A stretch of 64,000 nucleotides of DNA, from NCBI GenBank assembly GCA_965242695.1, contig CBDESU010000002.1:1248001-1312000 (forward strand). Direction: 5' to 3'. Below the pieces are notes generated by a model. It ran no database searches. It saw only the letters and a program-made list of their open reading frames with translations, and had not been told where the DNA came from. This document shows positions 1 through 64,000 of the stretch, piece after piece (within the stretch, counting starts at the first letter, position 1; each line of letters opens with the position of its first letter). The translations under genes and the position numbers were made by a program. The DNA is from Cenarchaeum sp. Its GTDB lineage: Archaea > Thermoproteota > Nitrososphaeria > Nitrososphaerales > Nitrosopumilaceae.

Positions 1-765
1 GGCGGCGCCGAGGCGCTCACGTGGGAGTTCCTCACGGGCGAGCCCGGGGCGGTCGGCTCGGGCGTGCCCCTGGCGATAGGGCCGGCCGTGCAGGGGACGG
101 TCATCATAATCGGCCTGTCGGCGCTGCTCGGCCTGCCAGTCGGCATCCTCGGCGGCATCTACCTGGCCGAGTTCGGGCGCGGGTGGTTTGCAAAGCAGAT
201 ACGGTTCTTCATGGACGTCTTCATGGAGTTCCCGTCGATCGTCCTCGGCATATTCGCGTTCCTGGCCGTCGTCCTCCTGCTCGGCCACTTCTCCCTGTGG
301 GCCGGCGCGTTCGCCCTCTCGCTGATAATGTTCCCCATCGTGGCGCGCTCGACCGAGGAGGCCATGAAGATGGTGCCGTGGTCGCTGCGCGAGGCCGGCG
401 CGGCCCTGGGCCTGCGCAACTGGGTCGTCATACTCCGCGTCGTCCTGCCGGCCGCCAAGAAGGGCATCATCACGGGCGTGCTGCTCTCCGTCTCGCGCGT
501 CGGCGGCGAGACGGCCCCCCTCATAATGACCATACTGGGGAGCAGCCAGTTCTTTGCGGGCCTGGACAACCCGATGGACGCCCTGCCGCTGCGCATATGG
601 CGGCTCTCGCTGCAGCCGTACGACGAGGCGCGCCTTGCGGGGTGGGGCGCGGCCCTCGTGCTTGTCCTGCTCATACTGGCCATACATGTCGGCGTCCGCT
701 ACTGGTTTCTCCAAAAGGGGCGGGGCAAGGGTTTAATGGCCCGCCTCGGCCACGGGAGGATGTAG
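1..765 (+). CDS. pstA: Phosphate ABC transporter permease PstA (5' end runs off window)
   Basis: Frame open from base 1; multiple TM helices; EAA-like motif 'SLREAGAALG' and 'RVGGETAPL'; directly upstream of pstB. Confidence 0.93.
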   Translation, partial: GGAEALTWEFLTGEPGAVGSGVPLAIGPAVQGTVIIIGLSALLGLPVGILGGIYLAEFGRGWFAKQIRFFMDVFMEFPSIVLGIFAFLAVVLLLGHFSLWAGAFALSLIMFPIVARSTEEAMKMVPWSLREAGAALGLRNWVVILRVVLPAAKKGIITGVLLSVSRVGGETAPLIMTILGSSQFFAGLDNPMDALPLRIWRLSLQPYDEARLAGWGAALVLVLLILAIHVGVRYWFLQKGRGKGLMARLGHGRM

Positions 766-768
766 GCA

Positions 769-1626
769 ATGCCCGCCGCAGCCCTGGCCGAGCCGATCGT
801 CGCGCCGCAGCCCGGCCGCGCCGCCGAGTCCGAGGCGCGCGAGGCCGGCGCCGGCGGTGAGCCCGCCAGGCGGCTCAAGATGGTCACCGAGCACGTCAGC
901 GTGCACTACGGCAAGGTAGAGGCCGTCAAGGACGTCTCGATGGGCTTTCCCGAGAGGTCGGTGACGGCCCTCATAGGGCCGTCGGGGTGCGGCAAGACGA
1001 CCTTTCTTAGATGCCTCAACCGCATGCACGACATGACGAGCAGCGCGCGCGTGTCCGGCAGGGTAAGGATAGACGAGGCCGACCTGTACGACCGCAGCGT
1101 CGACCCGATATACCACCGGCGCAAGGTCGGCATGGTCTTCCAAAAGCCCAACCCGTTCCCGACCATGTCCATATACGACAACGTGGTCGCCGGCGTCCGG
1201 CTCAACGGGGTGCGCGACCGCCGCATACTCGACGAGATCGTAGAGGACACGCTCCGCATGGCGTACCTGTGGGACGAGGTCAGGGGCGACCTGCGCAAGC
1301 CGGCCGTCGAGCTGTCCGGCGGGCAGCAGCAGCGCCTGTGCATAGCGCGCGCCCTTGCCATACAGCCCGAGGTGCTCCTCATGGACGAGCCCGCCTCGGC
1401 GCTCGACCCGATAGCGACGCAGAAGATCGAGGAGACGATCACCGAGCTCAAGAGGGACTACTGCATCATCATCGTAACGCACAACATGCAGCAGGCCCTG
1501 CGCTGCTCGGACTATACGGGCTTCATGTACCTCGGCGAGCTGATCGAGTTCGGGGAGACGGGCCAGATATTCACGCAGCCGCGCAACGAGCTGACGTCGC
1601 GGTACGTCCAGGGCCAGTTCGGCTAG
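769..1626 (+). CDS. pstB: Phosphate ABC transporter ATP-binding protein PstB
   Basis: Walker A GPSGCGKT, '[11 protein letters not shown]', signature LSGGQQQRL, Walker B LLMDEP. Confidence 0.96.
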
Positions 1627-1641
1627 GCCGGGCGGGGCGAG

Positions 1642-2310
1642 GTGCCGAGGCCGGGATCGCGGGCGGGAAGAGGGGGGACGGGAGCGGTGGATCGGCTCAT
1701 AAGCCCGCCGCTGCGCGCCGTGGCCGACCTCATGTCCGAGATGGGCCGCAAGGCCGTCGACTGCACCGCCCTTGCGATCGACTCGTACCTGGAGGGCGGC
1801 GACTCGGTCCTCCGGGTAAAGGCCATGTCCGACGACATACGGCGCCGGTACCACGAGGTCGAGGACCTCACGTTCGGCACCCTCATGCGGTACCAGCCGG
1901 CGGCCGAGGAGTTCCGGTTCATACGGTCGTCGACCGAGATCGCGTACGCATTCTCGCGCCTCGGCAGGTACGCCTTCGACATAGCCCTCGTGCGCGCAAA
2001 GTTCGGCGACCTGTCGGGGTGCGACAAGAGGTGGCTGCTAGAGGTGGCAAACGAGGTCAAGGGGATGACGGCCGATGCAGTCCTGTCGTTCGCCGAGCTC
2101 GACACGGGCAGGGCCGCGAAGATACGGGCGCGCGAGGACTTTGTCGACAGGGTGTACCGCGGCCGCATACCCGAGCTCGTCCGGTCTGCGAGCACGCCGT
2201 GCGCCCTGTCCGAGGCGCTCGTCCTGCTGTACCTGGAGCGGATGGCCGACCACGCCGTGTTCATGAGCGGCTCGGTCGACTACATCGTCAACGGTAGGCA
2301 CGGGGAGTAG
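1642..2310 (+). CDS. phoU: Phosphate uptake regulator PhoU (start codon uncertain)
   Basis: Two helical PhoU repeats; 'YQPAAEEFR', 'LERMADHA'; follows pstB. Confidence 0.88.
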   Translation: MPRPGSRAGRGGTGAVDRLISPPLRAVADLMSEMGRKAVDCTALAIDSYLEGGDSVLRVKAMSDDIRRRYHEVEDLTFGTLMRYQPAAEEFRFIRSSTEIAYAFSRLGRYAFDIALVRAKFGDLSGCDKRWLLEVANEVKGMTADAVLSFAELDTGRAAKIRAREDFVDRVYRGRIPELVRSASTPCALSEALVLLYLERMADHAVFMSGSVDYIVNGRHGE

Positions 2311-2406
2311 GGCGGTATAGGCAGTGACCGGCGCCTTGGCCGCCGCCCTGCGCGGCACCGGGCGATTTTTCTCACGCCTACGCGAAGGGTATATAGCTTA
2401 ACCTGC

Positions 2407-2607
2407 ATGCGCCACTTCCCGATGATGAGGGAGGTCAAGCCGCTCAGCGACCGCCAGTGGGCCATGGTCATAGAGCAACTGAGGGAGGGTCCTACTCCCG
2501 AGATGAGGAGTGGGATTGAGATGGCCATGGAGCGGGCCAAACACATAAAGGAGATCAGCTATGAAGAGGTCGAAAGGCGCCGAAGGCGAGCAGCGAAAGA
2601 GTCCTGA
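2407..2607 (+). CDS. Small putative antitoxin upstream of GNAT toxin-like gene
   Basis: 66 aa; TATA-like TATATA at ~2390; overlaps the start of the GNAT ORF; a decayed copy lies at ~6969-7170. Confidence 0.6.
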   Translation: MRHFPMMREVKPLSDRQWAMVIEQLREGPTPEMRSGIEMAMERAKHIKEISYEEVERRRRRAAKES

Positions 2608-3084
2608 GATTACCTTGGTGCACGCCGGCACTGATCCCGACCCAAACTTCGATTGCCGAAACCCCGAGTTCAACGACTACTACAGAGTCACTTCCTACAG
2701 TGACATGGAAGAGGGCCTGAACCTAACGTGGCAGTATATTGACGACAAGGGGGGCACGTTTGCCTACATCTCGGTCGCGGCGGCGCACCTGCGGCCCGGC
2801 CGCGACCCTGCCCTGCAGGGGACGGGCTACGGCAACATCCCTGCACTGCTCGTCGGCTACCCTACCACCGACAAGGATCACGAGCGGCAGGGGGTGGCCA
2901 CTGACCTTTTACTCTGGTCGATCGAAGAGGCAATGCGCCTGTCGGAGGGGATTGGCTGCCGCATCGTCATGCTCAACCCCGTCAGCATCCCGATGCCATG
3001 AGATTCTGCCACAGCCTCGGCTTTATTGCGGCCCTATGCGGCTTCAGACACCGCAGGTGGACGCAGGTCGACTTCGATTGCTAA
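2561..3084 (+). pseudogene. GNAT acetyltransferase (AtaT/TacT-like toxin), frameshifted
   Basis: 'FDC...FNDYY', 'IPALLVG', acetyl-CoA motif 'ERQGVA', 'IGCRIVML'; the C-terminal motif 'DAMRFCHSLGF' continues in another frame after ~2983, to TAA 3082-3084. Confidence 0.72.
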
Positions 3085-3236
3085 AAGCGGCGCGCAACCG
3101 CCGTGCGCCCCTGCTATGCGCCCGACCGGGCGCCTGGGAAGAGGGCGACCTGTACACAACAGGGCCCGCCGCTATGGGACGGGGCGCGGCCCCGGCTGGC
3201 CCCGCGCGCCGCGCCCCTCCGGGCTGCCGTTTTTCG

Positions 3237-6200
3237 TCAGTCTGCCCGTTCGCCGCCGCCGCCGTCGCCCGAGCTTCCAAGCCTGCGCGCCAGCCTCAGT
3301 GCGACAAGCCTGGCGAGCTCGTCCCTGATGGCGGCCTTTTCCGCACCGCCAAATCCCAGCGTGCCTAGCACCGCGTCGTCGAGCGCATCCCGATCAAGCG
3401 TCTCGCAGTATGATTCCCACGCCTTGCCGAGATCTGACGCCGCCTTCTTCGGCATGTCCTTGAGGCGGGGGATCGGGACGGGGTTGAAGTTTTTCACCTC
3501 CACGCTCAGGGCGCCGCCACCCATCGGATTTCCGCACCTCTCCAAGTGCAGGCCAAACCACGATGATGCAAAGTACGCCATATACGCCCGCGCGTAGGAC
3601 GCGGCCTCTGGGGTGTACGACACGAACGTGTTCGTCGCACGGTATGTTCCCGCGTTCTCGTACACCTTGATCCTGTCGCCTATTATGCGGCTCAGGAAGA
3701 TCGGCGGGGGCGGACGCCTGTCCAGGCCGAGCGAGTACCAGAACCTGCGTGATGACATGGTCGGCAAGTCCGGCAGCAGGGCAGTTGTCCGCCGGCCCTC
3801 CTTTTTGGTCGGCGCTTCCGTGGCCTCACCCCTCTCTATGTATCGAAGTACCGCGGCCCCTCTGCGCCTGCCTGCCAGGGCTCCCTTCCCGTCGTCTACG
3901 CTGAGCAGGTAGGACTCGGCGTTTCCATCCGCCAGCACGGGGCTGTCGCCGCCGGTCACGTGCGGGGCCGCGTATTCCAGGCCTATTCCATTCTTCGCCA
4001 TGTCGTCCTTGTTTAGCACAAAAAACTCGGCGTTTCCAGTCACGACCCCGCGCCGCACAGCGCCGCCCTCGTCCATTCTCTGCATCGGGGCGGTCGGCTC
4101 GGCGACGGCTTTGTGGAACAGCGAGTTCCAGTTGCCGGGCCTGATCGCGCCCTGCCCCTTGCGCAGCACGGCACTGGGGCGCATCAGGTCAAAGTCGTGC
4201 GCGGAACGGGCGCTTGCCAGCTCCACGACGCTTTCCCCGGACGGGCGCACCCGCCTGAGCAGAACCACGGCCGTGTTCACGTCGGCGTCCTCGAACACCT
4301 TGAACTCGGGGACGACAATAGACGTGATCTCGGCGTTGTCCAGGATCGCCCTCTGGAGCGCCAGCCCGTAGTCCGAGTGCAGCCAGCCGTCGCTCGATAT
4401 GAAGCCGAGGCGGCCGCCCTCGGCCAGGTTCGCCAGGGAGTGGTAGTAAAAGTAGCACCCGAGGTCGCTCGTCCTGGGCACCTCGAAGCCGTCCCCGAGG
4501 TCGAGCGGCGGCGCCTGCGCATGCCGAGGCGGCCTGGCCCCCTTCGTCGCGCCGGCCACGTCCTCGTGCCTAACGAACGGCGGGTTGCCGACGATCACGG
4601 AAAACCCCGGCTTGTCGCGGCCGAACACTCCGGGAAACGCCTCCTCCCAGTCGAGCCCGCCGTTTGAGACGCTGTCGCCGGCCACTATGTTGCGCGAGAG
4701 ATCGGGGAGGCTCTCGCCGCGCGAAGCAGTCAGCAGGAACAGGGATAGGCGCGTTATCTCGACCGACTGCACGTTTATGTCCACGCCGTATATGTTGTCG
4801 CGCACTATGGATCTTATCCTGGCGTCGTCTATGGCGGGATTGAGCGTTCCGTGGTCAATGTCGCCGTTCGTCTCCCTGTACCCCCTCATCGTCCGGTGTA
4901 TGTCGAGAAGGGTGGCGACGGCCTCTGTCAGGAATGCGCCCGACCCGCATGCGGGATCGAGTATCTTGATCCGGGCCAAACGATCGTCCAGGGCACTCAG
5001 GTCGTCGGCGTACTCGGCGACAAGGGACGCAGGATCCTCGGCCGCCCCGGACCTTGAGAGGTGCGGTATGATCGTCCTGCGGCAGACGTACCTGGTTATG
5101 TACTCTGGGGTATAGTAGACGCCCTCGCGCTTCCTCCTGTAAGTCTTCTTCCCTGACAGCTCTTCGAGGTCGCCGAGCGAGTGCTCGAATATGTGCCCGA
5201 GTATGCTCACGCGCACTTGGCTGGCATAGTCGTACGATGAGAGGGCCAGCAGGTTCTTGATGACGGGGTTGACGTCGGCGTGTCGGCGTACCGCCCCCTC
5301 GATTTTTTCCTTGAACTCCCACGACCGGCGTCCCGCCTTCTGCTCTATGTCTCCGAAGAATCCACTCTCTCGCCTGTCCCGAAAGTGCAGGCGCGCATCG
5401 ATCTCCGTGCCGAACAGTCCGCCGTTGAACGCCGCGACGTTTGGATCGTCCGATCCTTCGTTGAACCAGCCGAACAGCTCGCCGCAGATGAACAGCCAGA
5501 CGCGCTTGGAGCTGCGCCTGGGATCGGAGTACAGCTGCTTGATCACGCCGTCGACAAATAGGTCCTTTTCGCCGACGAGCTCGCCGTCCTCCACGAAGAA
5601 TATGAATATAAGGCGGTTGAGGAACGACTGCGCAGCCGAGACCGCCTCGTCCCTTGTGGCCCCGCACTCCTCGAACTCCCTGACCAGCATGAGGCGGGTT
5701 TGGCCATAGAGCGCGTAGAACTCGCCCGTCAGTTCCCTCTCCTCGTCAGCGGTTTCGCCCCGGGCGCGCTCCGCAACGCCCCCGTCTATTGACTCTCTCG
5801 AGAAGACCGCGATAAACTCTGCCAGCCTTCCGGGATCCTGCCTGACCTCCTCAAAGTCAAACTCGTGGTGCTTTTGCGTCCCGGTCTCCCTTGAGAGCAG
5901 GACAAAGCGCCGGTAGTTGGTGCATATCCCGTAGCTGGCCCCCGTGCTCCCCATGTAGTCCCACAGCTGCTTTACCGGAGTGTAGTGCTCCATCTTGGCA
6001 CGGTGCTGCGGGGCAAACAGGTCCTTTGTTGCCGTCCCCTTTACCTCGAAACACACGCCTGCCCCTCCGCCTCCGCCTCCGCCGTTGCCGCGGTACTGGA
6101 ATTCGACCCTGTCCTCAAACACCAAATCGTCGATCGGATAGCCGAGCATGTCGGAGAGCACGATTTTTGCAAACTTCGGGTAGTTTCTCTGCTCTCCTGC

Positions 6201-6323
6201 AAGCTCGCCTGCCCCAAGTAATGCCAGCCATTGCCCTGCCGCGTCGCGCTGCCGCCGATTCGGCCTTGCGCTGGCGCACATGCCCTTGACGGTCAGGGGA
6301 GAAAAGAGGCGGTTGTCCCTCAT
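3237..6323 (-). CDS. Type IIG/IIL-like fused restriction endonuclease-N6-adenine methyltransferase
   Basis: N-terminal nuclease-like 'FEVKG', 'YYTPEYIT', motif I 'LDPACGSGAFL', motif IV 'GNPPF', C-terminal TRD-like region. Confidence 0.85.
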   Translation of the reverse strand: MRDNRLFSPLTVKGMCASARPNRRQRDAAGQWLALLGAGELAGEQRNYPKFAKIVLSDMLGYPIDDLVFEDRVEFQYRGNGGGGGGGAGVCFEVKGTATKDLFAPQHRAKMEHYTPVKQLWDYMGSTGASYGICTNYRRFVLLSRETGTQKHHEFDFEEVRQDPGRLAEFIAVFSRESIDGGVAERARGETADEERELTGEFYALYGQTRLMLVREFEECGATRDEAVSAAQSFLNRLIFIFFVEDGELVGEKDLFVDGVIKQLYSDPRRSSKRVWLFICGELFGWFNEGSDDPNVAAFNGGLFGTEIDARLHFRDRRESGFFGDIEQKAGRRSWEFKEKIEGAVRRHADVNPVIKNLLALSSYDYASQVRVSILGHIFEHSLGDLEELSGKKTYRRKREGVYYTPEYITRYVCRRTIIPHLSRSGAAEDPASLVAEYADDLSALDDRLARIKILDPACGSGAFLTEAVATLLDIHRTMRGYRETNGDIDHGTLNPAIDDARIRSIVRDNIYGVDINVQSVEITRLSLFLLTASRGESLPDLSRNIVAGDSVSNGGLDWEEAFPGVFGRDKPGFSVIVGNPPFVRHEDVAGATKGARPPRHAQAPPLDLGDGFEVPRTSDLGCYFYYHSLANLAEGGRLGFISSDGWLHSDYGLALQRAILDNAEITSIVVPEFKVFEDADVNTAVVLLRRVRPSGESVVELASARSAHDFDLMRPSAVLRKGQGAIRPGNWNSLFHKAVAEPTAPMQRMDEGGAVRRGVVTGNAEFFVLNKDDMAKNGIGLEYAAPHVTGGDSPVLADGNAESYLLSVDDGKGALAGRRRGAAVLRYIERGEATEAPTKKEGRRTTALLPDLPTMSSRRFWYSLGLDRRPPPPIFLSRIIGDRIKVYENAGTYRATNTFVSYTPEAASYARAYMAYFASSWFGLHLERCGNPMGGGALSVEVKNFNPVPIPRLKDMPKKAASDLGKAWESYCETLDRDALDDAVLGTLGFGGAEKAAIRDELARLVALRLARRLGSSGDGGGGERAD

Positions 6324-6968
6324 CGGACCTCCCTCCTAGCGTCACGGGCAGGGTGCGCGAATGCCGGCCTTATGTCCTGAATCGACTGTCCCTGTCGCAC
6401 TCGCCGCGGGCCCGTTTCGTCCATATGTGCGCAGCTTTGAATCGATATTTAAACCACCTTGCGATCGGACTGCCAAGTGCGGATGCGCCTCTCTCGCCCC
6501 GCCGCAGCGTTCACAGGAGGCGCCCTTCGCGCGCGATGGCGGCGCGGCGGGTGCGGTCACCTCCCCCTGCCGAGCTCACAGGAGGGGTGCGGGCGCCCGT
6601 CATGGGCATGGGGCAGGCGGAGTCCGGCCGCTTCCGCGGGCGCCCGCCGCCCTGCACAGCTGCCCGGGCCGCGCGCCGGCCGGCCGATGCGCCGCGCCAT
6701 GACGCGCCCGTCTTCGCGCCCTGTTTGCTCCGGAGCCTCGGTTGATCTGCGCCGCCAGGCCGGCGCCGGCGTATGGGGAGCGGGCGGGCGAAGAGGTGCC
6801 TTGCGGCCAGCCTTGCCGCCGCCTCCCGACGCCGCCGGAGCCATGGCGGCTTGGCGCAGATGGAGTCGATCGCGCCGGATCGAATGCGCGAGCGACGTGG
6901 CGCGCCGCAGCGGCTCCGTCCCAATGCCCGTGTCTTGGACGCCTGCCTGCATGGGCGTATGCATGCCC

Positions 6969-7170
6969 CGCACTTGCCGCTTCCCGATGATGGGGGGCGC
7001 CAAGCCGCTCAGCGACCTCGGGCGGGCCGCGGCCGTGGGGCATCTGAGGGAGGGCCCGACCCCCGAATGGGGCGCGGCATCGAGGTGGCCGGGGAGCGGG
7101 CCGAGCAGACGGGGGAGATCCGCCCTGGAGTGCCGAACGGCGCCGCAGGCGGCGGCGGCAGAGTCCGAGG
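6969..7170 (+). pseudogene. Decayed copy of the 2407-2607 antitoxin-like gene
   Basis: Aligns by eye (ttcccgatgatg..aagccgctcagcgac..ctgagggaggg..gagcgggcc..gagatc..gagtcc); start lost, indels present. Confidence 0.75.
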
Positions 7171-7227
7171 CCTCCGCCCTAGCGCCGCCTGTAAGTTATA
7201 AGTGCCGCCGCCTGCCCCGCCGCCGCA

Positions 7228-9258
7228 TTGCTAGTCCTCAACCCGTTCATGGCCATGGTCTTTGCGGCGTTCCTGGCGTCGGCGGTGATCATCACGCTGT
7301 ACACGTGCAACTTTTACTACCTTGCGTTCCTCTCGTCGCGCCGCCGCGAGGCGCACGAGACGGCCGACGGCGGGGGGGCGTGCCCGACCGTGACGGTGCA
7401 GCTGCCCATCTACAACGAGCGGTACGTCGCCGCCCGCCTCATCGACTCGGTCTGCGCCATGGACTATCCCAAGGAGCGCATGCGGATCATGGTCCTCGAC
7501 GACTCGAACGACGGCACCGTCGAGATGGTCGGGGGAATGGTAGAGGACTACCGCCGCAGGGGGTACGACATAGAGCACGTGCGGCGCGGCACGCGAAGCG
7601 GCTACAAGGCCGGCGCCCTCAAGCACGCCATGAAGACGACCGACACCGACTTTGTGGCCATATTCGACGCCGACTTTATGCCGCCCGAGTGGTTCCTGCG
7701 CCGGGCAATACCGCACTTTGCGAGCCCCGGCATCGGCCTGGTGCAGTGCAGGTGGGGCCACGTCAACGAGAACTATTCTGCGATAACGCAGGCGCAGGCG
7801 CTCAGCCTCGACTTCCACTTCCTCATAGAGCAGAGGGCCAAGAGCAACTCGCACCTGTTCATGAACTTCAACGGGACCGCCGGCGTGTGGCGGCGCGAGT
7901 GCATCGAGGACGCCGGCGGGTGGCACACGGCCACGCTCGTCGAGGACCTCGACCTCAGCTACAGGGCCCAGATGCGCGGGTGGAAGTGCCTCTTCGTCTC
8001 GGACATGGTCGTCGACGCCGAGCTGCCCGTGCAGATGAACGCGGCAAAGCGCCAGCAGTTCCGCTGGGCAAAGGGGTCCATACAGTGCGCCCTAAAGCTC
8101 CTCTCGGACATAATCGTCGAGCGCAAGGTCGCCGCCGAGGCGAAGGTGCAGGCGTTCGTCCAGCTCACGCGGCACATCGTCTTCCCGCTCATGCTCGTGC
8201 AGTTCCTCACGCTGCCGGTCCTGCTCGCCTCGGGCGTCAGCCTGTACCTGGTGTCGTTCCTGCCGGCCCTCACGATAGGGGCGTACCTTGCGATGGGGCC
8301 GGGCGCGTACGCCGTCATCATGCGGCAGATGTACCGCAGCTCGTGGCGCGCCAAGATCAGGGTCCTGCCGGCCCTGATGCTGTACGGGTTCGGCATGTCG
8401 GTGAACAACACGGTGGCCGTCTTCGATGCAGTCTTCGGCAAGAAGAACGAGTTTTTGCGCACGCCAAAGTTCGGCATCGTCAGCAAGGGCGACGACTGGC
8501 GCGGCAAGGCGTACAACCTGCCATTCACAAAGACGACGCTCCTAGAGATATTCTTCGCCGTGTACGGCATACTCGGCGTCTTCATCGCCATCCTCTCGAA
8601 CAACGCCCTGTTCGCGCCGATCATAGGCATGCAGGCGGCCGGCTACGTCTACATCTCGTACCTGAGCCTGTCGCACTCGCGGTTCAAAAGGCATAAATCG
8701 CCAAGGCGCCCCGCGCCGAGCCGGGAGGAGCGCATGGCCGACGCGGTGTACAAGGTTGCGGTGGGAGGCATACTGGCGATCATCGCCGCCGGCGTGTACG
8801 TCGCGATCGACGGGTACGCCGCCGGCGTGTACCCGCTCGACCTTGCGCGCGGCCACCTGGCCGAGGTCGTCCGCTCGACCGATCCGGTCGCCGTCACGGC
8901 CCTCGTGGCCGACACAAAGGCGCTGCTCCCCGAGGGCGGCAACCCCGTGTGGATATTTGCGACGTCGGACACGGACTGGGGCATCATGCAGGCGCAGCTC
9001 GACGGCATGTCGGCGACGGCCCTTGCCATATCGCGCTCGCCCGTCGACAGCTCGGCGTACCACACGGGCATGTCCAACATAAAGGCCGCCGCCGACGAGA
9101 TACGCGTGAGCATATCGGCGGCGACCCCGTACATGTACGTCAACCCGATGACGATGCTGGTCAGCTGCCTGTGGGTCGCCGCCATAATCGGGATATTCGC
9201 CGTCCTCAAGCGGCGCCGCGAGCGCCTCGTAGAGTACGACGCCTCGCAGGACGTGTAG
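7228..9258 (+). CDS. Processive GT2 glycosyltransferase (cellulose synthase-like/CslA-like) with C-terminal extracellular domain
   Basis: 'LPIYNE', DDS, 'GYKAGAL', DAD, 'VEDLDLS', QQFRW (QxxRW), multiple TMs. Confidence 0.92.
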   Translation: MLVLNPFMAMVFAAFLASAVIITLYTCNFYYLAFLSSRRREAHETADGGGACPTVTVQLPIYNERYVAARLIDSVCAMDYPKERMRIMVLDDSNDGTVEMVGGMVEDYRRRGYDIEHVRRGTRSGYKAGALKHAMKTTDTDFVAIFDADFMPPEWFLRRAIPHFASPGIGLVQCRWGHVNENYSAITQAQALSLDFHFLIEQRAKSNSHLFMNFNGTAGVWRRECIEDAGGWHTATLVEDLDLSYRAQMRGWKCLFVSDMVVDAELPVQMNAAKRQQFRWAKGSIQCALKLLSDIIVERKVAAEAKVQAFVQLTRHIVFPLMLVQFLTLPVLLASGVSLYLVSFLPALTIGAYLAMGPGAYAVIMRQMYRSSWRAKIRVLPALMLYGFGMSVNNTVAVFDAVFGKKNEFLRTPKFGIVSKGDDWRGKAYNLPFTKTTLLEIFFAVYGILGVFIAILSNNALFAPIIGMQAAGYVYISYLSLSHSRFKRHKSPRRPAPSREERMADAVYKVAVGGILAIIAAGVYVAIDGYAAGVYPLDLARGHLAEVVRSTDPVAVTALVADTKALLPEGGNPVWIFATSDTDWGIMQAQLDGMSATALAISRSPVDSSAYHTGMSNIKAAADEIRVSISAATPYMYVNPMTMLVSCLWVAAIIGIFAVLKRRRERLVEYDASQDV

Positions 9259-9265
9259 CGGGGCG

Positions 9266-11611
9266 CTACGGCCGCCGGTCCTCGACGTCCATGCCGAGCT
9301 CGGCGCGCAGCTCGGCGACCGCGCGGGCCCCGTACACGTCCCTCACCTGCCGCTCCCTGACGGCCTCCCCGACCGCATCCCTGCCCAGCCGGGCGACGAG
9401 GAGGGCGAGCGCGTCCGAAAAGCGCACGTCCCAGCGGTCGGCGCACTCTAGTATCCTGGAGACGGCCCACCGCCGCACCTCTGCCGGCCGGATCCCCGCA
9501 CCGCCGCCCTGGGCGCGGCCGAGAATGCCCGCAATGTCCGCGGTCCGTGACGCCATCGCGTCGAGATCGTCGGCCCCGCCGTACTTTGACTCGGCGCGCA
9601 TTCCGATGCCGGACCGGTACTCGGAGAGCCTGAGGATTGCCGTCGCGTCGGCGGACGGGCCGCCCGGTGCGCCGCCCTCCGCCTCGCGGGGCCCGCGCAG
9701 CCGGCCGAGGGCCGCGCCGGCGCTTGCGCGGAACTCGGACGCGGACGCCTCGGAGCGGGACAATGCATCTGCGAGCGAGTCGATGCGGCGCTCGATCGAG
9801 TCCGTCCGGGATGCCAGGTCGTCCCCAAGCCGTGCAATGTCCGCCTCGGCGGCCCCTGAGGGCTCGGCCGCCGGCGCCTGCGCATCGCCGCGCTCGGCAA
9901 TCTTGGCGAGCGCATCCAGCTTTGACTCGATCGACCCGATGCGGACGGCAAGGGCGGGATCCGCGCCCGGGCGCGCACCCGCCGTGGCAGCGCGCGCCTT
10001 GATCTCGGCGGCCGCCTCGCCGGCGGCGGATGCCGCGGCGTCGGCCCTCGAGGCCGCGCGCTCGACCTGCTCGCGCATGGCGGCCACCTCGGTTGCGACC
10101 GCCGTGGCCGCGGCGTCGGCCCTCGAGGCCGCGCGCTCGACCTGCTCGCGCATGGCGGCCACCTCTGTTGCGACCGCCGATGCATCGAGGCCGCCGGCCC
10201 CTGCCGACAGCGGTGCGCCGGCCCCCTTGCGGCCCTCGACCTGCTCGCGCATGGCGGCCACCTCGGTTGCGACCGCCGATGCATCGGGGACGCCGCCGGA
10301 TTCCATTGCCGCCGCCGGGGACCCTGGGCCTTCCCCTGCCGCCTCTTCCCCTGCCCCTGTCCTGCCGGACAGCCGCCCGATGGCCTCTTTGACGCCTGCC
10401 ATGTCCGCACGCATGGACTCGATGGCCTCTTTGACGCCTGCCATGTCCTCGGGCATGGTTCCGCCAGAGCCGCCGGCGACCATCTTCACCTTTTCGTCCA
10501 GCGACCGCAGGTCTGCGCCGATTTCCTCGATCTGCCTCCCTGCCGCCAGGACGGCATCCGCCTTGGCGGACGCCTCCCTCAGGGCCCCGTCGATCCTCTC
10601 GCCGATCTTGGCCATCGTGGTAGAGTTGCCCCGTGCCAGGCCGGCGACCTCTGAGATACCTTTCGACATCTCCTCGATGCCGGCAGGCTCCCCTGCGCGG
10701 CTCCCTGCTGCTCCCGTGCTGCCGGCGGGCCCAGCGATGGAGCCAGCGCGGGCCCTCAGCTCTTCCAGCCCCTCGTAGATCTTTTTCGTGTTGCCCTCGA
10801 TCGCCCTTGCCCTGCGCTCGCTGCTCCTGAGGGACTCGGCGGCCCCTGCAAGGCCATCGACCGCCGCCTTCATCGATGCGAGGGCCTCTTGGTTCTCGGC
10901 AAGCGCGCCCGACACGGCCCTCACCTCTGACGCGAGAAGCCTAGCCGACTCGGCCGCGGAGCCGCCCTTCTTGGGAGCCGGCCCCGGAGACACGGCCCTG
11001 CCGGCGCCGCCCTTGGGGGCGGTTCTTGCCCTGCCGGCCTGCTTGGCCGGCATTTCTGCGCCCTTCTTGACTCTAGGCGCCCTTGCCCTGCCGGCCGGCT
11101 TGGCAGCCGCCTTGCCCGATGCCGCCTTCACCTCGGCCTTTCTCTGCCTGCCGGCCCTTGACCTGCCGGCATCCTTTGCCGCCTTGTCTTCGGGCGCCCT
11201 TGCCCTGCCGGCCGGCTTGGCAGCCGCCTTGCCCGATGCCGCCTTCACCTCGGCCTTTCTCTGCCTGCCGGCCCTTGACCTGCCGGCATCTTTTGCCGCC
11301 TTGTCTTCGGGCGCCCTTGCCCTGCCGGCCGGCTTGGCAGCCGCCTTGCCCGATGCCGCCTTCACCTCGGCCTTTCTCTGCCTGCCGGCCCTTGACCTGC
11401 CGGCATCTTTTGCCGCCTTGTCTTCGGGCGCCCTTGCCCTGCCGGCCGGCTTGGCAGCCGCCTTGCCCGATGCCGCCTTCACCTCGGCCTTTCTCTGCAT
11501 GTTGGCAACTGGCTTGGGCACCTCCTCGACCTTCTCTCCTCGCGTCCTCGGCTTGGCGACCCTTGCGCCTCTCAGCACCTTTCCCGCACCGCTTGCCCTT
11601 GCCACTGCCAT
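9266..11611 (-). CDS. Coiled-coil protein with Lys/Ala/Arg-rich N-terminal repeats
   Basis: 781-aa ORF with TTTTTTAAT promoter-like element upstream; heptad-like middle; non-repetitive globular C-terminus. Confidence 0.7.
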   Translation of the reverse strand: MAVARASGAGKVLRGARVAKPRTRGEKVEEVPKPVANMQRKAEVKAASGKAAAKPAGRARAPEDKAAKDAGRSRAGRQRKAEVKAASGKAAAKPAGRARAPEDKAAKDAGRSRAGRQRKAEVKAASGKAAAKPAGRARAPEDKAAKDAGRSRAGRQRKAEVKAASGKAAAKPAGRARAPRVKKGAEMPAKQAGRARTAPKGGAGRAVSPGPAPKKGGSAAESARLLASEVRAVSGALAENQEALASMKAAVDGLAGAAESLRSSERRARAIEGNTKKIYEGLEELRARAGSIAGPAGSTGAAGSRAGEPAGIEEMSKGISEVAGLARGNSTTMAKIGERIDGALREASAKADAVLAAGRQIEEIGADLRSLDEKVKMVAGGSGGTMPEDMAGVKEAIESMRADMAGVKEAIGRLSGRTGAGEEAAGEGPGSPAAAMESGGVPDASAVATEVAAMREQVEGRKGAGAPLSAGAGGLDASAVATEVAAMREQVERAASRADAAATAVATEVAAMREQVERAASRADAAASAAGEAAAEIKARAATAGARPGADPALAVRIGSIESKLDALAKIAERGDAQAPAAEPSGAAEADIARLGDDLASRTDSIERRIDSLADALSRSEASASEFRASAGAALGRLRGPREAEGGAPGGPSADATAILRLSEYRSGIGMRAESKYGGADDLDAMASRTADIAGILGRAQGGGAGIRPAEVRRWAVSRILECADRWDVRFSDALALLVARLGRDAVGEAVRERQVRDVYGARAVAELRAELGMDVEDRRP
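11076..11498. repeat. 117-bp in-frame tandem repeat, ~3.6 copies (39-aa unit)
   Basis: Near-identical units start at 11076, 11193, 11310, 11427; unit QRKAEVKAASGKAAAKPAGRARAPEDKAAKDAGRSRAGR. Confidence 0.93.
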
Positions 11612-12035
11612 GGGGCGGCCTTGATGCTTGGATTAAAAAAAGTTCGCTGGCCGCCGGGGCGCTGCGTGGCAGCGGATGCGCTGGACTTGCAACCTGTGCA
11701 GGGGGCCGGGACGGCTCGAGGCAACGAGTCGTACCGCGCGGCTAGGGCCATCATGCCGCCTGCCCTGCCGCCTGTCCCCGACGAGCAGGCCCCTGCGGCG
11801 GCCGCCCTGTAGCCGGGCGCTTGCGCATCGAGCGAGGCGCGCCTGCCGCCGCCGGCCGGTGCCGGCAGAGGCTGCTCCCAGGACGGCGCCGCCGCGGCTC
11901 TCGGCTCGCAGGCGGCCGGGCGCTGCCCCGCGCGCCGGAACGCGCGGCCGGGCCGCCCCCTCTCCGCCCTGCGGCGGCGCGGGAGCTCCCCTCGCGCCGG
12001 CAAAAAACACAGGCGGGCCGATCGGCCCCGCCCTG

Positions 12036-12137
12036 CTAGCCCTGCGGGCCGTCGTGGAGAATCTCGTGGAGCGTTTTGACGGCCAGGCCGTCAAGGCTGT
12101 CCGCAAAGCCCTTCGTACAGTACCTGCAACTGATCAT
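12036..12137 (-). CDS. 33-aa putative C2H2-type zinc-finger microprotein (below ORF-track cutoff)
   Basis: MISCRYCTKGFADSLDGLAVKTLHEILHDGPQG; CxxC...HxxxH; TTATAT boxes upstream; T6 tract downstream at 12002-12007. Confidence 0.7.
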   Translation of the reverse strand: MISCRYCTKGFADSLDGLAVKTLHEILHDGPQG

Positions 12138-12399
12138 GTTTTCCGGTGCGATTACGGTAGGATATAAGCATATCTTTAGTATATAAGGCGCGGCCGCCCT
12201 GAGGTGCGGCCGCAGGGGTTGCGCCGCCGTCAGATACCCCAGGCGTGTCTCGTCACCATCTCCGGCACCTGCTCTTCATCCGGCCGCGCCCCGCGGCGCC
12301 CCCTCAGCCCGTTAAGAGGTTGCCGCCCCCCGCGCCCTGCGCCGCCGCCCGTACAGGGCGATCGCTAACGCTTTATCGTAGCCCCGCCTGCCCGGCGGC

Positions 12400-13803
12400 G
12401 TGAGGGAGCTGGCCCTGCAGGCGGAGGCGGGCATACAGGACTCGCTAAGCTCTAGCGTCATGCGGATTCTGGAGCAGCTCACGCCCGAGTTTCCACACAC
12501 GTCGTTCATGATCGACTTTGCCGTCATCATGATCATCGGCGCCGTCGTCACGCTCGCGTTCTTCAAGATACGGCAGCCGCTGATCATAGGGTACCTGTTC
12601 GCCGGCATGCTGCTCGGCCCCCTCTCCCCGCTGTGGTCGTGGCTGTTCCCCGTGTTCGGCCTGTCGGTCGAGTCGAACATAGAGGAGCTCAACGTCCTGT
12701 ACGACATACCGACGATGCACCTGTTCGCCGAGATGGGCGTCGTGCTGCTCCTGTTCGTGATCGGCATAGAGTTCCCCGTCGCCAAGATACGGTCCATCGG
12801 CAAGGTCGCCGTCGGGACGGGGACGATCGGCCTGTTCCTGACGATGGGCGTCGTGTTCTTCACGGCGAGCGCGCTCGGCGTGAACTTCATGGACTCGCTG
12901 TTCATAGCGGCGGCCCTGTCGATCAGCAGCACCGCCGTGATCGTAAAGATACTGACCGACTCTGGCAGGATCAAGAAGGAGTCGTCGATCATGGTCCTCG
13001 GCATACTGATCATCGAGGATATCATAGCGGTGATCCTCATATCGTCGCTCCAGTCCATAGCCCTGCTCGGGTCGGTCTCGATCGAGAGCGTCATCGTCGT
13101 CCTCATCGTCGCCGGGGCCCTCATCATAGGGACGCTCACGGTCGGCATACGCGTCATACCGCCGCTCATAGACAGGGTCGCCGCCGTCGAGAACAAGGAG
13201 ATCCTCCTGCTCGGCGTCCTCGGCGTGTGCTTCGGGTACGCGCTGCTCGCAAACATCGTCGGGCTGTCCGTCGCAATCGGCGCGTTCTTGGCAGGGGTGC
13301 TCGTCGCCGAGTCAAAGTCGGCCGAGGTCTCAAAGCTCCTGTCGAGCCCAATCAAGGACATGTTCGTCGCCGTATTCTTCGTGTCCGTCGGGGCCCTCAT
13401 GGACATACGCCAGATAGAGAGCTTTGTCTTCCTTGCGCTCGCCCTGATCGCCGTCGCCACGGCGGCAAAGCTCGGCAGCAGCCTGCTCGGCAGCCTCGCC
13501 GTGCGGCGGCGCGGCGCCGTGCCGACCCGGGCCGCATTCACCCTCGGGGCGCCGCGCGGCGAGTTTTCGATCGTCATCGTAAAGGTCGGCGTCGACCTCG
13601 GCGCCGTCAGCGCGTTCGTGTTCCCGATGATCGGGCTGATCTCTCTCATTACGACGTTCATCTCGCCGTTCCTCATACGGGCAGGCGACAGGCTCGCGCT
13701 GCGCCGGCCGGGGCCGCCGGCCGCCGAGGGCGGGGAGGAGGGGGGCCGTGCGCGGCCGGGCGCGGCGGCCGGGGCGGGCCCTCCCGGGCCGGCCGGCGCG
13801 TGA
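12400..13803 (+). CDS. Cation:proton antiporter, CPA2/Kef family
   Basis: Many TMs; 'QPLIIGYLFAG', 'LLLFVIGIE', 'SISSTAVIVK', 'LIIEDI', 'PRGEFS'. Confidence 0.92.
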   Translation: MRELALQAEAGIQDSLSSSVMRILEQLTPEFPHTSFMIDFAVIMIIGAVVTLAFFKIRQPLIIGYLFAGMLLGPLSPLWSWLFPVFGLSVESNIEELNVLYDIPTMHLFAEMGVVLLLFVIGIEFPVAKIRSIGKVAVGTGTIGLFLTMGVVFFTASALGVNFMDSLFIAAALSISSTAVIVKILTDSGRIKKESSIMVLGILIIEDIIAVILISSLQSIALLGSVSIESVIVVLIVAGALIIGTLTVGIRVIPPLIDRVAAVENKEILLLGVLGVCFGYALLANIVGLSVAIGAFLAGVLVAESKSAEVSKLLSSPIKDMFVAVFFVSVGALMDIRQIESFVFLALALIAVATAAKLGSSLLGSLAVRRRGAVPTRAAFTLGAPRGEFSIVIVKVGVDLGAVSAFVFPMIGLISLITTFISPFLIRAGDRLALRRPGPPAAEGGEEGGRARPGAAAGAGPPGPAGA

Positions 13804-13813
13804 GGGCTGCGCC

Positions 13814-14344
13814 ATGGCCGGCGGCGGGGATGGCGGGGACGGCGGCGAGCTGGCCGACCTGCGGGCGCGCGTCCACCGCGGGATCGGGACGATCGAGTGC
13901 CCAGGGCCCGGGCCGGCAGGCTCGGCCCCGCGCACTGTGCCGAGCATCGAGGTGGCCCCCGAGCTGTTCGCGCGGATCATGAGGTCGGTCGCCGGCCGGC
14001 CGTTCACGATCGACACAGACCTGGACATACTCCAGGACGGGCTGGGCCACGTGTTCGTGTACGTGTCGCTCGGGTTCGGGCAGACGGGCATACGGGAGCG
14101 CTTCCTTGTCGACGCGTCCGAGTCGTACGAGTTCTTCGACCTGCTCGCCGAGACGTCCATGCTGGCCGTCTCGCCCGAGGGCGGGGCCGAGGCGGCAGGC
14201 GGGCCGGCCGGCGCGGGCGACGTGATCCTTGTGCAGCTGCCGCGGCCCGAGCGGGCCGCCGAGTCGCTCGGCATCATACGGCGCGGGCTGGCCGCCGGTG
14301 GCAGCGGCGGCGGGGGGCGGGGCCCGGCGCGGACTGATGGCTGA
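13814..14344 (+). CDS. Hypothetical protein
   Basis: Host-like codon use and globular composition ('FTIDTDLDILQDGLGHVFV'); ATG at 13814 follows the antiporter stop. Confidence 0.65.
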   Translation: MAGGGDGGDGGELADLRARVHRGIGTIECPGPGPAGSAPRTVPSIEVAPELFARIMRSVAGRPFTIDTDLDILQDGLGHVFVYVSLGFGQTGIRERFLVDASESYEFFDLLAETSMLAVSPEGGAEAAGGPAGAGDVILVQLPRPERAAESLGIIRRGLAAGGSGGGGRGPARTDG

Positions 14345-14347
14345 TGG

Positions 14348-14424
14348 TGGTGCAGTCGCCGGGATTCGAACCCGGGTCACCAACTTGGCAAGCTGGAATA
14401 ATAACCAAACTATACTACGACTGC
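14348..14424 (-). tRNA. tRNA-Gly(GCC), encoded CCA
   Basis: Acceptor GCAGTCG/CGACTGC, anticodon arm CCAGC-TTGCCAA-GTTGG, T-loop TTCGAAT, TTTATTA box upstream. Confidence 0.96.
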
Positions 14425-14507
14425 CTGCGCGCCGTTGCCGGCCCCGCCTAATAAAGGGTGGCGGGGCGGCCGCCGGATTTTTTAGTGGCCTCGCCGCGCG
14501 GCGGGGC

Positions 14508-14771
14508 ATGGATGCGGCCCTGCGAGACGCGATCGAGCGCAAGATGGGCGAGGTCGCCACCGCCGGCGGCCGGATGGGCGAGCTGGCGCGCCGCCTAGGC
14601 AGGGACGGGTGCGATGCCGGCGCGTTCGCGCGCGGCGCCGCGGCAGGCCGCCTGTACAACTCGTTCCACTACCAGTGCAGGAGGCTGCTCAAGAGGGATC
14701 CCACGGACGAAGAGTTTGACGAGTTCGTCGACATGGTGCGCGGCAGGGTGGACGGGCTGTCCCCCGAGTAG
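14508..14771 (+). CDS. Small hypothetical protein
   Basis: 'GRLYNSFHYQCRRLLKRDPTDEEFDEF'; T-rich promoter-like element upstream. Confidence 0.7.
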   Translation: MDAALRDAIERKMGEVATAGGRMGELARRLGRDGCDAGAFARGAAAGRLYNSFHYQCRRLLKRDPTDEEFDEFVDMVRGRVDGLSPE

Positions 14772-14806
14772 GTGCGCGGCAGGGTGGACGGGCTGTCCCC
14801 CGAGTA
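14735..14806. repeat. Exact 36-bp tandem duplication spanning the stop codon
   Basis: ggtgcgcggcagggtggacgggctgtcccccgagta x2. Confidence 0.92.
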
Positions 14807-14829
14807 GGCGCGCGGCGCCTCGGCCGCCC

Positions 14830-15492
14830 CTACGCGGCCTGCGCCGGCTTTTCGGCCCCGTCCGCGTCCTTGGCCGGGGCATCGCCGCCCCCTTCGGCCG
14901 CCTCCTTTTCGGCGGCTGCCGCCTCGAGCGCGGCTGCCCTTGCGGCGGCCTTTGCCGCTCCGGCCGACGAGACCCTCGCGTACGCGGCCGCGCTGGGGTC
15001 TGCAAGGTCGATCACGCGCACGGTCGGAGTGCCGGGCAGCTTTACGCATGCATGCCGGACGGCCTTCTTGGTCTGCTCTAGGTGCTCCTTTCGGACGTAC
15101 GCCTCGTAGACGACCTGCCCCTGGCCCACGCGGGCGCCGAGGCTGACGGCCTTGCCAAAGGCGCGCCTCATGCCCTCCTGGAGGCGGTCGGCGCCGGCGG
15201 CCGCAATCATCTTGTTCTCCCTGAGCAGCACGTGCGGGTAGATGCGGAGCCTGGCAAAGTAGCCTGCCTCGCCGGTCGTCTTTTCGATCGTCTTGTTGGC
15301 CGCAAGGCGCGTCGACTCGATGGCCATGTGGCGTATCTGGACCTTTTCGTTGATGAGCAGCTGCACGCAGTAGTCGTACTGGCCGGGGCGCCCCGACTGG
15401 AACTTTGCAATCTTTACCTGGGGCTTGCCCTTGATGTACTTGCGGCGCGCGTACGGCTGGCCCCTTCCCCTGCGGTAGTTTGCCCCGTGCAA
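14830..15492 (-). CDS. rpl10e: 50S ribosomal protein L10e (uL16)
   Basis: TTG start 'MHGANYR', 'QIRHMAIES', 'YPHVLLRENKM..AGADRLQEGMRRAFGK'; Ala-rich C-terminal tail. Confidence 0.95.
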   Translation of the reverse strand: MHGANYRRGRGQPYARRKYIKGKPQVKIAKFQSGRPGQYDYCVQLLINEKVQIRHMAIESTRLAANKTIEKTTGEAGYFARLRIYPHVLLRENKMIAAAGADRLQEGMRRAFGKAVSLGARVGQGQVVYEAYVRKEHLEQTKKAVRHACVKLPGTPTVRVIDLADPSAAAYARVSSAGAAKAAARAAALEAAAAEKEAAEGGGDAPAKDADGAEKPAQAA

Positions 15493-15943
15493 TGCGGCGC
15501 GGCACCCCAGCCGGCATATTTTAACGGTGGCCGGGGCCGACGACCTGCGCCGCCCTAGCGCACTGGCGGGGCGCCGTCGGGCAGGCGCGCCGCGGGGGAT
15601 GGGGGCGGCACCGAGGGCACCACGGACTGCCGCCAACCCGGCACGCTCGGGCGGGGCGAGGGCGAGCCGAAGGAGGGCGGCGGCCCCGGGCGCGCGCCGG
15701 CCCTGTCTTGCGCCGCGCCGGCGCCGCGCCCGATGGCGGTGGACGGCCGGCGCTTGGCGGCAGGGGGAGAGGCCGCACTCGACTTGCCTGTCTCGGCGCC
15801 GCGCCGGTGGACGGGGACGCCATGGCGCACCGTATGGGTGGACATGCGGCATGCGCTTGACCGCGTGCAGGGTGATCCCGGCCGCAAGCTCGGATCAGGG
15901 GACGCGGCCGGCCACTGGGCAGCCGCGGGGCCCGCGCGGTGGG

Positions 15944-16423
15944 TCATATGGAAAAGTCCACGGGCATCCAAAAACCGGCGCGCCTGAGATCTTTGACGAT
16001 CTCGCTGGCCTCGCTCCTGTCTATGATCCCCCTATCTCTGAGGAGTACGATCAGGCCGAGCAGCCCAGTGAAAGGTATGCCCCGCCTCTTGGCCGTCGAT
16101 CGGGCTCGCCGATCGTCAAGTATGCAGTACGACTTGCCCTGCGGGCGCACCCTTTCGTACAGCGCGAGCGTGTCGGATTCGCCGGGGCCGAGGGCAGGGG
16201 AGTCTTTCTTCAACGCCTCTATATCTGCAGCAGGACTGGCCGCGAAAACGCGGATCTTGCCCTGGCGCACCATGCCTTCTACCTCTTCCCTGACCTCCTT
16301 TCCGCGCAGCTCGCCCAGGACGTGCCCCGCGATGGCCAGAGTGTGCCCCAGTTTGAGGATGCTGTCGATCAGATCGGGGCGGCCAAGCTCGGATATGATG
16401 CCGATCAGCGCCGACGTGTCCAT
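15944..16423 (-). CDS. PIN-domain toxin (VapC/DUF3368-like)
   Basis: 'DTSALI', 'EVREE', 'LGPGESDTL', 'ILDDRRAR', 'TGLLGLI'. Confidence 0.82.
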   Translation of the reverse strand: MDTSALIGIISELGRPDLIDSILKLGHTLAIAGHVLGELRGKEVREEVEGMVRQGKIRVFAASPAADIEALKKDSPALGPGESDTLALYERVRPQGKSYCILDDRRARSTAKRRGIPFTGLLGLIVLLRDRGIIDRSEASEIVKDLRRAGFWMPVDFSI

Positions 16424-16438
16424 TATCTTCAGGCGCGG

Positions 16439-17026
16439 TCACCGTGCCACCTGTACGCGCATCCTGCCGGCCATCTCCCAGACATCCTCGACGGGGCGAT
16501 CTAGGATCTCGGCAGCGCGCCCGAGCGAAATATTTCCCTTCACTAGCATCGACACGGCGTGCCGCTCCTTGCTGGACATTATCCGGTCGTACGTCGGCGA
16601 CCTTGTTGCCATGTCGGGGTATGTAGAGTACACGTACGCCAAGAGCTCGTCGGCCGTCATGCTGTTGAACACATCCTTGTACTCATCGATCCTGGCAAGC
16701 GTGCGGCGGTCTTCGCCGCCGGCGATCCTGCCGGCGACCTCGCCGCCTAGCTGCGTGATGGAGACATCCTCGCCGTCGGTGCGCAGAATCCCCGCATCCT
16801 CTAGGCGCGCGGCTTCCTCCTCGACAATGTCGCTGTGCGGGCCATGGCTGCCGGCAACGTACCCGCACGGGCCGCACTCCCAGCCCTTATTCTCGGTCAG
16901 CATGAACACTATCTTTTGCAGCTTTGTCCTGCCCCTGATCGGCTCGCATCCGTTGGAGGCGGCGAGCAGGACGACGAGCCTGCGCAGCGGATCGCTCGTC
17001 AAGCGCATCCCTTCGGCCGCATCCAT
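16439..17026 (-). CDS. Putative antitoxin: SocA/Panacea-like N-domain plus UPF0175-like HTH
   Basis: 'GRTKLQKIVF...HGPHS' N-terminal region; 'GNISLGRAAEIL' C-terminal region; upstream of the PIN gene; TTTTATTA box upstream. Confidence 0.7.
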   Translation of the reverse strand: MDAAEGMRLTSDPLRRLVVLLAASNGCEPIRGRTKLQKIVFMLTENKGWECGPCGYVAGSHGPHSDIVEEEAARLEDAGILRTDGEDVSITQLGGEVAGRIAGGEDRRTLARIDEYKDVFNSMTADELLAYVYSTYPDMATRSPTYDRIMSSKERHAVSMLVKGNISLGRAAEILDRPVEDVWEMAGRMRVQVAR

Positions 17027-17269
17027 GCCCGCACGGGGCCCGCACTCCTAATAAAACTATGGCCGTGTGCATGCATGCATGCTCGGTCCTCGGCCGCACT
17101 CGCCGGTGCAGGCGCCGTGCCGCCGACGGGTCGTATGCCGGGCGCGCACCGCACGGGGGCCCTCCGGGGGTCGGCCTAGACTCCCTTCCACCCTCCTGCG
17201 CCGCGCCGAAGGCGCACGATGCCGCGCCTCCCTGCACGCCTTAATAGGACGGGCGCCGCCCGGCGCGCC

Positions 17270-17923
17270 GTGCTACGGGAAAAGAGCGCCGGCGAGGGCG
17301 AAGGCGCGCCCGGCGGGCAGGGCGAGGACCCTGCGGTGCGCGGCAGGCTGGTCAGGGACCTGGTGCACGTAGAGGACGAATCGGTGCGCGCCGAGCTCGA
17401 GTCGAAGGGGTACGGCGAGGTGAGACGCGGCAAGTTCTGCCTCATGCCGTACGAGTCGCTCTACCTGATGCACACGGGGCGGCTCGCGCTCGACGGCCGC
17501 AAGAGGGCGGCCACGTTCGACTCGCTCGTCTCGGCGCTGCGCAGGTACGACGAGGACGTCCTTACGCGCTTTCTGGTGTACCGCGACCTGCGATCGCGCG
17601 GCTACGCGGCAAAGGGGGGGTTCGGGTTCGGCGCCGACTTTCGCGTGTACGAGAGGGGGAGGTTCGGCGACAAGGGCGCCTCTTACGTCGTGTTCGCGCT
17701 CGCCGAGGGCGCGCCGGAAAAGGCCGGCGCCCTGCACAAAAAGGCAAGCGAGATCGAGCAGATGGGCAAGGAGCCGATAGTGGCCGTGATAGAGCGCCGG
17801 GGCGAGGTGATCTACTACAAGCTGTCGACGGTCGCGTTCGGCAGGGGCGGGGGACGCGGCGGCGGCGAGGGCGGAAGCGGCGGCGCGCCGCCGCCTGCTC
17901 CGCAGCCGCCGGGGGGCGCTTGA
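17270..17923 (+). CDS. endA: tRNA-intron endonuclease subunit
   Basis: 'LMPYESLYL', 'FLVYRDLRSRGY..KGGFGFGADFRVYERG', 'GEVIYY'; GTG start after a TTAATA box. Confidence 0.9.
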   Translation: MLREKSAGEGEGAPGGQGEDPAVRGRLVRDLVHVEDESVRAELESKGYGEVRRGKFCLMPYESLYLMHTGRLALDGRKRAATFDSLVSALRRYDEDVLTRFLVYRDLRSRGYAAKGGFGFGADFRVYERGRFGDKGASYVVFALAEGAPEKAGALHKKASEIEQMGKEPIVAVIERRGEVIYYKLSTVAFGRGGGRGGGEGGSGGAPPPAPQPPGGA

Positions 17924-18188
17924 CGGCGCGCCTCTGCCGCCGCACGTCCTCCTCCGGCCGACGCGTCGGCTGGAACATGCCCGCCGCCGCTCCATCTGCC
18001 GCCGCCCGCCGCCGCCGGGACGACGACCATGCCTCTGTTTGGGAGCGCGCCGGGCACAAGATCCGCCCGCACCCCTGCCCACCGGGCCGCCCGTGTCGTG
18101 GGGCTGGGAGGGGTATAGGCCTCGGCCCGTCCCGATCCCGGCCCGCGCCGCCGCACGGCTTTTTTACGGGCGGCCCGCGTCTCCCGGC

Positions 18189-18530
18189 GTGGGATTCCTG
18201 TCCTCGCTGCGCTCGCAGTGGGCCTCCGCCAAGAGGGAGAGGGCCGCCAAGATCAACGCCGGCCACCTAAAGGGCCTCCTCCGGACGTTCAAGGAGGAGC
18301 GCGACCGGATCGAGGCGGAGACGGGCTCAAGGCCGCCCATCGACGACACGACCCGCATGTTCATGCAAAAGGTGCTCGACGCCTGGGCCGCCGAGGGCCG
18401 CCGCATAGACGAGGACAGGTTCTGGGACGAGGTGGACTACAACCGCCAGTTCGACCACCCCGTCGAGTACTACGAGGCCAGCCGCGGCCGCGGCGGCCCT
18501 CGGCCGCCCGGAGGCGGAGGGGGCCGCTAG
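18189..18530 (+). CDS. Hypothetical protein
   Basis: Host-like codon use; GTG start after a TTTTTTA box; 'FWDEVDYNRQFDHPVEYY'. Confidence 0.7.
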   Translation: MGFLSSLRSQWASAKRERAAKINAGHLKGLLRTFKEERDRIEAETGSRPPIDDTTRMFMQKVLDAWAAEGRRIDEDRFWDEVDYNRQFDHPVEYYEASRGRGGPRPPGGGGGR

Positions 18531-18604
18531 CCGGCCCCGGTACAGCCGGGACGCCTCCGCGCTTTGGTTTTATACGGGCCGCCCGGGCCGTGCGCGTGGC
18601 GCGC

Positions 18605-18796
18605 ATGACGTTCGAGCGCGGCGGGACCGTCCGCAGCGTGGAACTGCGGCCGTCGGATGCGGGGTGGTCGGCGACCGTCCGCGAGGGCGATCGCGTGATG
18701 GCCAACATGACGTACATGGCCGAGGCCGAGGAAGAGGTGGCCGCCACGGTCAAGAGGTCGATGGAGGCGTCCGGCTTTAGGCTGGTCGGCGCGTGA
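18605..18796 (+). CDS. Small hypothetical protein (63 aa)
   Basis: ATG after a TTTTATA box; globular-looking sequence. Confidence 0.55.
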   Translation: MTFERGGTVRSVELRPSDAGWSATVREGDRVMANMTYMAEAEEEVAATVKRSMEASGFRLVGA

Positions 18797-18889
18797 CGGC
18801 AGGCGCCCGCGCCCGCGCATCCGGCGCCGTGCGCCGCCGGCCCGCAGGCAAGGTTTAAAGTCGAACCGTATAGGGGCGGCCGATCGAGG

Positions 18890-20617
18890 ATGGGCCACCC
18901 CAAGATAGTGCTGACGGCCGACCGCACGCTCATGTCGCCGTACCGCAACCTCTCGCTCGCGACGTTCTTTGGGTGCGCGCCGGCGATCGACCCCCACCGC
19001 GACCCAAAGAGCATCTGGCACAAGCTGCTCGGCAAGCAGGTCACCCCAAAGATACTCTTCGACTTCATCTGCAACTACATACCCCACACCAACGGGGTGG
19101 CAGACTACGCGCCGTACGGCCTGCGCAAGGTCGAGGCCGGCCTCCTGCGGGACGGCTTTGATCGCCGGGACGTGGTCGTGGCCCACCCCGACCACATCGA
19201 GAGGTTCATCGGGCCGGAGACCGAGGTGGTCGGCACGTACGAGATGGACCCCCTCGGGATGGGGCCCGTCACGATGACGTTCACGTACGGCCGCAAGCAG
19301 ATGTCGTACGACGAGTTCTACTGCCGCGAGCTGCACGAGAGGATCAACGCGGCAAAGGAGAAGAACGGCAGCGCCGCAAAGGTCATCGCCGGCGCGTCGG
19401 GCACGTGGCAGTACAACTACGCGCCCGAAAAGATATCCGAGTACGGGCTGTACGCCATACTCGAGGGCGAGCTCGGCGGCATAGCCCCCGAGATCGACGG
19501 CCACGCCGGCCGGTTCTTCAACTACCTGATCAACGGCGACTTTGAGAACATGGACCCGTTCCGCAAGCGCAGCGACTTCAAGGTCAACATAAAGGAGTTC
19601 GAGAGGGGCGGCGAGAAGCTGCACGGCCGCTTCGTCAACTTTTGGGACCGCCCCGACCTGGAGGAGATACCCGAGATCGTCGAGCCGAGCATGCACGGCA
19701 TGATCGAGGTCATGCGCGGCTGCGGCAGGGGGTGCAAGTTCTGCGACGTCACGCTCAGGGCCCTGCGGTACTATCCGCCCGAGAAGGTAAAGCGCGAGAT
19801 CGAGGTCAACCTCAAGAGGGGCGGCGCAAAGTCGGCGTGGGTGCACAGCGACGACATCTTCGTGTACGGGATGGACCCGCGCACGAGCAAGGGGATGGAG
19901 CCGAACCGCGAGGCGCTCGAGGAGCTATTCACGGCGATAATGTCGACGGGGGTCGGGCACACGAACCCGACGCACGGCACGCTCGCCGGCGCGATAGCCG
20001 ACGAGCGGCTCATACCGAACATATCTGGGATAATCAAGGCCGGCCCAGACAACCTGACGGGCATACAGTGCGGGTTCGAGACGGGCAGCCTGCGCCTGAT
20101 CGAAAAGTACGCCGACCGCAAGCTCGCCCCGTACGCGCCCGAGGAGTGGCACTGGGTCGTCAAGGAGGGCGTCAAGACGCTCAACGAGAACTACTGGGTG
20201 CCGGCCTTTACGCTGATCATGGGGCTGGACAACGACGAGACGCCCGAGGACTCCTGGGAGACCATACAGATAATCAGCGACCTGGAGAGGGAGCAGCCAG
20301 AGTCCATGTTCACGACGACGCCGCTCACGTTCGTCCCGATAGGCCTGCTCGAAAAGTCCGAGTTCTTCAACATCGGCAACGAGATGGACCCCGCGCAGCT
20401 CGGCGTCATGTACAAGACGTGGCAGCACAACTTCAAGTACGGGATACAAAAGTTCATGACAAAGACGGGCAGCGGCAACAGCGTGCGCAGGACGTTCTTC
20501 AACCTCATCGCCCGCTCGCTCGGCGGCGTCCCGCTCGGCGCGATGGAGCGGTACGCGAGGCGCAAGGGCACCGAGCACGAGCGCGTCATCGAGAAGATAA
20601 AGGCGAGGTACTGGTAG
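18890..20617 (+). CDS. Radical SAM protein with B12-binding-like N-terminal domain
   Basis: CxxxCxxC 'RGCGRGCKFC', 'APYGLRKVEA', 'GFETGS'; TTTAAA box upstream. Confidence 0.9.
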   Translation: MGHPKIVLTADRTLMSPYRNLSLATFFGCAPAIDPHRDPKSIWHKLLGKQVTPKILFDFICNYIPHTNGVADYAPYGLRKVEAGLLRDGFDRRDVVVAHPDHIERFIGPETEVVGTYEMDPLGMGPVTMTFTYGRKQMSYDEFYCRELHERINAAKEKNGSAAKVIAGASGTWQYNYAPEKISEYGLYAILEGELGGIAPEIDGHAGRFFNYLINGDFENMDPFRKRSDFKVNIKEFERGGEKLHGRFVNFWDRPDLEEIPEIVEPSMHGMIEVMRGCGRGCKFCDVTLRALRYYPPEKVKREIEVNLKRGGAKSAWVHSDDIFVYGMDPRTSKGMEPNREALEELFTAIMSTGVGHTNPTHGTLAGAIADERLIPNISGIIKAGPDNLTGIQCGFETGSLRLIEKYADRKLAPYAPEEWHWVVKEGVKTLNENYWVPAFTLIMGLDNDETPEDSWETIQIISDLEREQPESMFTTTPLTFVPIGLLEKSEFFNIGNEMDPAQLGVMYKTWQHNFKYGIQKFMTKTGSGNSVRRTFFNLIARSLGGVPLGAMERYARRKGTEHERVIEKIKARYW

Positions 20618-20623
20618 GAGGGG

Positions 20624-21093
20624 GCGGCGGCCGGCGCCGCGTCACGCTGCCCCATGCTTCTGTCTCCTTTGCCTCCTTTGCCTTGCGCTCCAAAGCGGCG
20701 GCCGGCGCCGCGTCACGCTGCCCCATGCTTCTGTCTCCTTTGCCTCCTTTGCCTTGCGCTCCAAAGCGGCGGCCGGCGCCGCGTCACGCTGCCCCATGCT
20801 TCTGTCTCCTTTGCCTCCTTTGCCTTGCGCTCCAAAGCGGCGGCCGGCGCCGCGTCACGCTGCCCCATGCTTCTGTCTCCTTTGCCTCCTTTGCCTTGCG
20901 CTCCAAAGCGGCGGCCGGCGCCGCGTCACGCTGCCCCATGCTTCTGTCTCCTTTGCCTCCTTTGCCTCCTTTGCCTTGCGCTCCAAAGCGGCGGCCGGCG
21001 CCGCGTCACGCTACCCCATGCTTCTGTCTCCTTTGCCTCCTTTGCCTCCTTTGGCGCTCCAAAGCGGCGGCCGGCGCCGCGTCACGCTACCCC
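20624..21093. repeat. Intergenic tandem repeat, 71-bp unit, ~6.4 copies with internal 9-mer expansion
   Basis: Units start at 20624, 20695, 20766, 20837, 20908, 20988, 21064; later units carry an extra cctcctttg. Confidence 0.95.
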
Positions 21094-21159
21094 CTGTAGG
21101 GGGCCGCCGCGGCGCCTGTCCCAAACCTATAAAGCCGCCCCGCATGCGCGCGCGCACGC

Positions 21160-21348
21160 ATGGCAACCCACGGATCGCTCACAAAGGCCGGCAAGGTCCG
21201 CAGCCAGACTCCCAAGGTGGAGGGCCGCAAGAGGCCCGGCACCAACTCAAAGCTGCGCAACAAGAGCAACTACAGGAAGAGGTTCGTCCTCAACCCGGGC
21301 CGCTATCCGGGCCAGAACAAGCCCGGGCAGCGCAGAAGGCGCAGGTAG
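21160..21348 (+). CDS. rps30e: 30S ribosomal protein S30e
   Basis: 'HGSLTKAGKVRSQTPKV'; TATAAA box upstream. Confidence 0.96.
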   Translation: MATHGSLTKAGKVRSQTPKVEGRKRPGTNSKLRNKSNYRKRFVLNPGRYPGQNKPGQRRRRR

Positions 21349-21372
21349 GCCCACTCCGGCCTCACACGGCCG

Positions 21373-22266
21373 CTAGGCGGCCCTGTCCCCGTACGACTCG
21401 GCCGCCCCGCACTTTGACCGGTACGAACTGCCAAAGTCGGCGTTCCCGGCCAGGCGCCTCCCCCCAAAGACCGTCCCGTCGGTGCAGACCAGGTCCTCGC
21501 CCATGCAGCAGCTGCCGCACATGCCGACGGCGCACTTCATGACGCGCTCGACGCTCGCCTCGACGGGCAGGCCGTGCGAGTTGGCAATATGCACGGCCTT
21601 TGCCATCATGATCTCGGGGCCGCACGTGTACGCCATGCCAAACGAGCCGGCCCCGCGCCCGGCGACCACCTCCTCCATGACGTCGGTCGCAAACCCCCTC
21701 CTTCCGGCGGTGCCGTCCTCGGTGGCCACTACGACCTCGTGGTCTGCGCCGCGCAGCAGGCCCTCGGCAAGGCGGTCAAAGAACACCTCGCCGGCGGTGC
21801 GCGCCCCAATCACGACGGTCGCCCCGCCCGGCGGCCTTGCCCGCGCGAGCAGGCGCACTAGGGGGACCATCCCCGTCCCCCCGCCGACCAGCAGGGCCCT
21901 GCCGGGGCACGGCGAGAACGAGTTGCCAAACGGCCCGCGCACCCCCACCGTCCCGCCGGCCGGCGTCTCGTAGAGGCCCGTCGACGACGGGCCGTGCCTG
22001 CGGACCGTAAACGCGGCCCTGCCTGCTGCGTCGCCCGGCGCGATCATTACGCTCATGGGGAGCTCGCCCTTGCCGGGAACCCACACCATGGCGAACTGGC
22101 CCGGCCGCGCCGCATGCATCGCGCCGTCGGACAGGACGAGGGTGCGCACGGTCGGCGTCTCGTCGATCACCTCCTCTACGGTGCGGATGGCGGGGACTAG
22201 CCCCGCGGGGCCCGGCATGGCGCACGGGCTGCCCGCTGCGCCTTCCCCGTCACCTGCGCTGCGCAT
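21373..22266 (-). CDS. pyrK: Dihydroorotate dehydrogenase electron transfer subunit
   Basis: 'PGQFAMVW', 'RGPFGN', 'GGGTG', 'CGPEIM', 2Fe-2S motif 'CAVGMCGSC...C'; downstream of pyrD. Confidence 0.92.
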   Translation of the reverse strand: MRSAGDGEGAAGSPCAMPGPAGLVPAIRTVEEVIDETPTVRTLVLSDGAMHAARPGQFAMVWVPGKGELPMSVMIAPGDAAGRAAFTVRRHGPSSTGLYETPAGGTVGVRGPFGNSFSPCPGRALLVGGGTGMVPLVRLLARARPPGGATVVIGARTAGEVFFDRLAEGLLRGADHEVVVATEDGTAGRRGFATDVMEEVVAGRGAGSFGMAYTCGPEIMMAKAVHIANSHGLPVEASVERVMKCAVGMCGSCCMGEDLVCTDGTVFGGRRLAGNADFGSSYRSKCGAAESYGDRAA

Positions 22267-23248
22267 GCCCTACCATCTCCGATATCCTTCCAAACCCGTC
22301 GTCCTCCATGTACGATGCCAGCCCCGCGTTGATGCGCGAGAATACACCCGTCCCGCCGGGGCCAGCCGCGGCGCTGCCGACCTGCACGGCGCGGGCGCCG
22401 GCGAGTATGAACTCGGCCGCATCCTCCCACGAGCCCACGCCCCCGCAGCCGACCACGGGGATGCTGACGGCGCCGGCAAGCTCGTAGACGCACCTTACGG
22501 CGACGGGGCGTATGGGCGCCCCCGACAGGCCCCCGATGCGGTTGCTCAGGACGGGCCTCTTCGCATGCACGTCGATCCTCATGGCCCTCACTGTGTTTAT
22601 CGCGGTTATGGCCGAGGCGCCGGCATCGGCGGCCGCCTCGGCCGTCCGTATGAAGTGGGTCGTGCCCAGCCCGACCTTTGCCATAACGGGCGCGTCCGTG
22701 GCGCCTGCCGCCGCGGCGACTATCTTCCTTACGAGGCCCAGGTCGTCGCCGACCTCCAGCCCGACCCTTGCGACGTGGGGGCACGAGAGGTTTAGCTCGT
22801 ACGCGGCGATGCCGCCTCCGCCGCGCCCGCACCTGTCCTCGAACGCGCCGATCATCCGCACAAAGTCCGACTCTGCCGAGCCGACGAGGCTCGCGACGAC
22901 GGGAGCGCCGATCGGCTCCCCCGTCCTGCTGCCCGCGCTATCGCCGGCCTTCGACTCGCCGCCCCCGCACGCGGCGATCATGTCTGCCATGCCGGCGGCG
23001 CCGGGGTTGGACAGGCCTACCGCGTTGAGCCAGCCCCCGTCGATGCCGGCCCCGACGACGGTGGGATTGGCGTAGCCGTCCCACGGCTCGGTACTGACGG
23101 ACTTTGTCACGACGGCGCCGGCGCCCTCGGCGGCCAGCCGCCTGAACACGTCGGTCGAGATTCCGAGTATGCCGGATGCGAGCATCGCGGGGGCGGCCAT
23201 CCTGAACGACCCGCACACGTCGACTGCCAAGCTCGGCGCCACGGCCAT
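22250..23248 (-). CDS. pyrD: Dihydroorotate dehydrogenase (family 1B)
   Basis: 'NAVGLSNPG', 'ELNLSCPH', 'AINT', 'GGLSG', 'AVQVGS'. Confidence 0.94.
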   Translation of the reverse strand: MAVAPSLAVDVCGSFRMAAPAMLASGILGISTDVFRRLAAEGAGAVVTKSVSTEPWDGYANPTVVGAGIDGGWLNAVGLSNPGAAGMADMIAACGGGESKAGDSAGSRTGEPIGAPVVASLVGSAESDFVRMIGAFEDRCGRGGGGIAAYELNLSCPHVARVGLEVGDDLGLVRKIVAAAAGATDAPVMAKVGLGTTHFIRTAEAAADAGASAITAINTVRAMRIDVHAKRPVLSNRIGGLSGAPIRPVAVRCVYELAGAVSIPVVGCGGVGSWEDAAEFILAGARAVQVGSAAAGPGGTGVFSRINAGLASYMEDDGFGRISEMVGHAQRR

Positions 23249-23430
23249 GGCGGCGCATCCTGGTTAATAATGGTTGGCGGCCGGCGCCGGGTCGGTTCGC
23301 ACTGCCGTCCTCCCGTGCGGTAGCCGCACCCCTGCCCTGCTCGGGGCACTGCTTGCCGCAGGTATTCGCTCAGCCGGCAGGATTTGTCCCGAGCGGCGCC
23401 CTTAATACCGCCCCGCCAACCTTCTCGGCG

Positions 23431-23892
23431 ATGGCGGCCAGGCAGGAGGTTCTAGGCAGGAAAAAGGCGGGGAATAAGGCGCACCGCGCCGATCCGACCG
23501 TGGCCGAGTCGGCCGTGGTTGGCATAGCCGCCGCCGACGCGGCCGCAATGCCCGCGGGATGGAAGCCTAGCCGGTTCTTCGGGGCGTGGAAAAAGGAGGT
23601 AGCCGAGACGGCGGGGATGGACCTTGTCTGGAGCAACATGGGGCACTACGCTGGGTTTACGCCCGACTCGCTGGTGGAGGCCGTTGAATCGATCCTGCGC
23701 ACAACCGTAATGCGTGCCTACAAGTCGGACGACATTCACGAGGTAATTCTCGCATCGGACAACGACGGCGGCGCCATGCGGGCGTATGCTACCGCATTTG
23801 TGGACGCGTTTTGGAGGGACTTTTGGACCGAGTACCGCAAGAAGTACCCCGAGCCGAGAATCTCTTTGCGCCGCATCGGAGCCGTACCATAA
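23431..23892 (+). CDS. Hypothetical protein, copy 1 of duplicated gene
   Basis: Paralog of 26057-26533 with conserved reading frame; TTAATA box about 25 nt upstream. Confidence 0.72.
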   Translation: MAARQEVLGRKKAGNKAHRADPTVAESAVVGIAAADAAAMPAGWKPSRFFGAWKKEVAETAGMDLVWSNMGHYAGFTPDSLVEAVESILRTTVMRAYKSDDIHEVILASDNDGGAMRAYATAFVDAFWRDFWTEYRKKYPEPRISLRRIGAVP

Positions 23893-24005
23893 CCGAACAA
23901 CTTCGTGCGATCATGAGGCACAAGATGCGGATCGTTTGAGGGTCTGTACTGACATTGATCCGTCGCATGTACAAACCCGCATGCCTTGCATATTCCCTGC
24001 GCGGC

Positions 24006-25184
24006 CTAGGGCTGAGTAGCGTAGCCGACGCTGGCTGCCGCAAGCTGGGATATCACTTCCCTTTCCGCCTCTCGAAAGCCATCTTGCCCCTTTTTCCAAA
24101 AGCCCTCCCATGCGCTGTTCAGTATGGCGGAGATGCTTGTGGCACCTGCACCTTTTTCCTCTACTGTGGCATCGACGTAGCCGCGGAGGCCCGTCTGCCG
24201 CAGCGCACCCATGATGGCAGCGGTGATTTCATTGAGGATGTGGGCCGGAAAAGCATACTCGTACGCGGGCGTAGGCGCGCTGTACACGGGCGGCATTGCG
24301 TCCCACAACTCCCTGATCCTGGCCGCATCGCGCGCATTCCCTAGCATAACTAACCCCGCATCAAGCATGCGCATCCTGGCGTCGTCGGACGGGTGCGTCT
24401 GATTACCGGGCATGTCAAGCCTGTAAATTTCTGGCGAGGATTTGGACACTAGGTGCAAGTTGGCCCATGCATACGCAGGCCCAGCCGCGAACAAAGCAAA
24501 GAGGTCGCAAAAGGCCTCTTCCAACCACTCTCCCTTCCACTTAAGCATCATCCACTCTATGTCGGTTCGCACCGGCGGGGGCGTGGTATGCCGGCGCTTG
24601 GTGATCTCCAGCCCCCTGTAGTAGTCGTCGATGGCCCTCGTAGCCCTGTTTATTCCTGCCATGATTGGAGGTAAGCTTGCGGCCATGGCGTGGTCGTATA
24701 AATGGTGGCCTAGCTCATGATAAAAATCCGGCATGTGTAGCAGGAACCCTGTTTCGGACAGAGGAACAAATATGGTATTCATTTGCATATAGGTAAAGTA
24801 GTGCTCATTCGACGTGCATGATACCGCGGGGCACGGAAACTCCAGACCTATCTCGCGATGCATCAAGAAAAGAACATGGTTTAAAAGCCCAGATTCTTCG
24901 CTTTGGCAGTGCAGTGGCGGCATGCCGTACCCCTCGACCGCGCCTATGTTTCTGTCGCAAATTTTGATGATCTTGAGAGCCAGAGTGGCGCCGCCCTCGC
25001 CAACGCTATCAAGCGTGGTGGACGTAGCGGCGAGCAGTTGTCTCTGCTGGGCTAGGCGGCTCCTGCACTCGGATGCCAGATTCTCAAGGTTGGGATGCAC
25101 TTGAGTGTCCGGTATCATGCATGCCAGCGATTGTGCACGGTTTGCTTGCTCAGAGATCAGCCGCTTTAGGTATGGTACGATCAT
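24006..25184 (-). CDS. HEXXH zinc-metalloprotease-like protein (M48-like motif order)
   Basis: 'HELGHH', 'EEAFCD', 'THPSDDAR'; ATGA overlap with upstream gene; lower GC. Confidence 0.7.
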   Translation of the reverse strand: MIVPYLKRLISEQANRAQSLACMIPDTQVHPNLENLASECRSRLAQQRQLLAATSTTLDSVGEGGATLALKIIKICDRNIGAVEGYGMPPLHCQSEESGLLNHVLFLMHREIGLEFPCPAVSCTSNEHYFTYMQMNTIFVPLSETGFLLHMPDFYHELGHHLYDHAMAASLPPIMAGINRATRAIDDYYRGLEITKRRHTTPPPVRTDIEWMMLKWKGEWLEEAFCDLFALFAAGPAYAWANLHLVSKSSPEIYRLDMPGNQTHPSDDARMRMLDAGLVMLGNARDAARIRELWDAMPPVYSAPTPAYEYAFPAHILNEITAAIMGALRQTGLRGYVDATVEEKGAGATSISAILNSAWEGFWKKGQDGFREAEREVISQLAAASVGYATQP

Positions 25185-25585
25185 TTCCTGCGAATCTCCC
25201 TGTACAGGCAGCCACACACGTAGTCGAGGGCGTCGGATACGTCGTTGAGCGCCGCCATGTCTTCATCTGAGAGGAACACGCCGTCGCCCTTTTCTAGCCT
25301 TGCAGTGACCGACAGCAAGTCTTCCCTGACGCGCGGCCAGTTGTCGTGGTGGCGGGCATGCAGGAATTTTGACATCTTCTCGCCGTTGATCCCCAAATTG
25401 TAGTGGTTTATGCCCTTGAAGTACAGGCAGAGCGGGGCAAGGATGTCTAGGATGCTCTTGGTCTCGTCTGGCTGCGGCTCCCTTCGTCCTTCGCGTGTCC
25501 TGAGCGACTCGAGCACTAGGACATACGGCGTGAGCAGCTCCGAGGCGCGGTAGAGCCTAGTGGAGATCACGCTCAATCCGCTCAC
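25181..25585 (-). CDS. Hypothetical helical protein coupled to the HEXXH gene
   Basis: 134 aa; stop overlaps the next ATG. Confidence 0.65.
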   Translation of the reverse strand: MSGLSVISTRLYRASELLTPYVLVLESLRTREGRREPQPDETKSILDILAPLCLYFKGINHYNLGINGEKMSKFLHARHHDNWPRVREDLLSVTARLEKGDGVFLSDEDMAALNDVSDALDYVCGCLYREIRRK

Positions 25586-26056
25586 TCGGACTCACCCTCC
25601 ATCCATGATGTACCGCACACGTCCTGCTTCGCCACCGCATCTGCCCGCACGCCGCATCTTATAATGTTTAACCTGCGACCGGCGGGCGTTTGGACCTACG
25701 GGACGACTAGGCGGGCGTGGTAGGCTCCGCACGGCTGGGCGACGGCGACGGCGACGGCGACGGCGGGCGTAGTGCCTCACTGCCGCCGCCCCTGTGCGCC
25801 AGGCATGGTTAGAGGCGCGCCTGCCCGTGCCAGCTTTTTCATGGGCACGCCCGCATGTAATCACGTGCCAGCATGTGCCCCTCCTCTTACTCCGGCCGCC
25901 CGTAAGAAGTGGAATGCTACCGCCTCATCTTGGCTCGACGCAGTGACGTCTCCCTCTGCCCCCGCGCGCCCTACAGTGCAGCAACCGGGATGCATTTAGC
26001 CGGCAGGATTTGCCCCGAGCGCCGCCTTTAATACCGCCCTGCCGACCTTCTCGGCG

Positions 26057-26533
26057 ATGGCGGCCAGGCAGGCGGTTCTCAGCAGGAAAGAGGGGGAGAA
26101 GAAGAGGCGGCGCGCGTATCCCACCGTGGTCGAGTCGGCCGTGGTTGGCATAGCCGCCGCCGACGCGGCCGCAATGCCCGCGGAATGGAAGCCAAGCCGG
26201 TTCTTCGGGGCGTGGAAAAAAGAGGTCGGCAAGACGGCTGGCATGAACCTTGTCTGGAGCAACATGGGGCACTACGCGGGCTTTACGCCCGACTCGCTGG
26301 TGGAGGCCGTCGACTTGATCCTGCGCATAACAGCAATCCGTACCTACAAGTCAGACGACATACACGAGGTGATTCTTGCATCGGACAACGACGGCAGCGC
26401 CATGCGAGCGTACGCGACCGCGTTCGTGGACGCATTCTGGAGGGATTTCTGGACGGAATACCGCGAGAAATACCCGGAGCCCGGGATGGCGGCGGGGGCT
26501 GTAGCCGGCCTCGCTATGCGCCTGGCCCGGTGA
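26057..26533 (+). CDS. Hypothetical protein, copy 2 of duplicated gene
   Basis: Paralog of 23431-23892, including the promoter region. Confidence 0.72.
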   Translation: MAARQAVLSRKEGEKKRRRAYPTVVESAVVGIAAADAAAMPAEWKPSRFFGAWKKEVGKTAGMNLVWSNMGHYAGFTPDSLVEAVDLILRITAIRTYKSDDIHEVILASDNDGSAMRAYATAFVDAFWRDFWTEYREKYPEPGMAAGAVAGLAMRLAR

Positions 26534-27189
26534 CCTTGTACCTCCTCCTCAATTCCTTGGTCACAACACGATCGATACCGGCGTCCTGCATCACAACAAA
26601 TTCCGTCCCTGGCGGGATCGACGTACCGTCGGGCACCCTTATCTCCGACTCGGCGGCATGCACTGCCTCCTTCGGATCGTCGATTCTTTCATCGCTTTCC
26701 CGCATGCGCCGGGGCAAGGTGGTATACCATACGCAGCGTATGCTGGTGTGGATAATGTTGCCTATGGGCACTTGAATCTTGATTTTGCGCCCCCCGAACC
26801 ACAATTCGGGATTGACTGTGAGTGCCTTGAAGCCGCACCGCGTCCCGTCCTCCTCGATCCTGCTCTCGAACGTCCCACTCGTGTAGCTCTCGAGCTCAGG
26901 CGGGTCGATCCACCGGTATGCGTGATCCGAGCCGAGGGCCGTCCCGCAGAGCCAGGCACTGAACGCGCACATCGTCTCCTCCGAGTCTATGATCCTGCGG
27001 TATCCCGCTCGATCCTCCACGAGCGCATCTAGAAACAGCCGGTCGGACTCGGCCCTGTCTTTTTCGCATCTGGGCAGCCTCGTATCTCCCGAACACTTCG
27101 CTGCTCCCAAAGTATTTTTCGTCGACTACGCCCTCGTATTTCTGAACGGTCTGCCCTACATCTTCTGCTGCCGACAGTACTCCCTGCAT
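26514..27189 (-). pseudogene. Frameshifted gene with ADP-ribosyltransferase-like motifs
   Basis: N-part MQGVL...QMRK joins 'DRAESDRLFL' if one A is removed from the A5 run (27060-27064); motifs 'AYRW', 'FKALT', 'ESEIRVP..PGTEFVV'. Confidence 0.5.
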
Positions 27190-27548
27190 GGAAAGCGAGT
27201 CAAACGTGGCAATCTTTTTGCGCACGCCGCAGATGTCGATCGAGTGGCCCGGCGCTATCCTAGTCGCGCTGGCGGCGCCGCCGAAGCCTCTGCGCCCCGG
27301 CCCCTCGCGCTGCGCTGCGCCCCACCCGCCTTCGGGAGCCGACCATACGGCTGCCGTGTTCGCCATAGCCGCGTCAATCTGAGCAGTTCTATTTAACCGT
27401 TGTATAAGGTACTAGGACATTACGCAAGATGCCCGCTGTGCAGCCGTGCAGTGGCCTGCCCCCGCGCCGAGCGCCCGCCGCGAAGCATGCGGACGGGTGC
27501 CGAGGCGCCGACCGGATCCGCCCCTCGCCGGGCCGCCGCCCGCGGCCG

Positions 27549-28766
27549 CTACTCGTCTGGCACCTTGTACCACTTGCGCGGCTGGAAGAACCGCTTGACG
27601 AGCAGGGCCGTGCCGGCAAGGTACACGAATATGCCGATCGGCTCGATCCAGTTGCGGCCCGACTCGCCGGCCGTTATGCCGAGCGCGGGCTCTACGACGA
27701 ACAGGAACAGCGCGCCGACCATGAGCGGGGCCATGGCGACAAAGAACAGCATGAGCGTGACAGAGTCCCTGAACGCCCTTGCCAGGTCCCTGTACGAGCC
27801 GTGCGGCCTCTTCCACCTGCCGGGGCCGACCCACACCTGCATGCCGCTCGCGTACCAGTGGACCATCCCCTGCAGGAACATGGCGCCAATGATGTTGCCG
27901 AGCGTGACGGGCACCAGGTTCTTGAACCACGCCTCGCCCCAGGTGTACTCGCCGCCCGCCCACAGGCCGGCCGAGAGCGCAAAGTGGTTTACGATGCTGT
28001 GCTCGAACCCGATCGCAAAGAATATCGAGGCCGGTATCCCGATGAGCAGCACCTTGCCGACTATATCCTTGGTGCGGTACGCGCCCCACACGCCCATTGC
28101 GATCAGCCAGTTGGCCAGTATGGCCCTGTAGAAGAGCTCGTCCCACGTGTGGCCGCTTACCTTTTTCTCGCCGATGCCGGCCATGACTTCCATGAGCGGC
28201 GCGCCGAACGAGCCGGCCTGCGAGGCCCCCACGATGATGAGCCACCCTACGACGAACCCGCCTACCCAGTGGCCCGAGTGGGTGATCGACCACTCCCAGA
28301 GCACCTCCCTCCACCGCGCCTGCCGCGTCATCAGCGACACGCTCGCAGTCAGGTAGTCGCCCGTCACGAGGTTCGAGCCGTACAGTATGACGAGGACCAG
28401 CGCCGACACGCCGAACATCATAAAGCCGAGGAACTTGCCTAGGCCCCCCGACAGGTCGTCCGTGACGGCGAACATGACGGCCCACGCCAGGAACGCGCCG
28501 AACGCCAGGTATGCGGTCGCCTGCCAGCCGAGCAGTATGCCCTGCGCGGGGTTTACCTTTGACTTTGAGACGCCCATCGCGCTGAGGGTGCGGATGGTGT
28601 CGGGCAGGTTGAACAGGCCCGTGTTGATGCGCGGCGGGCCCTCGCCGTCGGGGCCCTCGCCGGGGGAGGCCGACCGGCTCTCGCCGGGCCCCGCCTTTAC
28701 GTCGTCCTTTTCGGTCGTCACGCCGGTCCGGCCCTCGGCCGGCCCGGTCGCGTCCCCGTCCGCCAC
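27549..28766 (-). CDS. Formate/nitrite transporter (FNT) family channel with extra C-terminal TMs
   Basis: 'GSNLVTG', 'RAILANWL', 'FEHSIVN', 'NLVPVTLGNIIG'; GTG start after a TTTTATTA box. Confidence 0.88.
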   Translation of the reverse strand: MADGDATGPAEGRTGVTTEKDDVKAGPGESRSASPGEGPDGEGPPRINTGLFNLPDTIRTLSAMGVSKSKVNPAQGILLGWQATAYLAFGAFLAWAVMFAVTDDLSGGLGKFLGFMMFGVSALVLVILYGSNLVTGDYLTASVSLMTRQARWREVLWEWSITHSGHWVGGFVVGWLIIVGASQAGSFGAPLMEVMAGIGEKKVSGHTWDELFYRAILANWLIAMGVWGAYRTKDIVGKVLLIGIPASIFFAIGFEHSIVNHFALSAGLWAGGEYTWGEAWFKNLVPVTLGNIIGAMFLQGMVHWYASGMQVWVGPGRWKRPHGSYRDLARAFRDSVTLMLFFVAMAPLMVGALFLFVVEPALGITAGESGRNWIEPIGIFVYLAGTALLVKRFFQPRKWYKVPDE

Positions 28767-28921
28767 GCCGCGCGCCCCTGCATGCACGTAATAAAACCGA
28801 TTGCGGCCATGCCGGGGCCGCGCCACACTGCCCCCGGGGGAGGGGGCAGTGCCATCCACTGTAGCCGCGTTGCCGCCTGCCACGGATTCAAACTTAATAT
28901 CCGCGGCCGCGGCCGCGCCGC

Positions 28922-31900
28922 GTGTCGGAGACAACCACCGCGGCGCGCCGGGGCGGCGGCCGTGCCCGGCGCCCCGCGGCGGTCGGCGCCGCGGCGGTAG
29001 CGATAGCGGCCGCCGCCATAGTGGCGTCGGGCATCCCCGACTCGCCGTTCCACGCCGCGGCCCAGTCGCCCGACACCACGCCGCCGTCCCTCCAGGGCGC
29101 CACGCAGGCGCTCAACCTGAACGCCGTGCCGCCGACGCTGACTATATCGTTCGACGAGGACGTCCTTGCCGCCCCCTTGGGCGCCGTACCGGGCGCGAAC
29201 ATGTCGCTCGTCGAGATCGTCGGCGTGTCCGGCCGCCCTGTAGTCGGGCTGGCCGGTGCCTCCGCCGCCCACGCAGCCGGGTCCCAGTCGACGCTGGTCG
29301 CAAACCTCACGGCGTCGCAGCATGCGGCCGCCTCGGCGGCGCACCGCGTCGCCGCTCCGCTCACCCTCACGGTGCGCTACGGCGCGGTCTACGACGCGTC
29401 GGGCAACGCGTTTGGCGGCCGGTCCGAGGCCGGCCTAGACGTGGTGCCCGACACGACGGCCCCCTCGGCCGCCGGCTCGGCCTTTGTACTGAACCTCACG
29501 GACGGGACGCTCCGCATGCACTTTGACGAGCCGATCGACGCGGCCGCTGCCGACCTGCGCGGCGTGACAGTCCTCGTGCAGACGGCGCCCGGCGAGATCG
29601 CCGCGACGGGCATGGGCGGCGCGTCGGCCATGCAGGGCGAGTCCGGCGAGCTCGTCATATCGCTATCCGCCGAACAGCGCCTACGCCTTGTCGGCCTGCG
29701 CCAGACCGGCGCCGGCTCGGCCGCCGACGCGGTGACCGTGACCGTGACGCACACCGCGATACCAGACTTTGCCGGGAACCACTGGTTGGGCACGCTGTTC
29801 GGATCTGCCCGGCCCGCCGTCATAGACGATGCGTCGGGGCCGTCCCTGCTGCCGCCTCCGATCCGCCCTCTGCTGAACCTGCGCGCCGGCTCGCTTGCGC
29901 TGTACTTTGACGAGGCGGTCAACCGAACGTCGGCGCGCCCCGGGCTGATCAACGTCACGCATGCGGGGCATCCGGAATCCGGACTCGGCGCCACGACGGT
30001 GGGCCTGGGAGGCGCGCATGTAGCCTCGCACGCCGACTCTGACGTGCTGGTGATCGCCCTGACGGAGGGGCAGGCGGGGTCGCTCAGGGCCCTGGCCGCG
30101 GCGGCCGCCGGCGAGGGCGGCATGCGCGCGGGGGCCCAGAACTGGACGGTCTCGCTGGCAAACGGCTCCGTGCGCGACATGGCTGGAAACCCGTCGGCCC
30201 CCGCCGCCGCAGCCCCCGCTGCGGCGGCCCACGCGGCCCCTGCGCGGCACGCGTGCATGGCCGCCGGCGGGGGGGACGGCCCGTGCCGGTACGGCATACT
30301 CGGGTCGTACGGCGAGGCGGCCGCGTGGAGCGGACAGGCGATTGCGGTCTCGGACGACGGCAGCCGCTCGTACGCCGCGTACGGCCCGCCGCCCGGCTCG
30401 CGCGCGGCGCGCATCGATGCCGTCGGACTCGCGCAGACCGGGGCCGGCGTCCGCCCCGTGCTCGCATCCGCCGAGTTCGAGCCGCCGGCATCCGGCGTCT
30501 CGTCGTCGGTGCATGCAATCGCGCTAGACGGGGCCGCGGGCGCGCCGCTAGCGGCGGTGCGGGAGGCGCCGTACGGCGGCGGAGGCGGCGGGGCGGGGCG
30601 CGCCTCGTCCTACCTGGCCCCCCTGCACCCTGCAACACTTGCAGAGGTGCAGCGCATTCCGCTCTCGTACGTCTCGCACAACGGGACCGCCGCGCCCGGC
30701 GATGCGCCCGCCTCTGTCGCAGCCGATGCGCCGCGCCGCCTCGTGCTTGCCGCCGTCTCGGATGCGCCCGCTAGTGCGGCCTCGCCGTACCGCACCCGCG
30801 GGGCCGTCCTGTCTGCCGACGTGGACGAGCTGCGGGCCCATGCGATGTACGCAGCGGCCGCCCCGGACAACTCGTCGGGGTACTACCATCCGTACCACGC
30901 CTGGCAGCCTGCGGCCGCGGCCGTAAACGAGACCTCGTTTGCCGCGGCCGGGAATGCGCCGGCTGTCGCGTACGTGGCCGGAGCGGCACTCGACGCCGCG
31001 GCCGCCGCATCGGGACTGGCATATCCGAACTCGTACGGAATCCACACGGTCGTATTCGGAAGCTCGTCGGCGTTCTCGCCAAACTACACGTCCGTCCACT
31101 CGCTGTCCCTGGCCGCACCACACGCGTCCCCGCACCCCGATGCGGCCTCGCTCGCAGTGGTATCGCTGGCCCTTGACGGCAACCCCGGCGGCGCCCTGTA
31201 CGCCCTGTACGCCAACGGCACCCTGGCGGCGCACGCGCTCGCGCCGGGCGCGCCGGGCGGCCCGGCGGCCGGATACGCGGTGCCCGCGCCGGGCATCGCA
31301 GTGGCGCACGGACTTGCCGTCCCGCGCCCGGGGATATCGATCGACGCAGGACGCGGCCTGCTGTACGCCGCGCCGACCGATCTCTCGTCCGTATTGGTGT
31401 ACGACCTGCGCGCCGCAGGCGGGCCCGCCCTGGCCGCCGAGGTGCCTGTTCCATATCCAGTCTCGGCCCTGGCGGCATCTGCCTCTGACGGGACCGTGCA
31501 CGTCCTGGGCGGCATGCCGGGCGGGCCGGACGCGCCGCCGGGCGCGGCCGCGTACATCGTGGGCCCCGGAGCGGCCCCGCTATCGCTGGACGGCCCGCCG
31601 TCGGCCGACCTGCGCGCCGGCATTCTGACGCTCCCGCTCGACAGGAGGGCCGATGCCGCATCGATCGACCCCTCGGGCATGGTCCTGTGGGGGTCCGGCG
31701 GCGGGTCGTCCGAGCCGGTGCGGCTCGCCGGCGCGTCCGTCCTGTCGTCGGGGTACACGACCGCGCCGGCAATCCTCCTGACCGAGGGGCAGAGGCGCGC
31801 CGCCGCGGCCGCGCACGCCTGGGACGGGCCGCTGCTCGCCAACCTGTCCGAGGGCGCGGTGCAGGGAGTGGTCGGCGCGCCGCTCGCCGCCGCCTCGTCG

Positions 31901-34900
31901 GTTGCGGTGCGCGTATCAGCGGCCCCTGCCAACGCGTCCCTTGTCCTGGCAGCCGCCGTCTCGCCGTACGAGGTGCGCGTAGAGTACGACGTGCCGGTCA
32001 ACGCAACGGCCGGCCTGTACGCGGGCCTGTCGCTCGAGCAGGGCGGCCGCCGGGCAGTAGAGGCCGTGCGCGGCGCCGGCAGCGCGGTGCACATACTCGA
32101 GATCGACCGCGCCGGCGCCCGGCTGCCGCCCGACGCATCCGGCTCGCTCGAGGTCCGGCGCCTGCCCGACCTGGGATCGCGCTCTGCGTTCGACGGAGCG
32201 GAAGCGGCCCCCGTGTCCGACGCGCAGCGCCCGTCCGTCCGGTCGGCAGTCGTAGTCGACAACGCGTCCGTCGCCGTGTTTTTCGACGAGCCCGTGTCGG
32301 GCGTCGAGGCGGCCGACTTTGGGGCGCTCACGGTCGGCGCGCAGGCCGACCCTCCCGTGTTCGAGGTCGCGCGCGTGTCGGGGTCTGGATCGTACCGCCT
32401 CCTCCATGTGGCCGACGCCTCGCCTCCCGTGCCGCGCAACGCGCACGGCTCGCTTGCCATGGCGCCGGGATCGTTCGAGGACCTTGCGGGAAACCCGGGC
32501 GCCGGCACGGGCGAGCCGGTATATGTGATACCGGGGCGCCTGACTGCCACGACGGACGGCCGGGCGCCCGTGCCGGCCACGCCCGGCATGTATGCAAGGG
32601 CGATAGTGGCCGAAAAAGCCCTTGGCGTATCGCTCGACCTCTCGCCGCTCGGCGGGCTGCCGCTGCCGGCAGATGATCCCCTGACCCTGGACGCGTTTGA
32701 TGCCGCCGTCATACTGCCGCCGGGCGCGTCCGTCGTCGGGGGAATGCCGGCCGACGGCATCGTGCGCGTGTCGGGGTCGCAGGCGGAGGCCGGCCCGCGC
32801 GCATCGATCGGCGGCGGCCGCATCCTGGCCATGGCCGACACGGGGGGAGCCGGCGGCGCGCCGGTGCAATTTGATGCGCCGGCGGCAATAGTCGTACCGG
32901 GCGCCGGCGGCGGCATCGCGTTCCTGCAGGAGCCGGGCGGCGCGCCGGCGGCGGTGCACGGCTCGTGCGGCGAGGCGGCCGGCTCGGCCGTGCGGCCCGT
33001 AGAACTGCGCGCCGCGGCAGAGGCGCACCTGAACGGGTCGGGCTCGTGCGCGGCCGACCTGGCCGGCGACAAGATCGTCGTATCCTTCGTCCTCACTACG
33101 GTCGGCGTCGCGGCGCGCGCAGAGGCCGGCGTGGCCGATCCAACAGTCGCCGCCGTGTGCGGGGGCGCCGCAGGGGCCGCCGGCGGCGAGGGAGCCGCCG
33201 GCCCTGCCGAATGCGCGCCTCCATACGCGGCAGTCCTCGACACCGGCGGGCTTGATGCCGCGGCGGTGGCCGTGTCCGCCGCACCCGGCCCACACGCGAC
33301 GGTCTTTGTCGCCGCCTCGAGCCCTGCCGGCCGCGTCGGAGACAGCGCCGCCGGCGAAGGGCCGTCCATACTCGTGTACGATGCGGGCGCCGGCTTGTCG
33401 CCTGCCGCCTCGTCGAGCCTTGGAGCCGGGCGTAAAGTCCTTGCGCTGGAGGCGGCCGCCGGCGGGGAGGCGGGAGGCGGCGGCCGGCCTGCCGCCGCCG
33501 CGTATGCTGTCGTTGCCACCCCGCCGGCCTCGGCTCCCGGCGGCGGCGAGGGGGCGCCGCCGGCGCCTCCTGCCGTGCTCGCGCGCATCAATGCAAGCGG
33601 CGCGGCCGGGCCGGGCGCCGTCCCCTTAGAGTACGTCGACGCCCGCGGGCTCGCCGCGCGCGTTGGGGCATCCGACAGGATACCGGCGCTGCACATCGAC
33701 GCGGCGGCGGGCCGGGCATACGTGGCCGTACTGGCGAACGCGAGCGCCCGCGGCGGCCTGGGAGGCGACGGCCCGATACTTGCAGTCGACACGGCGGCCG
33801 ATCCGGACAGGCTCCTGCGCCAGTACGCAGGCCCGTACGACACGCGGGCGGCGGCGGCCGCCGCCGGCTCGTACTACTACCCTGCCGAGGCATGGCGGCC
33901 GACGGCCCTTGCCGTGGCCGGCGGCGATCCTGCACTTGCGTACGCCGTCGGCGCCAGGCTGCCCGCGGGCGGATCCCCCGATGTCGGCGCGCCGCAGGGA
34001 ACAGAGTCGTACGGCATACAGGCCGTCTCGTTTGCAGGCGGCGGCGATCCGCCGGCATTCACGCCCAACTATACGCTGCGGGCGGAACTAGAGATCGCGT
34101 GGCCGCCGTCAACCATCCACGGCGCAGAGGTTCCCGGCCTGCCTGCGATCGGCGCCGTGCTCGACGCCGCCGGCGAAAAGCTGTACGTGCTGTACGGGAA
34201 CGGGACGCTGTCCGCGTACGATGCGGGCTCTGTCCGCGGCCAGGCCTCGCCGACCCCGCTCCTGCGCCAGCTGTACGTCCTTGACGAGATCGGCGGCCCG
34301 TCCGCCCTGGCCTCCTACGCGCCCTCCTCGGACGGTAGCGGCGGCATACTGTACGCGGCCGGCTCGGCAGGCATAAGGGCGTACGACATGCGCGCCGACA
34401 TGCTGATCGGCTCGGCCGCGATAGGCGGCATCGTCGACATGGACGCCGCGGCCGGCGGCACCCTGTACGCCGTGGGCCGCAACGGTACGGCCGTCGCAGT
34501 CGGGGATGCCGCGGCTCCCCCCGGCCTCCGCCCGTCCGCGCTCGAGTCCCTCGTGGCGGCCACGCCCGACGGCGGCACGGCACTCGCCGCGCCGGGCAGG
34601 TACGACAACGTCTCGCTCGTCCTGGACAGGCCGGTCAGGCTGGCGGCCGACCCGCCGGGGTCTGCCGTGCTCGGGCCCGGCTCGCGCATCGCCATTCTGG
34701 TGCCGCCGTCCGGCATCGTCGCGGTGGAGGGCATTGCGTTTGACGGCACGCGGTGCCCCGCGGGCTCGGATCCTTCCGATCCAGAGTCTGCCGCCATACG
34801 CGTCTCGGACGGGGCGTGGGCCGCCGAACGGCAGCCGCCGCAGCTGGGCGGCAGCGTAGCGATACTGTCCAACTCGTTTGCGGGCACGTGCGGCGCCGCG

Positions 34901-37675
34901 GTCGCCTCGAACGCGACGGCCGCCACGGGCCTTGCCGTCCGCTCAAACACGATCGAGTCCGCCGGCGCCGGGTACTACGGCGCGGCCATCGCGGTATCGG
35001 GGCTCGCCGGCGCCGCATCGGTCGAGTCGAACCGCGTGATCGGCGCGGCCGGGCACGCCGTGTCCGTGCACAACGCTTCGGGCGCGGTCGTATCGGAAAA
35101 CCGCATAGAGGATGCGTCGGGCGGCGGGATAGCCGTCTCGTCGTCGTCGGCCGTGCGCATTGCGGGAAACACGCTCGCCGGGCTCGCCGGCCCGGCCGTC
35201 CTTGTGCGCGATGCGCGGCCGGCTGATGAGGCTGCCGGCACGGCAGGCATCTTCTCGGACGGCGTGGCCGCCACCCTCAACGCCGTCTACGGGACGGACG
35301 TCGCACTGAGCGTCGAGGGTGGGGCCGGGCCGCGGAACGGATCGGGCGCCGCCTCTTCCCCGCCTCCGGTCCGCTTCAACTTCAACGCGCTGCACGCCCA
35401 CGGGGGCCTGGCCCCGTCGGTATCCATCTCGGCGGCCGGCGTGCCGGTCGACGCGCGCAGCAACTACTATCCGGGACTAGAGCCCGGCTCGTACCCACGC
35501 CTGGCCGGCTCGGCGGCGGAATACGCCCTGTCCGAGCCCGCCGCGGCGCCCCCGGGAGGGCCCCTGCGCATAGGGGTCCTGCTCGATGCCGCGCACCTCC
35601 CGCACGTCGACGGGCCCGCGCTAGAGGCGGCGCGGGCAGCGGCAGACGAGGCCAACCGGCGCACCGCCGGGCATGCAGGCCTCACGCCCGTCGAGCTGCA
35701 CGAGGCGCGCGGCGCCGCCAGCGACATGCCCGCCGCCGCCGAGGCCCTTGCATCCGGCGCCGCATACGACGCGCGCTACGAGCCCGTCCTTCTCGGGAGC
35801 ATCGCCGACGCCGCGTCGTGGCATGCCGCATCGCCGGGCGATGCGCTCGCCAGGATCGCCGCGGTCCCCTACAGGGGCCATGTGCTGTTCGCGGCCGACG
35901 CGTCGGGTACGGTCCTTGCCGCCTCGGATGCGGGCGCTAGCGCTGCGCGCATGGAACCGGGCCGGCCCCTGCCAGCCGCCGCGGCCAACCCGGCCGCGTT
36001 CGCCGCCACAGTCGGCCGGCTCGGCAATGCGAGCGCCGCGGGCGGCGGTACCGCCGCCGGAACGGCCTGGCTCGGCCATGCGTTGCCCGACGGTCGCATA
36101 GTGCGCACCCTGCTGATGGCCGCCTCGGGCGGAACCCTCCTCGGCGCCTCGTACGATGCGGGCGCGCCGCCGCGCGCATACGTGGGCCCCGTCTCGTCGG
36201 CCGGCTTGGCCGCCGCGGCGGCGGCACTGCCGGCCGGCACGCCGATCGTCTCGCCGGGCGCGGTCGATGGCAGCATCGTCGCCGCCGCCGGGCCGGCGGT
36301 GTTCAGCATGGCCCCCACCTCGGACAATGCGGCGGCGCCCGTGGCCGGGCAGGTAATGTCCGAGGAGCGCGTGGCCGCCGTCATACCGGTGGTCCAGGCC
36401 GACGACTACTCGCTCCGGTTCGCCGCCGCCGCCCTTGCCGAGTACGCGGACAGGTCGGAAGGCAACGACGGCGGCGGCACGGTCCTCCACTCCGTCTCGT
36501 TCGCGCCGTCCGAGGAGTCGGCCGAGTTCTGGTCGTCCGCGGCAGACGGCATGGAAGAGGCCGCGGCCGGCCTGGCCCGGCGCGGCCTGGACCCGTACGA
36601 GGTCGCCGTCTTGTACGTCGGCGGCGGCGGCCCCTTCGAGGCGCTCGCCGGGCAGGCCCTTGCCCGCCCCGCCCTTGCGGGCGCGCAGTGGTATGTGGGC
36701 GATGCGATCGCACAGATGTCGCAGGCGGGGGAAGGGCAGGGCGGCGTCGGCCGCTCGTCGCCGTGGTACGCCCCGGGCGCGGCCGGCCCGGGCAACGCCA
36801 CGTCGGCCGAGGCCCTCTCGCGCCGTACGGCGCTAGTCGCGTTCGCGCTAGAGCCCGCCCGCGGCATCGGCATCGACACGGCAGCCGGGGCGGCCGCCGA
36901 GTCCGTCCTAGGCGAGATCCGCCTAAGGCAGGCCGCGTCGGCATCGGCGGATCATCCTGCCCCGGCGGGCGGAGGATCCGGCGAGACGCCCGCCACCGCG
37001 TACGCATACCTTGCGTACGATGCAGTCCTTGCGCTGGCCATGGCCGTGCCGGCAGCCGAGGCGGCCGATCCGGCGGCGCCCGACTACGGCGCGGCGATCC
37101 GGCAGGCCGCATCGGCCCCGGCGGACCTGCGCGGCGGAATCGTCCGCGGCGCCGCATTCGATGCGGGCGGCTCGCTGGCGCACCCCTCCCCGTACGCGCT
37201 CTGGGCGTCGGCGCCGTCGGGGCCGCCCGTCCGCGCCGGCACTGTGGCCAGCCCGCCGCCCCTGTGCGGAATCGCGCTTTCCGACGGGCGGCTCGACTTC
37301 GGCGGCGTGCGGCCCGGTGGGGCATCGGACCCCGTCCCGCAGCGCGTTGCAAACGCGGGCACGGCCCCGCTCGAGGCGGTCGAAATTGAGGCGACGGGAT
37401 GGACGGCGGCCGCGGCCGAGTCGGGCAGCGCCGCCCCTGTCCTCCTCCCCGCGGGCCTCACCGAGGTGGCCGCCGGCCGGCTCCCGCCGGGCGCGCCGCC
37501 CACAGCCGTGCCGCCGGGCGAGTTCTCGCCGGTCTCGGAGGTAGGCGGCATGCTCGCGGGCCTGGCGCCGGGCAACTCGGCGCGGCTCCAGTTCGTGCTG
37601 AACATGACGTCCGTCCAAGATGCCCCCGACGTCCCCGTCGAGCAGCGCGTGACGTACACCGCGGCCTGCGGATGA
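28922..37675 (+). CDS. Giant (2917 aa) secreted/surface multidomain protein
   Basis: N-terminal hydrophobic signal; repeated 'LxxxFDE' Ig-like modules; two related propeller-like blocks; parallel beta-helix repeats; PBP type 1-like domain; Cys-bounded C-terminal Ig-like domain. Confidence 0.8.
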   Translation: MSETTTAARRGGGRARRPAAVGAAAVAIAAAAIVASGIPDSPFHAAAQSPDTTPPSLQGATQALNLNAVPPTLTISFDEDVLAAPLGAVPGANMSLVEIVGVSGRPVVGLAGASAAHAAGSQSTLVANLTASQHAAASAAHRVAAPLTLTVRYGAVYDASGNAFGGRSEAGLDVVPDTTAPSAAGSAFVLNLTDGTLRMHFDEPIDAAAADLRGVTVLVQTAPGEIAATGMGGASAMQGESGELVISLSAEQRLRLVGLRQTGAGSAADAVTVTVTHTAIPDFAGNHWLGTLFGSARPAVIDDASGPSLLPPPIRPLLNLRAGSLALYFDEAVNRTSARPGLINVTHAGHPESGLGATTVGLGGAHVASHADSDVLVIALTEGQAGSLRALAAAAAGEGGMRAGAQNWTVSLANGSVRDMAGNPSAPAAAAPAAAAHAAPARHACMAAGGGDGPCRYGILGSYGEAAAWSGQAIAVSDDGSRSYAAYGPPPGSRAARIDAVGLAQTGAGVRPVLASAEFEPPASGVSSSVHAIALDGAAGAPLAAVREAPYGGGGGGAGRASSYLAPLHPATLAEVQRIPLSYVSHNGTAAPGDAPASVAADAPRRLVLAAVSDAPASAASPYRTRGAVLSADVDELRAHAMYAAAAPDNSSGYYHPYHAWQPAAAAVNETSFAAAGNAPAVAYVAGAALDAAAAASGLAYPNSYGIHTVVFGSSSAFSPNYTSVHSLSLAAPHASPHPDAASLAVVSLALDGNPGGALYALYANGTLAAHALAPGAPGGPAAGYAVPAPGIAVAHGLAVPRPGISIDAGRGLLYAAPTDLSSVLVYDLRAAGGPALAAEVPVPYPVSALAASASDGTVHVLGGMPGGPDAPPGAAAYIVGPGAAPLSLDGPPSADLRAGILTLPLDRRADAASIDPSGMVLWGSGGGSSEPVRLAGASVLSSGYTTAPAILLTEGQRRAAAAAHAWDGPLLANLSEGAVQGVVGAPLAAASSVAVRVSAAPANASLVLAAAVSPYEVRVEYDVPVNATAGLYAGLSLEQGGRRAVEAVRGAGSAVHILEIDRAGARLPPDASGSLEVRRLPDLGSRSAFDGAEAAPVSDAQRPSVRSAVVVDNASVAVFFDEPVSGVEAADFGALTVGAQADPPVFEVARVSGSGSYRLLHVADASPPVPRNAHGSLAMAPGSFEDLAGNPGAGTGEPVYVIPGRLTATTDGRAPVPATPGMYARAIVAEKALGVSLDLSPLGGLPLPADDPLTLDAFDAAVILPPGASVVGGMPADGIVRVSGSQAEAGPRASIGGGRILAMADTGGAGGAPVQFDAPAAIVVPGAGGGIAFLQEPGGAPAAVHGSCGEAAGSAVRPVELRAAAEAHLNGSGSCAADLAGDKIVVSFVLTTVGVAARAEAGVADPTVAAVCGGAAGAAGGEGAAGPAECAPPYAAVLDTGGLDAAAVAVSAAPGPHATVFVAASSPAGRVGDSAAGEGPSILVYDAGAGLSPAASSSLGAGRKVLALEAAAGGEAGGGGRPAAAAYAVVATPPASAPGGGEGAPPAPPAVLARINASGAAGPGAVPLEYVDARGLAARVGASDRIPALHIDAAAGRAYVAVLANASARGGLGGDGPILAVDTAADPDRLLRQYAGPYDTRAAAAAAGSYYYPAEAWRPTALAVAGGDPALAYAVGARLPAGGSPDVGAPQGTESYGIQAVSFAGGGDPPAFTPNYTLRAELEIAWPPSTIHGAEVPGLPAIGAVLDAAGEKLYVLYGNGTLSAYDAGSVRGQASPTPLLRQLYVLDEIGGPSALASYAPSSDGSGGILYAAGSAGIRAYDMRADMLIGSAAIGGIVDMDAAAGGTLYAVGRNGTAVAVGDAAAPPGLRPSALESLVAATPDGGTALAAPGRYDNVSLVLDRPVRLAADPPGSAVLGPGSRIAILVPPSGIVAVEGIAFDGTRCPAGSDPSDPESAAIRVSDGAWAAERQPPQLGGSVAILSNSFAGTCGAAVASNATAATGLAVRSNTIESAGAGYYGAAIAVSGLAGAASVESNRVIGAAGHAVSVHNASGAVVSENRIEDASGGGIAVSSSSAVRIAGNTLAGLAGPAVLVRDARPADEAAGTAGIFSDGVAATLNAVYGTDVALSVEGGAGPRNGSGAASSPPPVRFNFNALHAHGGLAPSVSISAAGVPVDARSNYYPGLEPGSYPRLAGSAAEYALSEPAAAPPGGPLRIGVLLDAAHLPHVDGPALEAARAAADEANRRTAGHAGLTPVELHEARGAASDMPAAAEALASGAAYDARYEPVLLGSIADAASWHAASPGDALARIAAVPYRGHVLFAADASGTVLAASDAGASAARMEPGRPLPAAAANPAAFAATVGRLGNASAAGGGTAAGTAWLGHALPDGRIVRTLLMAASGGTLLGASYDAGAPPRAYVGPVSSAGLAAAAAALPAGTPIVSPGAVDGSIVAAAGPAVFSMAPTSDNAAAPVAGQVMSEERVAAVIPVVQADDYSLRFAAAALAEYADRSEGNDGGGTVLHSVSFAPSEESAEFWSSAADGMEEAAAGLARRGLDPYEVAVLYVGGGGPFEALAGQALARPALAGAQWYVGDAIAQMSQAGEGQGGVGRSSPWYAPGAAGPGNATSAEALSRRTALVAFALEPARGIGIDTAAGAAAESVLGEIRLRQAASASADHPAPAGGGSGETPATAYAYLAYDAVLALAMAVPAAEAADPAAPDYGAAIRQAASAPADLRGGIVRGAAFDAGGSLAHPSPYALWASAPSGPPVRAGTVASPPPLCGIALSDGRLDFGGVRPGGASDPVPQRVANAGTAPLEAVEIEATGWTAAAAESGSAAPVLLPAGLTEVAAGRLPPGAPPTAVPPGEFSPVSEVGGMLAGLAPGNSARLQFVLNMTSVQDAPDVPVEQRVTYTAACG

Positions 37676-37801
37676 CGACGAGGCTCCCGCCTCGCGCGGC
37701 CCGCCTCCGCGCGCCTGCCGCATCGGGCGCTAGGCCCCTCAGACGGGCAGAATGCCCGCCCCGTCCCTATCTTCATAACCCCCGCGCCGGGCGCCTCGGG
37801 C

Positions 37802-39562
37802 ATGCCCGCCGCGTCCGAGGCCGCCGCCGCCGTCGAGCGCTGCTTTGCATCGCCGCCCGAGTACGAGGAGGAGCATGCGGGCGCGCCCGCCGGCCGCCGG
37901 TCGATGACGCGCGTCGGCGACCTGCTCGAGGCGCGCTACCGGGTGGTGCCCGCGCGCGCCCAGATCCGCCGCAACCTTGCGGCCCGCCGCGCGGCCGGAC
38001 TCCCCCCGTACCCCGGCATAGTCGGGTTCGGCGGGACGGTCGAGCCGGCCGTCGACAGGGCCCTGCTGGCCGGCCACGACATGCTGCTAGTCGGCCAGGT
38101 CGGCCAGGCAAAGACGATGCTTGCGCGGGCGATCGCCGAGACGCTGCTCTCGGAGATGCCGGTCGTGCGCGGCAGCGCCACGAGCGACTGCCCGCTGGAC
38201 CTGCCGCCGGCCGAGCTTGCCGCCGCGCTGGAGGGGCGCGAGCCCGCATCGGACAGGCCCTCATTCCACGTCAGCCCCGACAGCCTCGAGGCGATCAGGG
38301 ACGGCGGCCTCGAGACCCGGATAGAGTGGAGGCCCGGCGCGGACAGGTTCCGCTACGTGCTGGCCACGCCGGACCTGTCGGTAAAGGACCTGGTCGGGCA
38401 CGTCGACGTGGCTAGGGTGGCCCGGCGCGGAACCGCGACGTACCGCGTCGAGTCGTACTCGCCGGGGCAGCTCATGCAGGCCAAGCACGGGCTGCTGTGC
38501 GTCGACGAGCTGCCCGTCATGGACCCGAAGAAGCAGGTGGCACTCCTCTCCGTACTGCAGGAGGGGATGTTCACGACGGGCGCCTTTCCGGTGGCGTTCG
38601 AGCCGCGCGCAGTGCTCGTCGCCACGGCAAACCCTGTCGACTATACCCACTCGGGGCGGATAGTCGAGCCGCTCTCGGACCGCCTGCGCAGCCACATCCG
38701 CACGCACTATCCGCGGACGGCCGGCGACGAGATGGCCATCGTGCTGGCCGAGGCGTGCGGACGCGCCGAGCCCGACGCGCGCGCCCTGCCGTCCGAGCCC
38801 GCAGTGCGGACAGTAGCCGCCGTGCTGGCCGGCATGCGGTCCAGCCCCCACATCGACCAGGCGCGGGGCGTGAGCACGAGGATTGGAATACACGGCCTAG
38901 AGGCGCTCGTCGCCGAGGCCGAGCGCGTGCGGGGCCTGGCCACGCCGGGCGGCGGCAGCGGGGGCGCGGCGGCAGCGGAGGCCGCCTCGCCGCGCCTGTC
39001 CGATCTGCATGCGCTCTGGCAGGCGGCAAAGTTCGACCTTGCCGAACTGGACGGGACGGACGGGAACAGGCGCGAGGTGTTTGCGGGTATAGTCGACGGG
39101 GCGGTGCGCGCGGCCGCCGCCGAGGCCCTGGGGGACGCGGGCGCCGGAGCATCGGCCGAGGGCGCACTCGAGGCGGTGCGCGCCGAGTTCGAGGGGGGCG
39201 GCGGCGCCTCTGCCGGCACTGGTGCCGCCCCGCCCGTGTTCCGCGTCTCGCAGCGCGCGCGCTGGGGAGAGGGAGGCGCCGGCAGCGGGGGAGAGGGGGA
39301 CGTCCCGTCGTACTCGGGGCAGCTGGCCCGGCTTCCAGTCCTGGCCCGGATGGTCGATGCGGCCGCGGCAGCGGCGGTGGCTCGCCACGTGCGGCTATGC
39401 GCCGCGGCCGGCCTGCCGCCCGAGGGCCGCGTCGCGGCGGGGCCGGCCGGCGAGGCGGCCGGCGACCTGCGCTGCATGGTGGCAGAGATGCTGCTGGAGG
39501 CGCTGCGGTGGTCCAAGCCCAAGGTGCTGGACAGGCGGGACGGCCGGTATGTCGCTGCTTGA
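37802..39562 (+). CDS. AAA+ ATPase, Mg-chelatase ChlI/MoxR-like
   Basis: Walker A 'GQVGQAKT', Walker B 'LCVDEL', 'QVALLSVLQE', 'ATANPVDYT..GRIVEPLSDR'. Confidence 0.85.
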   Translation: MPAASEAAAAVERCFASPPEYEEEHAGAPAGRRSMTRVGDLLEARYRVVPARAQIRRNLAARRAAGLPPYPGIVGFGGTVEPAVDRALLAGHDMLLVGQVGQAKTMLARAIAETLLSEMPVVRGSATSDCPLDLPPAELAAALEGREPASDRPSFHVSPDSLEAIRDGGLETRIEWRPGADRFRYVLATPDLSVKDLVGHVDVARVARRGTATYRVESYSPGQLMQAKHGLLCVDELPVMDPKKQVALLSVLQEGMFTTGAFPVAFEPRAVLVATANPVDYTHSGRIVEPLSDRLRSHIRTHYPRTAGDEMAIVLAEACGRAEPDARALPSEPAVRTVAAVLAGMRSSPHIDQARGVSTRIGIHGLEALVAEAERVRGLATPGGGSGGAAAAEAASPRLSDLHALWQAAKFDLAELDGTDGNRREVFAGIVDGAVRAAAAEALGDAGAGASAEGALEAVRAEFEGGGGASAGTGAAPPVFRVSQRARWGEGGAGSGGEGDVPSYSGQLARLPVLARMVDAAAAAAVARHVRLCAAAGLPPEGRVAAGPAGEAAGDLRCMVAEMLLEALRWSKPKVLDRRDGRYVAA

Positions 39563-41147
39563 CGGCATGGATGCCGAGTACTATGCAAGCGCCGGCCGGG
39601 ACGGCGGGCAGGCCGAACGGGAGGGCGCGGACGGCGCGCGCCGGCCGGATGCCGAACCGCGGCCGGAGGACGGCGGGAGGTACAAGGACGGGGACGGGGA
39701 GAATGCGGCGGCCCGCGGCGGCGGGGACGGCGAGACATCCGCCGCTGCGGCCGCCGCCCGGCGGGCCTCGGCCGCCGATCTCTCTGCGATTGCGGGCGTG
39801 CTCGCCGGCCTGGCCGTCCGCGAAAGGCCGCCCGATCTTGCCGACCTTGAGCGGCTTGTCGGGGATGCGCTCTCGGGGGGAGGCGCCGGCACGACCAAGG
39901 GGGGTGCCGGAGCTGGACAAGGCGCGCCCAAGGGAGATGCCGCCGGCCCGCCGCCCTCGCAGCGTGCAACCGGCGGGGATGCCGCCGGCCCGTCGCAGCC
40001 GTTCGTCGACATGCTGCGCGGAACGGGGTACCTGAGGGACGGGCCGCCCGGGGGCGCCGGCCCGCGCTGGCTGACGCGCCGCGGCTTTGCCGCCGTCGGC
40101 GACCATATCCTGCGCGACGTCATGCGCGGCATGGATCCCCTCGGGTTCGGCCCGCACGAGACGGCGCGCCGCGGGCCGGGCTCGTCCGTGATTCCCGACC
40201 AGACGCGCCGACTCGAGCCGGGCGAGCCTGCAGACGTAGGCCGGATAGACGCGGTCCGAACTGTGCTCAACGCCGTGTCTAGGGCGGCCGGCGCCCGGCA
40301 CCGCGGCGACGATCCCTTTCCGATCGACATCACTCCCTCGGACGTCGAAGAGGCAGTGCCGGCCCGCGACGCCGGTGCGGCCGTCGTGTACTGTATCGAC
40401 CTGAGCTCTACGATGAAGTACCGCCTCGGCGGGCCTGGGGGGCCAAGCCGGATCGAGGCAGCCAAGAGGGCCCTATGGGCCCTGTGCGCGCTCGCACGCC
40501 GGAGCTTTCCGGCCGATTCGGTCTCGATTGTCGCGTTCGCCTCGCTTGCCGCGCGCGTCGCGCCCGAGGACATACCGCACCTGCGCACGTTCGAGGCCGG
40601 CGACGAGAACCTGCACTACACGAACTACCAGGCCGCCCTGCGCCTGGCCTCGCGCATACTCGACAGGGAGGCGGCCGGCAGGAACCGGCGTATAGTCCTC
40701 GTAACGGACGGCCAGCCGAGCGCGTGCCTTGTGGAGACCGAGTACCAGAGGGGCAGGGTGCTGTCGGCAAAGCCGTACGCAAACCTGTACGTGCCGGGCG
40801 CCGAGGCTGTCGGGCGCATCGGCCGCGAGAGGGCCATGGACTTTGCGGGGCTTGCAGGCGCAGCGCGGCATCCGTCGGGGCGTCCTGGCGGCGGCGCCAT
40901 GGTCTACCTGTGCTACAGGCACAAGCGCATCGACCCCGTAATCGACGAGTGCACCGTGCGCGAGGCCGTCAGGTGCGCCAAGCGCGGTGCCCGGATCGAC
41001 ACGATCGTGGTCAGCGACGAGTCCGAGCTCATCGAGTATGCCGACTCGCTAGAACGGCGGCTCGGCGGCATTGCGTACCACGTTTCCGGCCCGAACATGG
41101 GGCGCCTCGTCGTGCGCGACTACCTGAGGGGGGCGCGGCGCGGGTAG
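39549..41147 (+). CDS. von Willebrand factor A domain protein
   Basis: MIDAS 'IDLSSTM', 'YTNYQAAL', 'VLVTDGQPS'; overlaps the ATPase stop. Confidence 0.85.
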   Translation: MSLLDGMDAEYYASAGRDGGQAEREGADGARRPDAEPRPEDGGRYKDGDGENAAARGGGDGETSAAAAAARRASAADLSAIAGVLAGLAVRERPPDLADLERLVGDALSGGGAGTTKGGAGAGQGAPKGDAAGPPPSQRATGGDAAGPSQPFVDMLRGTGYLRDGPPGGAGPRWLTRRGFAAVGDHILRDVMRGMDPLGFGPHETARRGPGSSVIPDQTRRLEPGEPADVGRIDAVRTVLNAVSRAAGARHRGDDPFPIDITPSDVEEAVPARDAGAAVVYCIDLSSTMKYRLGGPGGPSRIEAAKRALWALCALARRSFPADSVSIVAFASLAARVAPEDIPHLRTFEAGDENLHYTNYQAALRLASRILDREAAGRNRRIVLVTDGQPSACLVETEYQRGRVLSAKPYANLYVPGAEAVGRIGRERAMDFAGLAGAARHPSGRPGGGAMVYLCYRHKRIDPVIDECTVREAVRCAKRGARIDTIVVSDESELIEYADSLERRLGGIAYHVSGPNMGRLVVRDYLRGARRG

Positions 41148-41355
41148 CGCAGTCGTACCCGTAGGACTTGTACCCGTCTCGGTCGCCGGCGATCTACCTT
41201 TGCCCCACGGATGTACACGTCTGTCTCTTTTAGCATTATAGTGCGCGGCGGAGAAAAGACGTGTTGTACCTCGGCCCCCGACGTGTTGTACCTGCCCGAT
41301 CCTGCACACGCGGCGCGCTGGGTTTTGGCGGCACATTCGTACACATGATATGTAA

Positions 41356-42286
41356 TTAGCCAATCTTAAACTCTGAGCGGAGTTTTTTGATGTAATCTTT
41401 CTTGTTGAACTTGAGATATCCTTTTGAGGTTGGACTTCGGAGCGTCAATTCGGTCACTGCGTTTATCTCTATGCTTTGGGGGACGACACCGTGGTATCGC
41501 TCTGGCGGTTGCACTGTGCCGAGTCCGTAGGGACGATCTACGGTTACATATCTTTCTATCACCTCTTTCGACGTAAGCCAATTGACAAGTCTGATAAAGG
41601 CGTTGGCATCATAGTTTGGTAAAATGCGGCTTTGGGCCCTATAGTCACGCATTGAGCGAAACCACTCTTGTCTGTCCATGTGTGATGCGGCACGGATAAT
41701 TTTTCCTATAGACTCTGCTTGCGCTTTGATTTCGGGAGGTATTGTCAACCCGAATATTTTATCAATGCTCACATCTACTCCAAAATTTACTTCGTCAATC
41801 TCCAAGTCGGTGTAGATGCTTTCTAACATTTTTAGGTTTCGAAGCCCCGACTCAAGCCAGTAATTCTCGACATCTTCATTTCTAACAGGGTTCGCCGCAG
41901 GTTTTATATATACAAGCTGGTCCAACGCACCCTTGCTGACTTTCCCTTCCATGGTCACAAGATATGTTTCAGAAAATGGCAATTTGTTAGCATCAAGAAC
42001 ATACTCTGATCCGATTCGTTTCCACTCATGCCTGTGCTGGTTGAATGCGCTATCGAACATCTTGGTGACTACAAAGTTTTCATGTGCTGGCACGACTATT
42101 TTCCTTTGCCTTTTTCTCCAGCCATCGGGAATACTAATCTTAAATGATATCTCGCAGGTGTGCTTGGCAAAATTTATTGAGACTTTGAGTCTCTGGCCTG
42201 AAATCCGAAAAAAATTGCTTGAGCCGGGCGCAAACGTCGATTAGCGTATTTGCAGCATTTATACTGTCATTTATTGTGGGATCCAA
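41356..42286 (-). pseudogene. Low-GC hypothetical gene, apparently frameshifted near 42170-42215
   Basis: N-part 'MDPTINDS...LKQFF' (TTG 42286) and C-part 'SINFAKHTCEISF...PAHENF' are in different frames; A7 run at 42208-42214. Confidence 0.55.
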
Positions 42287-43355
42287 TGTCCATAACCTCC
42301 GATCCTCTATATGCACCAGACTCGTCAACATCTATGGAGAGGGGCATGCCAAAGTTTATGTCGGTTTTACTGCTACGTTGATCCACGATCTTAATGGTTT
42401 TGCTAATCGGAGCGTATTCGTTCCCGAGGACATCGGAATACCGAAATTCTACTACAAGTTCATCGATGGGTATTTCGACCGGCATCACTACTGCCGTTTT
42501 TGAATCCAACTGCACGTTTTCGCCCACCGTCCTGGCTTGTATGTCCGAAAGGATGCCCACGATCATGGTTGACATAGTCCTATGTATATAGCTCATAAGC
42601 AGCTCCTTGTCCGAATCCGCAAGCCTGCGCAGTGTCTCCGCTGTGTCCTGATCTATCTTGCCAGCGTTAAGCATGCTCCTTATGGATACATCCGACAAGA
42701 TCCTTTTCTTAAATTCCTCTGCAACAAGCCGAACTTTTCCTGGATCGACCTCTGCGCCATCTTCGACGTTGTGGCCATTTTCATGATACAGCATTTTGTC
42801 ACGAACGAGCATCTCTAGGACATCGTTAATGAGTGATGATCCATGTGACACTATGTGACCACCGATCGTACACTTGCAGCTTAATGTGACGTCTCCAAAG
42901 CCCGAAAATTTTAGGCATATGGGAATAGCTTGGTCACTAGGCTTGCTATCTGTCAGCACGATATGTTCAGGAGCGCTCACAAACTCCAACCGCGGCCGAA
43001 ATATTCTGACAGGGGTGACTAGTGAGTCTACGGACCCATTTTTCATGCAAAATGCCGCTCTGACCGGAAGTTCCGTCTTGAGGTTGTCAAATACCTCGCT
43101 TGCAGCAACAACGACTCCAAAATAGTCATACTCGCTAAGCCTCGCTTTGTTTATGTCCTTGACAACAATGCGACCATCTGTGACCGAGTACTCTGCGACG
43201 TTGATCGTGTCGACTAAGCACATGCCAGGGGGGATGCTGAGCACGATCTGATCAACGTCGTCTGTAACCGTCTTTTCGATTTTAATCTGTATGGGCACCT
43301 CCTCCCTAGGCAAGGCCCACTGCGGGCACCTGACATCAAACTTCGCTACTTGCAC
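42267..43355 (-). CDS. Low-GC hypothetical protein (beta-rich ends, helical middle)
   Basis: 362-aa ORF in AT-richer DNA; TTAAATAA box upstream. Confidence 0.7.
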   Translation of the reverse strand: MQVAKFDVRCPQWALPREEVPIQIKIEKTVTDDVDQIVLSIPPGMCLVDTINVAEYSVTDGRIVVKDINKARLSEYDYFGVVVAASEVFDNLKTELPVRAAFCMKNGSVDSLVTPVRIFRPRLEFVSAPEHIVLTDSKPSDQAIPICLKFSGFGDVTLSCKCTIGGHIVSHGSSLINDVLEMLVRDKMLYHENGHNVEDGAEVDPGKVRLVAEEFKKRILSDVSIRSMLNAGKIDQDTAETLRRLADSDKELLMSYIHRTMSTMIVGILSDIQARTVGENVQLDSKTAVVMPVEIPIDELVVEFRYSDVLGNEYAPISKTIKIVDQRSSKTDINFGMPLSIDVDESGAYRGSEVMDIGSHNK

Positions 43356-43540
43356 AGCCTACGGCGATTTGGGCATTATATTAAGATATGCCTTATGTAG
43401 AGTGGATCCTGTCGCCGCGCCCATGTTCGAGCCGGCTTTGCACCTGCCTCGCCGCCGGCCTGCCAGCACCGTATCCAGATCGCGCGTGGCTTGCTACGCG
43501 GGCAGCCGGCTGGTTGGCGTCTATCGCTTAGTCTACCATT

Positions 43541-43569
43541 ATGCAGATCTGCATTATGCAGATCTGCAT
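43541..43569. promoter_or_regulatory. Two tandem 14-bp palindromes (ATGCAGATCTGCAT) abutting a TATA box
   Basis: Copies at 43541-43554 and 43556-43569, followed by TTTAAT/TATAAA. Confidence 0.55.
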
Positions 43570-43611
43570 TATTCTTTAATGTATAAATAATGCCCCGGCC
43601 CCGATCCACCA

Positions 43612-44799
43612 ATGGCGGCAGTCCCGTTCCTTGCCGGCAAGCCCGTGAGCGGCCACTACTTTGTAGGCCGCGACCGAATTCTCCGGACAATCGACACGAT
43701 CATGGCCGGAACGGCCGACGGCGCCATCAACAACGTCATGCTACTCGGCCCGCGGAGGATAGGAAAGACCTCCATACTCCTCAACGTCAAGAAGCGGCAG
43801 GATCGTAACCCGCGGATAGCGACCGTTATGGTGAACGCAGAGGGCATGTCGACAAAGCTCCGCTTTGCCGATGCGTACATGAAGGCGGTCCTTGCAGCCT
43901 ATGAGGAGCGCGCACAGGGAGGGGCTCGGAGGGCACGAATTGCCCGCGCCCTGTCATCCGAATTGAGAGATGTGCGAGGGAGAGTATCAGAGGTAGACTT
44001 GTCAATTCTTGAGTGTGTGAAGTTTGGTCTAAAAATAAACAACAGGACGCCGGACCAGGACGATCTACTCGAGCATGCACTAAACTACCCTGAAAGGCTT
44101 GGCGCAGAAAAAGGCATAGCATTTATTGTTGTAATGGACGAATTTCAAAGCCTTCTAAAATGGGGCGCCCCATTCCTACACCTTTTTCGCAGAATAGTGC
44201 AGGAGCAGTCACATGTTGGCTACATTCTCGCTGGCTCCTCGCCGTCCCTGATGAAGGGAATCACAGACGACGCCAATTCTCCGTTCTACAGACAGCTGCA
44301 CGAAGTAAGGGTTGATCCCCTCCAAGACGGCGTTTTGCTGCCGTTCTTGCACCGCCGCTTTCGATCTGCGGGGGTTTCGGTCGAAGCGGGGGCGGCGGAA
44401 AAAATATGCCGCCTGAGCCGAGGAATCCCGGACTACCTGCAGAGGCTTGGGATGCTTTCCTATACGGCATGCTCCGTACGCGGCGGACGAGCCATCACGC
44501 TGGATAATGTAGAGTCGTCGTACTCTGACATGCTGGCACACCTTGACCCCGTGTTTATGGCGCAGTTCGACTCGCTGAGCGACCACGAAAAGGAGGCGCT
44601 GCACGCCATTTCGCGCTCGCACAACACCGTGACAGGCATGGCGGACTACATCAAAGTGCAGCCAACGTCAATGTCGCGCGCCTTGGCTAGGCTGGTCAGC
44701 ACGGATGTTGTCGAAAAGTATGAGAGGGGCAAATATGCAATAGTCGACGGCGTATTTTCCGACTGGCTCACTGGCCGGTATGACTTTTTGGATCTATAG
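43612..44799 (+). CDS. Archaeal ATPase family P-loop NTPase with C-terminal winged HTH
   Basis: 'FVGRD', Walker A 'GPRRIGKT', Walker B 'VVMDEFQ', 'GIPDYLQ', HTH-like 'SMSRALARLV'. Confidence 0.85.
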   Translation: MAAVPFLAGKPVSGHYFVGRDRILRTIDTIMAGTADGAINNVMLLGPRRIGKTSILLNVKKRQDRNPRIATVMVNAEGMSTKLRFADAYMKAVLAAYEERAQGGARRARIARALSSELRDVRGRVSEVDLSILECVKFGLKINNRTPDQDDLLEHALNYPERLGAEKGIAFIVVMDEFQSLLKWGAPFLHLFRRIVQEQSHVGYILAGSSPSLMKGITDDANSPFYRQLHEVRVDPLQDGVLLPFLHRRFRSAGVSVEAGAAEKICRLSRGIPDYLQRLGMLSYTACSVRGGRAITLDNVESSYSDMLAHLDPVFMAQFDSLSDHEKEALHAISRSHNTVTGMADYIKVQPTSMSRALARLVSTDVVEKYERGKYAIVDGVFSDWLTGRYDFLDL

Positions 44800-44841
44800 G
44801 CGCCGAAGCGCCCCCTTGATGCGGGAGCTCCTGTAGGGCGC

Positions 44842-47580
44842 CTACTGCCCCGCGTCGGGGTCGACTTGGCATATGCCGTCTTTGAGGACTGTTCCGGAGC
44901 CGCACTCGCCGTACGGCCTGTCGATGGTGCCGACGATCTCTGCTAGCGTCCTGCCGAAAAAGTACGAGTCGAACCATGCTCGGTACGGCGCCTCGCTGTC
45001 GTACCTGTCCTTGTAGTACTGTAGGCGGTCGGGCGCCTCGGGCGGGGGTGGCGCCTCGGGCTCGCCCACTACGTCGACGATGTCGTACTCGGGGAAGACC
45101 TCATCGAACCACTCCCTGAACTCGGCGTCTGCCTCGTACCGGTCGACGTACTCGCGCGCGCTTGTCGCGGGATCGGGAAAGCCCGGCACGCGGTCGCGCG
45201 GGTCGACGCCGGCTCCCTGCCCGGCGGATGCGCCGACCACCTCGGCCACCGTGGACCCCGGGTACGTCTCGTCAAACCACCCCCTAAAGCCCGCGTCGGT
45301 CTCGTACAGGTCGACGTAAATGCTGGGGCTGACGCTGGGATCGGGGAACAAAAATTCCCCGGATCCCGCTTGGCTGCCAGGCTCGACAGCAACGTCGGCA
45401 CTGTCATACTCGGTGGACGCCTCTGCACCCGTCTCGGAATCCGGAGGGCTCGACACGCGGTCGTCTGCGGCCGCGCCCGCGGTCGCCGCCACCTTTGCCG
45501 TATTCGATGCGCGGCTCTGCCCGTTCTCGTTCACCGCGTACAGCTTGTATGTGTATGACGAGGCGGGGGCAACGCCCGTGTGCGAGTACGACGTGTCGCC
45601 GGACTCTGGCTCTGTGAGTATCTCGTAGGGTCCGTCGTCCGTCTTGTACTCCATCCTGTACGACAGGATGCCGTCGGCGCCGGTGGGCGGCTCCGACCAC
45701 GACAGGTCTATCCGCTGATCCGAGACCCTGTCCCCGTAAAGGTCGCGGGGCGGCGCCGGCTTGGGACCCTTTGTCGAGCCTTGGGCGGCGGCCGACCCCG
45801 ACTGGCCCGACGACCCCGACTGGCCCGACGACCCCGACTGGCCGGCCGAGGTCGCGGCCGAAGCGGCAGCTGCCGATCCTGCCTCCTTGTCGAGGGTGGT
45901 AGCCGGCGCATCGTCCGACGGCGGCCCGACAATCTGCCCACTGATCGCGCTTACCTTGTACGTGTATTTTGTCTCCGGGTCTAGACCTACATGCGAGTAC
46001 GATCTTGTGGGGCTTCCGCTGTCGGACTCGGCCGTCTCGAACCGCCCGGCGTCGCCTACCTTGAACTCGATCCTGTACCCCGTGACGGGCGACCCTCCGC
46101 TAGAGCCCGGGTAGCTCCAAGTCAGGTCGATCCGCTCGTGCGACGCAGCCGAGGCCTTTACGCTGCCCGGCTTGCCGGGCGGGTTTTGTGCCACTACGGC
46201 CTTAACCCCTGTCGCCCCGCCCTTGCCCGACTCGTCGGTCAACGTTATCGTGACGGTTTCAGACTCAGGCGACTGGGTGGCGCCGAGCTTTGCCCTGACG
46301 GCAAATCTGTACTCGCGGTCGGTGTCCAGATCCTTGATAGTGTACGATGTCTCCCTGCCGCTAACACTGTCATGCTTATCAAACGCACCGGTGCTGAAGA
46401 TCTTCAGTATCTCGAACTGCGTTATTGTCTGCCTAAACGTCTGGGATGGGGGCAGCCATTCTAGGCGCGCGGTTGTCGGCGACAGCGCCGTTATCGTAAC
46501 CTGGGTCGGCCTGTCAGTATGCTCCGGCTTTACAAAGTCGCTGGCTCCCGACGGCGCGCCGAGGCCAACCTCGTTGCGCGCCGTCACCCTGTACGAGTAG
46601 CTTGTCTTCGGGTTGGGCACGTCGTGGACGAACGCGCCGACCTCGCCGCCGACCTCTGCCGCAATCTCCCACTCGCCCGACTTTTGCTTGTACTCGATCA
46701 GGTACGCAGACACCTCTGGTCCTCGGTTGCTTGCAGGCGCGGACCACCCTACGTGCAGGCGGGTGTCCGACGCTGGCACCGCTTTGACTTGCCTCGGCGG
46801 GCCGGGCTTTGTGGCCTTTGTATCGGCGGTCGATTCGTCGGACGGCGTCGCCCTTGCCTCCCCCGACGGATCCCCCGTCCCGACCGAGTTTATCGCGCTG
46901 ACGCGGAACACGTACTCTGTATCCTCTTCCAGGTCGTCGACGGTGTACTCCGTCCCTGTGCTCCTCGTGTCCGCCTTTGCTACCTCGTACTCGTCGTCGC
47001 CCTTGCCGGCCTCCTTGTACTCGATCTTGTAGCCAGTGACGGGAGGCGAGCCGTTGCCGTCCGGCGCTTCCCACTCGAGGCGGACCTCGCTGTCGGATAT
47101 GTCGTCGGCCGTGAGCGACCCTGGCTTATCGGGCACTATCTGCTCGTACCCCTTTGACGAGTCGGTCGTCTTGGCCGTATCCTCTGCGGACGGCTTGCCC
47201 TCGCCGTCGTCGTTGATCGCCGAGACCCTGTACACGTACGTGGTGCCCGTCTCGATGCCCTTCCTGTCCTCGTATGTCGTAGACGCGCTTCTCGTGTCTG
47301 CCTTTATGGTCGAGTACCTTGTCTCGGTTGCCTCCTTCCTCTCGATCTTGTACCCCGTGATATCCTCGCCCCCGTCGTCGTCGGGGGCGCTCCACGACAG
47401 GTCTATCCCCGTCGGCGAGACGTCGACTGCCTTGAGGTTGGTGGGGCTGCCCGGCTCGCCGGCCGCCGCCTCCTGCACCGCGTACGGCGCCAGCGCCAGG
47501 GCGGCGGCCGCCACCACCACGGCTACGGCTAGGCCGGTATTGCGGCCTTGCCTGCTCGTCCTGCCAGCGCTGCGCCCCAT
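44842..47580 (-). CDS. Secreted fibronectin type III repeat protein (six Fn3)
   Basis: Signal peptide; repeats 'LSWSAP..GY.IE...Y.YRVSA.N..G'; three 'Y...F..WFD' repeats; C-terminal 'CGSGTVLKDGIC'. Confidence 0.9.
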   Translation of the reverse strand: MGRSAGRTSRQGRNTGLAVAVVVAAAALALAPYAVQEAAAGEPGSPTNLKAVDVSPTGIDLSWSAPDDDGGEDITGYKIERKEATETRYSTIKADTRSASTTYEDRKGIETGTTYVYRVSAINDDGEGKPSAEDTAKTTDSSKGYEQIVPDKPGSLTADDISDSEVRLEWEAPDGNGSPPVTGYKIEYKEAGKGDDEYEVAKADTRSTGTEYTVDDLEEDTEYVFRVSAINSVGTGDPSGEARATPSDESTADTKATKPGPPRQVKAVPASDTRLHVGWSAPASNRGPEVSAYLIEYKQKSGEWEIAAEVGGEVGAFVHDVPNPKTSYSYRVTARNEVGLGAPSGASDFVKPEHTDRPTQVTITALSPTTARLEWLPPSQTFRQTITQFEILKIFSTGAFDKHDSVSGRETSYTIKDLDTDREYRFAVRAKLGATQSPESETVTITLTDESGKGGATGVKAVVAQNPPGKPGSVKASAASHERIDLTWSYPGSSGGSPVTGYRIEFKVGDAGRFETAESDSGSPTRSYSHVGLDPETKYTYKVSAISGQIVGPPSDDAPATTLDKEAGSAAAASAATSAGQSGSSGQSGSSGQSGSAAAQGSTKGPKPAPPRDLYGDRVSDQRIDLSWSEPPTGADGILSYRMEYKTDDGPYEILTEPESGDTSYSHTGVAPASSYTYKLYAVNENGQSRASNTAKVAATAGAAADDRVSSPPDSETGAEASTEYDSADVAVEPGSQAGSGEFLFPDPSVSPSIYVDLYETDAGFRGWFDETYPGSTVAEVVGASAGQGAGVDPRDRVPGFPDPATSAREYVDRYEADAEFREWFDEVFPEYDIVDVVGEPEAPPPPEAPDRLQYYKDRYDSEAPYRAWFDSYFFGRTLAEIVGTIDRPYGECGSGTVLKDGICQVDPDAGQ

Positions 47581-47644
47581 GCCGCCCAGCCTCCGCCGCC
47601 CCCTAATACGCCTTGGCTCAACAAATCTTGGCCCCTGCTCAACT

Positions 47645-50600
47645 TTACTCGATAAACAGGGCGGGCCTGAGCGGCCTGGCATGGCGCGACCTGCCGGCCG
47701 GATCGTCGATGCCCTCGTCATCCTCGGAAAAGACCCTGACCTGGACGCCCTCGCCGAACTCGGCTGCCGCTAGCGCGCCCAGGTCTGCCTCTAGGACGGC
47801 CCGCTCGTCTAGCCCGCCGCCGCCCCGCAGCCTGGCCTCCCTGGTGCGCGCAGGCTCGGCCAGGGCGTCCTTTATGGCGCGCTGCACAAAGCCGGGGTCG
47901 GACTTTATGCCGGCCGTCTCGGGGTCGGCGATGAGCGCCTGCATGACGGCGCCCATGCTGGCGCCGGCGGCGCCCTTCTTGCTTCCCTGCGGAGCCTTCC
48001 CCCCGCCGCTTCCCCCCGCCGCTCCTTCCCCTTCCATCATCCCGAGTATGGTCCTGTACGCCCTGGCCTTGAGGCCGCCTGCCACGTACGCCGTGATCCT
48101 CTTGGGGGCGCTCTTCATCTTCGTGACCCTCTTGATGCTCGCGACGTCGTCGATGACGCGGCCGAGAAGGTCCTCGGCCTGCGCTGCCGCGGGGTCGTCC
48201 CATTCGGCTGGCGGCTCGGGCCACCGCGCCGCCGAGGCCGTCCCCTCCATGCCGAGCCTCTCCCACATCTCGTCGGCCGCATGCGGGGCGAACGGCGAGA
48301 GCAGCAGCACGCGCACGGCGTACACCTCGCGGAGGATGGCGTCTTGATCGCCGCCTGTTGCGCCTCCCCCGTGCGCCTCCCTTGCCGCCCTCCTCTTGCG
48401 GTGCCACTGCAGGTCTGATTCGAAGGAAAACAGGGCCGTGTGGAGCGCCTCGCGAAGCCTCATCTTCTCGATCGAAGACGTCACGTCGAGGGCTAGGCCG
48501 CGCGCGCGAGAGAGCAGCCAGCGGTCCTCGGCGGTCCTCGGAGCGCCGTCCCTGCCAGGCCCGCCCCTGCCGCCGAGCCTCCCGCACTCGGCCATCATGG
48601 CGCCGAGCCTCGAGGCGACGCCGGACACGGCCTCCTGCCCAAAGTCGGCATCCTGCAGGAGCTCGGCCGAGACTAGTATGGCCAGGCGTATAGTGTCGGC
48701 GCCGTGCTCGGCGATGGCCCTGCGGAGGGGTATGATGTTTCCCATGCTCTTTGACATCTTCTTGCCGTCCATGAGGACGGACCCGTTCACGACGATCCCG
48801 CGCGGCCAGCTGTCGCGCCCGAATATCGCCGTGTGGTTCATGACGAAGAACGTCAGGTGGTTCGGGACGAGGTCCCTGCCAGAGTGCCTCGCGTCGACGG
48901 GGTAAAAGTAGGCAAACTCGGCCCTCGCACGGCGCACGGCGCCGGCGTCGGCCCCGGTCTCGCGCGCAATCCTCTCGGCCGGGTCGCCCCCTCCCCCTCC
49001 GCCTGCCCCTATTCCCAGGAACACGTAGTCGAAGAACGCCGGGGTGAGGTGCTCGGCGCGCAGCGCCCCCGACCCGACCAGCCCCGCTATCGTATAGAAC
49101 GCCATGTACACGACCGAGTCGGACAGGCTCTCGACTATCCACCCGTCGTCCCACGGCAGGTTCGTTCCCAGCCCGTGCTGCCTGGCGCACGCCCTCTCGC
49201 GCAGCCAGTCGACGACGTTGTCGAACTCGCCGCGCAGGTCGGCAGGGAGGATGCGCATGCGCGAGAGGCACTCGTGGGCGTTGGCCTTCCACGCCGCGTT
49301 GCCGTAGTCGAGGAACCACTGGTCGGAGAGCATCCTGACGACGCACTCTGCGCCGCACCTGCACCTGACGGGCCCCCCGCTGATCTCGAGGAACGGCTCC
49401 GAGGCGTCCTGGCCGGCCGGCAGCCCGTCGGACAGCCACTTGCCCACCGCATCCCTGGCGTCGGGCACCTTCATGCCCGCGAACCTGGCCGGCACGGGGG
49501 ATGCGGCGCCCCCGCCCGCGCCGATCATCGCCCCGCCGTAGAACTCCTTGCCGTACACTTCGTCGGTCGCCTTGTCCAGGAGATCGGTCTCTTCCTGGCC
49601 CCTGATGCCGAGCCGTCCGCACGCCTCGGCCGCCGGGCACTCGGCTTCTCCGTACTCCTTGGACTCGATGATCCTGACGGGGCGGGGCGCGCCGAGGGCC
49701 GCCGCATCGCCGGCCTCCCTGAGGTCCTCTAGGGCGCGCCAGTCGTACGGCGCGTGCGCCGGTACCGACATGACCATTCCGGTGCCCGTCCCCTGCTTGA
49801 CAAACTTTGCCGGCAGGATCGGCAGGCCCGCCGCGCCGGTGCCGGGCGCGGCCGCCGTGCGCCCGACAAGGTCGGCGCCGCGCACCGTCCCCGTCCGCTC
49901 GACCCTCCTGCCGAGGAACTCTAGCTTGCGCGCGCACTCGGCCGAGACGATCCACTCCTCGGCCTCCTCGCCGCCGTCCTCCCCGGCCCCTGCCCCCGGG
50001 CGGCGTGGACCGCCAGACACGGAGGCCCTGACGTACTCTGCATTCGGGTCTACCCACAGGTTTGTCACGCCGAACAGCGTCTCGGGGCGCAGCGTCGCCG
50101 CCGGGATCACGGACCCGCCGGCATCGCCGCCCCCGTCCAGCCTGAACTTGACTAGCGTGTACTCGGTAAAGCCCGGCTCTACGTCGCCGAGCGTGTCGTG
50201 CTGCGAGACGGGGTTTTGGTCCTTTGGGCACCACCCGACGGGGTGCGAGCCCTGCACGACGAGCCCCATTCCGCGCAGCGTCCCTATCTGCCACTCGACG
50301 AACCTCTTGTACGCGGGATCGATCGTCGTAAACTCGCGCCGCCAGTCTATCGAGTAGCCCATCTCGATCATGCCGGCCTTGATCTCCTCGTGGAAGTAGT
50401 CGGCGATCCTCACGGGGTCCGAAAACTCCCGGACCGCCTCGTCGGGCACCCCGTACAGTCCCTTCAGCCCGGCAAGCAGCTCGGCATCCCCGTCCTGCAC
50501 GCGCCTTGCCATGCCGAGTATGGGGGTGCCCGTGTAGTGGAACCCCATCGGGAACAGCACGTTGTGCCCCCGCATGCGCAGGTACCTCGCATGCGCGTCG

Positions 50601-50824
50601 GCTATTGTATACGTGCGGCCGTGCCCCACGTGCTGCGGCGAGTTCGGGTAGGGGTACGCGACCGTGACGAACCTCTTGGGCCTGGACGGGTCGGCGTCGG
50701 CCTCGTGGGCCTTGGACTCCTCCCACCTCTTCCTCCACTTGGCCTCGATCGGGGCCCAGTCTATGCGGGCGCCCCCCGCGCCGCCCTCCGAGCCTCCCGC
50801 GCCGGGATCGTGCGCCCGGCTCAC
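47645..50824 (-). CDS. leuS: Leucyl-tRNA synthetase (archaeal type)
   Basis: 'YPYPNSPQHVGH', 'ATLRPET', 'SVPAHAPYD', 'SLSDSVVY', KMSKS; GTGA overlap with upstream stop. Confidence 0.95.
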   Translation of the reverse strand: MSRAHDPGAGGSEGGAGGARIDWAPIEAKWRKRWEESKAHEADADPSRPKRFVTVAYPYPNSPQHVGHGRTYTIADAHARYLRMRGHNVLFPMGFHYTGTPILGMARRVQDGDAELLAGLKGLYGVPDEAVREFSDPVRIADYFHEEIKAGMIEMGYSIDWRREFTTIDPAYKRFVEWQIGTLRGMGLVVQGSHPVGWCPKDQNPVSQHDTLGDVEPGFTEYTLVKFRLDGGGDAGGSVIPAATLRPETLFGVTNLWVDPNAEYVRASVSGGPRRPGAGAGEDGGEEAEEWIVSAECARKLEFLGRRVERTGTVRGADLVGRTAAAPGTGAAGLPILPAKFVKQGTGTGMVMSVPAHAPYDWRALEDLREAGDAAALGAPRPVRIIESKEYGEAECPAAEACGRLGIRGQEETDLLDKATDEVYGKEFYGGAMIGAGGGAASPVPARFAGMKVPDARDAVGKWLSDGLPAGQDASEPFLEISGGPVRCRCGAECVVRMLSDQWFLDYGNAAWKANAHECLSRMRILPADLRGEFDNVVDWLRERACARQHGLGTNLPWDDGWIVESLSDSVVYMAFYTIAGLVGSGALRAEHLTPAFFDYVFLGIGAGGGGGGDPAERIARETGADAGAVRRARAEFAYFYPVDARHSGRDLVPNHLTFFVMNHTAIFGRDSWPRGIVVNGSVLMDGKKMSKSMGNIIPLRRAIAEHGADTIRLAILVSAELLQDADFGQEAVSGVASRLGAMMAECGRLGGRGGPGRDGAPRTAEDRWLLSRARGLALDVTSSIEKMRLREALHTALFSFESDLQWHRKRRAAREAHGGGATGGDQDAILREVYAVRVLLLSPFAPHAADEMWERLGMEGTASAARWPEPPAEWDDPAAAQAEDLLGRVIDDVASIKRVTKMKSAPKRITAYVAGGLKARAYRTILGMMEGEGAAGGSGGGKAPQGSKKGAAGASMGAVMQALIADPETAGIKSDPGFVQRAIKDALAEPARTREARLRGGGGLDERAVLEADLGALAAAEFGEGVQVRVFSEDDEGIDDPAGRSRHARPLRPALFIE

Positions 50825-51453
50825 TTCGTCAGCACCTCCAGCGCCGCAGTTCTGACCTTTTCCGCCCTCGACTCGTCCAGGCCGCTGGCCTGCGCAAACG
50901 ATGCGCCGCCGCCCTTGTCGGGCCGGCCGCCGCCGGCCTTGGCCACCTTGCGCATGAACTGGTATGCGTCCTCGCCGGACCATGGGCCCGCGTACGCGAC
51001 GGCCCCGAGCGCCAGGCCGCCCGTGAATGTGCCGCAGTACAGCGCGGCGGGATCCCTTGCGACAAGCTTCCTGCCGAACCTGTCGTGGAACGTCCTGTCG
51101 AGATCGTCGCTGCCGATGCACATGCGGCGCCCGTCGAGCGTCTTGACGGCAAACCCGCTGAATCCGACCACGCACCCGTCCGGCGCGGTCATGACCCTCC
51201 TGAGGATGCGGCGCCCGGTGATCGTTTCCGCCACGCCCTGCCCCCCCTCGCCCGTCGAGACGGTCCTTTCCCTGTCCCAGAAGGACGGCCTGCCGCCGTC
51301 CCCCTCCACCAGCCTCCGCCCCGCGCGCCGCCTGTCGGCCAGGTTTGCCGACCTTGTATCGCTGTCCCACTTTTCGGCCGCCGCCTGTATCTCTTCGTGC
51401 GTCGGCCCGCGTGACTCGGCGGCATCCCCGCCCCTCTGCCATGGAAACCTCAA
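50821..51453 (-). CDS. Free-standing paralog of the AlaRS C-terminal (C-Ala/DHHA1) domain
   Basis: C-terminal ~105 aa align with the adjacent AlaRS C-terminus; 4-nt overlaps with both alaS and leuS. Confidence 0.8.
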   Translation of the reverse strand: MRFPWQRGGDAAESRGPTHEEIQAAAEKWDSDTRSANLADRRRAGRRLVEGDGGRPSFWDRERTVSTGEGGQGVAETITGRRILRRVMTAPDGCVVGFSGFAVKTLDGRRMCIGSDDLDRTFHDRFGRKLVARDPAALYCGTFTGGLALGAVAYAGPWSGEDAYQFMRKVAKAGGGRPDKGGGASFAQASGLDESRAEKVRTAALEVLTK

Positions 51454-54293
51454 CGCAGCACCGCCTCCCTTGCTGCATCGACGGCCTCTTTTTTCCTAGA
51501 GGCGTCCTTGCAGCCGCCCTGCGCGAACCGCGCGCCGCCGCCCCCTGACCCGCCGGCGGCCCCTGCCACGTCCCGCACGATCCCGGACGCGTCCCTGCCC
51601 GACTCGGGCCCCGCGTACGCGACGATCCTGACCGTGCGGCCCTCGCCGAACACGCCGCAGTACGACGCGCCTGGGTCGGCCTCTACGAGGCGCCTCCCGA
51701 ACTCTACATGGAACGTCTCGCCCAGGCCGTCCCCCCCGGCCACGCATGCCCTGCGCCCGTCCCGCACCCGCACCTCGATCCCGTCCAGCCTCGACGACTC
51801 CCCCTCGGGGACGGCCATCGCCTCCTCCAGCATGCCGGGCACGCGCCGCTTGTCGGCCTGCCGGGCCTCGGCCCTGGCCCTGTCGCGCTCGGCCTTTGCC
51901 TCCTCGGCCTTTGCCTCCTCGGCCCTTGCGGCCTCCGTCTCTTCCTCTTCTCCGCCCCCTGCCCCGGGGCCTGTCACGAACTCGAGTCGGACGACCCCGT
52001 CCTGTATGCGCTTGGCCCTCGTGATCCTCAGGGCCTCGACCTGGCCGGTCCGCCCGACATGGGTGCCGCCGCACGCCTCAGAGTCTATGTCGCCTATCGA
52101 GACGATCCGCACCGAGCTGACGGGGACGACGCCTCCCTGGTATATGCGAAAGCCGTACTCGCGCTCGGCCGCGCCCCTGTCCAGGCTGCGTATTGCGACG
52201 GCGTAGTCGGCCCGTATGATCGAGTTTGCCGCGTCCTGGATGCGCCCGACCTCTTCGGGCGTCAGCGGCGAGTGGTGCGTCACGTCGAGCCTGGCGTGGT
52301 CCTCGTCCTTGAACGCCGAGTGCTGCCACACCCAGGAGCCGAGGATGGAGCGGGCCGACGCGTTGAGTATGTGCGTGCCGGTGTGGTTGCGCGTTATGGC
52401 GGCCCGCCTTTCGACGTCGACCGTACAGCGGACGGTCCCGCCCCTTCCCCACCCCTTGATATCCTCGTAGCCTGGCAGGAACCTGGCCGTGCCGCACGGC
52501 CTCGCGTCCTCGTCGGCCAGCGCCCCGGCGTTCCCCTCGACGGTATGCACGACGATGCCGCCGTGCCTTGACACGTCCGTCACGCGGAGGCCCCCGATCG
52601 CGCCGCGGTCGGGCTCCTGCCCGCCGCCCCTTGCGTAGAACGACGTCCTGTCGAGCACGACGCTGGATCCGCCTGCCCACAGCACCTGCGCGTCAAACTC
52701 CATGGGGTCGTCGCCGTAGAAGAGCAGCTCTGTATCGGGCAGCGAGGCGACGGGCACGCCGTACGGCGCCTCTTTCCCGCCGCCGGCCCCCTGCGCGCCG
52801 CGCCGGCCGGGCCCCCGCAGCTCGGCGAGCCTCGTGTAGAACGCGGGCGGCACCTCGGCTATGACGCCGGCCTCCAGCAGGTAGTCGGGCGTGACGCCGT
52901 CGGACTCGTACAGGGTGATCAGCTCGGACACGGACGGCTGCCTAGCCTTGACCCCTTCCGCCCCATTCCCGCCGGACATCTTGGCCGCAATCTTCTCGAT
53001 GCGCCGCCGCGACTGCCCGTACCGCCCCACCTCTATGCCGAGTATGCGCTTTACGTCGCCGCCGGCCTCGGCCAGCTCGGGGTACGTGCGCGACAGGTAG
53101 CCGACGTGCAGGTCGACCATCTCGTCGATGTCGAGCGCGCCGCCCGTACCGCCCCGCCCCCCGAGCCTGCCGGCCGTGTCGACGATGCGGCGCAGCATCA
53201 TGCGCAGGTTGTACCCGCCGCCGACGTTGCTCGGCAGGGCGCCGTCGGCGATGGCAAAGACGAGCGTCCGGATATGGTCGGCGATCATGTATGCGGCCTC
53301 TAGCGGCGCGATGCTCCTGCGCACGTCGGCCTCGGACAGGCCGGCGGCCCGGGCCGCCGCAAGCCTTGCCTTTTGCAGGTCGCCTCCGTGCTCGTCGGCC
53401 GCCCGGGCGACGGCGGCAAAGTACGCGCGGGCCGCCTCCGATCCGGCGTCGGCGCCTAGGGCCTCGGCGGCGCGCGCCGCGACCGGACCAAAGCAGCAGT
53501 CGTACGCCGTCGGCGTGCCCATCGTTATCCACGAGAGGCGCTCCAGGCCGGCGCCCATGTCGATGACCCTGCGGTCGAGCTGCTCGTGCTCGCCGAGGCG
53601 GCCCTGGAACTCGGTGAATACGGCGTTGCCGAGCTCTAGGCCCCTCACAAAGTACTCTAGGGACGGGCCGAACGAGCCGCCGCCCTCCCACACGTCCTCT
53701 ACGTACACGATCTCGTCGCGGGGTATGCCGAACGGGCCGGTCAGCATCGCGTGGTCGAGGCGGACGCACTCGTCCTTCCAGTACCCGCCCGGCTCGTCCG
53801 GGACGGCGTGCTGGCCGACCATGCAGAACGACGAAAAGTGCCTTCCCGTGACCCCAACGTTCTCTAGGTCCTTGAAGCGCAGGCACGTCTGCGGGACGAC
53901 GAGCGGGTTTGCGGGGAACTCGAAGACGACCCTTGATCCCATCACGCGCTGAAAGTCGACGATGCTAGCGATCGTAAAGTGCAGGTCCTCGCGCCACCTG
54001 CACACGACGGGGTAGCGCTGGACTGGCGTGTGGCCGTTTGACGAGAAGAACGACTCGATCTCGGACCACGCGGCGGCGTAGTCGAGGCGCCTTGCCGTCG
54101 GCGGGTCGCCGATGAACGAGTACGCCGAGGCGCGGTCGTGGTCGGGGCACAGGTCCCTCGGCGTGGCGGACCAGAAGAACCGACCGCACCTGGCGCAGGC
54201 GGCGCGCGCAAACCCCTCGTCCCCGAACAGGCCCACCCTGTAGTACCTGTCCGGCTCTGACGAGAACTCGGCGAGCAGCTCGGACTTTTCCAC
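51450..54293 (-). CDS. alaS: Alanyl-tRNA synthetase (archaeal type)
   Basis: 'FTIASIVDFQ', 'GLELGNAVF', 'IDMGAGLER', editing motifs 'HTGTH' and 'CGGTH', C-terminal DHHA1. Confidence 0.96.
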   Translation of the reverse strand: MEKSELLAEFSSEPDRYYRVGLFGDEGFARAACARCGRFFWSATPRDLCPDHDRASAYSFIGDPPTARRLDYAAAWSEIESFFSSNGHTPVQRYPVVCRWREDLHFTIASIVDFQRVMGSRVVFEFPANPLVVPQTCLRFKDLENVGVTGRHFSSFCMVGQHAVPDEPGGYWKDECVRLDHAMLTGPFGIPRDEIVYVEDVWEGGGSFGPSLEYFVRGLELGNAVFTEFQGRLGEHEQLDRRVIDMGAGLERLSWITMGTPTAYDCCFGPVAARAAEALGADAGSEAARAYFAAVARAADEHGGDLQKARLAAARAAGLSEADVRRSIAPLEAAYMIADHIRTLVFAIADGALPSNVGGGYNLRMMLRRIVDTAGRLGGRGGTGGALDIDEMVDLHVGYLSRTYPELAEAGGDVKRILGIEVGRYGQSRRRIEKIAAKMSGGNGAEGVKARQPSVSELITLYESDGVTPDYLLEAGVIAEVPPAFYTRLAELRGPGRRGAQGAGGGKEAPYGVPVASLPDTELLFYGDDPMEFDAQVLWAGGSSVVLDRTSFYARGGGQEPDRGAIGGLRVTDVSRHGGIVVHTVEGNAGALADEDARPCGTARFLPGYEDIKGWGRGGTVRCTVDVERRAAITRNHTGTHILNASARSILGSWVWQHSAFKDEDHARLDVTHHSPLTPEEVGRIQDAANSIIRADYAVAIRSLDRGAAEREYGFRIYQGGVVPVSSVRIVSIGDIDSEACGGTHVGRTGQVEALRITRAKRIQDGVVRLEFVTGPGAGGGEEEETEAARAEEAKAEEAKAERDRARAEARQADKRRVPGMLEEAMAVPEGESSRLDGIEVRVRDGRRACVAGGDGLGETFHVEFGRRLVEADPGASYCGVFGEGRTVRIVAYAGPESGRDASGIVRDVAGAAGGSGGGGARFAQGGCKDASRKKEAVDAAREAVLR

Positions 54294-54416
54294 GCCGCCG
54301 CCGCCCCGGGCCGGGGGTTAAAAGATAACCGCCGGCGCGGCCCCGTTGCGGGGCCGCCGCGCGGCGCGCTGCCCTGAATCTTGATATTGGGCCGGCGCGG
54401 CGGCCGGCCCGCAGCG

Positions 54417-54623
54417 TTGCCGGTAAAGATATTCAGCGGGGTCGACTATATCGTCGAAAAGTCGGTGAACCGCTTTGTAAAGGACGTCCGCGTCCTCGAC
54501 GTGCGCGTGTCCTCGCACGCGCACAAGGACTCGTCGCGCGTCACGGTCCTGATCCTGTACGAGGGAGGCGAGAACCTGCCGGCCCACGCGTCGGGGCCGG
54601 GGCTGGGCGGCCCGACGGTGTAG
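54417..54623 (+). CDS. Small hypothetical protein (Cse60/DUF2758-like pattern)
   Basis: 'VKIF...VEKSVNRF....VLDVR.....VLILY'. Confidence 0.5.
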   Translation: MPVKIFSGVDYIVEKSVNRFVKDVRVLDVRVSSHAHKDSSRVTVLILYEGGENLPAHASGPGLGGPTV

Positions 54624-55049
54624 GCGCGATGCAGGCGCGGCGGCCTCTGCCTCTACCGCTGTCCTTGCGGCGGGACTGCAGTGGGAGCGCGCCGCCGCCT
54701 ACGCCGGGCCCGCCTGGCCGCATCCGCGCCTGCGCCGAGCCGCGCATTAGGCTCCGGGCGCCGCTCCTGCACCCGCGCATCTGCCGCCGATCGGGCCGTT
54801 GGATGCCATGGCGCCATCGGCCGTGGCCGTTTGACGCATGCGGCATGCCGGGGCGCCTTGGCCCTGCAAGGATGTGGCCCAGCCTGCGCGCCTGGCCGCC
54901 GCCTGCGCGTCCCGGGCGGCTCCCGCGCCGCGCATCTGTCCGCGTCCGGCAGGGGCGCATCCTGCATGGCACTCGCTGCTCGAATCGGCGCGCCGCGCGG
55001 CCAAGATGTCGCCTCGCAGGTTTTATAACCCCCCTGCGGGTGGGCAGGT

Positions 55050-55142
55050 CGGCGACGGCGGGAGTCGAACCCGCATAGCACTTGGTGTGTCAAGTGCCGG
55101 CGTGCTCTGAACACGCTGGGCTACCGATTGCCCATCGTCGCC
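55050..55142 (-). tRNA. Atypical type II tRNA-like gene, anticodon CAG, G73, long variable arm
   Basis: Acceptor GGCGACG/CGTCGCC; D-arm GGGC-AATCGGTA-GCCC; anticodon arm GCGTG-TTCAGAG-CACGC; V-stem GGCACTTG/CAAGTGCT; T-arm GCGGG-TTCGACT-CCCGC. Confidence 0.78.
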
Positions 55143-55516
55143 ATTTCTAATGAAAAGTGCAGTCTAATGTACCTTCATAGCAGGTAATATGCGGTCTATT
55201 GTACAGTCCATCGCACCTGGGTTCACGGGTTGCGTGCCCCCGCCTGCCTCGTCCGCGCCGGCACCCCCGTCTGCCGATGCGGATGCACGGCTGGTCGCCC
55301 CCCCCGTCGCGGTTGCACCTCGCGGCTCGCCATGCGCGGACATGCGCGCGCTTGCTACCGCTCCGCACGCGGGCTAGGATGCCCCCGCCGCGCATCTCCG
55401 AACTCCCTCCGGATGTGCCGCGTCGCGCCGCATCCACCATTCCTGGGACGCCGCCGGGCCGGCAGTCCATGTAAGGCGCCCCCTATCAATAAATACCGCG
55501 GCCGTCCCGCAACGCC

Positions 55517-56041
55517 GTGTTTGGCCGCAAGCCGTCGGGGTGGCGCGAGGGCGTCCACGTGTTCACTACGAGGCCCAACGGGGACTACAGCGACTTTGTG
55601 TTCGGGATGGTCACCGGGGTCGACGGCGACCGCCTCGGGATCAACGGCGTCGCCGTAAGCCCCGTCGGGCTGCGCAACAAGGTCGAGCAGGGCAAGGCGG
55701 GCCCCAGGTCTGGCGAGATACTCGCGCACCCGACGGCCGACAACTGCATATTCGCGCTCATCTACCGCGTCGAGCAGGACGACTTTACAGAGGTCGTCGA
55801 CGCGTCAAAGTCGCGCGTCGAGATGATCTCCCCAAAGGCGTACGCCGTCCTCGACGGCTGGGTGCGCGAGGAGCTGCCCGAGATGATCAACCGCGTGCTG
55901 TCGCTGCCGCCGGGGCCCGAACGCGAGGCGGCAAGGCGCACCCTCAAGCAAAAGAGCGACACGCTGCTCGACAAGGACCTCAGGCGCAGCCTGTACTCGG
56001 TGTGCCGGAGCCTCAAGATACTCGACGGGCAGGGGGGGTAG
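55517..56041 (+). CDS. Hypothetical protein
   Basis: Host-like codon use; AATAAATA box upstream. Confidence 0.72.
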   Translation: MFGRKPSGWREGVHVFTTRPNGDYSDFVFGMVTGVDGDRLGINGVAVSPVGLRNKVEQGKAGPRSGEILAHPTADNCIFALIYRVEQDDFTEVVDASKSRVEMISPKAYAVLDGWVREELPEMINRVLSLPPGPEREAARRTLKQKSDTLLDKDLRRSLYSVCRSLKILDGQGG

Positions 56042-56102
56042 GCGGTGCGGCGAGCCGCGCCGCGGCGCCGCTCCGGCGAGCCGCGCCGCACTGCGCGGGG
56101 CG

Positions 56103-58899
56103 GTGGCGCAATTGGCGGTACTTGAGGACGGCGTCGCGCGCAGGCTGCGCGATTTGCTGCGCTCAAGGGGACTTGATGCCGACTTGCAGGCGGGGGAGGG
56201 CCCGGGGCGCGCAGGCCTGCTCGTCACCCATGATCGCAGGAAGATTGCCATAGAGTGCGAGATGGACGGGCCTGGCAAGAAGAGGCAGGCCGTCGGGGAT
56301 GCGGCCAGAATACTCGCGCCTGTGAGGCGCGCCGACGCGGCGTTTGCCGTCATCTTCCCGCCAAAGTGCTCCGAAAAGACGCTGTTCCACGACACGGTGC
56401 TGGGGGCCAGCGTTGTGGACGACTACGTGGCAGGGGCCTGGCAGGACTGCCCCGCACCCGGAGCAGGAGGTCCCGGGGAGCAGGGCGGCGCCCCTGCGCG
56501 GGTCCGGTGGTCCAAATGCACCGTGGCAGAGCTGGCCGACCGCATACGCGACGTGCACAACGACATGGGAGATCCGGACACGATCGCCGGCAGGCTCCGC
56601 GACGCGGTCGACGATGCCGCCGGCCTGCTCTCGGACGACGAGTGCTGGGGTCTTGGCTCGGGCGCCGGGTTCAAGCCGCGCAAGGACGACTGGCGGCCGG
56701 CCGCGCGCCGGGCCCTGCTCGCAATCGCGTCGGCCTCGCTACTGCATGCCTGGCTCGACCCGCGCCTCCAGGACATGAGGCCCACGACCGACGCGCGCAC
56801 GGGCAGAAGGTTCAGGGGCCCGTGGAACCCCGAAAGCCTCGACGAATGCTACCGCTCCGGCGACGCACGGGAGAGCCTGTCCGAAGCGTGGTCGCTGATC
56901 CTGGCCATCGACTACAAGCCGATATTCGAGATGGGCTTGGCGGCGCTTGCGTCGCTTTACGGCGAGTCGTTTGAGCGTGCCGTGAGAATCGTCGTGAACT
57001 GGTCCCGGTATGCGGCCGGCCAGGCCGTCGAGAGGCGCCACGACATTCTCGGCCGCGTATTCGGCGCACTGCTGGACGATGCGCAGTTCGACGGCTCGTT
57101 CTACACCTCCGTTCCCGCTGCAACGCTGCTGGCCGGCCTTGCCATCCCCAGCGCGCCGGCCCGAAAGGATCTCAAGTCGCTTCGCGTCCTGGATCCCGCA
57201 TGCGGCACGGGGACGCTGCTCATGGCCGCGGCCGAAAGGCTCCGCGGCGCGTCCGGCGGTGATGACGGCCGCATGCGCCTGATCGTGAATGCACTGGAGG
57301 GACTGGACATCAACACGACAGCCCTGAAAATTGCGACCACGACGCTTGGGATGCTGTTGGCTACGGCCAAGTTCGACGACATGAACCTGTACCAGATGCC
57401 CCTCGGCGTGGTAGAGGGGACATCCAAGGTGGCCACCGGATCGCTCGAGCTGTACGCGCACGGGGGCCTGCTTCCGTTCATCGAATGGCCCAATGCGAGG
57501 CCGCCGGGCCGGATCGACGCGGATGCGGGGACGATCGAGCACCGGTACGCGTACTCGGCGGACCTCGTCATCATGAACCCTCCGTACACCCGCAACGACA
57601 AGAGGCACGACCAGCTAGGCGAGGACGTCGAGGCGCGCGTCAAGAAGAGGGAGTCGGAGATACTGGCCATGTCGCCTGTCCGGCTGGACAGGACCAGGGG
57701 CTGATGTTCCTAGTGCTCGGCGAGTACCTCTGCAGCAGGACGGGGACGCTGGCCTGCGTCTTCCCCCTCTCGTCGGCGACGGCGCCGTCGGCGCGAGGCG
57801 TCCGCGCGTTCCTGGCCGAGCGCTTTGACATAGAGTACCTGGTCGCATCGCACGATCCCGACAGGGAGTACTTTTCGGAGAATACGACCATTGCCGAGCT
57901 GCTCCTGGTAATGAGGCGGAAGGGGCGCAGGGGCGGCGGCGGAGGCGCGGCGGCGGAGGCGCGGCGGCGGCGGGGGGTGCCCGCGCCCGCAAGCCGACCG
58001 TCGTCATCAACCTGCTTGAAAATCCGTCCACGGCCGGCGGGGCGGCCGCCCTAGCGGCCGACATCGCCGCCGGCCGGCCGAGCCCGCTCGCGGCGATCGA
58101 CACCGTGTCTGCCGAGCCTGCCGCCGCAGGCGACTGGGGAAGAGTGCTGTTCGTATCACCGCTCCTGCACCGCGTGAGCGAGGACATGGAGGCGGGGCGC
58201 CTCTTCGAGATGGCCAGGCTCGGAGACTTGGCCGACATCGGGTGCGGCAGGGGCGTGCGGGGGTGCTTTGACTCCCGCCAGAGCCCCGACAAGGGCGCGC
58301 GCGCCTCGATGTACGGCCACGACACGTCAAGGGTCGTGAGCATCGAGAACAGGCCGTACTCCTACCTGATTCCCAAGAAGGGCATGGAGGCCAGCGCGGA
58401 CAGGGTCTGGTCCGGGGCGTCGCACCTGCTCTTTCCGGAAAAGCTTCGCCTCAACCTGTCCCACGTGACGGCGGTGTGCTCGCCGGACGAGACTGTGGGA
58501 ACCTCGTGGTACAACGTGCGGCCGCGGGCGGGAGGCGCCGCCGAGCGCCTGCGGTGGTCAAAGGCCATGGCCGTGTTCCTCAACTCGACGCCCGGCATCG
58601 TCGCGGTCCTGGGCATGCGCATACCGACGGTCCTGTCTAGGCCGAGGTTTTCGAGCGCCGGCGCAAAGGGCATGCGGGTGCCGCTCCTCTCGGACGGGCA
58701 GGCCGGGGCGCTGGCGGGAGCGTACAAGAGGCATGCTAGCAGGCCGATCGGACGGTTTGCCGAGCCGGACGACCCCGTCCGGCGCGGCATCGACGATGCC
58801 GTCTCGTCCGCACTGGACATCCCGGGCGGGACGGTGGGGCGCATGAGGTGCGAGCTGGCAAAAGAGCCGATGTGCACCGGCAGGCGGTACGGGGCGTAG
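56103..58899 (+). pseudogene. Type IIG-like restriction-modification gene with two frameshifts
   Basis: 'IAIECE', 'GSFYT', motif I 'LDPACGTG', motif IV 'MNPPY'; continues as 'GLMFLVLGE...FSENTTIAE' and then 'KPTVVINL...' in other frames (breaks ~57700 and ~57930-57990). Confidence 0.8.
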
Positions 58900-59007
58900 G
58901 ATCCGCCGCCCTGCACGGCTCTGGCCCGTGAGAATGCCCGCCTCGCACTCCCCCGGATCGCGCCCCCGCCTCCACGGTTTAAAGCGGCCCGCGCCGCGAG
59001 CGCATGC

Positions 59008-60162
59008 GTGGACGGAGGCGCATCGAGTGGCGCCAGCGGCGGCGACTTTACGGTCACCCCGTGGGGCGTGAGCGGCGAGATCGACTACGACCGCCTGATC
59101 GAGCGGTTCGGGACGGAGCGCATGACGGACGGGCTGAGGGGCCGCGTGCGCCGCGCCGCCGGCGAGGACCACTTCATGCTGCGCCGCGGCGTCTTCTTCT
59201 CGCACCGCGACCTCGGGCGCATCCTCGACGTGCACGAGTCCGGCGGCCGGTTCTTCCTGTACACGGGGCGCGGCCCGTCGGGGCGCACGCACGTGGGCCA
59301 CCTCCTGCCGTGGGTGTTTGCAAAGTGGCTGCAGGACAGGTTCGGCGTGCGCATGTACTTTCAGCTGACCGACGACGAAAAGTTCTTCTCAAAGCCGGGC
59401 CTGTCGCTCGAGCAGACGACCTCTCTCGCCTACGAGAACGCGCTCGACTTTGCCGCCCTCGGGTTCGATCCCGCCCGCACGCGCATCATAGTGGACACGC
59501 GCGACATCGCCCGCCTGTACCCCATTGCGGCGCAGGTCGCAAAGCGCATCAACTACTCGAACACAAGGGCCGTGTTCGGGTTTACGGGCGAGACCAACGT
59601 CGGCATGATATTCTACACGTCGCTGCAGTCTGCGCCGTGCTTTGTCGAGGACGCGCCGGTCCTCATACCGCTCGGCGTCGACCAGGATCCCCACTTTAGG
59701 CTCACGCGGGACGTGGCGCCGAGGATCGGCAGGCCCAAGCCGGCCCTCGTCCACAATATGATGATGCCGGCCCTGCAGGGGCCAGGCGGCAAGATGTCCG
59801 CGTCCGACGAGAACGGGGCCGTGTACACGACGGACGCGCCGGCGGCGGTCAGAAAGAAGATCAACAAGCATGCGTTCTCCGGCGGGCAGCCGGACATCGA
59901 GGCGCACCGCCGGCTCGGAGGCAACCCCGACGTGGACGTGTCGTACCAGTACCTGCGCATGTTCTTCGAGCCGTCGGACGCGCGCCTCGAAAAGATCAGG
60001 GACGGGTACGTGTCGGGGGCGCTCACGACGGGCGAGCTAAAGGCCGAGCTGATCGACCGGATAAACCGGTTTGCCGAGGCGCACGCCGAGCGGCGCGAGG
60101 CGGCGCGGGACCGCCTCGGCGAGTACATGCCCGAAGAGGGATCAAAGGAGTGGTGGCCGTGA
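59008..60162 (+). CDS. trpS: Tryptophanyl-tRNA synthetase (archaeal/eukaryal type)
   Basis: 'VTPW', 'YTGRGPS..HVGH', 'TDDEK', 'DQDPHFR', 'KMSAS', 'AFSGG'. Confidence 0.96.
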   Translation: MDGGASSGASGGDFTVTPWGVSGEIDYDRLIERFGTERMTDGLRGRVRRAAGEDHFMLRRGVFFSHRDLGRILDVHESGGRFFLYTGRGPSGRTHVGHLLPWVFAKWLQDRFGVRMYFQLTDDEKFFSKPGLSLEQTTSLAYENALDFAALGFDPARTRIIVDTRDIARLYPIAAQVAKRINYSNTRAVFGFTGETNVGMIFYTSLQSAPCFVEDAPVLIPLGVDQDPHFRLTRDVAPRIGRPKPALVHNMMMPALQGPGGKMSASDENGAVYTTDAPAAVRKKINKHAFSGGQPDIEAHRRLGGNPDVDVSYQYLRMFFEPSDARLEKIRDGYVSGALTTGELKAELIDRINRFAEAHAERREAARDRLGEYMPEEGSKEWWP

Positions 60163-60539
60163 ACGGGGACGGCGATGCTGCGGATGCGGCCGCCGCCGGC
60201 ATCGCGGTCAGGGTACGGTGCCGCGACGCGTACGAGGCCCTCAAGCTAGCGAGCCTTGCGTACCCGCACGACGGGCGCGCGCGGGAGGGCGGCGCGTTTG
60301 CCACAGAGGTCGTCTCGGCGTACGGCGAGGAGATCGTGCTGTCGCTGCGCGACGGGTCGGCGCACAGCGTAATGCTCGCCGACGCCGGGCAGGTCGAGAT
60401 GCTCGCCGACTTTATGCAGTCGGTCTCGGACGGCGAGCACGCGATCGCCGGCGCCGAGGCGGCCGGCGCGTCCGTCTCGCTTGCAAAGTCGGCCCAGCCG
60501 GGAGCCGGCCCCGCGCCCGCGGGCGGCGGCGGGGCGTAG
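60159..60539 (+). CDS. Hypothetical protein
   Basis: GTGA overlap with trpS stop; host-like codon use. Confidence 0.65.
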   Translation: MNGDGDAADAAAAGIAVRVRCRDAYEALKLASLAYPHDGRAREGGAFATEVVSAYGEEIVLSLRDGSAHSVMLADAGQVEMLADFMQSVSDGEHAIAGAEAAGASVSLAKSAQPGAGPAPAGGGGA

Positions 60540-60586
60540 GCGCGGCAGGCCGGGAAGGGCCGGCGCCTGCGCGGCGCCCCCGCCGG

Positions 60587-60931
60587 CTAGACGAGGCCCC
60601 TGTCGACCTCGGACTCGACAGACTCCTGCACCTTCAAAAAGTACAGGCGCGTCGAGTAGGGCATCTGGTCCATGCGGTTGTCGATGGCGACCATCAGGTA
60701 CCTGACGGCCCTCTTGGACACCCTCAGGTGGAACTGCAGCGTCATTATCGGGTCGCGCCTGACCGATATCTTGTCCTGCAGCCACGGCGGGGCCATCTCG
60801 ACGGCGTCGGCGACGACCGTGTCGTACCATGACGCGATGTTGTCCGGATCAAGGCCCTCCTTGAGGGCGCCGACCTCCCCGTCGAGCCTCCTGAGCATGC
60901 GCGCTGACAGGTCCCAGTCCACGACTGGCAT
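60587..60931 (-). CDS. Hypothetical protein
   Basis: 'MAPPWLQDKISV', 'MPYSTRLYFLKVQE'; operon-like with coaD. Confidence 0.7.
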   Translation of the reverse strand: MPVVDWDLSARMLRRLDGEVGALKEGLDPDNIASWYDTVVADAVEMAPPWLQDKISVRRDPIMTLQFHLRVSKRAVRYLMVAIDNRMDQMPYSTRLYFLKVQESVESEVDRGLV

Positions 60932-60958
60932 GCGCGCTCCGCGCCACTACGCGCCTTG

Positions 60959-61453
60959 TCAGATCCGGCTGCCCTGCTTGTCAAGTATTCTGCCCTCGCG
61001 GTCGATCTCGCCGGCGCGTATGCGGGTGGTCGAGATGCGCGCGCCGTCGCGCGCCCTTACCATCGGGACGACGACGACCTCGACGGGCGGCAGGCCGGCC
61101 TCGGCGCGCAGCCCGTTGAGGACGGCCCCCTGCGGCTCGGTCTCGGCGCTCACGACGAGCGCGCCGACGCGCCGCTCGAGGACGGCCGGCCCGAACACGT
61201 CGTCGAGCCGGCTGATCTCGCACCGCCTGCCGGGGTACCTAGAGGACGCGAGGGCCCCGACGGCGGCGCTCCTCTCGGCGTACGTCAGGGCCGGCGACTT
61301 GCCCCGCCTGGAGGCGAGCCCGTCGCCGGCCACCCCGACTATGACGCGCCCGGCGACCCCGAAGGCGCGGTCGAGCAGGGCCGTGTGGCCCCTGTGTATG
61401 ACGTCGAATGTGCCGCCGGTTGCGGCAGTGTCGAACCGCGGCGCGGCCCCCAT
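60959..61453 (-). CDS. coaD: Phosphopantetheine adenylyltransferase (archaeal type)
   Basis: 'GGTFDVIHRGH', 'FGPA', 'LVVSAET', 'ISTTRIR.GEID..G'. Confidence 0.88.
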   Translation of the reverse strand: MGAAPRFDTAATGGTFDVIHRGHTALLDRAFGVAGRVIVGVAGDGLASRRGKSPALTYAERSAAVGALASSRYPGRRCEISRLDDVFGPAVLERRVGALVVSAETEPQGAVLNGLRAEAGLPPVEVVVVPMVRARDGARISTTRIRAGEIDREGRILDKQGSRI

Positions 61454-61489
61454 CCGTCGTCTCCTCCCAGCTGGGGCCCACGGGCGCCG

Positions 61490-62722
61490 TCAGCCGCCCG
61501 AGACGAGGACGAGCACGACGGGTCCCCTCGATGCGAGCGGCGAGTTGTCGCTGTCCCACACGAACGTCTCGACAAAGTACAGGCCCTCCTCGTCCGGAGT
61601 CCACTCGACGGACGGCGACGCCGTCCCCGGCCCGTCGAACCTGCCGCCGCTGGACCCGAGGAACTCGACGGACGGCGAGTCGCCCGACCTCTTTACCTGG
61701 ACGTAAAAGGTGTACTCCTGCGCGCCCTCCTGCGCCGACGGCAGGGACTCGAGGGACAGGTCGCCGGCGACGACGAGCGGCGATCCCTCCCTGCCGCCCT
61801 GCACGCGGTTGCCGTCGGCGTCGGACAGGTGGGCGCCGCCGATTGTGACGCGGCGCGACACGGGGTCGGCCTGCGCAATGGGCACGTCGGCGGTGTTCGA
61901 GCTGGCGCCGGGCGACTCGGCGAACAGGTGCACGCCGTCGGCGCGCACGAGCAGCGCATCGTCGATGGAGAACTCGGCCGATGCGCCGGCCTCCAGGGGG
62001 CCCTCCAGGGCGGCCGATGCGTGGCGGAGCAGCCGCGGCGGGTCGAACGCGTCGTACTGGAGCATGTGGATTGTGACGTGGCCCTCGGCGGGCGAGCCGG
62101 GGGGCGCTGCGTTCGAGATCGTCCCTGCCACGGCGAGCCTGTCGGCGCGCGGGCCCTCTTCGTCCCCGCCGCCCTGCGCCGCGACGGCCGCAGTTCCACC
62201 GACTGCCAGCGTGCGCGGCTTTTCGTCGGCATAGTTGAAGCCGAGGATCGTCACTGTGGCGTCGGTAATGGCCGCGCTCGGACTCTCCGAGGATATCGCA
62301 AAGGGAGCGGTCCCGCCGGCGGGCACGACGCCTGCCAGGGTCGTGCCGATCGCCGTCTCGACCGGCTCGTCGCCGGATGCGCCGTAAAAGCCGACCCTGA
62401 CCTTTACGCCCGAGACGGCAAACGAGTTGGTGTTGACGACCTGCCCGACGACGGATGTCCGGCCCTCGCTGTCCTTGTAGTGGTGCGGCGGCGTGTCCGC
62501 AAGGCGGACGCCGAGGGTAGGCAGCGTGTCGGCGGCCTGCGCCCAGGCGCCGGCGATTGCGCCGGGCCCGCCGGCCGCAAAGCCGTCCCCCGTGCCGGCG
62601 CCCGGCGCGGGCGCCTCCCACGCCGCCGGCGCCCACGCGCCGGCCAGTGCCGCCGCGGCGCAGCCTGCGGCAAGGACCGCCGCGAGCGGGATCCGCCGGC
62701 CTGTGTGCGCGCCTCCCACCAT
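61490..62722 (-). CDS. Secreted/surface protein with FxLYD-like Ig domains
   Basis: Signal peptide; 'VVGQVVN...VGFYG'; C-terminal 'GLYFVETFVWD'. Confidence 0.72.
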   Translation of the reverse strand: MVGGAHTGRRIPLAAVLAAGCAAAALAGAWAPAAWEAPAPGAGTGDGFAAGGPGAIAGAWAQAADTLPTLGVRLADTPPHHYKDSEGRTSVVGQVVNTNSFAVSGVKVRVGFYGASGDEPVETAIGTTLAGVVPAGGTAPFAISSESPSAAITDATVTILGFNYADEKPRTLAVGGTAAVAAQGGGDEEGPRADRLAVAGTISNAAPPGSPAEGHVTIHMLQYDAFDPPRLLRHASAALEGPLEAGASAEFSIDDALLVRADGVHLFAESPGASSNTADVPIAQADPVSRRVTIGGAHLSDADGNRVQGGREGSPLVVAGDLSLESLPSAQEGAQEYTFYVQVKRSGDSPSVEFLGSSGGRFDGPGTASPSVEWTPDEEGLYFVETFVWDSDNSPLASRGPVVLVLVSGG

Positions 62723-62803
62723 GGCCCCGCCAGTGCGCGGTGGTTAATTTGTATAGCGCACCCCGGGCGGGCCCAGGCCCCCAAACCGCGCCGCCCGCCG
62801 GCG

Positions 62804-63550
62804 TCACCTGCCAGGCGCCCGGGGCGCCGCGCCGATGCCGAGCTCGGCGCGCCAGTTGGCGTAGAACATCTCCATGTTCCGCCCGATGTCCGCCTCGGCC
62901 GCCGCCTCGCCGGCCCCGCCTCGGCCCCCCTCGGCGGCAAGCCATCCGCGCGCCGTCGGGCCGTCTGCCTCTAGGTGGAACTGCACCCCGACTGCGCTGC
63001 CAACGCGCAGCGCCTGGTTTGCGTACGATTCGGACCGGGCCAGCCGCACCGCGCCGTCCGGCAGGTCGAACGTCTCGCCGTGCAGGTGCAGGGCGCGGAA
63101 CGGATCGCCCATGCCGGCGAACATGCGCCTGCCCTCGAGGCCGACGGGGCGGAGGTCGCCGTAGTATCCTGCCTCCCGCACGCGCCCCCTGCGCACGGCG
63201 CCCCCGAACGCCCTTGCGATCAGCTGCGCGCCCAGGCACACGCCGAGCACGGGAATGCCGGCCCGCACGCACCCCCTGATCATTTCCTCCTCGGCGCGCA
63301 GGGCGGGCAGCGGATCGTTTGCGCTCTCCGGCGCGCCGAGCACGACGAGGACGTCGCCCCAGCCCAGGTCTCCGGCGCCCCCGCCGGCCGCTGCTGTTGC
63401 TGCCGCCGCCGCCAGGCCCGCAAGCCTCCCGTCATTCTCCCATGCGCGCACGACATCGATGCTGTACCCGTCGGCGCCGAGCAGGGCGGTCAGGCGGCCG
63501 GGGCCCTCGGCGGCCGAGTTTTGCAGCACGACGGCCCTGCGGGGATGCAC
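62804..63550 (-). CDS. Type 1 glutamine amidotransferase
   Basis: 'LGVCLGAQL', 'HGETFDLP', 'QFHLE'. Confidence 0.9.
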   Translation of the reverse strand: MHPRRAVVLQNSAAEGPGRLTALLGADGYSIDVVRAWENDGRLAGLAAAAATAAAGGGAGDLGWGDVLVVLGAPESANDPLPALRAEEEMIRGCVRAGIPVLGVCLGAQLIARAFGGAVRRGRVREAGYYGDLRPVGLEGRRMFAGMGDPFRALHLHGETFDLPDGAVRLARSESYANQALRVGSAVGVQFHLEADGPTARGWLAAEGGRGGAGEAAAEADIGRNMEMFYANWRAELGIGAAPRAPGR

Positions 63551-63631
63551 GCCAGTGCCCGCCGCCTGGCAGATAAAAGCGCCCGCATGCGCCGGCAGTA
63601 GCAGCGTCGGCGGGCGCCGCCGCGTAACTCC

Positions 63632-64000
63632 CTACGGCCAGACTCCCTTGTGCCTGTGCGCCTCTACGACGCTCTCGACGGCGACGACCATCGCGGCGCG
63701 CCTCATGTCGATCTTCTTGCCCTCGCACACCTTGTGGACCCCGTGGAAGCCGCCGGTAATATGCTCCTCCATCTTTTTTGCCACCTCGTCGAACCCCCAG
63801 TAGTAGCGCATGTTGTTCTGCACCCACTCTAGGTACGATATGCACACGCCGCCCGAGTTTGCAAGTATGTCGGGTATGTCGATAATGCCCTTTTCGTAGA
63901 TGATCGGGTCGGCCTCTGGCAGGACGGGCCCGTTGGCCGCCTCGGCGACGATCTTGCACCTGAGGTTCTCGGCGATCTTTGCGTCGATCTGGTTCTCTAG
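63632..64000 (-). CDS. gdhA: Glu/Leu/Phe/Val dehydrogenase (glutamate dehydrogenase), C-terminal part
   Basis: 'AEAANGP', 'IPDILANSGGVCISYLEWVQN', 'GVWP'; runs off the window end. Confidence 0.9.
   Translation of the reverse strand, partial: LENQIDAKIAENLRCKIVAEAANGPVLPEADPIIYEKGIIDIPDILANSGGVCISYLEWVQNNMRYYWGFDEVAKKMEEHITGGFHGVHKVCEGKKIDMRRAAMVVAVESVVEAHRHKGVWP

Follow-up and report, generated by a model that had tools for sequence, protein, structure and literature searches.

A non-canonical class II tRNA gene with a leucine anticodon and its multi-copy family in Nitrosopumilaceae

The 64,000-nucleotide stretch of the Cenarchaeum sp. genome analyzed here (hereafter the window) carries on its minus strand a tRNA gene that combines a leucine anticodon, CAG, with the discriminator base G73 and a long variable arm. 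Which amino acid would such a tRNA carry, and does it serve translation at all? The first-pass annotation had noted this combination and treated the gene as a one-off. We find that the combination is real, both on reading the sequence and in an alignment of 11 copies, but that the gene is actually one member of a multi-copy, high-turnover family. Our leading reading, held tentatively and with a little less than even confidence, is that the gene would be a functional, SerRS-charged member of a lineage-specific class II tRNA family of the ammonia-oxidizing Nitrosopumilaceae, acting as a low-level missense decoder.

The gene, its fold, and its copies

ARAGORN predicts 2 tRNA genes in the window, i.e. 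a normal tRNA-Gly(GCC) at 14348–14424 and a tRNA-Leu(cag) at 55047–55143 on the minus strand. The latter is a non-canonical class II tRNA gene of 93 nt (CAG, G73, 25-nt variable region) at 55050–55142, minus strand, as indicated by ARAGORN, the predicted fold, pair counts, and a score of 112.2 bits with the family model described below. The coordinates, strand, and anatomy of this cloverleaf all hold, and so do the individual features first reported for it (A8, G73, the variable region with its 8-bp stem, the CAG anticodon, and fully paired stems). Specifically, the 7-bp acceptor stem (GGCGACG/CGTCGCC) is followed by A8 and U9, the D-stem has 4 bp (GGGC/GCCC; 5 bp counting U9:A26) and an 8-nt loop with G18G19, and the anticodon stem has 5 bp (GCGUG/CACGC) and the loop UU-CAG-AG. 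The 25-nt variable region forms a stem of 8 bp, including one G:U, with a 6-nt loop, and the T-arm has a 5-bp stem (GCGGG/CCCGC) and the loop UUCGACU. The Levitt pair, the elbow (G18G19 and the T-loop UUCGACU), and the 7/5 branch are all standard. The cloverleaf is also the minimum-free-energy fold of the sequence (−51.3 kcal/mol, z = −5.5; 0 of 200 shuffles fold equally well) with all stems intact, and pairing of U32 with G38 allows the anticodon loop of this copy to shrink to 3 nt.

A search of the window with the general tRNA family of Rfam (RF00005, gathering cut-off 29 bits) reports only the tRNA-Gly, at 14351–14424, and not the CAG gene, for which the top Rfam family at permissive settings is tRNA-Sec (RF01852; 37.5 bits). 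We reject a tRNA-Sec identity, as this score lies under the cut-off of 47, the branch is 7/5 and not 8/5 or 9/4, and the anticodon is CAG and not UCA. The initial description of the body as Sec-like, in the manner of allo-tRNAs, also fails on structure, given the 7/5 branch and the ordinary D-arm. An intron in place of the variable arm is rejected as well, since the arm is a continuous 8-bp helix with no bulge-helix-bulge motif (by inspection rather than with a BHB model). Charging by AlaRS, included among the checks first proposed, finds no AlaRS mark in the gene: position 3:70 is C:G in 11/11 copies, with no G3:U70.

The genome to which the window belongs (G000; 3.89 Mb, 67% GC, two contigs) has intron-bearing tRNAs and lacks a tmRNA, which marks it as archaeal. 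ARAGORN and blastn searches of the whole genome recover 4 full-length copies with near-identical body (CAG, CAG, UAG, and GAU). Besides the window copy, these are a tandem pair on contig 1 (CAG at 407284–407378 and UAG at 407461–407555) and a GAU copy on contig 2 (62097–62192). The same genome has canonical tRNA-Leu genes with the anticodons CAG, UAG, GAG (A73 seen directly), and CAA, and its canonical Leu(CAA) and Ile(GAU) genes contain introns. The first-pass annotation had asked for a separate canonical tRNA-Leu(CAG); one is found, with A73, at C2:158451–158535, and the window tRNA is therefore not the sole CAG decoder.

BLAST finds the same tRNA body in 2 of 41 related genomes, G000 counted. 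The congener G004 (3.7 Mb) holds 7 copies, i.e. AAG, UAG, and GAG twice each and one GAU. Four of these are intact, whereas the other three have each suffered a deletion, in the T-stem, the V-loop, or the acceptor. No copy occupies a position shared between G000 and G004, and of the four G000 copies that in the window has diverged furthest.

Across these 11 copies (4 from G000 and 7 from G004), standard pairs fill 98.4% of 318 pair cells. Pair 27:43 varies in a compensatory manner (C:G in 6 copies, G:C in 5), as does pair 48:63 (A:U in 4, G:C in 4, and unpaired in the 3 damaged copies). The covariation score is reached by none of 500 column shuffles, and pairing falls to 35–55% when partners are slid against each other. 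Conserved, covarying homologs, which had been proposed as a check on the gene, thus exist. Mean pairwise identity of the tRNA body is 0.92 over all 11 copies and 0.96 within G000, compared with 0.62 for the anticodon (all copies), 0.40 for the V-loop (0.42 within G000), which is the least conserved part of the tRNA, and 0.35–0.69 for the promoter and trailer flanks (0.33–0.68 within G000). Since the flanks and the tip of the variable arm drift while the RNA body stays near-constant, the body is maintained, either through purifying selection or through gene conversion confined to it, and its stems change in compensatory fashion. Selection had been argued at first sight from the paired stems, and the contrast between body and flanks among the paralogs upholds that argument.

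Variation within the anticodon loop follows a distinct pattern. A35 is invariant across the 11 copies and C32 and U33 almost so, with a purine at position 37 and G or U at position 36, whereas any of the four bases can stand at position 34 (C, C, T, G, A, T, T, G, G, A, and G). A free position 34 together with a retained U33, A35, and purine 37 is the pattern of a decoder rather than of a shape mimic. Elsewhere in the molecule, A8 is present in 10/11 copies, U30:A40 is invariant, and every intact copy has the 7-bp acceptor stem and the 5-bp T-stem.

The wider family, its cassettes, and mobile DNA

The 11 copies were used to build a covariance model (R1), which was run over 151 Nitrosopumilaceae genomes, G000 counted, at E ≤ 1e-5. 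Hits occur in 10 of these 151 genomes, with scores of 112–118 bits in G000 and 102–116 bits in G004. Two genomes of a second genus (G096 and G112) carry a 95-nt type scoring 54–71 bits, which has the same D- and T-arms, a 26-nt variable region, and G73. Anticodons of this type are GAU (4 copies), CAG, and GAA, and two G096-type copies lack half of the D-arm. Shorter class II tRNAs with G73 are found in five further genomes, with GAU, GAA, UAA, or CAA anticodons; one further genome (G259) adds UAG, CAG, and UAU members, and one hit is an ordinary tRNA-Lys. When R1 is run over 151 genomes of the class, 44 have hits. ARAGORN finds a tRNA in 25 of the 27 loci fetched from outside the family Nitrosopumilaceae, and every anticodon among these matches its tRNA type (Ser, Lys, initiator Met, Thr, Asn, His, Ala, Val, and Arg).

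R1 rewards NAG-type loops, which brings an ascertainment bias into part of this wider set, and we therefore also ran a serine model (R3), which is free of that bias, over five genomes, reading the hits of class II length (25 new loci and 15 further regions). Four canonical tRNA-Ser genes and canonical tRNA-Leu genes are shown in each of the five genomes. The scan adds non-canonical genes, namely GAA, UAU, and CAG members, one CCU (Arg), and one intron-like GAA gene (L238), in which the apparent intron follows the anticodon, as in canonical tRNA genes.

Altogether, 38 non-canonical class II genes were read. G73 is present in all 37 that have an intact 3′ end, the exception being the G004 copy with the acceptor deletion. 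By anticodon, the set comprises 13 genes for Leu CUN codons (CAG 5, UAG 4, GAG 2, and AAG 2), 2 for Leu UUR codons (CAA 1 and UAA 1), 14 for Ile (GAU 10 and UAU 4), 8 for Phe (GAA), and 1 for Arg (CCU). A Leu, Ile, or Phe anticodon with A35 is thus found in 37/38 genes, each at most one change away from a Leu anticodon. The family is a maintained, multi-copy, high-turnover set of non-canonical class II tRNAs with serine-type marks and Leu, Ile, or Phe anticodons.

Each copy of the G000 type is a cassette of ~200 bp with its own putative TATA-type promoter. The order of elements is a TATA-type box, an A-rich leader, the tRNA without encoded CCA, a trailer with a hairpin, and a second TATA-like box. 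In the window, all on the minus strand, a distal upstream motif lies at 55185–55195 (ACCGCATATTA; TACCGTATACTA in paralogs, from the cassette alignment) and is followed at 55163–55176 by the putative TATA/BRE-like promoter GAAGGTACATTAG, which ends ~20 nt before the 5′ end of the tRNA and is conserved in the paralogs of both species as AAAGGTATAAA. The A-rich leader TTAGAAAT, at 55143–55150 in the aligned flanks of the 11 copies, sits directly before +1 and reads AAAAAT in most paralogs. Past the 3′ end, sequence reading gives a GC hairpin in the trailer (CCTGC...GCAGG; 55033–55048), which differs from paralog to paralog. Next comes a conserved TATA-like box (TTATAAAACCTGCGG in the family copies), which reads TTATAAAACCTGCG in this copy and lies ~22 nt past the 3′ end at 55015–55028. 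The box is found after G000 and G004 copies alike, and its place is occupied by CTATAAAAAAGTAGGG in the second genus. Upstream elements of their own are present in 10/11 copies; only the downstream gene in the tandem pair of G000, which stands behind its partner, lacks them. Homology between copies stops ~60 nt upstream and ~45 nt downstream of the tRNA, and no wider flank is common to any G000 copy and any G004 copy. The canonical tRNA genes of G000 also have a TATA-like box at a similar upstream distance but, unlike the family, they have GC-rich leaders, often encode CCA, and lack a conserved downstream motif. A scan for bacterial-type promoters and terminators was negative, in line with the archaeal origin.

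The window copy lies upstream of the genes for AlaRS (51450–54293) and LeuRS, on the same strand, with a Tyr/Trp-type synthetase gene 3.8 kb off, and the G000 tandem pair adjoins ThrRS; all four of these synthetase genes are the single copies of the genome. The gene order orf182, AlaRS, LeuRS is kept in four congeners, with no tRNA between the genes. Comparison with these congeners by blastn and tblastn places the cassette mid-way in a genome-specific insert of ~865 bp (54612–55475) between the AlaRS upstream region and the conserved 182-aa ORF. As the cassette sits in a G000-specific insert, its synthetase neighborhood is an accident of insertion, and a functional link to the AlaRS–LeuRS operon is rejected on this ground, on the tRNA-free order in the four congeners, and on the C:G pair at 3:70. 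No terminal inverted repeats or target duplications (MITE-like ends) stood out around the insert. No recurring protein partner was found either: neighbors differ at every G000 and G004 locus, and the others are unrelated housekeeping genes or genes of unknown function.

Other members of the family lie beside mobile DNA. IS66-family transposase genes of the second genus end 10–62 nt downstream of four such tRNA genes, which represent three body types, and one pair of these IS66 genes shares 98% identity. UAU and GAA members lie ~40 nt before an IS6/IS240-type transposase gene, in a module that shows 73–84% identity over 1.3–1.5 kb between loci, and in a third genus a 2.4-kb repeated element contains GAA and GAU members between two unknown ORFs. 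No transposase is encoded in the G000-type cassettes; the lack of positional orthology and the genome-specific inserts nonetheless suggest that they move or duplicate frequently.

Could these genes encode a tRNA-shaped RNA that works outside translation, i.e. a processing or punctuation signal that brings its own promoter, an insertion-sequence target or landmark, a decoy for anticodon nucleases, or a regulator of neighboring genes? We regard this as unlikely, though not lightly so. The odd core features (A8, the 8-bp V-stem, and C32/C38), the second TATA-like box that is absent after canonical tRNA genes, the close spacing to IS66 in four genes and to IS6/IS240-type modules in others, and the aminoacyl-tRNA synthetase genes that directly adjoin 3 loci would all suit such a role, and most of the bacterial allo-tRNA(UAU) assayed were inactive in translation, according to the published account (PMC5389517). 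Against this, the variable position 34 beside a constant U33, A35, and purine 37 points to a decoder, the elbow, the Levitt pair, and the 7/5 branch are standard, and L238 carries its apparent intron where real tRNA genes do. The synthetase neighbors of the window copy, moreover, reflect a recent accident of insertion.

Serine or leucine identity

Canonical tRNA-Leu and tRNA-Ser of the Nitrosopumilaceae differ at the discriminator base. A73 is present in 30/30 canonical tRNA-Leu from 30 genomes, and G73 in 28/28 distinct canonical tRNA-Ser. The canonical genes themselves are widely shared: the G000 tRNA-Leu gene is matched over its full length in 31/31 sampled genomes (80–95% identity), and its tRNA-Ser(GCU) gene in 28/31 (81–90%). 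Among 32 aligned canonical tRNA-Leu, A53, G54, and G55 of the variable arm are invariant, whereas the odd family lacks this AGG motif. The family arm has 1 unpaired nt on its 5′ side and 2 on its 3′ side, as in canonical tRNA-Ser. These features matter to archaeal synthetases, as far as the published work reports: in Haloferax volcanii G73 serves as a LeuRS antideterminant, sequence-specific recognition of the variable arm by LeuRS is peculiar to Archaea, and G73, next to G30:C40, is a strong element for archaeal and bacterial-type SerRS (PMC9976931).

A direct comparison of leucine and serine models had been called for, and we scored non-canonical genes, with filters off, against a leucine model (R2) and the serine model R3, both built from canonical Nitrosopumilaceae sets. 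Two canonical Leu controls score 110.6 and 109.4 bits with R2 and 63.8 and 65.9 with R3 (Ser minus Leu, about −45), while three canonical Ser controls score 64.4, 51.8, and 41.6 with R2 and 104.8, 86.1, and 69.5 with R3 (+28 to +40). The window copy scores 30.5 with R2 and 36.0 with R3 (+5.5), and the 11 G000-type copies range over 18.9–32.1 and 25.7–40.7, respectively (+1.7 to +14.5). For 14 shorter relatives the ranges are 31.6–54.4 and 34.7–78.5 (+3.1 to +31.2), with two GAA genes reaching 76–78 bits with the serine model. The serine model is thus favored in 11/11 G000-type copies and 14/14 shorter relatives, although their anticodons favor the leucine model. The lean of the 11 copies is nonetheless weak, and their scores with both models are low next to the 41.6–110.6 bits of the canonical controls. 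Five copies of the 95-nt type show no such lean (R2 31.8–37.6, R3 29.9–33.6; −7.5 to +1.8).

Taken from sequence, the identity marks are thus serine-type (G73 and the long variable arm) and not leucine-type, and the body that carries them departs widely from every canonical tRNA. The likeness to canonical tRNA-Ser of the Nitrosopumilaceae extends to G73, a long arm with 1 and 2 unpaired nt, and R3 scores above R2. The differences, however, are substantial: G000 copies reach 36–41 bits with R3 compared with 70–105 for canonical tRNA-Ser; position 30 forms U30:A40, against G30 in 30/30 canonical tRNA-Ser; the D-arm has a 4-bp stem and an 8-nt loop instead of the class II arrangement with a 3-bp stem and a large loop; the V-stem has 8 bp and not the 4 bp of the Ser alignment; and the family has neither a serine anticodon nor an encoded CCA. 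U30:A40, the unusual D-arm, A8, the 8-bp V-stem, and the low model scores therefore count against a serine reading, as do the 95-nt relatives without a serine lean and, for the window copy, the anticodon loop that can shrink through U32/G38 pairing. A35 in 37/38 genes, which restricts them to hydrophobic NUN codons, would likewise fit a hydrophobic cargo such as leucine better.

This last point leads to the possibility that the tRNAs are charged with leucine, or another hydrophobic amino acid, despite G73, so that the GAU, UAU, and GAA sisters would put leucine at Ile and Phe codons much as nev-tRNAs do. With a single exception, every anticodon belongs to Leu or lies one change from one that does, with A35 fixed in 37/38, the G096-type CAG and UAG copies score 5.2 and 7.5 bits higher with the leucine model, and leucine charging would account for the persistence of intact copies despite the frequent use of CUG at conserved Leu sites. 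Exchanges of one hydrophobic residue for another would also be mild, an argument made in the nematode report for the leucylated nev-tRNA-Ile(UAU) (PMC3333845). Yet G73 stands in every copy with an intact 3′ end, against A73 in 30/30 canonical tRNA-Leu, and G73 blocks LeuRS in the one archaeon for which the cited work gives a test (PMC9976931). With the canonical AGG missing from an arm whose loop is the least conserved part of the tRNA, and the serine model ahead in 11/11 G000-type copies, we consider leucine charging improbable. That the gene is simply a functionless, decaying duplicate, i.e. a recent copy of a mobile cassette that is not yet broken, is very improbable: damage to 3/7 G004 copies (in the T-stem, V-loop, or acceptor), the two G096-type copies without half the D-arm, and the position of the window copy as the most diverged in G000 (112.2 bits) would fit decay, but the body is 0.96 identical in cassettes whose promoter and trailer (0.33–0.68) and V-loop (0.42) have drifted, compensatory changes keep the stems paired, and all stems of the window copy are intact.

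Decoding, the genetic code, and related systems

If the tRNA is charged with serine, as we favor, it must coexist with an unchanged genetic code. Alignments of AlaRS and LeuRS have 87 columns at which G000 and every aligned congener carry Leu, and G000 uses CTC at 39 of these, CTG at 37, CTA at 8, and CTT at 3; no Leu codon of G000 falls where the congeners have Ser in these two proteins. Codon reassignment is rejected, as CUG is common (37/87) at conserved Leu columns. Serine insertion at these sites would therefore be damaging, which is a further point against the serine reading, and any serine insertion is missense and not reassignment.

A search of G000 for a dedicated synthetase or elongation factor found none. 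G000 has one standard SerRS with its N-terminal arm domain, and no duplicate of a class Ia or IIa synthetase is evident in this genome (PF00587 occurs at four separate loci and PF00133 in five distinct frames). An extra EF1A- or SelB-like GTPase is absent too, the four main GTP_EFTU genes of G000 being the same as in congeners that are free of the family.

Under SerRS charging, the transcript would be matured by RNase P and RNase Z processing and by CCA addition, after which the one standard SerRS, an enzyme blind to the anticodon, would charge it with serine. The charged tRNA would then compete at a low level with canonical tRNA-Leu(CAG) at CUG codons, and its sisters may do likewise at CUA/CUN and AUY codons. 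The outcome would be a missense decoder (Leu or Ile to Ser) that leaves the code in place, and such a decoder might be tolerated through low expression or poor charging, or be kept for the benefit of mobile DNA and not of the host. A broader form of the proposal, which is possible but which we hold with distinct reserve, is that a serine-identity set reads all four CUN codons, AUY/AUA, and UUY while moving in cassettes or insertion sequences. That large, GC-rich, or transposon-rich Nitrosopumilaceae genomes above all carry this set belongs to the same joint proposal and is equally doubtful.

Two known groups of tRNAs resemble the family. Allo-tRNAs, as presented by Mukai et al. (2017; PMC5389517), are bacterial (Clostridia, Proteobacteria, and Acidobacteria), combine an 8/4 or 9/3 branch with serine identity, and have anticodons that cover 35 codons. 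Members bearing Leu anticodons place Ser at Leu codons and are toxic to Escherichia coli, whereas most of a UAU group shows no activity, and this group is associated with transposons and toxin–antitoxin loci (PMC5389517). Like the family, they combine a long variable arm and G73 with non-serine anticodons, including Leu and Ile, their sisters differ mainly in the anticodon, transposons lie near, and active and decayed copies are mixed. They differ, in the same account, in the branch (8/4 or 9/3, i.e. 12 bp, against 7/5), in a Sec-like D-arm with a long stem and a tetraloop (against a 4-bp stem and an 8-nt loop), and in their bacterial origin, whereas the family is archaeal and has an archaeal-type putative promoter.

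The nev-tRNAs of nematodes are tRNA-Leu-derived, leucylated, and weakly expressed in the description by Hamashima et al. (2012; PMC3333845). They share with the family the 7/5 class II structure, an anticodon that mismatches identity (e.g. Ile UAU), and multiple, lineage-specific copies alongside canonical counterparts. According to the same source, however, they keep the LeuRS determinants and have a variable arm of 15–16 nt, while the family has G73, no Leu variable-arm motif, and an arm of 25 nt (PMC3333845). The family thus resembles both groups, yet it falls outside the structural definition of allo-tRNAs and does not carry the identity marks of nev-tRNAs.

Yeasts of the CUG clade provide a third comparison. 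Their tRNA-Ser(CAG) is, like the window tRNA, a serine-type tRNA with a CAG anticodon; these yeasts reassigned CUG, and their Leu decoder was lost or competes. By contrast, G000 keeps CUG as Leu together with a canonical tRNA-Leu(CAG).

Mis-wired tRNAs, whose identity and anticodon belong to different amino acids, are thus known from bacteria, nematodes, and yeasts, but apparently not from archaea. No archaeal case emerged from full-text literature searches or from term searches of the tRNAscan-SE 2 paper and a 2024 review of mistranslation (PMC11415595), though supplements of PMC5389517 and PMC3333845 may list 7/5 or archaeal cases. If charged and used, the family would give archaea their first example of missense-suppressor tRNAs encoded in the genome. 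The host would then gain a tunable blurring of hydrophobic codons, or mobile DNA a weapon or addiction module acting at the level of translation. RF00005 gives no report at its gathering score and ARAGORN labels the genes plain tRNA-Leu or tRNA-Ile, and such genes can therefore pass as ordinary isoacceptors. As a test system, the family offers genomes in which one SerRS and one LeuRS face four to seven near-identical bodies with differing anticodons. The questions they raise are how archaeal synthetases discriminate among class II tRNAs, whether archaea tolerate or use statistical decoding, and what leads mobile elements of distant lineages to acquire such tRNAs.

A viral origin and a wider distribution were probed with sequence patterns. 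Viral contigs gave no match to a degenerate 26-nt pattern, and a search of species genomes gave none to a 22-nt pattern; a looser pattern found 5 loci, 2 of them members of the family. A metagenome scan yielded 36 loci, none of the family, consisting of bacterial tRNA-Asp and other unrelated sequences. The same scan turned up one class II tRNA from soil that has G73 and a Cys anticodon.

Mobile genes and repeated modules beside non-canonical tRNA genes

Transposase genes of two families lie next to some of the non-canonical tRNA genes (class II, G73, with a long variable arm, and carrying mostly Leu, Ile, or Phe anticodons). In G096, a genome of a second genus, four of these genes, representing three body types, are each followed 10–62 nt downstream by the end of an IS66-family transposase gene (L047:7126-8349 and 9869-11326, L051:7583-8848, and L052:7147-8421; all L-numbered loci have their own local coordinates). 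Two of these IS66 genes share 98% identity, and the placement of all four in this genome suggests targeted insertion next to non-canonical tRNA genes. The second association is a conserved module in which a class II G73 tRNA with anticodon UAU or GAA is followed, about 40 nt on and on the same strand, by an IS6/IS240-type DDE transposase gene (L088:1500-2746, L090:341-1585, and L092:1501-2805). Locus against locus, this module retains 73–84% identity across 1.3–1.5 kb.

A repeated element of 2.4 kb, consisting of a class II G73 tRNA (GAA or GAU) flanked by two ORFs, was also seen at about positions 650-3080 of L021 and L026 in genome G048 and of L019 in genome G122. The ORFs are roughly 265 aa and at least 480 aa long, the latter with a weak TrbL/VirB6-like match, and the tRNA anticodon varies from copy to copy.

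Surroundings of the window tRNA

Aminoacyl-tRNA synthetase genes directly adjoin the non-canonical tRNA at three loci. The window tRNA (55050-55142, minus strand, anticodon CAG) adjoins AlaRS-LeuRS (48047-54293, minus strand) and has a Tyr/Trp-type synthetase gene nearby (58900-60159, plus strand), while the other two loci adjoin ThrRS (L040:7382-9814) and, in another genus, a class Ia synthetase (L017:1638-2588). At a fourth locus, MetRS lies 3.7 kb away. The frequency of such neighbors, 3–4 of about 25 loci, looks to be above chance; for the window tRNA, synteny shows the position beside AlaRS-LeuRS to be that of a recent insertion.

Between the conserved 182-aa ORF (orf182) and the Tyr/Trp-type synthetase gene lies a 605-aa ORF (55887-57701, plus strand) with weak matches to N6-DNA-methylase and MmeI-type proteins. 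It is common to the window's genome (G000) and its congener G004, and was not found at the syntenic loci of congeners G001-G003.

A second TATA-like box occurs about 22 nt past the tRNA 3' end (window 55015-55028), in the same place after every paralog, and this downstream box is kept in two genera. The next downstream gene is co-directional with the tRNA at 7 of 9 loci in G000 and G004, a bias that is not significant.

Unusual single tRNA genes and other genomic features

The only non-A35 member seen among the non-canonical tRNAs is a class II, G73 gene with anticodon CCU (Arg AGG) in G096 (L231; C2:148334-148418). A GAA member in genome G017 (L238; C1:1996875-1996975) has an apparent intron of about 16 nt following its anticodon, as though its transcript were spliced in the usual way. 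In genome G178, a 97-nt tRNA-Asn(GUU) from another family of the class (L053; C14:3705-3799) carries a 27-nt insert within the variable region, possibly an intron that occupies a non-canonical position. A soil metagenome contig (L125) encodes a 90-nt 7/5 tRNA with G73, a long variable arm, and a Cys (GCA) anticodon, and a planctomycete MAG contig (L081) has 38 tRNA genes on one strand within about 6 kb, resembling phage-type tRNA arrays.

Within G000, short matches occur in runs with a spacing of about 147 nt (C2:271-272 kb, C2:1229-1233 kb, C1:556-562 kb, and C1:1317-1321 kb), suggesting long genes made of tandem 49-codon repeats.
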